This document shows positions 1 through 64,000 of a stretch of DNA of 64,000 nt, piece after piece. The position numbers and the translations under genes are program-made. The notes beneath the pieces are model-generated. The model saw nothing but the letters and a program-made list of their open reading frames with translations, searched no databases and was not told the origin of the DNA. Source of the DNA: a virus; IMG/VR virus record IMGVR_UViG_3300001305_000002, positions 29,340 through 93,339 of that record; one strand, 5' to 3'. How positions within the stretch are numbered: the first letter of the stretch is position 1; every line of letters begins with the position of its first letter.

Positions 1-18252: not shown

Positions 18253-18371
18253 TTGACCGTTATTGATCATTGCCTTGCTAGAAGCACACTACCACAAGCC
18301 CCTCAGCGGTGCAACTCGTATTTAATTTGATGCCAGAACACTATCCCGATGCTCTCTCGGTTGTCAAGTCA

Positions 18372-18491
18372 TGAAACGTTTCAACCCAAAACTTGCTCTC
18401 AGTGGTTGCAGGTACGGGATTTTGTCGAGATAAATCAGACACTAAGTCACTGGCTGTAAGGTTACTACAAAAAGTTGACTGAAACGTTTCA
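18372..18491. promoter_or_regulatory. Pair of perfect palindromes TGAAACGTTTCA (LacI-family-type operator candidates)
   Basis: Copies at 18372-18383 and 18480-18491; the first abuts a -35 box. Confidence 0.55.
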
Positions 18492-18977
18492 ACGAACGTA
18501 AAACAGTAAACCCGCTGAGAGCAATTATGAGAGCTAATTTCTCCTAACCCTAGGAAGACTATGGGTTTGGCATTAAAAGCGTCTCAGCGTGGCTCTCAGC
18601 GGGTTTAATCAGGGTATGGGAGGTGGAGTCTGTATGTAGATCTCTGGTCTAGGGATGGTAGGTACATTGAGTTGTTGGATTCTAGGAATTTTAGGATGTA
18701 AAGACAGACGTCATTTGGAAGGGGATTATAAGGGTTTGAAGAGATTTGGAAAGGTTATTGGAAGCTGGAAGAGATTTGGAGACTAGAGCATTCCTTTAGC
18801 TTTCCAGTTCCTCTCAATCAATCTCTTAGCATTCCTATACGTATAGCAATTACAATTACGTCGATCAGCACAATCATTATCATGGTATGCAGTATTAGCA
18901 GCTACATTCTTAGCCGCATGTTCTACTTCCCACGGTTCGGCTTTATCAGCCATTTACTTATCCTTTAGTTAAAAGAG

Positions 18978-19012
18978 CAATGCCCTTATCCTGTATTAGC
19001 GATAAGGGCATT
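18978..19012 (-). terminator. Terminator hairpin
   Basis: AATGCCCTTATC / GATAAGGGCATT downstream of the 19020..19895 ORF. Confidence 0.65.
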
Positions 19013-19019
19013 GATGTGA

Positions 19020-19859
19020 TTAGAAGTTCTTTTCGCAGTAAGGCCCGATGCCTTTGTTCTGGCTATCCGGGTCTGTCAGCTCAATACCGCATACACAACA
19101 CGTTCCAGTCAGCTTACCGAATTGCTTAGCCTCTTCCATGCTCATACGCTTGAAGTCTTTCGTAATGAACCTTTCAGCCATCCCTAGGTATTCGTAGTAA
19201 TACCCATCCTCTTTATTGCCCTTGAGTTCCTTAGACAGAATCCTATCCGACTGCCGAGCCTTGTATGCTCTGATGATTGTTGTTCCATTACTGTATACGC
19301 CATTAGTAATAGTAACGGAATCTTCTTTAGGCATATTCTTTTTTACCAGAATCAGAGCACTAATAGCTTCACTAATGGAACTGTAGTTCCTATTGACATC
19401 GCTCTCTGTAGTATTGGTGTCTTGCATAAGCGACTTCAGGAATGCGATTTGCTTAGATGATCCCTGATTGAGGATGGTAACAGAATGGATAGGCTTAGCC
19501 GGAAGGGCTAGGAGTTTCTCGATAAGAGCACTGCCTCCCTTAATACCCATTGTGTGAACAAGGGAGGGATCGATTGTCTGACCGGGGAGGATGTTGAGAG
19601 TAGAGAGATCCTTGATCATAAGCAGCTTGAGGATGAAATCAACCTGCTTTTTGGAGATCGTACGAACGACGCCCGTTCCGCAACGTTGTCCAGCAGGCTT
19701 AGAACGGGTGCCGGTTTCATCGGGAGAAACAGTAATGATTTCCATTGTGTCAGAATCAGACGCTGTGGCTTCGATGTTGGCTTTGCGCTGAGATTCGCTG
19801 ATACCAGAGTGGAAAGCCTGTAGCCACGATGCCCGGTGATTCTTAACGTCCGGCATGTT
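19020..19859 (-). CDS. Hypothetical protein with C-terminal DUF6011-like zinc motif
   Basis: FGKLTGTCCVCGIELTDPDSQNKGIGPYCEKNF; GGGAG RBS before MPDVKN. Confidence 0.65.
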   Translation of the reverse strand, partial: NMPDVKNHRASWLQAFHSGISESQRKANIEATASDSDTMEIITVSPDETGTRSKPAGQRCGTGVVRTISKKQVDFILKLLMIKDLSTLNILPGQTIDPSLVHTMGIKGGSALIEKLLALPAKPIHSVTILNQGSSKQIAFLKSLMQDTNTTESDVNRNYSSISEAISALILVKKNMPKEDSVTITNGVYSNGTTIIRAYKARQSDRILSKELKGNKEDGYYYEYLGMAERFITKDFKRMSMEEAKQFGKLTGTCCVCGIELTDPDSQNKGIGPYCEKNF

Positions 19860-19942
19860 GTGCTCCCTTGTTGTTCTGTGCTGTTGGGAGAACACTACCT
19901 CAGCCAGTCAAGCTGTGTCAACTAGCTGAGGTAGAAAGTTTT

Positions 19943-20419
19943 CTAGGCGTACAGGAACTGAAGTACTTCAGTCTCAGTAACCGTACCGACACAGAGAGCA
20001 AAAGCAGGGTTGAAGACTACTTGACCGTTATCAATTCTCCAGTCAATGCCTTCCGAATCGTCCTCAACATCGTAGCATACGATATGCCATTCATCCGAGA
20101 TACTCAGGTTATCCCTAGGAGGACACTTGCAATAGTTATAGAGAGAATCATCAGGAAAGCAGCTATCCCTATCGAGACAAGAATAGTCAGTGCCGATCCA
20201 ATTGTGCCATTGCTCAGCAGTAACGGCGCACCTTTCGTGTTCCATTATCTCCCAGGGAGGACTACCAGCCAATCCGAAATTAGGTACAGGCTGCACATCC
20301 TCATTGTAGCTGTAACACCGCTTGTAGGTTCCGTGACCGGTAGCGGACGTTCCGTCAATCTTGTATCGACTATCGTTGCCGCAGTGTTCCCGCTTGTGCT
20401 CTACACGGAAAATCAGCAT
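19943..20419 (-). CDS. Hypothetical Cys-containing protein
   Basis: 158-aa ORF flanked by promoters. Confidence 0.55.
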   Translation of the reverse strand: MLIFRVEHKREHCGNDSRYKIDGTSATGHGTYKRCYSYNEDVQPVPNFGLAGSPPWEIMEHERCAVTAEQWHNWIGTDYSCLDRDSCFPDDSLYNYCKCPPRDNLSISDEWHIVCYDVEDDSEGIDWRIDNGQVVFNPAFALCVGTVTETEVLQFLYA

Positions 20420-20830
20420 TGACTCGCCTTTTCTCAGGTGAATGTTCGGTGTTAGGAGAACACTATCACGAGGATGGTTGAGCTGTCTAGGTGGTTTGTG
20501 TGACGTGCATCACAGACTAGCTGTTAGGGTCTACCAGGCTTTCCAGCCATGCTGCCTCACCTACAGTACGAGCCGCATCCTTTTCGATCTGTACGGCGAT
20601 TTCGAAATGCGGGTGATCTTGAGTAACAGAATCCTTAATCTGAGCGGCCCGTAGTGAGAACGAATCATTAACCATCATGAACGCTGCCAGCAACTCGTGA
20701 ACATTCATAGTCTTGAGGGTAGCATCGAAAGTTGAAAGCTGCTCCGGAGTCATAGCGATTTCCTTTTCTGTCAGAATAGGAACGGGGTAGGTAGGACACT
20801 ATCATCAACTACCTACCCGCGTCAAGAGAC

Positions 20831-21271
20831 TTACTTACTCAGCTTAGCGTACTGCTTATTGCGCTTGTGTGCAACCCGACGGCGCTGCTTAGGAGTGAGT
20901 CGATCCATCATCTCCTGAGAATCGTAGTTAGTAACATTCATTCCGCCACTGTAGAAAGAGAGAGTGAGCAAAAGCGAGTCACCGTTAGTCAGGTGGTAGC
21001 CGATCAGCCGGGAAGCCATGCGCTCATTGTAGCTCTTACCCTGATTACGCAGATAGTTACCATTCTGAGCAAGAGCTACAATTTCTCGATTAGCCTCAAC
21101 CTTATCAGCATAGGCGATAGCGTCAAGGTGCGCACCTTCCATCATTACGGCCGCAGCATTAGCAAGCTCAACCTTACGCATTTTAGACAGACCAACCATA
21201 TTGAAATCAGTAAGGATATCCTTAAGCTGAGTAACAGTAAGGGTCTTGAAGTAGTCAAGCGTCGTGATCAT
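20831..21271 (-). CDS. Second protein with N-terminal Rho_N-like domain
   Basis: FKTLTVTQLKDILTDFNMVGLSKMRKVELANAA. Confidence 0.55.
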   Translation of the reverse strand: MITTLDYFKTLTVTQLKDILTDFNMVGLSKMRKVELANAAAVMMEGAHLDAIAYADKVEANREIVALAQNGNYLRNQGKSYNERMASRLIGYHLTNGDSLLLTLSFYSGGMNVTNYDSQEMMDRLTPKQRRRVAHKRNKQYAKLSK

Positions 21272-21746
21272 GATGATTTCTCTTTCTGTCAGAATCGATT
21301 GGCTTAGGTAAGACACTATCAGGCTAGTTCGCTACCGTCAAGCTCATCTAGGAATTGCTTTCCGATGCGGATCATCGAACCTGTTTTCTCGTCTTGCACG
21401 TACACTAGCATACCCGAACCATCATCAGCAAGCCAGGTAATGTCAGGATCACCGATAACAATTCTAGGTAGCAATCCTGGCACACTCGCTAGCATCCTAC
21501 GGGTGACCATTGTATCAGCCTCTATTTCGGATCAGCTTCACAGCATGGCGAGCAACTGCAATCGGGTCAAGAGATTCACCGTATCGCAGATAATCGCCGT
21601 TAGCAACTTCTACAGCCCGATTGTACTGCTGTTCATCAGTAAGTGGAGGTTTATCCATCAGGTGAGGGAAGCATATCTTACAGCCTCTCCAATTACAACC
21701 ACCGTGCGGTGCCAGCATTGTTATCCCCTTATTAAGGCTTATAGAG

Positions 21747-21790
21747 TGTCTCGATCAGGATTCGAACCTGATAACTACGCCAACCGAGAC
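21747..21790 (-). ncRNA. 44-nt tRNA minihelix (acceptor plus T arm; no D or anticodon arm)
   Basis: GTCTCGG/TCGAGAC 7 bp, TCAGG-TTCGAAT-CCTGA, 12-nt connector, A discriminator; intergenic. Confidence 0.7.
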
Positions 21791-23630
21791 TAACCATTAC
21801 TTAGCTTCCGGTACGAATATAGCGATTGCAACGACGCTGAAAACCTCGACTAGAGCGCTCGATCAGTAGCTTACCATCCATATCCATGACATTAATAACA
21901 TGGAAAGGAACTGCCTCGCCCTCACGGTGTACATCAATGTACATTCCGCCATGCCATTCAAAATACAGACCATCGATAGCGTAGTTGCGAATCATTGTGT
22001 TGCCTTTCGCTTGAGGTATGTACAACCTATCAAGTGACTTACTGTCTGTCAATATACAACGTTAGAGTATTTCAGTTGACCAAATTTGTTTGTCATGTTG
22101 TCTCTAACAACAATCGTTGAGCTATAAGCATCTATGATCAAGATACTCATATCACGAATCCAGCGATTAATCTGACAGCGATTGCCTCGCTGACTAAAGT
22201 TTAGTCCGTTATTGGTAGTCAAGCAAGCAAATACTGGTAAATTCTCGGAATACCCATCAAGGATATCTATTACTACTGGCTCATTTTCCATAATCAAAAC
22301 ACTAACAGTCAGGAAACCTAGTGTCAAGCCCTACTTGAAAGAGATCTTGACTTTAGCCGGAAAGCGCTCAGTGAGCTTAAGAGCAAGATCTACCGACCAA
22401 TCGATAACCTCATCCTTAGTGCCTCGCTTAGCCATTTGTCCAGGCTTAGGGGGTGTGTAGGCAATGCGGTCAAAGTCAGGGTGAGAGCTAGCCTCAACAG
22501 TAATAGGAACAATCTTCTTAGCCATGATCTAAGCCTTTCATTCTTGGGTCTTGCAACCCGGTCAGTTACCTAACACTAGCGCAACTGACCGGAAAGCACA
22601 AGCCAAAAACTTACTTGCTCACAACGTCGCTGTGACGATCGTAAACCTTAACGTCGTTACGCAGGATCATCAGCCCGCCACCTGTAGTAACAACCTGAGT
22701 ATAGGTCTGACCAACTGCGACAGTCTTACGAACCTTGAAGACTCGCATACCATCGCTGTACGTGTGATGACTGCGGATGTCCTGAGCCTCAACTTTAGCC
22801 ATTAGTCTAGCCTTTCGTTTTGAAGTAGTGACGTTAGCCTAGCAGACTTAGAGCAGTCGTGCAACCGCATCGTTGAGATCATTTTTAACGAGAATGTATG
22901 TGTCTAGTCGGTAGTGATAATACAAGCCAGGGCTAACCAAAAGCATTGCATCATCCCTGATTTCTTCAGTTTCGGGGGTATCGCACCACCACTCGATAAC
23001 AACAATGCGCTTTTCCATAGCAACCTTTCTGGTCTAATGAGAATTACTCTAGTACCTTACTGAGTTGCTGTCAAGCCCTAGAAAATTCTTCCTCAATCAC
23101 TCGATAAGCGTCACTCAAAGTCTTGCAGTCACAATTGCTACCAGAATTGGTAGCACAGACAACAGCATGATACTTTTTCGGTTGCTTGTTGGCAAGAGTC
23201 TTAGCTAGAAAATCCTTAGTGAAATTAGCCATCAACCTAGCCTTTCAGCGACGGTGAAATTCTGTCTCAACAGTCCTGCGAGCACTATCATACGCACCAC
23301 AATCGCAGTCGCGGCCTCTATTGCGGTTACAATTGAGACTGTGATTCTTTCGTGGCTTTTTGTTAGCCAGTACGTGAGCTAGATCTTTATCCATTAGATA
23401 GCCGCCGGAATCTGTGCGTAACTGAGCTGGGAAGTAGCATAACTAACCTCGATACCGTCGAGAGTAACACACGCAGTACGGAAGAATCCACTCGACTTAA
23501 CGATCAGAATTTCATTGTCCTCATCAAGATCGAAAGTAACCTTGTCGTTGGGAACGAAAGTGAACGTCATTTTCTTACTCCGTTTCTCGTTGGTAGGCAA
23601 ACCCTACCATGTTCTTACTAGCCTTGCAAG

Positions 23631-23691
23631 TGATTCTAGCAGGATTCGAACCTGATTTTCAGCTACCCGATTGCTTGTAACTGCTAGAACC
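23631..23691 (-). ncRNA. tRNA-like element with acceptor, T arm and a single internal arm
   Basis: GGTTCTA/TAGAATC, CAGG-TTCGAAT-CCTG, internal CAGTTA/TAGCTG hairpin. Confidence 0.55.
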
Positions 23692-23716
23692 ATACCACAC
23701 TGAGCACGTCTGTCAA

Positions 23717-24454
23717 CTACTTAACGTCTGTACGCCCACCATCAAACGAGCCGCTCTCAGCGATCCAATATGCAGCTTGAATCTGATTAGCAGGCATGTT
23801 CAAAAGGTTAGCAACAATCCTGACTGCCTCTGAAATGACAAAGTAACCGGCACCCGTTCCGCCTAGAGCAGTCTCATTAGAGCGCATAAACTTTTCTGCG
23901 ACCTTCTTAGACTCTCCAGTCACATTGCAATACGCATTCATCATCCACGTATCGATGGTAACAGAATCAATACCGGAAGGATATGCGATGTTGTTAAAGA
24001 AACTGCGTCGCTTAGTGCCAGTAAGAGTATCAGAAATGCTCTCGCCACGAGCAATCTTGATAGCCATTGCGACATTAACAGAAATCGCAAGGCCAATTTC
24101 TTTTGCGGCCTCAAGAGCAGAAAGCTCAGAATGCCGACCGAAGTTAGCAAGAATGTCTTCGGCAACATTCTTATTACGAAGCCAAGGCATTCTGGGAGAA
24201 ACAGCAGCAATAACTCCTGCCGCAATCTCAAAAGAAGTATTGTATTTGATGGCAAGATAGTGAGCAAAAGCATTAGCTTGTGCATACCACGTAATAGAGG
24301 AACTGAAAAGCTCTGTATCGATGCTGAAAATCTTAGAGATGATTTCGGCAGTCAGAGATTGCATATCGATGCTGTAGGTAACCATAGCTTGAGCGACAAT
24401 CTCATGCCCGTTTCCGACTAACTGATCGAAACGAGAGATCTCATTGATTTCCAT
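23717..24454 (-). CDS. Conserved phage protein, DUF7178-like / possible HhH glycosylase-like fold
   Basis: WYAQA, AAGVIAAVSPRMPW.RN, GTKRRSFFNNI, VTIDTWM, QIQAAYW motifs. Confidence 0.55.
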   Translation of the reverse strand: MEINEISRFDQLVGNGHEIVAQAMVTYSIDMQSLTAEIISKIFSIDTELFSSSITWYAQANAFAHYLAIKYNTSFEIAAGVIAAVSPRMPWLRNKNVAEDILANFGRHSELSALEAAKEIGLAISVNVAMAIKIARGESISDTLTGTKRRSFFNNIAYPSGIDSVTIDTWMMNAYCNVTGESKKVAEKFMRSNETALGGTGAGYFVISEAVRIVANLLNMPANQIQAAYWIAESGSFDGGRTDVK

Positions 24455-24811
24455 TGTCGGTACCTTCCGTAGCTGCTCTGTGCTGATAAAAGAACACTAT
24501 CACGGTGTTTCTTAGCTGTCAACACCAAAAATAATGGGCAACGGAGCAAGTTGTTATCTAGCCCTTAGCTAGTACGTCTGCTCCGTTGCCCAAACACTAA
24601 CACACTCAGTCGCGGCTAGCAAGTTCCTTGCGAATCTCACGCTTAGTAACGTTACGCTCGCTACGCTTAATCAAGCGACGTTCCTTATCCTTACTCTTAC
24701 CGTGCGTACCGAAGTGACTACACCATGCGGCGTCTCGTGCAACCATACGAGCCATTGAGTAAGCCTCTCTGGAGTTGTTAGGTAAGACTCTAGCCTAGCT
24801 CGGTAGGTCTG

Positions 24812-25264
24812 TCAACTGTAGTCGCTGACAGATCCATGACCTAGATCGATCAAATAGACCTTACCGCTCATTACCTTAACATTACTAGGCGCAAGATCAC
24901 AAATATCAATATTTTTGGTTATCTCATGCCAACAATCAGCCAGACCAGGACAATTAGATGCGTGGTCATTCTCCCAACAATCATTATTAGGATGCTTACC
25001 GCTGATGTATTCTGCCGCAATAATATTTCCTCGCAGAAGAAACATCTTAGGCATTTTAATTCTCGGAGGCAGTGCTACAGAAAGGAAACGTCGGTAAGTA
25101 TTGAATTCATCAAAATTACCGTATCGCAAATTCATATGCTGATCTACTTTAAATACCCATTTAGATCTACCCTTACGAAATACTCTGCGATAAGACCCCT
25201 CACCTATAAGATTGTTAGGATCACTTATGACATCCATTGCTGTTTCATAAGTAGGCACTCTCAT
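24812..25264 (-). CDS. Minimal protein-kinase-like fold protein
   Basis: Gly loop LIGEGSYRRVF, VFKV lysine, DLAPSNV catalytic loop, LIDLG. Confidence 0.7.
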   Translation of the reverse strand: MRVPTYETAMDVISDPNNLIGEGSYRRVFRKGRSKWVFKVDQHMNLRYGNFDEFNTYRRFLSVALPPRIKMPKMFLLRGNIIAAEYISGKHPNNDCWENDHASNCPGLADCWHEITKNIDICDLAPSNVKVMSGKVYLIDLGHGSVSDYS

Positions 25265-25294
25265 AATGATCTACCTATCTTTTCTTTTACTTAA

Positions 25295-25367
25295 GTCCGC
25301 TGATAGGGCTTGCACCTATATTGCAGCCCTGGTGGGCTGAGTTCTCTCATTGTTAAACTACAGCGGT
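25295..25367 (-). ncRNA. Atypical tRNA (Trp-CCA-like) with shrunken anticodon loop
   Basis: CCGCTG/CAGCGG acceptor, D stem GTTT/GAAC, CAGCCC-ACCA-GGGCTG, T arm ATAGG-TGCAAGC-CCTAT. Confidence 0.55.
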
Positions 25368-25457
25368 ACAGGCTTTTGTCGGCTTTCTAATCATTTCCTA
25401 GGATGAATTAGAAATTGTTTTGTACCTGCAAATCCGCGAGAATAAATCCCGCTTAGC

Positions 25458-25528
25458 GCTCCGGAGTGGAATTCGAATCCACATTTCAGTCTTACCGACT
25501 GACGCTTTACCTTTTAAGCTATCCGGAG
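25458..25528 (-). tRNA. Atypical tRNA; anticodon register GUA with G33 and a 3-nt variable loop
   Basis: CTCCGGA/TCCGGAG; TCAGT-CGGTAAG-ACTGA; GTGGA-TTCGAAT-TCCAC. Confidence 0.6.
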
Positions 25529-25821
25529 TCTACGCAGCGATAATAAGTCGCTGGCAGAACGTTTAATTTTTACAATTATGTATCTTGTCGAAAAGAGGAA
25601 TTACCTTATCTGGCTGACTTGTGCTAGGAACAGTATCAATAAGTAGCCATTTCCCAGTGAAACTAGCTTGAAATGCAATAGGTTCTTTGCAACCATAACA
25701 TAGTTTCTTTTTAATAGGCTTAGCTAGAACAGTAGTTACAAAAGACATTCTAGTTCTAGTAATACCCATTAATCCTCCTAGAATTAGGTAGAACGTTTGT
25801 TGTTACTTCACTCTAGCAGAA

Positions 25822-26151
25822 TCAGTCTTCATCGTCAACGATTCCATCAGGATCAGCATCAGGCTTACTGGACTTGCTAGGGTTAGGAGCGTTCTCAATC
25901 TTGTTAACACAGCGGTAGTCATCATACACAACCGCCTCAAGCTCATCAGGATCAGTGTCACTACGGCTAGGCACCCAAATGAATGCGTTCCGTCCCTGGC
26001 AGAAACCATACCACGAAGTACCCTCGATACGGAAGGAACCGGTAGTGTCTGCGTCAATCTGACGAGTGCTAGAACAGCCAGTGAGTGCAAGAGCACCAAC
26101 AGCTAGAATACTAACAATACTCAACTTCTTACGCAAGGTGTTACCTTTCAT
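25822..26151 (-). CDS. Putative lipoprotein
   Basis: Lipobox LALTGC after a basic/hydrophobic signal peptide. Confidence 0.65.
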   Translation of the reverse strand: MKGNTLRKKLSIVSILAVGALALTGCSSTRQIDADTTGSFRIEGTSWYGFCQGRNAFIWVPSRSDTDPDELEAVVYDDYRCVNKIENAPNPSKSSKPDADPDGIVDDED

Positions 26152-26465
26152 TTGATGTAAGGGTTATCAGTTATGTTCCTCAGCCTACACTGAGCGACCT
26201 AGTGTGTCAACTACTTCTCAAGAGAATTATTAGCGTGCTTAGTGGATTCTTTGACTACCCAAGCACAAGCCGCAGCATAACTAGGAAAGTCTTTATCAAT
26301 TCTCGTTGTCCAACTACTTTGCTGTGCTCTACCTGTACCGTCTTTAAGTTCAAAGCACAACCATGTAACTACTCCAGTACCGTTACTGATTTTAATAAGC
26401 ATTAGTTAGCCTCTCTGCTCTGTTGTGATGCTTTGAATCTAGCAGAGCAGAGAGGCTACGTCAAG

Positions 26466-26765
26466 TCAGTCTTCGTCGTTCACGAGCCAGCCAGGGAAGT
26501 AAACAATAGTAGAAAGGCCCATGCTGTCAGTACGCGGAGACAGGTTACGCCAGTTAGGCACGTCATGACCATCAGCATCCATTTCGATCAGGATCGCAGT
26601 AAGCGCCATCAGAAACATAGTGCTGTTATCAACGACAAAACCAATGCAAGGCTTACCGTACATTGCCCGACCTGAGTAATCATTGCGCAGATTGACATCC
26701 TCAGCAATTTCCTCGGAGATAAGCTCAACAAGGTGATCAAGGTCGGCAGTAGTAATGTGTTCCAT
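26466..26765 (-). CDS. Hypothetical phage protein
   Basis: YSGRAMYGKPCIGFVV...RTDSMGLSTIVYFP, a pattern seen in phage proteins; AGGAG RBS. Confidence 0.65.
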   Translation of the reverse strand: MEHITTADLDHLVELISEEIAEDVNLRNDYSGRAMYGKPCIGFVVDNSTMFLMALTAILIEMDADGHDVPNWRNLSPRTDSMGLSTIVYFPGWLVNDED

Positions 26766-27310
26766 AATGGTTTCTCCTATTTTCCGTTACATTTACGGTT
26801 AATACACTTACCATTTATGATGATATTGCCACAATTGTGGCAATGTCCTTCAGGAATGTTGACCTTAAACCTGATCGATGATAGCATTCATGCCATTCTT
26901 GTAGATAAAGTGCGGTGCGATTTCCGTAACCATCATGTTTTCGCGGTCTCGCAACCGATCGAGCAATTCATTGTATTGTTCAAAACCGATATGCCAAGAA
27001 ATTCCGTAGTCTTCAAGAATGTCTTCAATAGTAGGAACATCTTCAGGCTGCATCTTTGCTCCCTTGTTTGGTATGGCTGAAGCCTATCAAGCCTCAGCCA
27101 TCCTGTCAACCTCAATCCTTAGAAAACTTTGCAGCCTTATACTGAGCTGCAAGCTCTGCAAGAAGGTCTTTTCGGTCGCTACCCTTCATACGCTGCATAG
27201 CTTGCTTTTGCTGTAGCTCATTCTGCAAGGCTTCACCACGCTGTGCAATAGGCCAAACTGGCTTGTCACTCATGATCTCAACTCCTTTATCTCTTAGGTG
27301 TTAGACCAAC

Positions 27311-27994
27311 TTAGCATCGAGTCTTAAGCCTGTCAAGGTTCTTAGCTACGTATACTGCCATCGTAGCAAGATCATTAATCGTAATATCGCCGTACTCATA
27401 AGAATAGTGCTTATTGCAGTATTCAATAGCTGCACCCTTAGGATCAGGTACATTGCGAAGAGTAAAATGATTTACCCAATAAAGAATATCGTTATATGCT
27501 CGATTGTGAACATAAACAGGCTTACCATCTACTTCAATCTTAGCAAATTGCTTTCGCCTATCATCAGGCGTAACAAAGTAGCCGTCACGCTCATAAAGAA
27601 ACGTACCAACATATTCACTAAAATTAGTGTAGCCCTGGTAAGTCAATCCGGCAGTTACATACTCACGAGCATTATTGACAGTCTTGCCGCTGGAAATAAG
27701 ATCATCAATGAAAATCCAGCGCTTACCGATAGTGCCTCGACCAAAAAGACCTAGGCCACCATCATGACATTCAACATCAGGCTTACGCAAGGCAAGAAAA
27801 GGAACCTTGAAATGATAAGCAAGAATAGGAGCAGCAACAAGACCACTAAGACCTAGCGCTACAAAGGAATCAAACTTAACGCCAGAGCCTAGAATTTGCG
27901 TCTCAGCAATTTCAATAAGCTTATGTTGATTGAAAGCAGTATTAAAGTAAGCACCTGAAGTAAAGCTTACCGTCTGAGGATTTGCCAGGGACAT
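27311..27994 (-). CDS. Type I phosphoribosyltransferase-like protein
   Basis: PRPP-binding loop WIFIDDLISSGKT; GLSGLVAAP; ALRKP. Confidence 0.75.
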   Translation of the reverse strand: MSLANPQTVSFTSGAYFNTAFNQHKLIEIAETQILGSGVKFDSFVALGLSGLVAAPILAYHFKVPFLALRKPDVECHDGGLGLFGRGTIGKRWIFIDDLISSGKTVNNAREYVTAGLTYQGYTNFSEYVGTFLYERDGYFVTPDDRRKQFAKIEVDGKPVYVHNRAYNDILYWVNHFTLRNVPDPKGAAIEYCNKHYSYEYGDITINDLATMAVYVAKNLDRLKTRC

Positions 27995-28405
27995 AGTGTT
28001 TCCTTTCTCATTTATGTGCTGACAGCCTAACACAGGAACTAACTAGCGTCAACTACTTCAAGCTCTCGGCGTAAGAACATCGTAAGATCCTTTAGAAAAT
28101 CTTTATCCTGCGGATTATCCAGCAACACGCCAATTTCGTTACCAGCAATCCGGCAGACAATGCCTTCATAACCAATAAAGGATGTCGCATTAGGGATCGC
28201 AGAACGAGCTACACGTACCCGTGAATTAAGTTTAAGTACACCTGTATCCATCAGTCACCCTTTGCAAGAATTCTTTTTATTCCGGTGAGTATTAGGCAGA
28301 AAGTAAAAAAGGGAATCAGGTACGGAATCTCATTCCACGCACTAGGCGTATATGCTATCCAGTACCCAATTCCCATTATTACTACTACCGTTATGATTCT
28401 GAGAA

Positions 28406-28768
28406 TCACATCTTCATAATTAGTTCAGTAACCTTATCAAGCTCCCCTAGTAGTTCATTAAGATTATCAAGTCGTTCCTGAGTAATCTTGATTTCGGCGA
28501 GAATCTTCTCACGCGGGCCACCTACAGCCTGAGTAAATGCCTTATCAACATCAATCTCGTCGGGCATAATCTCCCACGCCCAACTCTCAGCCCATACAAG
28601 ATTAGTAATGCCAGGAAACTCTACTCCAAGAGAAAAGCTGCCGACATTTCGTTCATTTGCCCTGACAACTTTGCCGACAAGTCCTTGAAGCTCAGCCCGT
28701 CGGCTATCACCATCATAGCGAACACGCTTGCCTACATAATCCTGAGCAACAGTAATAGTATCGTACAT
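28406..28768 (-). CDS. Hypothetical protein (SH3-like N-terminus, coiled-coil C-terminus)
   Basis: VGKRVRY...GLVGKVV...LGVEF; AAAGGA RBS. Confidence 0.55.
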   Translation of the reverse strand: MYDTITVAQDYVGKRVRYDGDSRRAELQGLVGKVVRANERNVGSFSLGVEFPGITNLVWAESWAWEIMPDEIDVDKAFTQAVGGPREKILAEIKITQERLDNLNELLGELDKVTELIMKM

Positions 28769-29408
28769 GATGTTCCTTTCGTTGATGTGTGAGCTTAGCC
28801 TAGTACATCAAAGCAAGTGTGTCAAGTAGAAGTGTGGCCACGGATCTTGACATCATCCTAAGAAGGAATCCGCTCCCCTGCCACATCTACCGGCTTGCGG
28901 ATCTCACATGGAGAACACTATCACACGGCAGCTCAAAGAGATAGGGCTGGACACATCTTTTAAATGTGCTGAGATATCTCTTTAGTAATTAATCATATCA
29001 AGAGTATCCGCAAAGTCAGGCTCAACTTCGTCAAGCTGCATCAGAATGATGTGCTTAGTAATAACATCACCATTACGGTGAGCCTGGAAAAGAGCATTGA
29101 GAAGGTCAATGTAAGTAACCATAATTAATTCTCCATTCACGAATGATTATGACATAAAACTGATTAACCGTGAGGTTATCATTGTACTCTTAGCCCGATT
29201 TGATCGGACAGCCTCACGCCATTCATAAGAGCCTAAAACTTATTAATCTTTCTTTTTGCTAGACTTTTTATCAAGACCCGCAATGCTGCGAGCAAGATCT
29301 CTTTGCTTTTTCTGATCTTCAGGCAAGATCTTGCTCGCAGCACGCTCTACTTTTCTTTGCTCTACTCTACGTCCTCGACTCTTCATACATCAGAGTCTAA
29401 CAGCAACC

Positions 29409-29996
29409 TCACTCAGAGGCAAGTGCAGCCTTGAGGTTTTTCTCAGTGATTTCCTCACCATCAGCATCCATCTTAGCAAGCATCTTCAGAACGTCATCCT
29501 CACTGACAGGCTCACCGTTTCCGGTAACCTCATCAAGAAGAGAGTCTACCTCAGCCTGAGCATCGTTGTCAACGACGTGAGTCTCATCATCAATAACAAC
29601 AGGAGTAACAGGCTCATCGCCGGAAGACTGAGCATCGGTGTCAGGCTTAGCAATAGCCTCCTGAGCGCTAGCGTAAGCAGCCAGGATATCGCCCTTGATG
29701 CGACCACGATCACCAACGGTGTAGCCGTTAGCACGCGCCCATACGCGAATCTTGTCTACGTCGCTCTTAGCGCCAGCCTTAGCAGGCTTAGAAGTAACGA
29801 CTTCGATCACACGAGCAACCGCAATGTACTTGTCAAGCTTTTCGAAGTGACCTTCAAGGTGCTTACGGTTAGCCTCTCCCAGCTCAATCTCAAGCTTACG
29901 ACCAGTACGGGGGTCGTACATCGTAACAGTCTCGACACCGTTCTTAATCCGACTGTCAAGGTCGTCAGAAAGATTCTCGATAATCCGAGTAGCCAT
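29409..29996 (-). CDS. lsr2: Lsr2-like nucleoid-associated protein with acidic tail
   Basis: LSDDLD...EIEL dimerisation domain and IRVWARANGYTVGDRGRI DNA-binding domain. Confidence 0.85.
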   Translation of the reverse strand: MATRIIENLSDDLDSRIKNGVETVTMYDPRTGRKLEIELGEANRKHLEGHFEKLDKYIAVARVIEVVTSKPAKAGAKSDVDKIRVWARANGYTVGDRGRIKGDILAAYASAQEAIAKPDTDAQSSGDEPVTPVVIDDETHVVDNDAQAEVDSLLDEVTGNGEPVSEDDVLKMLAKMDADGEEITEKNLKAALASE

Positions 29997-30712
29997 TGTG
30001 GTAAATTCCTTTCGGTTAGGTTGGGCTTGTTTGCCCTGTTGAAGAGAACTTTACTAGGTGTTGCTGTACTTGTCAAGTTATAAAAACGAGAGCATGTGAT
30101 GATCATCTGCTTCTATGACGCCAGTTATTTGATCATATGCCCACATTGGACGACCAGTATTTTAACGTCTCCACATACTATCACATGCTCTCGGGTCTCT
30201 CAATATGTATCAAGACATTCTGTAGTGACCAAATCTAGCAGAATGCCTAGGCAACTTTTTGGACAGGATGCCAAGCCTTACCCTCGGATTTGCCGTCTGT
30301 AATGATAGGCTCGCAGGTTTTGTTCCGATCCGAATACAATCTAGCAGATTAGTATCAGCAGGGCAAGTTGTTATCTACTCGTTGAGCAGTACGTCTGCCC
30401 TGCTGATACGTAGAACTTACCACCTCAAGTTGAAGCTGTCAAGCCTGACCCTTGTACCTGATGTACAGCTTAGCATCTACCAACTGCACATCAAAATCCT
30501 TGAGGGTAATATCAGGAATCTTTCCTTCTTTGATCATCTTGTAATTCAGTGCATTAGTCCACCAATACCCCTTTACCTGACCCCACATACCAGGCTGAGC
30601 CTTTAGTTCAGCAGCCAGCTTTGCATATACTGTAGGCTTTTCCTTAGGGGAATTGCTTGAGAACTGTTCAACAAGTGCCATTAATGATTCTCCTATAATA
30701 GATTATTATACG

Positions 30713-30788
30713 TGCCTCTAGCAGGAATCGAACCTGCGACTACTTCCGTACTACGGGAAGTTACTCTACCAGACTGAGTTATAGAGGA
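30713..30788 (-). ncRNA. Atypical tRNA with enlarged or over-paired anticodon loop
   Basis: CCTCTA/TAGAGG, D arm ACTC-AGTCTGGTA-GAGT, ACTTCC-CGTAGTAC-GGAAGT, T arm GCAGG-TTCGATT-CCTGC. Confidence 0.6.
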
Positions 30789-31035
30789 CAACTGACTTTG
30801 ATTTTAACTCAGCCGGAAACAAAGTCATAAACAAAACCGGCACAATATTAAAGTTCTGAAATTAGCTGACAACCCTTGCTATAACTATAAGTCATATTAA
30901 TGTTTGTCAACTCTTCAAGCCTATAGCAACGAGCTTCTTCAAATTGAGAATCAACGATACTAACAATAAGCATTCCTAGCAGGGCTGCAATAAATGCAAT
31001 GACTGCTGCGTGGATTTCTGAAACCATAGTGACTC

Positions 31036-31503
31036 CTAGATTCTTTCAAAATTGAGAACATACTTAGCATTGAATACGCCAGGACTACACGTCCCACAAC
31101 TGCGCTGTAGACGAGGCTTACGGATGAAATAAACTTTCTTGCTACAAAAAATGCAAATAGCTCGCCAATTAGAAATTGATGATACATCAGGTCGATCCTG
31201 ACTGCAACGCTCAGAAGGTAAACCAAATTTAATCATTTGATTCTTCCACGATACACCATGACCAGAGCCAGGAGTAAGGGCATGAGCAATTTCATGCATA
31301 ATAGTAAGTTTAACAGCTTCAGGAGTACGAATCTGAGTACGATAACGAGAAAGATAAATTACTCGATAATTATAACTACATTCCCCGTTAGTCTTTTTCT
31401 TGTTCATCCAATCAAAAGTATAGTGAGGAACATGCTTTCCAATAAGCTCTTTCGCCATAATCTCAGCATCAAACAGGTGCACGTTACTTACCCGCCTTTG
31501 CAC
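31036..31503 (-). CDS. SprT-like zinc metalloprotease
   Basis: TIMHEIAHAL, HGVSWK, and a C-terminal CxxC...CxxC. Confidence 0.85.
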   Translation of the reverse strand: MQRRVSNVHLFDAEIMAKELIGKHVPHYTFDWMNKKKTNGECSYNYRVIYLSRYRTQIRTPEAVKLTIMHEIAHALTPGSGHGVSWKNQMIKFGLPSERCSQDRPDVSSISNWRAICIFCSKKVYFIRKPRLQRSCGTCSPGVFNAKYVLNFERI

Positions 31504-31930
31504 GAATCAAGACAACAGTAGTGTAGTGCCAATACTTAGGATTAATAGCGCCAATATATGCTTTAAATTTACTGTCATAAGTCTTGTGACAACTTGCTTC
31601 AGGTGTATAATGCCATACCCAGTATTCAATTTCATTCTTACTGTAATCCTGAGCAATATCCATCTGGTAATCAATACTATCCATAATGATTTCCTCTCAA
31701 AGAAAAAGCTGGGTTGATGTTCTTACTGAGAACCTTACTAGCTCCAGCAATACTTGTCAACCCAGCTCACAAGGCTTTTCAGCCCCAATCAATGACTCCA
31801 TCAGCAAACTCTAGAAACATTGTAGCACACTCCTTGTAGTTGTCAGGCTTACCCGGCCATTGACATACATGACCATATGGTCCTATCGGCCTGTCACAAA
31901 CAGTACACTTACGTTCCTCTGACTCAGTCA

Positions 31931-32242
31931 TCAGCTCCACATGCTCCGACCCTTACGCTGCTCAGGAGCACTGCCAACAGCGCCACCCTTGCCTTTCTTA
32001 CCTCCGCGCTGCTCAGGAGGGGGGCCGACGCCACCACCCTTACGGCCGTTCTTAAGGTCAGAAAGCCCTGCGCGAATATCTCCGAGAGGCTTAGTCTTAC
32101 CTTGGGTCAGTTTCTTTAGGTCTCGCATTTCCTTAGCAGTCAAGCCCTTAGCATTGCCTCGGACTTCCATAAGCTCATCAATAGCAAGAGACCGACGCTT
32201 TTCCCGAGCTGCGTCCTTGTCCTTATTACCAAAAATACCCAT
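31931..32242 (-). CDS. Basic Gly-rich hypothetical protein with duplicated G(V/A)G..PEQR motif
   Basis: GGGVGPPPEQRGG / GGAVGSAPEQRKG. Confidence 0.55.
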   Translation of the reverse strand: MGIFGNKDKDAAREKRRSLAIDELMEVRGNAKGLTAKEMRDLKKLTQGKTKPLGDIRAGLSDLKNGRKGGGVGPPPEQRGGKKGKGGAVGSAPEQRKGRSMWS

Positions 32243-32882
32243 TAAGTTTAAATTCTCCTTAGTTAAGGTGTGCGTTTGCTTTGCGCTGAGCTAACTGTTC
32301 CATACGCTTACGTACTTTGTCAAGCTTTGCTTTGTCCTGCTTAATAGCTTCCGGTTGACTTTGACCGTAGCTAGGTGAAACACATGTGCTGCACATAGTG
32401 TGCCTCTTTCCCTTGTGTTTCACCTAGCCTAGCAAGTCAGCTCCAGGCTGTCAACCTATATAAAACATTGCTGTAGAGCACAGCATCAGGATAGCTACGT
32501 AGATAGTAGACATGACAACAAGAACAATAATATCAAACCCTTCAAAAAGCAAGGGTGAAGGCTCATCAGCATAAGCAATAAGTTGACTCATACCAACAAT
32601 AATAGCTGCTGTAGCAATAGCAATAATGCCAAAACCGTATACATAAATCATCGCTGACGCCTATTCTTGTGATATTCGGTAGGATCGATATGCACATAAA
32701 GCCATAGAGGCGCATTCGGTAGATCTGACATCTGCTCTAACTCATCAACAGCCTCTTGGCGATTGAAATCATTAGCCCAAACTCTGCCATCGATATAAAG
32801 AATAGTTCCTACCAGCAGCGCTCTTGGCTTAAACCTGATCATGTGCCTACCTCCTTAAGTAATACCAGGAGACTAGCAAACC

Positions 32883-33260
32883 TCAGTCTGTGCTGTCAAG
32901 CATATCTCCAAGACTCACCGGAGCAGGTTCAATAGGTAATCCATACTTTCTACGCTTAATGTTTTTCTGGCATGTTTTACACCTACGATATACATGCCTA
33001 CCATTTCGCTGAGAAGTCTCTTGAACATTATCAGGTGTTAATGGATGTCCTTGTTTACACACTGATTTGCGCGGAGCTGTCTTAATCATTTGCTCGACAG
33101 TTCTTTTAGGTGGTTGTGCCTTGGAAACTGATTCACCTAGCTTTTTTCTTTCCAGGTATCTTTTCTGTGCCTGTAAATGACAATAGCGGCAGTATGAGAA
33201 CTCTCCAATAGAGTACCTATCCAGAAAGCCGCATTTTTTACATAAGTCTGTATTAGACAT
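32883..33260 (-). CDS. Cys/His zinc-binding hypothetical protein
   Basis: CKKC, CRYC, CKQGH...RRCKTC motifs. Confidence 0.6.
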   Translation of the reverse strand: MSNTDLCKKCGFLDRYSIGEFSYCRYCHLQAQKRYLERKKLGESVSKAQPPKRTVEQMIKTAPRKSVCKQGHPLTPDNVQETSQRNGRHVYRRCKTCQKNIKRRKYGLPIEPAPVSLGDMLDSTD

Positions 33261-33843
33261 TTCCACCTCTAAGTGCAAATCTTGTGCCACACTTTGCACT
33301 CTTAGAGGAATTACAAGATTGACATGATCTTACTAAATTAAACCAATGATCAGTACCGCCTTTAGCTAAAGGAAAATAATGATCATCGTGCATATTTGTT
33401 TCGATTTTATTACAATAGAAACATTTATCTTTAGCTATTGCTTTTCTATACTCAGTACTGAGTAATCTATCCAATTCGTCCATAATTTGCCAACTAACTC
33501 TTCTACGAGAATTAATTGCACGACGTAATTCAGGATTACTTTTATTATAAAGACTAGAATAAGCTATGGCATACTCACGATTTCGCCTATACCATAAACG
33601 TGTACGTTGCCTAGAAGCTTCTTTTTGTGCCTCAGTAAGGACACGACTTTTACTTTTTTCTAATATTATTTCTTTATTTCGCTGATAGTATTCAGAAGTA
33701 TAAATTTTAATACTATCAGCATTTTTAACTCTTTGCTCAGCTCTATATTGTTTATAGAACTCTACGCATTTATCGCACCTACACTTATGCTTAAGGTAAG
33801 TTGAAGTTTTACCGTGTTGCGGCTTTTTACCATTCGAACCCAT
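33253..33843 (-). CDS. HNH endonuclease
   Basis: CFYC...DDHYFPLAKGGTDHWFNLVRSCQSCNSSK. Confidence 0.85.
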   Translation of the reverse strand: MGSNGKKPQHGKTSTYLKHKCRCDKCVEFYKQYRAEQRVKNADSIKIYTSEYYQRNKEIILEKSKSRVLTEAQKEASRQRTRLWYRRNREYAIAYSSLYNKSNPELRRAINSRRRVSWQIMDELDRLLSTEYRKAIAKDKCFYCNKIETNMHDDHYFPLAKGGTDHWFNLVRSCQSCNSSKSAKCGTRFALRGGNV

Positions 33844-34992
33844 AAAAATTCCCCTAAAGAAAAGTTACCCATTAATACTTACTATATCGGTAACTTTTCT
33901 TTAGGGGAGTATTAAAGATTGCACTTATTGCATAAGTCTGTTCTCATACTGCCGCTCCTAAATAGATTTTACTATTTAGTTTTTATCGTCAGGTTCAAAA
34001 TTTATAATTGCTACTGAAAGAAATAGTAGTGACATTACAAATGGAATAATACTAGTAATATTATCAATAATTAGAGCTGTAATAAAGAATGCTGCCCAAA
34101 TAAAAGTAAATACTTGCCAGATCTTCACCTTAGCTCATTCCAGAAGCAGTAATTGGATAGATAACCCAAATTGCCCAACCAAGAATAGCAGTAAGGAAAA
34201 GAAGACCTACAGAATAGGCTATATACTTGAAAATATATTCATTCATGGCATCCATAGCATAACTGAATGTTACAATTACAGAAAAGCTTGTAATGACTAT
34301 AGAAATAATCAACAGAATCCAACCGAGTGTGGCTATCTGCATACCCATAGAGTTACTCCTTATATTCTTCTTGACTCGTTATATGGTAGTAACCACAACC
34401 ACCATCGTTTACGGTACATTCATAAACTCTAACCGGAACCTTATCACGATCAGAGGAATAGCTGATTTCATCTACCGCTACCTGTGCTCGATAGCCAGTA
34501 GTAAATGTAGTCTTACCAGGAAACTTATGGCATACCGGCATCGGTCGCCATTCTTCCTTGATAGGAGGTAGATAAGTTTCAAGGTCTACTCTATTATTCT
34601 TGCGAGGCATGTATATCTTTCTGTTAGTTTCCTGCGTTAGGAAATTCCTTTCTGAATTCCTCTTCCACAGTTTCGAATGTATGTTGCTGTATTTGATCAT
34701 ACACCCGCTGACTAGGCCACGGCAAGCCCAACTCAAATCCGTCTACCTTGATTTGCAGTTCTAGCTTTTCATTTTCCAGCACTGTAATACGATTCTTTAG
34801 TTCTTTATTCTCCTGCTTTAGTTTAGTCTTTTTCTTACTATCGCCAGAAAAAGCATCCTCATCTGTGAAGTGATCAACAATCATACCTGCAACAGAGAAA
34901 AAGCAAAGAACTAATATCAGAATCAACATAATCATACTCATACCTCCTAAAAAGGGGAGGATACTAGATCTAGTATCCTCCCCTTGCAATGA

Positions 34993-35427
34993 TTAAGAAG
35001 CCAATTCACGCTTACGAATCAGCGGTGCCATGAGATCAAAAAGAGCCTTAGCCCGAATGCGACCATTCTCTTCTCGAATCTCCTGCTGCTCAATACGAAG
35101 CGTCTCGGCGCGGATCTCCTGAAGAACACCGTCATCATCACGACGGTACACAATTCCAGCAGAACGGCAAGCATCGCACTTGCCTGCCTTGCGACCACGT
35201 CCAGTCTTGACAGTAAAGGTAGAGCCACAACCACACGTGCGCTCCAGGCTGTCAGATGCCTCAGGAACGTCGAAAGAATTAACCCGAGGGGTAACTACCT
35301 TTGTAGACTTACAGGCGTGACAATTGAGCTGAGGCCGACCACGCTTAACTTCACGGTTGAACGTCTTCGTACAGTTAGGAGAGACCTTGTCGCGGCACTC
35401 AGTAACAACGTAGGTAATCTTCATGAT
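34993..35427 (-). CDS. Multi-zinc-ribbon hypothetical protein
   Basis: Repeated C...GRP/GRK...CxxC modules. Confidence 0.55.
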   Translation of the reverse strand: MMKITYVVTECRDKVSPNCTKTFNREVKRGRPQLNCHACKSTKVVTPRVNSFDVPEASDSLERTCGCGSTFTVKTGRGRKAGKCDACRSAGIVYRRDDDGVLQEIRAETLRIEQQEIREENGRIRAKALFDLMAPLIRKRELAS

Positions 35428-35776
35428 GGTTCCTCTCGCTTGTTGTTGAGCAAACACTAACACGTCTTGGTCAAGCTGTCAACCTGTAACTCGAACCTTC
35501 ACAAGGTGACTTGCAGGCATCTCAAAATCACCCTGAGTAGTATAGACAGTAACCCAAGGTGTTCCGTCTGAGCCATCGTACCACTGAGTCAGTCGGTTGA
35601 CAACAGCAAACCCATACAAAGAATTATCGTTGTCTCCATACTCGTCACCGTCTAGATCAAGTTCATTACCTGGCTCGATATCATCAGCATAATGTGTTTT
35701 ACATGTGTCTATCATATATTACCTCTTTGTTTACTAAGAAAGCCGCATTGAGAACAGTTCTCAATGCGGCTGCTAA

Positions 35777-35914
35777 TTACTTTTTAATTCCTGTGCCACC
35801 ACAGATGCCACATGTAGCCTTACGAACCTTACCTGTGCCGGAGCAAGGGTGACATTGGCTGTTAAGCTTCTTAATAGCAAGACTCAGGCCAGCTTGATTA
35901 ATCTTCTTAGCCAT
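35777..35914 (-). CDS. Mini-protein with DnaJ-type CxxCxGxG zinc finger
   Basis: Hand translation ...CHPCSGTGKVRKATCGICGGTGIKK; AAGGA RBS. Confidence 0.65.
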   Translation of the reverse strand: MAKKINQAGLSLAIKKLNSQCHPCSGTGKVRKATCGICGGTGIKK

Positions 35915-36198
35915 TTTACTAGTTCCTTAAGATAGGTGAATAAGTAAAAACAATGCAGGATAGATTATAGTGAAATAAGCACCAACAGCAATGATATGAT
36001 AAATGATTGGCATATCATTGCTGTTGTAACCATTACGTTTAGCTAATTTTACTACCAGCCATCGCAGTAAGAAAGCTGTTAAGATGCAGATAGTAATCCA
36101 AATGCCTACAATAAGTAATACGATCATATTTATAACTTTCAATGAGTGTCTTATTTATACCAAAAGGATAACACTCATTGAAGGTTACGTCAATTAAT

Positions 36199-36558
36199 CT
36201 ACCACCAAATAGTCATGATGTACTTCCCTTGAGGGATAACACCATCCTTGAACAATCGATGAAGAATATGCCTTACGTCTAGTGACCTTTCATTAGTCCA
36301 ATCAATTTCAGGAATATCATTTGTATCAAAAGATGTCTGTCCTGGATTATCAATCCACTTCTGAACAATGTATTCATCACCTATTGAATCAAGCTCAGAC
36401 TCACCATCGACTGTAAACTCATGATAAGTATTCTGACCCATAAGTTCAAAAGGAATCAGATCAGTAATGCTGATTTCCTGATCATATAGCTCTTTGATCA
36501 GTTTTTCAAGATCACCATAAAAGAATACATTAACAGTTTCCATTTCAAGTTCAGCCAT
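36199..36558 (-). CDS. Acidic hypothetical protein (paralog A)
   Basis: C-terminus ILHRLFKDGVIPQGKYIMTIWW matches the neighbour. Confidence 0.7.
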   Translation of the reverse strand: MAELEMETVNVFFYGDLEKLIKELYDQEISITDLIPFELMGQNTYHEFTVDGESELDSIGDEYIVQKWIDNPGQTSFDTNDIPEIDWTNERSLDVRHILHRLFKDGVIPQGKYIMTIWW

Positions 36559-36569
36559 ATATTACATCC

Positions 36570-36872
36570 TCACCAAGAGATTTCGATAACATACTTACCG
36601 GCAGGAATGTAACCATCTGCACAAAGAAGATTCAGGATATTTCCAGTGCCGTAATACCAGAAGTGTCCATTCTCCTTCCAGTCTTCTGCTTCCTTCAGTT
36701 CAAAAGCATCAGCAAATTCATTTGTGACAGAATAGCTAAGATATCCGTTGTTGGCGCATTCCTCCATAGCGATGATTTCGATCTTATGTCCATAGCGTTC
36801 CTTAACGTACTTCTCAAGATCGAAGTATTCAACAAAATGCGTAGGCTTAGTAATCATACGAAGGTTATCCAT
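36570..36872 (-). CDS. Acidic hypothetical protein (paralog B)
   Basis: C-terminus ILNLLCADGYIPAGKYVIEISW. Confidence 0.7.
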   Translation of the reverse strand: MDNLRMITKPTHFVEYFDLEKYVKERYGHKIEIIAMEECANNGYLSYSVTNEFADAFELKEAEDWKENGHFWYYGTGNILNLLCADGYIPAGKYVIEISW

Positions 36873-37149
36873 GTGAACCTTTCAGATATAGAAACAGCTC
36901 GTTGATGAGCAAAACTTACCATCAACGAGCTGTGCTGTCAAGTCTACTGCCAACCTAAAGTTTCGGCTCTCATAACTAACTGATCATCTTCTTTAGTCAG
37001 GACTAGTCGAGTATCAGCAGGAAATGATTCTTCCCAGAATTCATTTGTCGTAGGAAATGTTACCTTACCGCCTAATAGATAAACCAGCCACCATACAATA
37101 GCTACTGCTTCATCTACGTTAGAAAAGATCTCTTCGTTTACTTTTTCAT

Positions 37150-37959
37150 TCATAGTCCTAGTATACCTCGATACTGCTCCCAACCTATAAAATTACGAGA
37201 AAGGCTAGGGGAGTGATCCATTTCAGGTCGAGCTTGATGCTCGAAAGGTGAAGCATGAGCAGGAGAATGATCTCTTAGACGAAAGAACAATTCAAAATCT
37301 TTCTCAATGTCTCTGACACCATCGTGAGTTTCATAGCTGACTCTAGCACACCTTGCTACCGAAACAGCAAGGAAGGCATCTTGGATTTTATCAAAATAAT
37401 TAATCCAGAAAGAATCCATAATGCGTTCATGGTCATCTACATAAGGAACATGCCAGTTATCGATACTTAATTCAACAGGCTTAGAATCAGAAATAGCTTT
37501 ATGCATAGCTTTAGCCAGATCATGAATTTCAGGCTGCGCATCAGGATGAAGCCTTTGAGCAAAGAACGAATCCCACTCAGTAGCCGAAACAATAGCCTTA
37601 TGTGGAATGAACGGCTCTAGTAGTCTATTAATGACTGACTTATGTACACCTAAATAATTTAGTTTATCTGTTCGTCTAATTGTACTGTATAAAGCTTCTC
37701 GCCACTCCCATCTTGCACTATCTGCAAGAAGTACAGGCAATTCTTCCCCGCCTTGCATACCTTTTTGCTCAGTAGGCCAGGATACAGGATAAGCTGTATG
37801 CTCTAATGCTTTAGCTCGCATCTTATGGTAAGGAATAGCACGAGAGCTAGCAGAATTACGAGAGAATGCACGATGAGTATTGAATTCAGCAAGAACAAAC
37901 CTGTGCATCGAACATTCGATGGTTGTTAATCTTTTCCCTGAAGGAGAAATACTATCAGC
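37150..37959 (-). CDS. thyX: Flavin-dependent thymidylate synthase
   Basis: AEFNTHRAFSRNSASSRAIP, HPDAQPEI, SVARCARVSY, HASPFEHQA; start position uncertain. Confidence 0.9.
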   Translation of the reverse strand, partial: ADSISPSGKRLTTIECSMHRFVLAEFNTHRAFSRNSASSRAIPYHKMRAKALEHTAYPVSWPTEQKGMQGGEELPVLLADSARWEWREALYSTIRRTDKLNYLGVHKSVINRLLEPFIPHKAIVSATEWDSFFAQRLHPDAQPEIHDLAKAMHKAISDSKPVELSIDNWHVPYVDDHERIMDSFWINYFDKIQDAFLAVSVARCARVSYETHDGVRDIEKDFELFFRLRDHSPAHASPFEHQARPEMDHSPSLSRNFIGWEQYRGILGL

Positions 37960-38656
37960 AATTATTTTGGCTGTCGGGTAAAACGGAACCATATTTATAA
38001 TCCTTTAAATAAGCAAGCGCTTTTTCTAATGTATCTAAGTTATCTTGGAACATGCCTAAACCAGAATTGCAACCGTAGCAAATAAGTCCTCGTACACATT
38101 TTCCACAACTCGTATCGCCTGAACAGCAACTATGATCATGATCTACATATAGAGGTTTACTTAATGGAGCCTTATTACAAATTTTACATACTGCATTTTG
38201 CTCTTTTAAAATTCTTTGATAATCCAAAGCAGTCATGTTATATCTAAGGCAAGCCCTACAGCGACGGCATATGCTGTCTATACCACCAGAAAGACCTTTT
38301 GCAGGACCAAAAGAATTGACAGGCAACCATTGATGACATGTGTTGCAAATCTTTTCGTGCCCTCTAAAATTTTGCCTTACCTGTTTACCAGGAATAATAG
38401 GCTGCAACTCATAACCTTTATTTAACTGTTTTTGATGCCCTGCGCATAATCCTGTAGAAGCAAAAGCTCTAGGCGTACAGCAATCTTCAAAGACACAAGG
38501 AAATTTTGGTTTAGTTAAGTTTAACGAACTTCTATATTTTTTAATGCAAGACTTACATTCAGTAAGTTTTCCATCTTTATGTCTTGCACTATTAGAAAAA
38601 TTTTCTAGAGATTGGGGGTTAGTCTGTGAACAATTTTCATTCTTACAGTTTTTCAT
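37955..38656 (-). CDS. Free-standing endonuclease VII-type (His-Me) homing endonuclease
   Basis: QNAVCKIC...VDHDHSCC...CGKCVRGLICYGCNSGLGMF. Confidence 0.85.
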   Translation of the reverse strand: MKNCKNENCSQTNPQSLENFSNSARHKDGKLTECKSCIKKYRSSLNLTKPKFPCVFEDCCTPRAFASTGLCAGHQKQLNKGYELQPIIPGKQVRQNFRGHEKICNTCHQWLPVNSFGPAKGLSGGIDSICRRCRACLRYNMTALDYQRILKEQNAVCKICNKAPLSKPLYVDHDHSCCSGDTSCGKCVRGLICYGCNSGLGMFQDNLDTLEKALAYLKDYKYGSVLPDSQNNC

Positions 38657-40450
38657 TTTAGCCTCCTATACATATCTTATCATATACTCGGCTAAAACAA
38701 AATAGCCTCGGCTAAAACTTATACAAACAATTCAATAACTTCTAGTTTAGCAGTATATACTTTTGCTTTCGGGTAATTTTCCTTAAATGCTTTGGCCTGA
38801 TCAAGTGTCCAAAGTTTTACAAGGATAGGATTGCCTTCAATATTTACTGGCAACTGCCCAAAAAAGTAATCCTCAGTAGAGGGGTTAGCACCACTTAGAT
38901 CACCAATAACAATTTCTGGTCCTGGAATAAAATCTATTCCTGTATTAACAATATCACTCATTTAATCTCTTCCTTTACGATAATCTTCTCACGAGCACTT
39001 AACTCGGATGCACCTGATTCTATCACCTTAAGATCAGAACTGAAACCATAGCCGTTACCATAGACCTTGAGAGGTTTCGTGAAGCGGTCTCTAGCAGCCC
39101 TCAACTTGCCGTAGAGAATTGAATTAATCTCTACGGTCCCAGACTCCATCAGCGCACAAATCTCGGCATAATTCAATTCAACGGTTGCTATCTCTTCTAT
39201 CATTTTATCCTTCTAGGCTAACTCGAACCTGGTGTCCTTATTGATAATAGGTTTTACTTGCCTAAATACAACATGGTTATATTCTCCTTCAACTTTAAGC
39301 GATCCATCCTCATTAAGTTGAGTAGCATGATACTCATCTGGCAGGAACCATTCATCTGATTTAGTCCTCACTACCAGAAGTCCATCATGACAGGATAGGA
39401 AACTACTACCGAATGCAGAACCTCCTTCAAGGATCTTCTGTGCGTATGCTGGTGACATACTCGGCATTGCTCTAGCCTTCCTTTTCCAGTTTACTGAAAG
39501 AACCTTGCATTCCTCCAAAAGGAATATAATCGTTAGCAAAATAATCCATATGAAGATTCCTGGTAACAAACTTTGCATGATCAATATTAGCAGCCTGCAA
39601 AGTTACCTCAAGAACTACTTCACCTTTACCATTCCATATTGTGTACTTGTACATCATCTTTCTCTCTAGTTTGAAGTGTAGGTAAGTATGTATTCCTAGG
39701 TAGATCCTAGGATCATCTTTTCCTTCTGTTCCTCTTGATCTCTTTTCTTTTTTCAATCAACTGAGCAGAAGGAGCTTTCCAATCATGCCAGGAACCATTG
39801 AACCATAGTTTACTCGTATGATAACAATTGCAGATAGCACAATCCAATGAATAATTGTGCTTCACAGCAAATCTTCCTGCCTGACAATCTCAGTAACAGC
39901 CTGCATCTGGAGAATCTCATCAAAGCTTTCTCGTTCAATGAACTGTTCTCTGAGTTTCTTGTATTTGTAATAAGGAACTGCTACTTCAAAGTAGAGGACT
40001 TCTTCAGGATCATCCCAATACTGCATAGCCATTACTACAGTAATCTCATAACGCTGAGAGTTTATCTGAGATAGCCCTGAATCGATTCTCAGCCAGTTGA
40101 CCAATCTGCCGACTTCTTCTTTCGTCTTGCATCTTACTTTGATAGGTTTCTTAAACCAAACCATAACGTTTCCTTAGTCTCTGTTTGATTTGCTCTTTAT
40201 TAGGTTCTTGCCATTGGTGAAGACCAAAGCCTTCAATCCATACCCATCCGTAACCTTTAGTATGCCAATCTTGATCGCATACTCCACACACTATCATACT
40301 CATATCTTGATCCTTAGCGAGAAGTTGAAGTGTAGGTAAGTATATATTCCTAGTAGAGGGCTAATCTTTCAAGATTCATCTGAGAGATCTGTAACCTGTG
40401 AGATCTACCTAGGAATATATACTTACCTACACTTCAAACTACACTGATTT

Positions 40451-41125
40451 TTAGAACTCTTCAGCTTTAGTGACTCCGTTGAGTTGCTTCAATTTGTATC
40501 GCTTATCTGCATACTCAAGAAAGATGTCATCATGAGTAACGACAACAATCTGAACCTTAGTCTTGTTAACTAACTCCAGCATGAATTCAAGAAGTGGTCT
40601 ACGGTATTCTGCTGAGACATGAGAGAAGGACTCATCCAGAACCAGAATAGGTTCTTTAATATCTTTATTCAAAAGCAAGACCACGAGGCGCAAGAGGAAT
40701 CCTACTGTTGCAGCCATTCCACCTCCGCGAGAGTCCATGACAGATGTCTCTACAGATGCCCCGTTAAGGCCCCTAGATTTAACGAGGAATTTAATTTCTG
40801 GCGTCTTACCCCTCTGGGTAGCAACGAGATTAAAAGACAGATCCTCATCAAAAATAGATCGCAGGCCACGGGTTACTAACTCTTCAATTTTCTGCTGTGC
40901 GTCAAACTGTCTTTGCTCACCTATAGAAGCTAGAGTAATGGCTACTTTGTTGTACAATTCGACATCATTGAGATTTACTTCAATTTCTTCTCGAATCTGT
41001 TTACTGTTGGTTGCCATTACTCTAGCTTCTGCGATTCGCCTGTCAAGAACTTTTGTTGCTCGATTCAGTCGAGTCTTGATACTAGCTAAATTATTCAATA
41101 CTATCCTTTCATAGGGCTTCTTCAA
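40451..41125 (-). CDS. Rad50/SbcC-like ATPase, C-terminal half only
   Basis: Coiled coil, signature-like SRGGG, Walker B/D-loop ILVLDESFSHV, VVTHD; no Walker A. Confidence 0.8.
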   Translation of the reverse strand: MKKPYERIVLNNLASIKTRLNRATKVLDRRIAEARVMATNSKQIREEIEVNLNDVELYNKVAITLASIGEQRQFDAQQKIEELVTRGLRSIFDEDLSFNLVATQRGKTPEIKFLVKSRGLNGASVETSVMDSRGGGMAATVGFLLRLVVLLLNKDIKEPILVLDESFSHVSAEYRRPLLEFMLELVNKTKVQIVVVTHDDIFLEYADKRYKLKQLNGVTKAEEF

Positions 41126-41567
41126 TTATTTTGATGATTTCAGGATCTACCTTCAGTTCTTTCATTTCTGCGAGCATGTCTTTCTGCTTTTGCAGTCGAG
41201 CAATTTCAGCATGTTTAGTTGCAATCATCTTTTGTGCCTTATTTTTTGGTAGAATACTGAAACTATTCCAGTCCTTAACATAAAGGTACACAAAATAAAA
41301 CATACCTACGAACCAAAAAATACCTAGCATCTTTGCGTTAAAGATAGCTTCGTATTCTTCTTTTAGCACAAAAGCATAGGCCGCCTCTTCGGCGGTATTT
41401 ACTCTAAAAGTACTTTTATATACTCCTTCTAAATAAGGACTGTTGTTGAGTTGTTTCAATTTAGCTTCGAATACCGGTATGACTTTCTTGTTGAAGATAA
41501 GTCTTCCGACAGTTAATCCCATACTGATGTATACAACAATAATTAGAAGGACAATTAGCCATTCCAT
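41109..41567 (-). CDS. Two-TM membrane protein
   Basis: Two hydrophobic segments and a coiled-coil tail. Confidence 0.6.
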   Translation of the reverse strand: MEWLIVLLIIVVYISMGLTVGRLIFNKKVIPVFEAKLKQLNNSPYLEGVYKSTFRVNTAEEAAYAFVLKEEYEAIFNAKMLGIFWFVGMFYFVYLYVKDWNSFSILPKNKAQKMIATKHAEIARLQKQKDMLAEMKELKVDPEIIKIIEEAL

Positions 41568-41774
41568 AGTGATTTCACTTTCTTGTTGATGAAGTAATTA
41601 CTTATCGTTACTACAACAAATAATGCTGTAGGTAATCCAACGATCTTCAATGCTGTCAGAATCACATCTTTGTTGGCATAAAAATGATCTACCCAAGACT
41701 GGTAAATCTCAGGTAGATCATCATCGTACATATCACAATCCATGCATTAAGTCTAGCATGAACGTTTCAGCAGG

Positions 41775-42257
41775 TCAAGCAGGGTTTGCTACGCTAGCAC
41801 AGTAATTCTGATTAGCATCCTGAGCAAACTCGAAAGCATCGTTACCATCAATGCCTGCTATTTTGGCAGATTCCTTAATGGCTAGAAGTGCTAGATCACT
41901 GTCTGCCCAATCAGCACCAGACTTCTCGATAACAGCACATACTCCATTAGCAGCCTTAAGAATTGCATACTCAGGAACATCAGGGTATTTAGCTCCCCAA
42001 CGCTTAGCGAATTGAACAGCAGGAGGAACAGCCTCAGATGAACTAGGAGCTACGCTAGGTTCCTTTGTAGGTTCAGCTTCAGGCTCTTTAGTAGGCTTGG
42101 CTGTCTCTACAGGAGGTGTCTTAATAGGCCCTGGTTTAATTGTTGTTTGACTAGGACTCGGTACTGGTGTAGTTGGGTTGGGTTCAGAATTATTAGGGGT
42201 ACAGCCCATAAATAAGAATGAACTGATAACTAATGCAGTTACTACAGATTTCTTCAT
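41775..42257 (-). CDS. Pro/Thr-rich lipoprotein
   Basis: Lipobox FMGC, PT-rich linker, two-Cys C-terminal domain. Confidence 0.65.
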   Translation of the reverse strand: MKKSVVTALVISSFLFMGCTPNNSEPNPTTPVPSPSQTTIKPGPIKTPPVETAKPTKEPEAEPTKEPSVAPSSSEAVPPAVQFAKRWGAKYPDVPEYAILKAANGVCAVIEKSGADWADSDLALLAIKESAKIAGIDGNDAFEFAQDANQNYCASVANPA

Positions 42258-42320
42258 ACGATTCTCCTAAAATAGAAAAAGGCGGTAAAGCCATAACAGC
42301 CTCACCGCCCTTTGTTGGTA

Positions 42321-42617
42321 TTACTTATTATACTTAATGTATGCACGATGAATAGCATCTAGATACTTACGATCTAGTTCTTGAACCTCAGCAGAGAGAT
42401 CTTCGAATTCCTTTAGGCTTTTGTGATCTGGCTTAGTGCGATTACGCCAGATTGCCCAGGCATCATGAACATCCTTTAGATTAGTATCTAGCTTCTTAGT
42501 AAACATAAGAAGCTCATAAAGCTCGATAAGATCATCACAGTCATTCATGCAAGCATCTACTGCAACAAGCTCATCTTTAAGGACTTGAAATGCAGTCTGT
42601 ACGTAGTTCACTGATTC
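42321..42617 (-). CDS. Conserved hypothetical phage protein
   Basis: LYELL...DVHDAWAIW...PDHKSLKEFEDLSAEVQELDRKY; GTG start after AGGAG. Confidence 0.6.
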   Translation of the reverse strand, partial: ESVNYVQTAFQVLKDELVAVDACMNDCDDLIELYELLMFTKKLDTNLKDVHDAWAIWRNRTKPDHKSLKEFEDLSAEVQELDRKYLDAIHRAYIKYNK

Positions 42618-43040
42618 TCCTAGAATCGTTCTTTGTTGTTGGAGCAAGACTAGCACTGCATAGACAGGGTGTCAAGGCAGCTCAGATTTAAATGAACAAG
42701 CTAACACCCAAAGGCCCTATAAGAAGACCCACGATGATTAATACAGTACCTAAAATAAAATCACGTTGCACTAATTTGATAACACCGACTACGACAAGAA
42801 TAACAGCTAGTAACCATAAGAGAAAAGACATATTTGCCTCCTTTTAGACCTATACGTTACTTTTCCTTATCGGTAAACATCTTTTTGTACTCGCTATCGA
42901 TGTACATAAGTACTAGAGCAATAATAAAGACGCTGATAGTAGGGAATTCACCGTGACGAATAAATACACAAGCAACAGCAACAAACCACGCAAGCATTTG
43001 TGCAGCAAAGATATAATCGCCTAGCTTTTCTTTAGTCATG

Positions 43041-43122
43041 AGGTGGATAAAGGAATCGAACCCTCAAGCTTTCACTTGGCATTCCTTAGCAAGGAATTTC
43101 GCTGACCTCAGCGCTATCCACC
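43041..43122 (-). tRNA. tRNA-Ser(GCU)
   Basis: GGTGGAT/ATCCACC, ATTCC-TTGCTAA-GGAAT, long variable arm. Confidence 0.85.
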
Positions 43123-43240
43123 GAAAAGCAACCCCTGAAAAAGCAGGCTGCTGTATTACTTATTCATAGTGCATCTTACACAGCTAGTTTTACCGGCTTC
43201 ATTATCTGCACCACAAAAATAACAAACCCAGCCAAAAATC

Positions 43241-44996
43241 CTACTCATAAAAAGTAACCTGACGGACTTCAGGCTTTACTTCTCGTGTTTCATCGTCTAG
43301 ATTACCACCACTATAACTAGCGTAGTAGCCATCACGACGGAAGAATCGAGTAGTAAGACCATCGGTAACAGAAATTACCATCCAGTAATCATCACCGCCA
43401 CCTTCACCACCATACTCTGCCTCAACCTTAGCTGTCAAGCCTTCAAGAGTGCCCTGTCGACCTTCGTACTTAAGTTCTTCCCAATATTCCTGCTCATCAA
43501 AATTACGGTCATTTTCAGGACCATAAGTCTCATCAAGATATTCTTCGAATGTACCAGAATAGCCTTCACGCCATGACGTAGGTTCCTGGGCAGAAACATA
43601 CTCTCCATAAATAAGAGTTTTAATAGCAAGACTAGCAGCTTCAGTAACAGAAAGATCTGATAGCATTAACTTCTCCAAACTGTAATTGTTTTTTCTTGCG
43701 GGAATACTTCGTTGTCTTCGCCTTCTTGCAGGTTATCACCAGAGTAGCTGTTATACCATCCCTGACGCTTGAAGTACCGGGTAGTGATTCCATCAGAAAG
43801 GCTGAGAATAACAAAAGAATCACTGGTATCAACAGCTTCACCATCAGAATGGGTAGCAACAAATTTAGCTGTTAAGTTATCTGATGTAAAAGACTTTCCT
43901 TTCTCAACATACTCTAGAAATGCTTGCCACACACCTTGTCTTTCGACTAAAGAATAATGCTCATAATCTTCAGGGTCCTCATCGTATTCTTCTTCAACAC
44001 AAGCTTTCCAGTCAGTATAATACTGTGACTGAAAACCTTTCTCAAGAAGAATAGTAAGAGCTACCTCAACTGCTACATGCGGTTCTAATTCTGCTACATT
44101 CATTTTTTACCTGAACCTCCACAAGGCTTGCAAGTAATATACTGCCCAACAAACCATCGCATACCTTCACCTTTGCATTCAGGACAATTCTTAGGCAATT
44201 TAGACAGCCTTCCAGTAAGTTTCGATTTTAGTAGCTTGATGAACTTCAACAATATTATCAACATCCCAGGACCAGCCTTCGTATGATGCATATGTACCAG
44301 GAAGGCGGTAAGTAGCATTTTCTTTACTGTCAGAAAGAGTAAAGATTATATAAGCATTCTCTGACTGACTATAACCATAAGAATCATAGTCGCGCTCATC
44401 GTTAATTTCAATAACAGTAAAATCCCAACCTTCAGGAACTTCTACATCATTGAAAGTAATACGATCTCCGACAGAATACTCGTAATGAAGCTCTGCAATA
44501 AAAATACCATCTTCTGCTTCATCTTGCTGACGGAATAGTTCTTTTACTTTCTCAACATCATGAACCATTGTCATTCCCATACTGTAGCAGTAACAAGCTT
44601 AGGCTTTACGATAGTCAAAGGACCACCATTCCAGGAGATTTCTCCATAAGAGTCAGCAGTGCCTAGCTTCTTAAAGAACATATCACTATCACCATACTGA
44701 AGAATGACATGGACATTAAAGGTAGTACCCTGAGGATACTCACTTTCAGAACCGTAATAACCTGATTCGATTTCATCGATAGCAGGCTTAAGTTTCTTAG
44801 CTACTACCTTAACAAATTCACCTATCTTAACATCAGCAACAATAGAATTAACAGCATGGCCATAACGACCGTCTGATTCAAATGCCTCCCAATTAGTAAT
44901 TTGCTCATCAATCTTCTGAGCGATTACAGCAGGAGAATCCTCAGCTAGCTCACTACCACAATACTTACAATTAACTGTCATTTTTTCCTTCTTCAT
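43241..44996 (-). CDS. Tandem family of four acidic paralogous proteins (43241..43678, 43666..44103, 44200..44580, 44571..44996)
   Basis: Shared C-terminal pattern such as ISVTDGLTTRFFRRDGYYASYSG / LSLSDGITTRYFKRQGWYNSYSG / FTLSDSKENATYRLPGTYASYEG. Confidence 0.7.
44100..44198 (-). CDS. Mini-protein with DnaJ-type zinc finger
   Basis: CPECKGEG...CKPCGGSG; TTG start right after the upstream stop. Confidence 0.55.
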   Translation of the reverse strand: MPKNCPECKGEGMRWFVGQYITCKPCGGSGKK

Positions 44997-45530
44997 TTAA
45001 AATATGTAAATCAATATCTTCTAAGCAATGAGGACATCGCGTCTTAATCCAATGAGATTTAAGAGTTACTTTTCGATAACTCGCTAATTGCTGTTCTTTT
45101 TCGTCTAACTCTCTAGTTATCTTTTTAACTAACAGCAGCATTTCTGCATTAGCTGTCCTGCTACTCTCAAGAAACTCAAGTAAAGAATTAAAAGATTTCT
45201 TAGATATGAACATTATTATACCTAATAATTTCTTGAATAGTCTTATGTTGATTATCAGCTATTTGGGATAGTAGAAGAATACTATCATTCAAAAATTGAA
45301 GATATTCTTGAAGTGAATAACTGTTTACTTCTCCAGTAGTTGAATCTCTAACATCTACAACTAGATATCTAATGTCCATATACTACTCCCTCATAGTTAT
45401 TTTTTATCCTTATATTTTCGTGTCTGCTTGCATTTCTTACAATTTATATCAGTTTTAATGTTACTGAAATGACAAGAGATTGCAGGCACATAACAAGCAC
45501 TGTTATCGTTGTCACCTCTGAGATGAATTA

Positions 45531-46307
45531 TCATAGTTTAATTAGTTTATTACGCTTACTATTATGGATCTTCATGTACTCATGAGGAGCAGCAAACTCT
45601 TTAAAGTTGTCTACAATGAAACGAGCACTCTTGCCTTTTGTCAATGAGACAACTGTCTTACGAAGTGCTTGCTGATAAGCTTTTCCAGGAGAATACCTGT
45701 AGTTAGTAGGAATCATCCATCTTTCAAGGGCTGTAGCAGCAATTTCCTCACGAAAAAGCTTGATCTGGTCATCAAAAGTCAAACCATTCCATAGCTTATC
45801 AGGATCGATATCTACTGTCTCGCCATCCTTAAGAATACGCTCATACAAAGGATGCTCGCCGTAAGCCACGCTTTCATGAATTGAGTCATGCTCGTAAATA
45901 CGTACTACGGCATCTTCAAAGAAGTCACCTGCTGCTTGCGCTAGATTCATCTTCTTCTTACCGTGCTTATTCTCCCAGATGGGATAAAGAAGCTTATGCA
46001 ATTCTAGGTCAAGTTGAGCACCGTTAGCCTTCATGAACATAATGTCGTACATATGCTTCTGCCAGTTAGCTACATTGTTGATTTCCCAGTATGAATGAGA
46101 AACCTTAATAGTGTAAAGCTGATTCAGCGTAGCAAACCCTGTAACGTCTAGCTGACTTCCTGCTAGCGCATCATGCCAGAATACATCATCAGGTGAATTT
46201 TGAATCAAGGCAGGATCATTAGGACGAGCAAATACATCAAGGTCCTTAGGCTCGCGTACGCCTGTTTTGAATAGTCGATAAAGTGCTGTACTTCCAACGA
46301 CTAGCAT
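45531..46307 (-). CDS. Putative nucleotidyltransferase (Pol-beta-like GS...DxD; DUF7275-like)
   Basis: MLVVGSTAL...REPKDLDVF; WQKHMYD; YEHDSIHESVAY. Confidence 0.6.
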   Translation of the reverse strand: MLVVGSTALYRLFKTGVREPKDLDVFARPNDPALIQNSPDDVFWHDALAGSQLDVTGFATLNQLYTIKVSHSYWEINNVANWQKHMYDIMFMKANGAQLDLELHKLLYPIWENKHGKKKMNLAQAAGDFFEDAVVRIYEHDSIHESVAYGEHPLYERILKDGETVDIDPDKLWNGLTFDDQIKLFREEIAATALERWMIPTNYRYSPGKAYQQALRKTVVSLTKGKSARFIVDNFKEFAAPHEYMKIHNSKRNKLIKL

Positions 46308-46598
46308 TAATTATTCTCCTAAAACATCTGATCGTCTACGCCAATATTACCTTCACGTAGACTGATTCTGAATGCATTGAAATGAATTGAACAAACAAAA
46401 AGAGGAATGACCATATCTTCTACAGGCTTCAACGCAATTGAATACGTTGGCGTAAATGGGCATCCCTCAAAATTATCATCATCTCTGATTTCAGCAGCTA
46501 AGACATTAGCATTATCAATAGCATAACACTTCTTACCGTAGCGTTCAGCGTCTTTCTCAGAGATATTTACAGCAGTAAATACTAACAATATCTATCCT

Positions 46599-46751
46599 TT
46601 ACAGTTTTCTATCTCGTGTACCTCTGCCTTTGCATTCAGGGCAATCTACCATAAGATTTTCTTTTCTCAGATAAATAGTTCCTGTGCCCTTACAGGCACC
46701 TTCACACTTCAGAGGCACTTTATCCTGTTTTGCTTCGTCTATATATGCCAT
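46599..46751 (-). CDS. Mini-protein with DnaJ-type zinc finger
   Basis: CEGACKGTG...CPECKGRG; AGGAG RBS before ATG 46751. Confidence 0.6.
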   Translation of the reverse strand: MAYIDEAKQDKVPLKCEGACKGTGTIYLRKENLMVDCPECKGRGTRDRKL

Positions 46752-46773
46752 AACAATTCTCCTAAAATAAATG

Positions 46774-46858
46774 CGGAAGTGGTAGGACTCGAACCCACAA
46801 GGATTGGTTACCCAGCCGCTTTCAAGGCGGTGTATCTCTCCCATGTGACAGCACTTCC
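46774..46858 (-). tRNA. tRNA-Ser(UGA)
   Basis: GGAAGTG/CACTTCC, CCGC-CTTGAAA-GCGG, long variable arm. Confidence 0.8.
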
Positions 46859-47427
46859 AAGATACCTACGTGAGTAGGCCATAAAACTAATTATATCAGT
46901 TATCCCAGCTCAATTCAACTGCTGGAGTTTCGTCCATCCAGCCTAGCACATCGATAGGATCTGCCGCACCAGAATCAATGCTCTCCTGGTCGATTGCTAG
47001 GATTTTATCTTTATCTGTAGTTCCGTAATTCTGTTCAGCGAAATCTGAATTCACATCATAGTAGCCAGTAATGACTACCTTTACTCGACTAATCATTTAC
47101 CCTACAATCTTAGCGATAGCGTATGCAATACCTACAAGAGGAAGAACAATACAGCAAGCAATAACAATCAACGTACCTACAACCATTCCACCAGCAAACA
47201 CGAATGTGCCAGTAGGAATATCATCTTCTTCCTCAAAGAAACTCAAGACGTTACCTCTCAGGTATAGTGATTGACTAGCTTAACGATTGCCCAGATAACA
47301 ACACACCAAAAGGCTGCTGTTGCAATAGCTCCTAGAGCCCAGAGGATGATAAAACCAATACCAAAGCCGACTTCAGGGTTTCGATTCTTACGGTACAAAA
47401 TGATTCTCCTATAATTTAGTATTTACG

Positions 47428-47502
47428 TACTTCATGTGGGAATCGAACCCACCTTAAAATATGTTATAAGCATACCCCTAGCTACCAGCCAGTCTATGAA
47501 GC
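47428..47502 (-). tRNA. tRNA-Ile(UAU)
   Basis: GCTTCAT/ATGAAGT, GTATG-CTTATAA-CATAT, GTGGG-TTCGATT-CCCAC. Confidence 0.8.
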
Positions 47503-47588
47503 AAGGTACCGCACTTAGGCTCAAACTAAGCTATGTCCTCGTTCGGTGCGGTAAGTATAGACTAGCACTGCTGCTAGCCTGTGTCAAC

Positions 47589-48179
47589 CTAGAAAGTATT
47601 GTACTGAGTGTTTCCGTTACCATACTGAAAACCGCGAGAATTAGTAATGTCAGGATAATAGTTTTTTACCCATTTAAGCATACGCATTTCTGTTCTTGCA
47701 TCATCTAGTGCATGATGAACTAATTCACCAGGCTCCCGTAGATCAGGAATAGTAGGATTTCCCCTTCGGAATACTTCTTGCTTTATGTCATTAGTCCACA
47801 TAGGCACAAAGTCAGGAAGATTAACCATTGCACCAAAAAGTTGACCTAGACAGACATGATCGTAAGCAGAATACCATCCCCATAGCTCTAAAGCAGAATC
47901 CTGAGATGCTTCATGTAGGAAATCAAATACTTTCCCACGAATGGCTAGATTACTCTTGAATGTTTCTGTACCTTCACCGACAACTAGAGAACCATCGTTG
48001 GTACAAGTAAGAATAGGTAGCACATTAGCTTTAAGCCAATCATGCTTATAGATATCACTCCAAGGAGCTTGAGCAAATTCATAATACAACTCTGCTCCAT
48101 CTTCACGAACCATTCCTACAGAAATAGGATAAACTCCATTCCCAGCTTCAAGGAATTCCCAGTCGTGCGTTACAATCAT
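47589..48179 (-). CDS. DEDDh 3'-5' exoribonuclease, RNase AS/Rv2179c-like
   Basis: HDWEFLE, ISVGMVREDG, WYSAYDHVCLGQLFG, HHALDDAR. Confidence 0.85.
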   Translation of the reverse strand: MIVTHDWEFLEAGNGVYPISVGMVREDGAELYYEFAQAPWSDIYKHDWLKANVLPILTCTNDGSLVVGEGTETFKSNLAIRGKVFDFLHEASQDSALELWGWYSAYDHVCLGQLFGAMVNLPDFVPMWTNDIKQEVFRRGNPTIPDLREPGELVHHALDDARTEMRMLKWVKNYYPDITNSRGFQYGNGNTQYNTF

Positions 48180-48322
48180 TTTTTATCCATTCTATCAAAC
48201 ATATGAGCTAGTATAGCAAATACGATAAATATCAACCCACAACACAACATAAACCAAGCCATCATAATTCTCCTAAAATACAAATAGAGGGCAAGAATAT
48301 TCTTGCCCTCTATTGTCGGCTA

Positions 48323-48769
48323 CTAGCTTCCGCCATACTTAGCCCCACCGCCACCAGTACCGACCTTAGAAGTTGATCCAGGGCCGCCTTTACCTACTAC
48401 ACCAGTCTTGATAGTACCATTACTGACCTTACCTGATGAAGGCAGACCATACTTTGAACGCATAGACTTATCTGCTACAGAAAACTTAGGTGCACTAGCA
48501 GGCAGTCTAGAGCCTACAGGATAGGTACTGTGCCCACCAGGAGGTGTGTGCATAGAACTTCCCATATACATAAAGAAGAATCCACCGCCACCTGAGCCAT
48601 CGGCATCATCACAGTAATCTTCATCTACTACTGTACCATTAGCATCAGTACAGTAGAAATGCCCATCCTCATTCTCATCTGCGCTATCACAAGCTGCAAG
48701 ACCACCTAGTACAAGGAATGCAGTCGTAGCACCTACAGCAACTCGACGTGAAAACATGCGTCGGGTCAT
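48323..48769 (-). CDS. Lipoprotein with Gly-rich tail
   Basis: Lipobox LAAC, C...VVDEDYC, Gly-rich C-terminus. Confidence 0.65.
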   Translation of the reverse strand: MTRRMFSRRVAVGATTAFLVLGGLAACDSADENEDGHFYCTDANGTVVDEDYCDDADGSGGGGFFFMYMGSSMHTPPGGHSTYPVGSRLPASAPKFSVADKSMRSKYGLPSSGKVSNGTIKTGVVGKGGPGSTSKVGTGGGGAKYGGS

Positions 48770-49324
48770 CTTTACCGATCGTTCCTTTCGTGTAAGTTAC
48801 TTAAACCGTACCAGGCTGGTCAGTTGGTGTCAAGCTCAATCTTTCCAAATGATTATTGAAAGAATACCTTCTACAAGATCTCCTAGCCAATTGAAAGAAA
48901 GCCTACGCTGCCTTTCTCGATACCTTGACATCTTTACCTTCTTTTGCTTGCGGGCAAGGAAATTGACATTCAATTCTAGTAATCTTCTTACTTGTAGAAG
49001 GGCAACGACATTGAGAAAAGATAGTTCCGTGTTTGCATTTGTTTATAAAGTGATTCATACCGATTCTCCTAAAATATAAATATAGAGTACCCAGTTATTT
49101 AGGTACTCTATATTTTTTGAAAAGGACAGGCGAAGGTCTTGCATCCTCCTGGGATCTTTCAGCCTCTAGAATTATAACGGAATCTTACCGTTCCCTCTAA
49201 ATGGCCTGCCCTATTACTATTAAGTTAGCAAAGGCGAGTAAGTGCTTCCTCAGTAGCGGAAACCTTTTTCTCTTTATGAAGATGGTTAGTCTTCTGTATT
49301 CGGTAACCAGCCGAACCTTTTCGG

Positions 49325-49401
49325 TGCTGTGTGTGAGAATCGAACTCACGTAGCATAATGCGTCGGGGTTACAGCCCAACTCCTGTCCCAGCAGCCACAG
49401 C
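49325..49401 (-). tRNA. tRNA-Tyr(GUA)
   Basis: GCTGTG/CACAGC, TTGGG-CTGTAAC-CCCGA, variable arm, GTGAG-TTCGATT-CTCAC. Confidence 0.75.
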
Positions 49402-50184
49402 ATGTGCCAGATTTATTCAGCTCTGGCGGGCTCTTGTAGCTCTAGCTTAGCAGGACCATCTAGGAGCTGTCAAGCTTTATCCTTTAAATGTCCCTGTATC
49501 AAGAACTTTATCGTTGTACCAGTACAATGTGTATTGACCATAACGATCAATCTCCACCATTCTACCATCTTCTAGGTAGATACGCATAGTTTCATTGCCA
49601 AGAAAGAAAGCAGAAATACCACTATCTGTTTCTATTAACTTTTCTTTGTCATCATTTTCCAGGTACATATTACTTCCTTAATGCTTAGGAATAGGTTGAT
49701 CAGGATGCCCACCAATATGAGAAATTGGCTTTCCGCAGACAGGGCAACGAGTCTTTCGACCTTCCTTAACCCAACGCCTACCTGATCCAGCACATGGCAT
49801 ATTAACTCCTAATACTTATCGAAGGATGTTACCATAACAGGCTGAGTATCAGCCATAAATATGTCATACCAATCTTCAAAGTTCAGATTAGCATCATTCT
49901 GTGAAAACCTGTCAGGAATAGGGTATGCTGTCAACTCTGGTAGTTGCTTCTTTAGCTCAACGACACACTGCGGGTGAACTCTAAGAAAATGCTCAGCAGT
50001 TGAAATAGGTGCGACACAACGAGCATCTTCAGAGAAGTGATCATCGTTACGCATGAACTGTACAATATCATACAGCATACCTACATTAGGTCGATTCTTA
50101 GCTAGCATCTTACCAGAAATGAGACTCAGAATCTCATCCTGAGGGAATAGTTTAGTCTTTACAGCCATTGAGTCCTCTTTCTTC

Positions 50185-50412
50185 TTACTTGCAGTCAGGC
50201 CAGCGCTTACCAACAGAGCACTTACGGGCAGTAGTCTTGCTTACCTTGTGCTTGTCGGTTTCGTTATCATCTTCTAGTACTGTAACACTACCCTTACCAG
50301 ACTTGATAACGACACCAGAGTCGATGTCAGAATCTTCCTCTGCGCTACCACAGGCAGATAGTGAGACGGCAAAAATAATAGCTGCTAGAGTTGCTGTAAT
50401 CTTCTTCATACG
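50185..50412 (-). CDS. Small lipoprotein
   Basis: MKKITATLAAIIFAVSLSAC lipobox. Confidence 0.65.
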   Translation of the reverse strand, partial: RMKKITATLAAIIFAVSLSACGSAEEDSDIDSGVVIKSGKGSVTVLEDDNETDKHKVSKTTARKCSVGKRWPDCK

Positions 50413-50441
50413 AGCAACTCTAGCAGCTAGGTTCTGGGCTG

Positions 50442-51650
50442 TCAACTTCTGAAGTTCAGGAGCTGAGCAATAGTAGCAATAGATGTATCGTTTTTCAGCA
50501 GGATAGGAGGTTTATAAGTTTTAGTGTTCTCAGCCAACAGAAACCTGCACTCATTATCAGGATAAGCCTTCAGCATTTCAGCTAAATGCAAATAATTAAC
50601 AACAATAGTTGTAGGTTTTCCTGCCCATGTACACTCAACTACTACTTTTGTAGAATTATTTATATTCCTTGAAGAAATAGTTACTTGAGTCTCTTCAAGT
50701 TCAAGAGTAATAGCGTTGTAATCATTATCTGATGTCAACCTTACCTGCTTGATAGCAGTAATAAGCAAATCTCTATTGATGATGAATTCAATATCATTTG
50801 TTAATGCAGGTCTAAGCCAGAGCTGCTCTACATTAGGATAAGGATCATTCATTTTGTCAAGATAAAAGATTACATTACTAAACTTGAAAACAAGCCTGTT
50901 AGCAGTCTCACCGATTTCAATAATCTCTTGATCTGTACTAGACAGAATTTTGAGAATAGTATTGATGCTAAAAGTAGGTAACTGCATATGAAGCTTGAAT
51001 CCATTAATTCTTACCTGCTGGAATCGTGAACCATCGCAGGCAGTGAATTTACCACCCTTGATATTGATCATACGCATAGAATCCTGCCCTGAATAATCTT
51101 TACCGGGCAATGCGTATTTAACAGCATTCAAAGACTGTAAGAATTCATTGCGAACAGCAGGATAGAATACTACCTCAGAGATATCATCCATTGTAAGATA
51201 ATCTTTGCCTTGAGGTAGTTTAATATCTGCACTATAGCTTCCTGCTACAATAGCTGCTCCTGTATTGGTGACTTCAATAAATACAGTAGAGCCTGCATCA
51301 GCTTCTTTGACAATACTCAAAAGAAGTTTAGCAGGAAATACTTGTGTCCCTGCTACCTTAACGTTTACGTCATCAGTAGAGACTACTACTGACATCTCCA
51401 TAGAGCTACCAATAACAGTTAATTGATTGGCTGTCAGTTTAAATTGAAAGTTAGTCAGTACAGGAATAAAGTCACGAGTAGGCACTACTGTGATAGCTTT
51501 CTCCATGAGATGAAGTAACACCTCACGAGAAATCTCAAAGCTAAGACCAATAGCGTCAGGAGTAGTTAAGGTGTTAGTCCTGTCTTTGAAGGTAGTTGTC
51601 TTTACTGGCTCAGCATCTTCAAGCCAACTTAAAATATCAGTGTCTAACAC
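50442..51650 (-). CDS. dnaN: DNA polymerase III beta sliding clamp
   Basis: Three-domain beta-clamp pattern: IPVLTNF...GSSMEMSV, FTACDGSRF, YPNVEQL, IVVNYLHL. Confidence 0.85.
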   Translation of the reverse strand: MLDTDILSWLEDAEPVKTTTFKDRTNTLTTPDAIGLSFEISREVLLHLMEKAITVVPTRDFIPVLTNFQFKLTANQLTVIGSSMEMSVVVSTDDVNVKVAGTQVFPAKLLLSIVKEADAGSTVFIEVTNTGAAIVAGSYSADIKLPQGKDYLTMDDISEVVFYPAVRNEFLQSLNAVKYALPGKDYSGQDSMRMINIKGGKFTACDGSRFQQVRINGFKLHMQLPTFSINTILKILSSTDQEIIEIGETANRLVFKFSNVIFYLDKMNDPYPNVEQLWLRPALTNDIEFIINRDLLITAIKQVRLTSDNDYNAITLELEETQVTISSRNINNSTKVVVECTWAGKPTTIVVNYLHLAEMLKAYPDNECRFLLAENTKTYKPPILLKNDTSIATIAQLLNFRS

Positions 51651-51658
51651 CTTAACTC

Positions 51659-51907
51659 CTAAAGATTATTATCATCCAACTTTTGGACTATGTTATTCAT
51701 CTTACTGTGCAAGTTGTCTTGTAGCTCTTTGAGCTTAGCACGAGCCTGCTCTACTGTGTCAACCCCAAACTTCTCACTGAGTTGAGCCATTGCAGTATCG
51801 ACAGTGTTTTGAGCTGTCTGTCTTGTTACTTCGGCACGAGCAGATGCGATTCTGCCAGCATCAATTCTAGCTTTAAGGGCTGAAATCTTATTGTCTATTT
51901 CACTCAC
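51659..51907 (-). CDS. Small coiled-coil protein
   Basis: LSEKFGVDTVEQARAKL pattern. Confidence 0.6.
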   Translation of the reverse strand: MSEIDNKISALKARIDAGRIASARAEVTRQTAQNTVDTAMAQLSEKFGVDTVEQARAKLKELQDNLHSKMNNIVQKLDDNNL

Positions 51908-52695
51908 TTAAACATCTTTCTTTTGAATTTAGCACAAGCATGAGAAACTTCACACCAACTACAGCCTGCATTATCTTTTTTTGGCTCATGGTCTCCTGCC
52001 CACTCAGATTCTACCATAGAGCTGATGCGACCCCACATAGAAGCTCTGTCTTCATTGGTAAAGAAGAATTCCTTTACCTGCTCATCACACAGAGGTTGAA
52101 TGAGTCCTGTCTTCTTAGGAGCCTGACCAAACATATTCAATACGACTAAATCATAGAATACTAATTGACCTAGAGTCTTCTTCCAGTAATCATTATCTGC
52201 TGTAGTCTTAAGATCCCAAACAACAAACCTACCATCAGCAGGATCTTTAACCAGCAAGTCAAACTCGCCACGAAGAATAATCTCTTCTACAGAACCGTCT
52301 GGTCTTCTGATGTTTACTGGAGTATAGAATCTTTTAGCAGGCTCATAATCAAAAGGCAATACTCGTGCTTCAAGAATAGGCTGAAGACTCAATGCAGCAG
52401 CTTTACAGATAAGATTGATCTTTCTCTTATCGTTCTTATCTCGCCACTTAATAGTATCTTTCTCTTCGGCTGAAGCAATGGATTTCTCCATATGTTCATC
52501 AACCATGTCATGCATAGAACCTACAGGATTTTCCAGCCAAGCTTTTTGTACTGAGTCTACGATATTGCCAGCAAGGAAGTTTCTTACATCTTTACCAGCA
52601 ACAGATAGACCTTGCTTGATGAGGAATTGTTTTTGTTTACAAAGTTCATGCCTCTGCAAACTTGTCCAAGAGATTTTAATTGTATCATCATTCAT
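51904..52695 (-). CDS. PD-(D/E)xK RecB/Cas4-like exonuclease
   Basis: ISWTSL...C, LRGEFDLL, VWDLKT, QLVFY, CSWCEVSHAC. Confidence 0.85.
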   Translation of the reverse strand: MNDDTIKISWTSLQRHELCKQKQFLIKQGLSVAGKDVRNFLAGNIVDSVQKAWLENPVGSMHDMVDEHMEKSIASAEEKDTIKWRDKNDKRKINLICKAAALSLQPILEARVLPFDYEPAKRFYTPVNIRRPDGSVEEIILRGEFDLLVKDPADGRFVVWDLKTTADNDYWKKTLGQLVFYDLVVLNMFGQAPKKTGLIQPLCDEQVKEFFFTNEDRASMWGRISSMVESEWAGDHEPKKDNAGCSWCEVSHACAKFKRKMFK

Positions 52696-53335
52696 AACTT
52701 ACTCTTTTCTTCGCCCAAGTTGTCGCTTCTTCTGCAACTGTTTCAAACCAACCCATTTTAACATTACAGTTTCCACAGAGTAGTCCTCTCACGCATTTTC
52801 CGCAAGAAGTATTACCGGGGCAGCAAAAGTGGTCATGATCGACAGCTAAATTAAATACTAACCCTGTTCTATTATCTTTTTTAGTTTCTGGTTCTTTACA
52901 AATGCCACAAACATTGTTTTGCTTTTTCAGTATGTCATTATATTGCTCAAGAGAGATATTAAACTTTCTTAATAATTGAAGATTTCGTCTCTCTTCTTTG
53001 GTTCTTTCATATTGCTTTTGATGCCAAAGTTTTCTATTTGCTACAGTTTCGGGGAAATGCTCGTCTCGTAGTTTGCGTCTTTCCTTGTCTTTTATAGATG
53101 CACAAGATTTACAAATTCTTTTTCTACGGGGCGAGCCAGCTACACGAAATTCTGTATCATCTTTTACTGATTCACAAACATAACATAATAGTTTACCTTC
53201 AGGCAGAACTGGAGTTTTCCTTGTAGAGGCATATTTACATTCCCTACAAATAGAATATCTTCCATCAGGTGATGCGCTGTTGATGTAATAAGCATCAACA
53301 GGCTTCTCAACTCTACACTTAGTACAAGTCTTCAT
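52688..53335 (-). CDS. Free-standing endonuclease VII-type homing endonuclease
   Basis: QNNVCGIC...LAVDHDHFCC...CGKCVRGLLCGNCN. Confidence 0.85.
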   Translation of the reverse strand: MKTCTKCRVEKPVDAYYINSASPDGRYSICRECKYASTRKTPVLPEGKLLCYVCESVKDDTEFRVAGSPRRKRICKSCASIKDKERRKLRDEHFPETVANRKLWHQKQYERTKEERRNLQLLRKFNISLEQYNDILKKQNNVCGICKEPETKKDNRTGLVFNLAVDHDHFCCPGNTSCGKCVRGLLCGNCNVKMGWFETVAEEATTWAKKRVSYE

Positions 53336-53446
53336 TAACTAACTCCTGGTCTATTTAACCTATGTTAGTTAATGTATCGGCTCTTGTTTGCAATCGTTGC
53401 AGACTACTCCAACTAATTTTAATTACATCTTCTGACATGATAATCC

Positions 53447-54421
53447 TTATGCTGTTGTAAGTAATTCTTCTACAATGTTTTCAAAGTCTTTACCAAGATT
53501 TAGTTCACGAATCTTATCCATAACTGACTCAATAGTAGTAATCTGAATATGAGACTGCCCAACAGAAGCTAAGAATTCATCAAGCCTTACTTGAGTCTGC
53601 TTTACTTCAGTAATCTCTTTTACTCGAAATACTTGCTCAGCCGGTTTAGCATTGAGTTCAATAAATTCAAACGTTCCTGAGATACTATCCCATATTGTGA
53701 CACCAACAGGACGAGTAAGGTTAGACTCCGTAAGACTGCCTCTCGAAAGGGCACCGAAATTGCAGAATCTAACTCCCTTGACAACATATTCGCCATGCCA
53801 ATCATGGATGTGGCCATAGATGACTTGGACATTGCCTTTACCAGTCGGGTTAACATATTCAGAAAACTTCTCAGTAGAGTAATGTTCATAAGCTGGGTTA
53901 CTTCCAGGAGGAAAGAAAGGTGCATGAGTAACAATAAGCTGGGGTGTATCCTTAGCAATAAAGCTCATAGTAGCATTCTTAATTGCCTGATCTGCTACAG
54001 ATTCCTGAGCATCCCAATGCATCTGCCAAGGAACACTATAGATAGGATGACCATTAAGGTATTCATCAGCTTTAAGCACTTTACCAGAATCATAAAGAAC
54101 ACCTAGAGGCTGACCTTCATTAAGACTTTCTAGCCTATCGTTGAGTAGGTCATGATTACCAGGGACAACCCAGACAGGACAAGGAGCCGCAGAAGTCCAT
54201 TTAAGTGTTCTTTGAATAAGTTGATGAGAATTTCTGCCCGGTGACTTAATATGAAATAAATCTCCAAGCTGAATGATACTTCTGCAATTCAAACTCTCAG
54301 CTAGAGTATTGATTTGATAGAGAAGATCGAATATATCATCTGTATACGATGGGGTACAGCTTTTAGGATGAGAAGTCTCATTGGTTAAATGAACATCGTT
54401 AATAATTAAGTATTTACTCAA
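53447..54421 (-). CDS. Mre11/SbcD-like calcineurin-fold nuclease
   Basis: NDVHL, GDLFH, PGNHD, THAP, GHIH metallophosphoesterase motifs. Confidence 0.85.
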   Translation of the reverse strand: MSKYLIINDVHLTNETSHPKSCTPSYTDDIFDLLYQINTLAESLNCRSIIQLGDLFHIKSPGRNSHQLIQRTLKWTSAAPCPVWVVPGNHDLLNDRLESLNEGQPLGVLYDSGKVLKADEYLNGHPIYSVPWQMHWDAQESVADQAIKNATMSFIAKDTPQLIVTHAPFFPPGSNPAYEHYSTEKFSEYVNPTGKGNVQVIYGHIHDWHGEYVVKGVRFCNFGALSRGSLTESNLTRPVGVTIWDSISGTFEFIELNAKPAEQVFRVKEITEVKQTQVRLDEFLASVGQSHIQITTIESVMDKIRELNLGKDFENIVEELLTTA

Positions 54422-55045
54422 GAATCTTCCTCAATCATGTATGCTTCTTTAAGCTTTTTAATTTGATCTTCTGTTAAGTAAGCTGCAATATTGCCAATAT
54501 AAGTATCATTATCAGGCTTGTAGCCAAATTTATGTATAGCTAATTTAATAGCTGCTTTAGCTTCTAATAGATCAGAAGGTCCATCAGTCAAGTTACGCTC
54601 AATACAGGAAGCCTTATCCAATAGTTCTAAAGCTTCCTGTAAACTGTCTTTAATATCATCCAGCAGTTCATACATCTCGGATAATTCATAACCTATTAAT
54701 TCTTTCAGCAACGGATCATTACGCTGCTGCTCATTTGATCTTTTATAGTATGTCATCTCTTCAGTATAGCACTTGACCTGCATAGACTCAAGCAGGCTGA
54801 TAACTTTGTCAAGCTTGTCATCGTTCTTAGCACCTTCATAAGCAGCAAAATGTGCAGCCATTAAAGCATAAACAGAATATATAAGAACTACTGCTACTGA
54901 ATCAGACCAGAACATGAGTGTAGGAATAATCATCAAGGTCCAGAATACAGCTAAACCTGCATGTAACACAGTATCCTTTATACGAGAAAAGAAGGTACCC
55001 ACAAATCTCATGAGTACCTTCTCCCTGACTAACGTTAATTGATGC

Positions 55046-55438
55046 CTAAGTTATCGACACTAAGTTATCTTGCAATTCTTGCAGAATCACTTTAGACCAA
55101 TATTTAGCTTTCCTGTCTCGATCATGACGGATATTCATATCCCATCCCTGCATCTCATGCTCGAATTCTTGTAAAGAAAAGAATCTATGCACATAAGGAC
55201 AGAAATACCATTCTTCTTTTACTTCATCTAAGGTCCTTCTGCCACGAATATCGATAACCATTGCTTCAGAATCGAATACAAATAAATGGCCCATGTAGTC
55301 TTCACTGCCTACAGGATGATCACTAATAAGACCTAGAGACCATCCTCTTAATTTGTGTAGTTCATAAGCAAGTGCTCCACATTGACCTTCTACAAAATAA
55401 CTTTGAATATCATCATCGAAGTTAAACAAAAAATCCAA
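55046..55438 (-). CDS. Hypothetical phage protein
   Basis: GQCGALAYELHK...GHLFV...IDIRG motif. Confidence 0.6.
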   Translation of the reverse strand: MDFLFNFDDDIQSYFVEGQCGALAYELHKLRGWSLGLISDHPVGSEDYMGHLFVFDSEAMVIDIRGRRTLDEVKEEWYFCPYVHRFFSLQEFEHEMQGWDMNIRHDRDRKAKYWSKVILQELQDNLVSIT

Positions 55439-55587
55439 TTAACATGTATCCTAGCGTGATTAATAAAGCTATTGCCCATGACACCCAAAAGATAATAAAG
55501 CCTAGAATCACTTTGGATATCAAAGCATCCAGTGATTCTAGGCGATTAGTTACTTCTAGGTGCACTATTTCTTTATCTACGTTCAAG

Positions 55588-56076
55588 TCAAGATCCTAAC
55601 ACGAACTGATCGATCTGGTCAAGATGCTCAGATCTCAGTCCTCTATTGGCTTTCGGTCTAATCAATAGACTCCTATTGTCTTTAGTAAGTTTATCATACA
55701 GATCACCGAATAATGGAACAGCTTCGTCGTCTGTCCATATTAATTTATTACCAGAGTCTATAACTTCCTCAGCAGCTCTCATCTTCATGCCTACAGACAT
55801 CTGCTTGTCGCCCGCTGAGAGCAACGCTGGGAGTTTAAATAATTGCTCTAGTTGGTCAGTATACCCCACCCAAGAAGTCGCCCATAAAATCTCTACGTTC
55901 GTTTGATCATGAACCGCCCTGATGCGCTTAATGAGCTGTGGTGCCCACCTGAGTCTATAGGTGTTTCCTTTGCAATAAGCATTACCAGAAAAAGGCTGAG
56001 ATGACCAACCTGCTTTTGATGCGTTTATTACTCCATCAACGTCTAGCTAAAGTAACCAAACTATTTGCCTGGTCAT
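55588..56076 (-). pseudogene. HAD-family phosphatase (Swiss-Army-knife RNA-repair type) interrupted by in-frame TAG at codon 10
   Basis: AGGAGG RBS, MTRQIVWLL*LDVDGVIN...WATSW...WTDDEA...IRP..NRGL; TAG at 56047-56049. Confidence 0.7.
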
Positions 56077-56320
56077 GATTCCTCCTTAATTCTTGTCGGT
56101 AATACCTTTACTGAGTCTGTCTTTGTTATTCTTAGATGATTCAAGAGCCTTCTTTGTTTTATCATCTACTCGGGGCATATCTCGAATATTTACATATGCT
56201 TCGAATACAGCTTGACCTTTAAGCTGTCGAAGACTTGCCTTAGTCATGTAGTATTTTCCTCAAATAGAAAAATCCCAAGTAACCCGAAAGCTACTTGGGA
56301 TCTTAATTAAAAATTATATC

Positions 56321-57319
56321 TTATGCACAGTTGGTCGGCGGCAAGTTTCCAGCACCAGGACCACCATAATAGAAGGCATCATTTGAACTCAGTGTCAAGA
56401 GATCCCAATTTGTAGGAGAAGTAATAACAGTTCCTGTATAAGTAGCAGGACTATAACTCCCACCGAGTGCAGTATTGAATGCTCTGAATTCTGCACCATG
56501 TGTCGGGTAGTAAATGCTAGTTGTAGGTAATTTACCATTACCCATATCAGTACATGAAGGGAAGTGTCGTAGTGCTACTTCACCAAAGTTCTGAACTAGA
56601 TTAGCACTAGTGTAATTAGAACTATGTAGTAGACTATCTGGGTAACGACCAACTTCTACACCTTTGTAATTAATAATCCAAGCACTAGAAGGTGCGTAAT
56701 GATAAATCTCAAAACTCTGCTCTGTACCTAGATCAGCATTGATACTGTCACCAGCATCTAGAGTATTGCTAGCTTTATCAATATATCCACAGATATTGGC
56801 ACCTTGGCCATTATAACCACATTCTTGCCTTACACCATTGCTGTCAGTGTACCAAGCAAAAACAAATATGTGAGGATCTTGACTACCGCCGTTAAGAGCT
56901 GGGTCAATAGTTTGACCTACCTCAATAATGTTAGTAGTTCCAGCACCTCCACCAGACCCGCCTTGAATTGATGTTTCACCCAGTGTGTGATAGTCATTTA
57001 CATTGCTACCAGTAGCTACTAAATCAAGATAAGGCTTAATGATTCTTTGAGTAGTTTTAGTAGCTGTAATACCTGTATTGCTATAAGTCTTAGCAGCATA
57101 ATGGTAACAAGGTGGAGCACAAGCTGCTAGAGTAGTTACTTCACCAGCTTTCTTAGGCTTAGCATTAAGCTCTGGTGTAGGTGGGTAACCTTTAACAGCA
57201 GAAGTCTTAGGAAGTGTAGGCTTCTCAACAATACTTGCTTGTGCTACACCGCCTAACCCTGTTGAAATAACAACAACGCCAGCCGCAATAGCTGCAAATA
57301 ATCGTTTCGATAACCTCAT
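56321..57319 (-). CDS. Secreted neprosin-like (DUF239) protein
   Basis: Signal peptide; HTLGETSIQ, IIEVG, PHIFVFAWY, VGRYP.SL, FGEVA. Confidence 0.6.
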   Translation of the reverse strand: MRLSKRLFAAIAAGVVVISTGLGGVAQASIVEKPTLPKTSAVKGYPPTPELNAKPKKAGEVTTLAACAPPCYHYAAKTYSNTGITATKTTQRIIKPYLDLVATGSNVNDYHTLGETSIQGGSGGGAGTTNIIEVGQTIDPALNGGSQDPHIFVFAWYTDSNGVRQECGYNGQGANICGYIDKASNTLDAGDSINADLGTEQSFEIYHYAPSSAWIINYKGVEVGRYPDSLLHSSNYTSANLVQNFGEVALRHFPSCTDMGNGKLPTTSIYYPTHGAEFRAFNTALGGSYSPATYTGTVITSPTNWDLLTLSSNDAFYYGGPGAGNLPPTNCA

Positions 57320-57419
57320 ACAAACTCCCTTATTAGGAAAATACAACAATCAACATCGGTGGTTTCCGTTATGCGGAGTACCACACTTTAAACATACATA
57401 TTCATAATTTTCCATAGAG

Positions 57420-57491
57420 GGTGTCTAGTCGTAGTCGAAACGACATATCCTGCACCACAAGCAGGCGCTCTAACCATTGAGCTATAGACAC
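57420..57491 (-). tRNA. tRNA-His(GUG)
   Basis: GTGTCTA/TAGACAC, C73, CCTGC-TTGTGGT-GCAGG. Confidence 0.85.
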
Positions 57492-57548
57492 AATTAAGGT
57501 AACAGCACCACTAAGGGACAATTAAGGGCTATGCCACACTGTTACTCG

Positions 57549-57622
57549 TCTAATGCCTGGGAGTCGAACCCAGTTTCTCTACTTTCCAAAAGTAGCGGAT
57601 TATACCGTCTTCCTCGCACTAG
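57549..57622 (-). tRNA. tRNA-Pro(UGG), copy 1
   Basis: CTAGTGC/GCATTAG-A, CTACT-TTTGGAA-AGTAG. Confidence 0.8.
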
Positions 57623-57776
57623 ATTATAGCAGAATCACCCTCTATCTGCTGCTGTGCTGCTTCTCACCCGTGTAACAATTATGAGTTACAAATCTTTAAC
57701 GTCACCGGAGTAATCCTCAGTTATTGATTTTCATAATTCTTAACTTATTCAGCACTCCCATTCTTTTATCTTTATG

Positions 57777-57848
57777 TCGGATGCCTCGGAGTCGAACCGA
57801 GTTTGTCTTGCTCCCAAAGCAAGCGGATTACCGTCTTCCTCGCACCCG
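57777..57848 (-). tRNA. tRNA-Pro(UGG), copy 2
   Basis: CGGGTGC/GCATCCG-A, CTTGC-TTTGGGA-GCAAG. Confidence 0.85.
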
Positions 57849-58582
57849 AAATACTCGATATTCCCAGAGCGTCGAGTAGCGCAGATTTTCTTATTCTCAA
57901 TTAATCTTAGCTTACACTAAAGATCTTAGTCTGTCAATGTTACCAGATAAAATCTTCAGCTAAACGGTTCTGTAGATACTTAGGAAGTTTTCTAATAGCT
58001 TTATCGGCTTCAGCATTAAGCTCATCAAACTTATCAGTTCCTGCACCCTTAGGCAAGCCACCAGCATAACTTACTAACTTCTGTCTTGCTTTCTTAGCTT
58101 TAGCCATATCTTCTTTAAGAGTCATTTAATTCTCCAGCATGAACATTCACATTCATGCATTTTCTTAGTGCAGAAATCGTGATTATTTAATTCACAAGGC
58201 CAGCACAGTTTACTTTTTCTTGGGCTTTTCTTTGTCACCAGCGCCACCTCTGTAAGGATTACCGCCTCGATTTGTAGAATTACCTCTATTCTCAGTCTGA
58301 TTTACGTTACCGCCACCACCAGTATCTTCTGAGTCTTTACGTTCTTTAGGAATTTTTGGCATAATCAGCTCCTAAGGTGCAATTCCTGTATCCCACTCGT
58401 ATTCAGGGTCACCAAACTCGTCTCTATCTTCGTAGTTAGTAACCCATAGCTCATAATGCTTACCAGTAAGAATACGAACTATCTGATCTAGCACCCATTG
58501 CTTATGATGAGCACCATCTGTGCCACCATAGTTTTCAATTAGATCTAGAACTTCCTGAAACTTACCTTCATCATCTGCCATG

Positions 58583-58683
58583 CGCAATATGTAGGATTCG
58601 AACCTACCCCCGATACTCGCATTTTTCGCTTACTATAACTTCAGCTACTTTAGCTTTCTCTGTGCTACCATACACCTTATTGC
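58583..58683 (-). ncRNA. tRNA-like RNA with the anticodon/variable region replaced by about 50 nt
   Basis: GCAATA/TATTGC, D stem GTGT/GCAC, T arm GTAGG-TTCGAAT-CCTAC. Confidence 0.5.
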
Positions 58684-59226
58684 TCACTGAGGTAATTAGG
58701 CTCAGTGCATCTGTAAGCTGATCAGGCTTACGGAGTGGATATTGTTAGAGTTAAACTAACCAGCACGTCACCCGAAGGTGAGCGCTGCCAATCGTGGATA
58801 CCCTTAACCAGACAGTTCATACATGTTAGGGAGGTAAAACTGCCAACTCCATCCTGCATGTATCTAGTCTAACACAACCTGCATCTGTGTCAAGCTTTCC
58901 TCAACCACAACTGACCTGCACAGTTAACTTTAGATTCTACATTGGTAGTAAACTCATCATCACGAAGTGTGTGAATTCTGCGCCCACAACATAGAGTTTT
59001 ATCTCCTGATTTAACATAGTGTACTCTACGATCTGCCATAATTACTTCCTTGCCTTATGTGTCTTACCTAGCTTATTACCTGAAGCTGTTTTACATAAAG
59101 AAAAAGCAGGTGATTTACATTCAGGGCAAGCTTTATCTAAATCAGAACCATAATGTAGTATCTCAGCTTTAGACCCATCTTTATTCCAAACCTGAAGACT
59201 ACCACCTTTATGAGTAAACAAAGCCA

Positions 59227-59667
59227 TTACTTAACCTTCTCAGGATCGTAGATAATCTTTTCTGATGGGATGCCTTTTTGCTTAGCAAGATTATAGCAAC
59301 CTGTAGCACCTTTAGATTTGTCTCTAATAAAAGCAAGGCACACATCAGGCATAGTACTGACCATAGTAAAGTTTCTCATGTACCCTGCTTTTTTGCCGTA
59401 CACATTCCATTGAGCACCAAACTTGCGAATATTACATTTAAGAACATCTCTAGCAAAAATATCTGCTAACTTATCTGCACCTTGAGAACAATCTCCGTGC
59501 ATAATAGTAAGCCAGTCGATAGGTGCAGACTTCAACTCAGGATTTTCTTCAACGTACTCAGTAAGTACTTCAATAATCTTTGTACAAATTGTTTCGTAAT
59601 CATCCCATGTGCGAGAGCCTGTAATGAGAATAGTAAATTGTTTCTTCTTCACGGACACCCCGGACAT
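59227..59667 (-). CDS. SLOG family (YspA/DUF2493-like) nucleotide-binding protein
   Basis: ILITGSRTW, IMHGDCSQGADKLA, AGYMRN, CLAF. Confidence 0.85.
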   Translation of the reverse strand: MSGVSVKKKQFTILITGSRTWDDYETICTKIIEVLTEYVEENPELKSAPIDWLTIMHGDCSQGADKLADIFARDVLKCNIRKFGAQWNVYGKKAGYMRNFTMVSTMPDVCLAFIRDKSKGATGCYNLAKQKGIPSEKIIYDPEKVK

Positions 59668-59889
59668 TTATAATATTTTAGATCTAAACAATCAGGACAG
59701 GCATAACGATTACAGATTTTGCAGTAATCATTAATAGTTCCTTCAGCAGTAAGTAAAGGAACATTACATTTTTTTGCTTTATATGCGCCACATAAGGTTA
59801 ATACTGGATGACAGCATAAGATGTGACAATACTTAATTTCTTCGTTGCCCTGTAATTGCTCTACAGGCACTTCCTGTAAAGTTATCATG

Positions 59890-59960
59890 TAGCCCCAGAG
59901 AGAATCGAACTCTCTTTACGAGTGTGAAAAACTCGCGTCCTACCAATAGACGATGGGGCC
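59890..59960 (-). tRNA. tRNA-Glu(UUC)
   Basis: GGCCCCA/TGGGGCT, CGAGT-TTTTCAC-ACTCG. Confidence 0.85.
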
Positions 59961-60055
59961 AGGCTGACAGTCAAAGTGCTTTTATCCTTACGGACTGTCA
60001 TTCGTAAGTACTGCTACCGGTTGAGTCTTTAGTCTAGCTCATTCAACCTAGTCTG

Positions 60056-60517
60056 TCAATCACAACTTGAAGAACTACTACCAGAATCACTACAGCTAGA
60101 AGATCCTGAATCAGATGAAGAAATGCTACCATAAGAATCACTAGAACCACTTGAATAGCCACTACCACTATCAGATGAAGGTGTATTATAGTAATTAGTA
60201 GTTTCTGTCATCCAAACAGGCTCTGAAGGCTCTACATATCCTCCTGAAGCATAATCACTACGATCACGATAACTTGACTTAGGCTCAACCTTCTTAGGTG
60301 TTGAACGACTAGGCTTACTAGCATAAGTAGCTGAATAAGTATAAGGAGCAGGAGTTTCATAACGCTTAGCTCGATTTACTTCTAGGTCATGACTAACTTG
60401 ACGACGAATTTCTGACTGCACCGTTACAGGCTTAGGCTTCCTACTTGCAATAACCCAAGCACAGGCACAAAGCCCTAGTGCAACTACAAGAGTACCAACA
60501 ATAATTACAAGAGTCAT
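60056..60517 (-). CDS. Single-TM protein with Ser-rich tail
   Basis: N-terminal TM; SSGSSDSYGSISSSDSGSSSCSD tail. Confidence 0.65.
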   Translation of the reverse strand: MTLVIIVGTLVVALGLCACAWVIASRKPKPVTVQSEIRRQVSHDLEVNRAKRYETPAPYTYSATYASKPSRSTPKKVEPKSSYRDRSDYASGGYVEPSEPVWMTETTNYYNTPSSDSGSGYSSGSSDSYGSISSSDSGSSSCSDSGSSSSSCD

Positions 60518-60602
60518 TTAAGATCTCAATCTGTTAGAATAAAAAAATGCCTTGCTGTTAGTCACTACTCTAGCAAACTAACAGCAAGGCGTCAAGCATA
60601 AA

Positions 60603-62210
60603 TCAGAGACGACCAGCAGAGAAATCAGCAATAACTCCAGGAGCATTGCTATCAAACCCTGCTACGTTCATGATTCGCGCATCGTCAGGGTCTCCAACAG
60701 TAAAAGGTGTAGCACTAACACCAACTACGACAAGCTTAGCATCAATACCCATCTTCTGACGGTAATCCTTAAGAGCCTTGTTGACCTTTACAGGACCAGC
60801 CCAAGTCTCATTATCAGTATAAACCTGGAAGGTATCAACTTCTACTTTGTTATGAAGTGCCCATACCATAGGCTGAGCAATATCAGTTCCACCAAAAGCC
60901 TGACCAGTAACCTTTCGATTAACAGTAGCCAGATCCATCTTAGCAGAAATACCTAGGTCACGGAATTGTGTTGAGAATCCCATAACCTGATACCAAGGTT
61001 CAGTACGAGCTGAAACCATAGCCATCGCAGCACTTACCTGCGCACAGCTCAGATCAATACCTACAGCATCCTGACTCATAGAGCCAGAAACATCCAGAGC
61101 AAGTAGAGTACGCTTATTAGCTGGAGTAATGTTCTTGAATGCAGCATGGAAACCTTCATCTAGAGCATCAGCAATAATAGGATTAGTTACCCAATCCTTC
61201 TTACGACCATTACTCCACATGCTAGTGTAACCATTACCACCAAAACGCTGTAGCTGACCTTCAGTGTGAGTTACAGAAGCTAGAAGATACTGGATCGGGT
61301 GAAGACGAGTCTTCGCAATCATGTCAGAATCAGTTAGCTTAGCTGCAACTGCACGGGTAAATAGCATATCGTTAAACGCACCCAGACGAGCTAGGCGAGT
61401 AATGTTACGAACAAGAGCCTGACCGTTAAGCTGGTTATTGATGAATAGCTTAACCCATACATCCTTTTCCTTCAGGAACTCGGTAGGAATAGCTTCCCAA
61501 GGAAGATTCTTATAACGATCAAGAGTAGAAATAACTTCTGAAGTAGAAGTAGCTAGTTGCATAGTCTGGAAACCATCAATAATATCTCCACCAGGATTAG
61601 TTTCATGCCCAAGAATGAAGCCGCCTACACGCTGATCAATTCCAGTAGGATGAGATAGACGCATAGTATCACGAAGAGTCCAACCATTACGCTGACGGTA
61701 CTTAACAGCCTGGTATGCAAGCTGCTCAGCAGTCTTAGACTCAAACCACTTAGCAACTGCACGACGCTTTGCACGACCCCAACCACCAAGACTTTCAATG
61801 AAAGCAGCAAGCTGATAGACATGAGTAGCAATACGTACTACTGAAGGAATAGCATTAACAACTTCTGCCTTGAATTCAGCAGGAGCATCAGTAAGAAGCA
61901 GAGCCATAACGAAAATAGCAGCCTCGTTACGGTATGCACGACCCTGGTTAGATACCTCAACAGCAGTAGCAAGAACAGTCGCAGGATCAGCAGCAATCAT
62001 CTCACGGATGAAGTCAACATTCTGCTTAGTAAGGTCATACTCATTAACGTAATAGGTACCCTTATCAGTTCCTAGAATAAGGAATCGAATAAGACGATCA
62101 ACATCAGACACTTCATAAACGTACCCACCAGCGTTGTTCTTAACCTCACGAGGATTAGAGCGAACAGTCTGAGGAATAGGAGTTGAAGTGTACTTAGATA
62201 GTGCGGACAT
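60603..62210 (-). CDS. rsr: Ro60/Rsr TROVE-domain RNA-binding protein with vWA domain
   Basis: NNAGGY, RFLILG, AVKYRQRNGW, HPTG, HPIQYL, MIDAS LALDVSGSM, GGTD, VYTDNET, VAGFD; GGAGG RBS favours ATG 62210. Confidence 0.95.
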   Translation of the reverse strand: MSALSKYTSTPIPQTVRSNPREVKNNAGGYVYEVSDVDRLIRFLILGTDKGTYYVNEYDLTKQNVDFIREMIAADPATVLATAVEVSNQGRAYRNEAAIFVMALLLTDAPAEFKAEVVNAIPSVVRIATHVYQLAAFIESLGGWGRAKRRAVAKWFESKTAEQLAYQAVKYRQRNGWTLRDTMRLSHPTGIDQRVGGFILGHETNPGGDIIDGFQTMQLATSTSEVISTLDRYKNLPWEAIPTEFLKEKDVWVKLFINNQLNGQALVRNITRLARLGAFNDMLFTRAVAAKLTDSDMIAKTRLHPIQYLLASVTHTEGQLQRFGGNGYTSMWSNGRKKDWVTNPIIADALDEGFHAAFKNITPANKRTLLALDVSGSMSQDAVGIDLSCAQVSAAMAMVSARTEPWYQVMGFSTQFRDLGISAKMDLATVNRKVTGQAFGGTDIAQPMVWALHNKVEVDTFQVYTDNETWAGPVKVNKALKDYRQKMGIDAKLVVVGVSATPFTVGDPDDARIMNVAGFDSNAPGVIADFSAGRL

Positions 62211-62229
62211 TAAATGCCTCCATGTAGAT

Positions 62230-62367
62230 AGAACGAATATATTAGGCACTGACGAAAAATTGCCGCTGCCTCTACCGTTGGGCTACACACTCATTTATCA
62301 CAAGCGGACAGGATTCGAACCTGCACTTTAGCGGATGGAAGATAATCGTACAGTTTCGACTCGTTCT
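62230..62367 (-). ncRNA. YrlA-type Y RNA 1 (Ro-binding stem plus permuted tRNA module)
   Basis: Terminal stem AGAACGA/TCGTTCT, GAGTCGAA...GATTATCT motif, then T arm GCAGG-TTCGAAT-CCTGT before D arm TAGCCCAACGGTAGAGGC. Confidence 0.85.
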
Positions 62368-62375
62368 GAGTCAAG

Positions 62376-62494
62376 TGCGGCAATCAGGAATCGAACCTGA
62401 TTTTCGAGGTAAGCTTAGCACACCTAGTACTTGTACGTCTACAAGCTATTATGCGCAGCCTATGACACTTACCCTAGTCTATTACCAGAGCCGC
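62376..62494 (-). ncRNA. tRNA-like RNA with about 55-nt expansion in place of the anticodon loop
   Basis: GCGGC/GCCGC acceptor, GGTAAG/CTTACC stem closing the insert, T arm TCAGG-TTCGATT-CCTGA. Confidence 0.55.
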
Positions 62495-62522
62495 AAGGTG
62501 CCTCTGTTACGAGGCGTATTAC

Positions 62523-62705
62523 TTAGAACCAACGATCAAGAACATACTGAATATCGATGCACTTTTTCTGTGCTTCTTTTTCAGCAGCTATGTTAATTGG
62601 CGTAGAATCTTTTTGCCTTCTCTTACGTGCGTCAGCATAAGCATCCCGAGCATCTTTAAGTGCTTTCAGTGCCTGCTTTTTGCTATTATAATTATAAGTT
62701 GCCAT
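62523..62705 (-). CDS. Small basic hypothetical protein inside the Ro60/Y RNA locus
   Basis: 60-aa ORF, AAGGA RBS. Confidence 0.6.
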   Translation of the reverse strand: MATYNYNSKKQALKALKDARDAYADARKRRQKDSTPINIAAEKEAQKKCIDIQYVLDRWF

Positions 62706-62713
62706 ATCAATCC

Positions 62714-62872
62714 TTAGTTAAAGAGATTAGCAACAGCCTGAGCGTTGTTTACAGCTTTTTCTAGGTTCTTAATGGTAGCAGCACTAGCCTTAGCCTTTTT
62801 AGCTGCTGCGAGATCAGCCTTAGCTTGCCTTAGAGTTTCAAAAGCTTCATCACTTGAAGTGTGTTTTGGCAA
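62714..62872 (-). CDS. Small Ala/Lys-rich protein inside the Ro60/Y RNA locus
   Basis: Hand translation MPKHTSSDEAFETLRQAKADLAAAKKAK...; AAGGAG RBS, TTG start. Confidence 0.55.
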   Translation of the reverse strand: MPKHTSSDEAFETLRQAKADLAAAKKAKASAATIKNLEKAVNNAQAVANLFN

Positions 62873-62915
62873 CTTAACTACTCCTTATTTTGGTGTAATG
62901 ACAAAAAAAAATAAA

Positions 62916-63050
62916 GCTGTGAGCATATAAGTAGAAAACGAGGTTTTCCGTGCGTCCACTACACTTAGTCTGCATGAAGTGCAGACTCTAGGATTCGAAC
63001 CTAGCCTGGTCTTTTAGCATAAGATAATCGTCTTCAATTCGGCTCACAGC
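62916..63050 (-). ncRNA. YrlA-type Y RNA 2
   Basis: 9-bp terminal stem GCTGTGAGC/GCTCACAGC, GAGCCGAA...GATTATCT, T arm CTAGG-TTCGAAT-CCTAG, closed acceptor-like hairpin AGTCTGCA/TGCAGACT, D-like arm GTGT-AGTGG-ACGC; T tract follows. Confidence 0.88.
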
Positions 63051-63053
63051 CAG

Positions 63054-63127
63054 TGTCTTTGACAGGAATTGAACCTGTAACTTAATCTGGTTAAAATCCA
63101 GCGCTTTGCCTGTTAAGCTACAAAGAC
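63054..63127 (-). ncRNA. Atypical tRNA with 4-bp anticodon stem (Lys-UUU register; UUA if read in canonical numbering)
   Basis: GTCTTTG/CAAAGAC, CTGG-ATTTTAA-CCAG, ACAGG-TTCAATT-CCTGT. Confidence 0.6.
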
Positions 63128-63133
63128 ATATGA

Positions 63134-63197
63134 TACGAACATAAATTGATAATGGGTGTTATTCCAGTCTAAGATAACCCAAAATCTTCGGCTCGTA
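63134..63197 (-). ncRNA. Short Y RNA 3 (Ro-binding stem only, no tRNA module)
   Basis: TACGAGC/GTTCGTA terminal stem, GAGCCGAAG...GGTTATCT motif. Confidence 0.7.
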
Positions 63198-63212
63198 TTT
63201 AAAAAGTTTTAA

Positions 63213-63327
63213 GTTTGGACATGAGGTAGGATTCGGAAGTTCTCTCCGTAGAGAGTTGTTGGATTTGAACCAACTAAATTAATTTTCAATAAATTATTTT
63301 CGATAACCGAATCCAATCGGCCCAAAC
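63213..63327 (-). ncRNA. Y RNA 4 (T arm and hairpin, no clear D arm)
   Basis: GTTTGGGC/GTCCAAAC, GGGCCGAT...GGTTATCG, GTTGG-TTCAAAT-CCAAC, CTCTC-TACG-GAGAG. Confidence 0.75.
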
Positions 63328-63336
63328 AAAGTTTAA

Positions 63337-63510
63337 TCAAATATCAAATTCACCATCTTTTACACCAGCAACAAATGATTTCCATTCATTGTGAGTGTAC
63401 ATTACCATATCACCACTAACATCTCGAACAGTAACGAGATGATTATCGATCTTAACTTCTACACAAGTAGTATTACCGCAATATGATGATGTAATATATT
63501 CATTTTCCAT
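63337..63510 (-). CDS. DUF397 family small protein
   Basis: SSYCGNTTCVEV...VRD...THNEWKSFVAGVKDGEFD. Confidence 0.8.
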   Translation of the reverse strand: MENEYITSSYCGNTTCVEVKIDNHLVTVRDVSGDMVMYTHNEWKSFVAGVKDGEFDI

Positions 63511-63511
63511 G

Positions 63512-63583
63512 TAGCCCGAAAGGGAATTGAACCCTTCTCGCAAGATTGAGAATCTTGAATTCTAACCACTAAACTACCGGGCC
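63512..63583 (-). tRNA. tRNA-Glu(CUC)
   Basis: GGCCCGG/TCGGGCT, CAAGA-TTCTCAA-TCTTG. Confidence 0.85.
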
Positions 63584-63821
63584 ATTAAATGTCAATAAGC
63601 TACTCGTAAATCCGAGGTATACACTTTTAAGCAGGCTTGCCGCTTACTGACAAGATTTACTCTACAGCATCAAACTGAGGTTGTCAACTTATGACTTGCC
63701 GAAAAGTTTCTTTAGTGTAGTTGGCTTATCTTGATCTCGTTTAGTGCCACAATTCCAGCACTTCTTAGCATCTTCGCGTACCTCAACACTACAATGAGTG
63801 CATTTCCAATGTTTCCACATG

Positions 63822-63895
63822 TATCTACGGTCGGACTCGAACCGACACTGTAGGGATTTTAAGTCCCTTGCCTCCTGCCATTGGGCTACGTAGAC
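63822..63895 (-). tRNA. tRNA-Leu(UAA)
   Basis: GTCTACG/CGTAGAT, AGGGA-CTTAAAA-TCCCT, GTCGG-TTCGAGT-CCGAC; short variable loop. Confidence 0.85.
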
Positions 63896-63899
63896 TTGG

Positions 63900-63992
63900 C
63901 TTTGTGATCAGGAATAGTATCAGCATACGATCTGACGTTTACCTGAATTACTAGAAGCAAAATCTAGCGTTCTAACATTAAACTATCACAAA
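63900..63992 (-). ncRNA. tRNA-like RNA with a 29-nt T loop
   Basis: TTTGTGA/TCACAAA, D stem GTTT/GAAC, CTAGA-TTTTGCT-TCTAG, TCAGG/CCTGA enclosing 29 nt. Confidence 0.55.
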
Positions 63993-64000
63993 ATTGGTCA

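Follow-up and report, generated by a model that had tools for sequence, protein, structure and literature searches.

Which RNAs might a phage-encoded Ro60 protein work with? The question is raised by a locus of an uncultured soil phage, an actinophage, in which four stem-closed elements (E4, E3, E2 and E1, in that order on the minus strand) are followed directly downstream by a Ro60 gene. We analysed this locus in a stretch of 64,000 nt of the phage genome (the window); positions refer to the window unless another phage is named. An earlier reading of the DNA without database searches (the sequence-only reading) had placed four stem-closed elements with a common handle upstream of Ro60, and all four were found there on the minus strand.

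The Ro60 gene and the end of its transcript have the following features:

60603-62210, minus strand: Ro60 (Rsr) gene; 535 aa, ATG at 62210, GGAGG 6 nt upstream, MIDAS motif DVSGS.
60538-60590, minus strand: intrinsic terminator past Ro60; 14-15 bp hairpin, then U7.

The protein matched the Pfam domains vWA_Ro60 (5e-60) and TROVE (1.3e-31) and, among the PHROGs, the RNA-binding protein PHROG 850 (1e-90). Full-length alignments were obtained with D. radiodurans Rsr (2NVO; E 4e-108, residues 12-534), in which the same motif is aligned with DVSGS, and with X. laevis Ro60 (1YVP; E 2e-83). Judged by these comparisons, the phage protein is a canonical Ro60 of the TROVE family, with a predicted TROVE domain (the HEAT-repeat ring) followed by a vWA domain with a DxSxS MIDAS. 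For the terminator, RNAfold gave -28.7 kcal/mol (60606-60520, minus strand), and AUUUUUUUAUU comes after the hairpin.

The four elements were scored with two covariance models, one phage-trained (R1) and one trained on bacterial Ro60-adjacent (rsr-adjacent) RNAs only (R2):

62230-62367, minus strand: E1, YrlA-type Y RNA candidate, 138 nt; R1 77.5 bits, R2 50.4 bits (E 1e-7).
62915-63051, minus strand: E2, YrlA-type Y RNA candidate, 137 nt; R1 94.4 bits, R2 45.5 bits (E 1e-6).
63133-63198, minus strand: E3, short YrlB-like Y RNA candidate, 66 nt; R1 40.0 bits, R2 29.4 bits (E 1.5e-3).
63213-63327, minus strand: E4, Y RNA candidate, 115 nt; R1 59.5 bits, R2 41.4 bits (E 7e-6).

All four begin with a terminal helix of 8-10 bp containing a bulged C, followed by GA, 1-3 nt and an upper helix that abuts UUAUC, with AU right before the 3′ strand. 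They share the general Y RNA feature of paired ends forming a stem with a bulged helix and GNCGA or GGUCCGA on the 5′ strand. Bacterial and phage Y RNAs are encoded within 4 kb of Ro60 on its strand, and the distances of E1-E4 from the start of the gene, which they precede on that strand, run from 20 to 1,117 nt. The strict motif GNCGAA(N0-1)G near the 5′ end (Chen et al. 2014) fits E3 (GCCGAAG), and E1 (GUCGAAAC), E2 (GCCGAAUUG) and E4 (GCCGAUUGG) keep only GNCGA. CGG stands in place of CGA in 7 of 22 phage elements.

The bodies above this handle differ. In E1, a 9-bp lower stem, the bulged C, GA, the upper stem and UUAUC lead into a 5-bp equivalent of the anticodon stem, after which come a T arm, a closed acceptor hairpin of 7 bp and a D arm. 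Its unconstrained minimum free energy (MFE) fold is not Y-type, and the YrlA-type fold lies 4.3 kcal/mol above it; we nevertheless accepted the YrlA-type fold because comparison with relatives supports it. The E1 ortholog in a related phage, L001, was matched by Rfam YrlA (RF02553) across the full model at 29.8 bits. E2 starts 2 nt past a tRNA-Lys gene. Its lower stem has 10 bp and its upper stem 8 bp; beyond UUAUC lie a small hairpin at the position of the variable arm, a T arm, a closed acceptor hairpin of 8 bp and a D arm, and its free MFE fold is this architecture (z -4.1). Both elements thus have the module order that had been read from the letters (T arm, closed acceptor hairpin of 7-8 bp, D arm), and with their conserved T-loop and D-loop elbow sequences they contain the YrlA module. 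The descriptions of the other two also proved right. E3 is the handle plus one hairpin, without a tRNA module, and its MFE fold is this architecture (z -2.8). In E4, whose MFE fold is again the architecture described (z -4.5), the handle and an upper stem of 8 bp are followed by an A/U hairpin, a T arm and a hairpin capped by UACG, with no D arm; the counterparts of E4 in L001 and in a second related phage, L086, are without the T arm. Neither E3 nor E4 contains the T arm-acceptor-D arm module, and they are therefore not YrlA.

We then asked how specific this architecture is. A descriptor that requires YCGR and, 6-11 nt further on, TTATC, together with a lower stem of 7 bp or more and AT before the 3′ strand, gave exactly four matches on both strands of the window, E1-E4, and these were the only matches over the whole genome of 108,159 bp. 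Dinucleotide shuffles gave a mean of 0.16 matches and a maximum of 2. R2 likewise recovered exactly E1, E2, E4 and E3 in the window, in this order of score and all spanning model positions 1-124; it matched nothing else in the window at E up to 1, and nothing else over the full model length anywhere in the genome. R1 also pointed to a possible fifth member at 9866-9939 on the plus strand (19.8 bits), with a T arm and ACAU, which was rejected because the CGA handle is lacking and R2 does not recover it.

Covariation supports the same helices. MAFFT set the 3′ strand of the upper stem inconsistently, and the sequences were realigned to R1 instead. An upper helix abutting UUAUC was present in 22 of the 22 elements examined, with a mean of 6.6 bp compared with 3.3-3.5 in controls. 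The alifold consensus of nine YrlA-type elements includes the lower stem and all three parts of the tRNA-like module (T arm, acceptor hairpin and D arm), and 21 of its 27 pairs are compensated. In alignments fitted to the model, the handle was paired in 83.9% of cells of the phage set (58.7% when shuffled, at most 47% when slid) and in 94.3% among 106 bacterial members (76% and at most 46%, respectively). The layout recurs in L001 and L086, whose orthologs carry compensatory changes: E2 is 65% identical to L001 2863-2995 with eight compensatory pairs and none broken, and E3 is 70% identical to L001 2710-2775 with three compensatory pairs. Covariation, which the sequence-only reading had named as a check, was found among the paralogs of this locus and in comparison with orthologous elements of related phages.

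The Rfam models behaved differently. At gathering scores, only tRNAs were found in the window. The Rfam YrlA model, also named as a check, failed to match any of E1-E4 at E up to 10, so that E1 and E2 do not reach the RF02553 gathering score of 69 bits; the one hit among the four was a weak match of E4 to Y_RNA (15.9 bits). Accepted members score below 69 as well (32.5 bits for the YrlA of phage Bxz1, 45.2 for Gordonia polyisoprenivorans and 41.1 for Mycobacterium). The RF02553 threshold therefore does not separate actinobacterial and phage members, and because accepted YrlA RNAs of these groups are also sub-threshold we did not count the missing match against a Y RNA reading. In each of the five bacterial loci where Rfam YrlA matched, it overlapped one R1 element. 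On the evidence of the models, E1-E4 belong to the same family as the RNAs beside bacterial rsr, including elements recognised by Rfam YrlA.

The elements are interleaved and flanked by other features on the same strand:

62372-62500, minus strand: long tRNA-like RNA with acceptor stem, T arm and short D-like stem; no Ro60 handle.
62523-62705, minus strand: small ORF, 60 aa, Lys/Ala-rich, no assigned function; 36% identity to L001 ORF 3197-3364, syntenic K/A-rich ORF in L086.
62714-62872, minus strand: small ORF, 52 aa, Lys/Ala-rich, no assigned function; AAGGAG upstream, 67% identity to L001 ORF 3017-3187, syntenic in L086.
63053-63127, minus strand: tRNA-Lys(UUU), between E3 and E2; Rfam tRNA 54.3 bits, called by ARAGORN.
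63337-63510, minus strand: DUF397 small ORF (1e-9), upstream neighbour.
63511-63583, minus strand: tRNA-Glu(CUC), upstream neighbour.
63659-63687, minus strand: promoter-like site, TTGACA, 17 nt, TAGAGT; 10/12 matches in a consensus scan.

The promoter-like site may be where the transcription unit starts. The order of tRNA-Glu(CUC) and the DUF397 ORF is repeated in L001. The two tiny basic ORFs that had been noticed in the array are present and conserved in L001 and L086, and neither matched a family in Pfam or the PHROGs. Two aberrant tRNAs had also been proposed. This holds for 62372-62500, where a structured insert of ~ 55 nt takes the place of the anticodon arm (fold z -3.1), but not clearly for tRNA-Lys(UUU), which is only mildly unusual. 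The tRNA-like RNA is missed by both ARAGORN and Rfam and is 78% identical to L001 3599-3728, with seven compensatory pairs and none broken. The whole genome encodes 33 tRNAs and several tRNA-like RNAs. We found neither RtcB nor PNPase among ten proteins downstream of the Ro60 locus. In public runs, the locus was found only in DNA data (soil and rhizosphere metagenomes) and in no RNA run.

How unusual is such an array? The sequence-only reading implied that a four-member, architecturally mixed array is rare, and this does not hold. Of 80 bacterial rsr loci, 75 gave R1 matches, 203 in total; almost all of these matches share the strand of rsr, and in most loci they lie within ~ 700 nt upstream of it. 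These arrays usually have 2-4 copies and up to 9, and mixed lengths are usual in arrays of 2-4 beside rsr in actinobacteria (130, 106, 70 and 135 nt in Nocardia loci). On IMG/VR Ro60 phage loci, R1 gave 168 matches over 54 loci, all on the Ro60 strand. Close relatives have array sizes of 4-6. Cultured Ro60 phages have 5 to 11 whole-genome matches; Bxz1 has three beside Ro60, and Rhodococcus phage Trina has 11 model matches. Arrays of two to eleven such RNAs are usual beside Ro60 genes in phages and actinobacteria. The locus adds a member to a known family and is not a new kind of system. Our literature search returned no description of phage Y RNA arrays of more than two members, though a published mention may exist.

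The closest known RNAs are the tRNA-like Y RNAs bound by bacterial Rsr, termed YrlA (Rfam RF02553; Chen et al. 2014, PMC4201824), for which a structure is available (Wang et al. 2018, bioRxiv 10.1101/312249) and which have been reported in 22 phages including mycobacteriophages (PMC4201824). Like YrlA, E1 and E2 combine a terminal stem bearing the GNCGA handle with a T arm, then a closed acceptor hairpin and finally a D arm, and they lie just upstream of Ro60 on the same strand; their acceptor hairpins of 7-8 bp are like that of M. smegmatis YrlA. Unlike YrlA, they do not register on RF02553, occur as two YrlA-type copies in one locus, sit among tRNA genes and small ORFs, and have a low G+C content of 45-46%. 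E3, in which the handle is part of a long hairpin closed by a small loop, and E4, the handle with a T arm, resemble the second Y RNAs of other systems (S. Typhimurium YrlB, M. smegmatis YrlB, which has a T arm, and D. radiodurans Yrn2; PMC4201824) and, like them, lie beside YrlA-type RNAs upstream of Ro60. A difference is that the T arm of the candidate E4 is missing in the counterparts of the two related phages. Two Y-like RNAs directly upstream of a Ro60 gene, Yrl1 and Yrl2, are already published for Thermus phage phiLo, whose Ro60 binds both of them and also host PNPase (PMC12135203). The phiLo RNAs were found via the CGAA motif and a stem-bulge-stem fold, and the term 'tRNA-like' is absent from the text of that paper. 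In contrast to the two RNAs of phiLo, the present array has four members, of which two contain a full tRNA-like module, and tRNAs are interleaved with them. The likeness to metazoan Y RNAs (RF00019) lies in the bulged-C helix with GNCCGA on the 5′ strand, and the weak Y_RNA match of E4 compares with a gathering score of 38. The bacterial-type operon context, the tRNA-like bodies and the lack of Pol III features set the phage elements apart from the metazoan ones. In hY1 and hY4, a G(A/G)GUUAUC-like stretch also follows at the same spacing as in the phage elements.

Taken together, motif, architecture, covariation, exclusive same-strand linkage to Ro60 and recovery by R2 make the predicted identity of E1-E4 as Y RNAs partnered with the phage Ro60 well supported. 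We put a probability of roughly 80% on the full explanation, in which E1-E4 belong with the YrlA/YrlB Y RNAs of actinobacteria and are the RNA partners of the Ro60 that the phage encodes, together with the following proposal for their processing, binding and adaptor role. The array, the interleaved tRNAs, the two small ORFs and Ro60 would form one transcription unit ending at the terminator past Ro60. We propose that tRNA-processing enzymes (RNase P, RNase Z or RNase E) would cut this unit into single RNAs because the elements abut tRNAs within 0-6 nt. Ro60 would then bind each handle on its outer surface, and the variable bodies (the tRNA-like L-shape of E1 and E2, the T arm of E4 and the plain hairpin of E3) may recruit different partners, with host PNPase or tRNA-elbow-binding enzymes as the leading candidates. 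By gating access to the Ro60 cavity, the RNA could allow the phage to reshape decay or repair of structured RNA during infection. The suggestion of the sequence-only reading that the array may serve different effectors or act as decoys restates an idea already in print (Chen et al. 2014, PMC4201824).

The position of E1 would also fit a role in cis, which could hold together with the explanation above. E1 ends at 62230, 8 nt short of the Ro60 ribosome-binding site (GGAGG at 62221-62217). E1 might be an autoregulatory leader through which Ro60 binding sets its own translation or mRNA stability, with the other elements as processing or stability modules of a tRNA operon and not free trans-acting RNAs. 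The elements abut tRNAs and one another within 0-15 nt, and no terminator-like sites were found inside the array on the minus strand. However, a leader would not need four different bodies, and the family occurs at variable distances from Ro60, including downstream in a few bacterial loci (e.g. L024 and L082). In M. smegmatis, YrlA and YrlB are made as one precursor upstream of rsr and processed into RNAs that accumulate as discrete, Rsr-bound species (PMC4201824). We consider the cis-acting account unlikely.

Less probable still, and in our view very unlikely, is that the tRNA-like bodies, largely without the help of Ro60, are decoys or sponges that capture tRNA-binding enzymes or the tRNA-targeting defences of the host, the handle serving for stability only. 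The conserved elbow sequences of E1 and E2 and the many tRNAs and tRNA-like RNAs of the genome would fit such a role, and a Ro60-like phage protein in Bas63 counters a defence system (PMC11482910). However, E3 and many other family members have no tRNA module and still have the handle and the Ro60 linkage, the elements offer no anticodon loop, the target of most anticodon nucleases, and the same arrays occur in bacteria without a phage context. Strongly disfavoured is the notion that the elements are functionless, either decaying tRNA-derived repeats or chance hairpins: the region is indeed a tRNA cluster with aberrant tRNA-like sequences, but compensatory changes occur in every helix (paralogs, orthologs and the 106 bacterial members), 168 of 168 viral matches are on the Ro60 strand, and chance would give 0.16 matches per genome-sized window.

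We also offer, tentatively, a broader proposal that we consider unlikely. Ro60-linked Y RNA arrays may be evolving adaptor libraries that, in phages, lie within tRNA operons and gain, lose and remodel tRNA-derived bodies; the T arm of E4 absent from two relatives, the array sizes of 4-6 and the 11 matches in Trina are examples. Each member would steer the one Ro60 ring towards a different factor, of the host or of the phage. With the conserved pair of small basic proteins and the handle-less tRNA-like RNA, the array might then be a dedicated system to take over host RNA decay or repair, or to counter RNA-targeting defence.

For an uncultured actinophage, the analysis gives the exact positions of four RNAs that are candidate partners of Ro60, along with their structures. 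R1 and R2 recover the family in most of the bacterial and viral Ro60 loci searched; at its gathering score, Rfam YrlA overlooks these members from actinobacteria and phages. Ro60 genes are usually accompanied by several Y RNAs of different build rather than by one or two. Since such arrays are common beside Ro60, what the Y RNA bodies recruit is directly testable in cultured array carriers, such as Mycobacterium phage Bxz1, Streptomyces phage MeganTheeKilla or Gilson, Rhodococcus phage Trina, and Nocardia.

The four elements E1–E4, encoded upstream of the Ro60 gene, belong to the YrlA/YrlB kind of Y RNA and are the probable partners of the phage Ro60. They belong to this RNA family, their helices covary, and they are linked exclusively to Ro60. 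The virus record is a single contig of 108,159 bp (41.2% G+C, 33 tRNA genes, CheckV completeness ~80%), and its DNA is present in soil and rhizosphere metagenomes among the public runs searched. The Ro60 protein matches PHROG 850 and aligns over its full length with D. radiodurans Rsr (2NVO, E 4e-108) and Xenopus Ro60 (1YVP, E 2e-83), including the MIDAS motif DVSGS. Immediately 3′ of its stop codon is a hairpin of 14–15 bp followed by U7. Read on the minus strand toward Ro60, the block consists of tRNA-Glu(CUC), a DUF397 small ORF, E4, E3, tRNA-Lys(UUU), E2, two small Lys/Ala-rich ORFs, a long tRNA-like RNA, E1, and the RBS and start of Ro60.

Main features of the block (window coordinates)
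63213–63327, minus: Y RNA element E4
63133–63198, minus: Y RNA element E3
62915–63051, minus: Y RNA element E2
62714–62872, minus: small Lys/Ala-rich ORF, 52 aa, no Pfam or PHROG family
62523–62705, minus: small Lys/Ala-rich ORF, 60 aa, no Pfam or PHROG family
62372–62500, minus: tRNA-like RNA of ~125 nt inside the array, without a Ro60 handle (3599–3728 in the related phage locus L001)
62230–62367, minus: Y RNA element E1
60603–62210, minus: Ro60 gene, 535 aa (TROVE 1.3e-31, Ro60-type vWA 5e-60)

The sequence-only reading had proposed a common layout for the four elements, and this was borne out in 4/4: a terminal helix of 8–10 bp with a bulged C, GA, 1–3 nt, and an upper helix ending exactly at UUAUC precede a variable body, and on the 3′ side the upper-helix strand leads into a short loop whose last nucleotides are AU, with the terminal-helix strand after it. 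The helices vary in sequence among the four copies with pairing retained. A descriptor devised after the elements had been seen (YCGR, 6–11 nt, TTATC, lower stem ≥ 7 bp, AT before the 3′ strand) matched only E1–E4 on both strands of the window, compared with 0.16 matches per dinucleotide shuffle, and only E1–E4 in the whole genome. In the independent relative L001 it found six elements, all upstream of Ro60 and on the Ro60 strand. The upper helix, which lies outside the descriptor, was present in 22/22 elements from five phages (mean 6.6 bp versus 3.3–3.5 bp in two controls). Unconstrained folding gave the proposed structures for E2, E3, and E4 (z −4.1, −2.8, and −4.5); the proposed fold of E1 lies 4.3 kcal/mol above its MFE.

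The bodies differ as originally described. E1 and E2 share the YrlA order of T arm (UUCGAAU loop), closed acceptor hairpin of 7 or 8 bp, and D arm, whose loop contains GG. In E1, a 5-bp stem at the anticodon-stem position connects the tRNA-like module to the handle, and the T arm of E2 is preceded by a small hairpin where Chen et al place the V arm. E4 carries an A/U hairpin, a T arm, and a UACG-capped hairpin and lacks a D arm, and the body of E3 is a plain hairpin. For nine YrlA-type elements from five phages, RNAalifold independently predicted the lower stem, T arm, acceptor hairpin, and D arm, with compensatory change in 21 of the 27 pairs.

Ro60 homologs occur in 357 phage records. The closest Ro60 proteins are encoded on IMG/VR contigs (74 and 70% identity, best tblastn segment), followed by those of Gilsonvirus- and Samistivirus-group phages of Streptomyces (52–57%), Rhodococcus phage Trina (46%), and cluster C mycobacteriophages (39%). 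L001 keeps the layout of the window, two small ORFs included, but has six elements; L086, from another related phage, has four elements and the two ORFs. Compensatory changes, which the sequence-only reading had named as the evidence to look for at homologous loci, are present in orthologous pairs: eight with none broken between E2 and L001-d (65% identity), three between E3 and L001-c (70% identity), and nine between E4 and L001-a. Because of these changes, and because the T arm of E4 is missing in its L001 and L086 counterparts, we regard the array as conserved yet still changing. The adjacent small-ORF pair is kept inside the array in all three phages (L001 3017–3187, 67% identical to the 52-aa ORF, and 3197–3364, 36% to the 60-aa ORF; L086 ~4400–4740), and its products could be small RNA-binding cofactors. 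The long tRNA-like RNA combines an acceptor stem with a T arm of 7 bp, a short D-like stem, and a structured ~55-nt insert in place of the anticodon arm. It shares 78% identity with its L001 counterpart, with seven compensatory pairs and none broken. At 62372–62500, ARAGORN made no call and Rfam had no match.

We then searched with R1, a covariance model of the handle and conserved body columns trained on 22 phage elements. In the window, it scored E2 at 94.4, E1 at 77.5, E4 at 59.5, and E3 at 40.0 bits. The next-best match (9866–9939, plus strand, 19.8 bits) lies in a plus-strand tRNA cluster and is a stem-closed element that has a canonical T arm and ends 3′ in ACAU-stem; it lacks the CGA handle and is not matched by R2, a model trained on bacterial rsr-adjacent RNAs only. 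In MeganTheeKilla, NootNoot, and Trina, R1 recovered members on which it had not been trained. Whole-genome matches numbered six in the L001 contig (all in the array), eight in MeganTheeKilla (six in the array), five in NootNoot, 11 in Trina (all upstream of Ro60), and five in Bxz1 (three directly upstream of Ro60). The Trina array (NC_042040.1 80854–84546) is the largest phage array among those examined, and part of it (84277–84485) is labeled a pseudo "tRNA-OTHER" in the record. Matches ~30 kb from Ro60 in MeganTheeKilla (MW435853.1 96726–96813, 43.5 bits) and Bxz1 (AY129337.1 96723–96833 and 95735–95853) are possibly dispersed Y-like RNAs. In 54 IMG/VR Ro60 loci, all 168 matches (E ≤ 0.001) were on the Ro60 strand. 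In the R1-based alignment, which is model-fitted and so favors structure, 83.9% of cells were paired versus 58.7% when shuffled and ≤ 47% with a slid partner, and double-change cells numbered 145 versus 51.

Among 80 bacterial rsr loci, mostly from Actinomycetota and retrieved with an alignment of six Ro60 proteins, 75 gave 203 R1 matches, nearly all on the rsr strand, usually two to four per locus, and in most loci within ~700 nt upstream of rsr (downstream in a few). Four matches of mixed length (e.g., 130, 106, 70, and 135 nt) occur at several loci of Nocardia, Arachnia, and Propionibacteriaceae. A Chloroflexota MAG locus has nine (L082, 6755–8429) and an Aggregatilineales MAG locus seven (L024, 5636–6551), of which 9/9 and 6/7 lie downstream of rsr. 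The 106 best bacterial members had 94.3% paired cells (76% shuffled, ≤ 46% slid). R2, built from these bacterial sequences alone, matched E1 (50.4 bits, E 1e-7), E2 (45.5), E4 (41.4), and E3 (29.4, E 1.5e-3) and nothing else in the window at E up to 1; its sole extra match in the whole genome was partial and overlapped a tRNA. The R2 consensus shares GGGCCGGAG, UCGGUUAUC, and ACAc-GCCC with the phage elements; UUAUC and AU, the signatures first noticed in the phage, are thus family traits of actinobacterial Y RNAs. Rfam YrlA coincided with one R1 element per locus (37–52 bits) in Mycobacterium, Nocardioides, Nocardia, and Gordonia polyisoprenivorans, which is in the species list of Chen et al (2014; PMC4201824). 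Every actinobacterial or phage YrlA tested (loci L005, L002, L001, L067, L020, L009, L018, and L079) fell below the RF02553 gathering score of 69 bits (24–52 bits), and routine annotation therefore leaves them unreported.

Published work already describes YrlA in 22 phages (PMC4201824), bacteria with at least two Y RNAs each, a group of four small RNAs encoded upstream of rsr in D. radiodurans, and a pair of Y-like RNAs in phage phiLo (PMC12135203). Our literature search found no account of larger Y RNA arrays or of interleaving with tRNAs. The rarity that the sequence-only reading implied for a four-member array did not survive the R1 searches, which find such arrays to be usual beside Ro60; the window array is thus a well-supported further case of the known Y RNA/Ro60 loci.

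By analogy with published systems, Ro60 would bind the handle of each RNA, E1–E4 would be cut from one precursor, and the bodies would tether Ro60 to effectors such as PNPase. In M. smegmatis, a single precursor upstream of rsr yields YrlA and YrlB, and YrlA, whose acceptor stem has 7 bp, is cleaved by RNase P and receives CCA (PMC4201824). Tethering to PNPase has been demonstrated with Yrn1 of D. radiodurans and, in phiLo, with Ro60, Yrl1, Yrl2, and host PNPase (PMC12135203). For YrlA, Wang et al (bioRxiv 10.1101/312249) predict effector proteins that recognize the tRNA elbow. The same genome encodes a 196-aa ORF (47589–48179, minus) with an Rv2179c-like 3′-5′ exoribonuclease domain (Pfam 1.3e-8); that it is a phage-encoded partner is speculation. 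An anti-defense role of the phage Ro60 system is possible because a Ro60-like protein encoded by phage Bas63 counteracts the ppl defense system (PMC11482910). Specific to the phage are the placement of the array within a tRNA operon, the two copies of YrlA type, the conserved small-ORF pair, and, within the block, the long tRNA-like RNA that has no handle.
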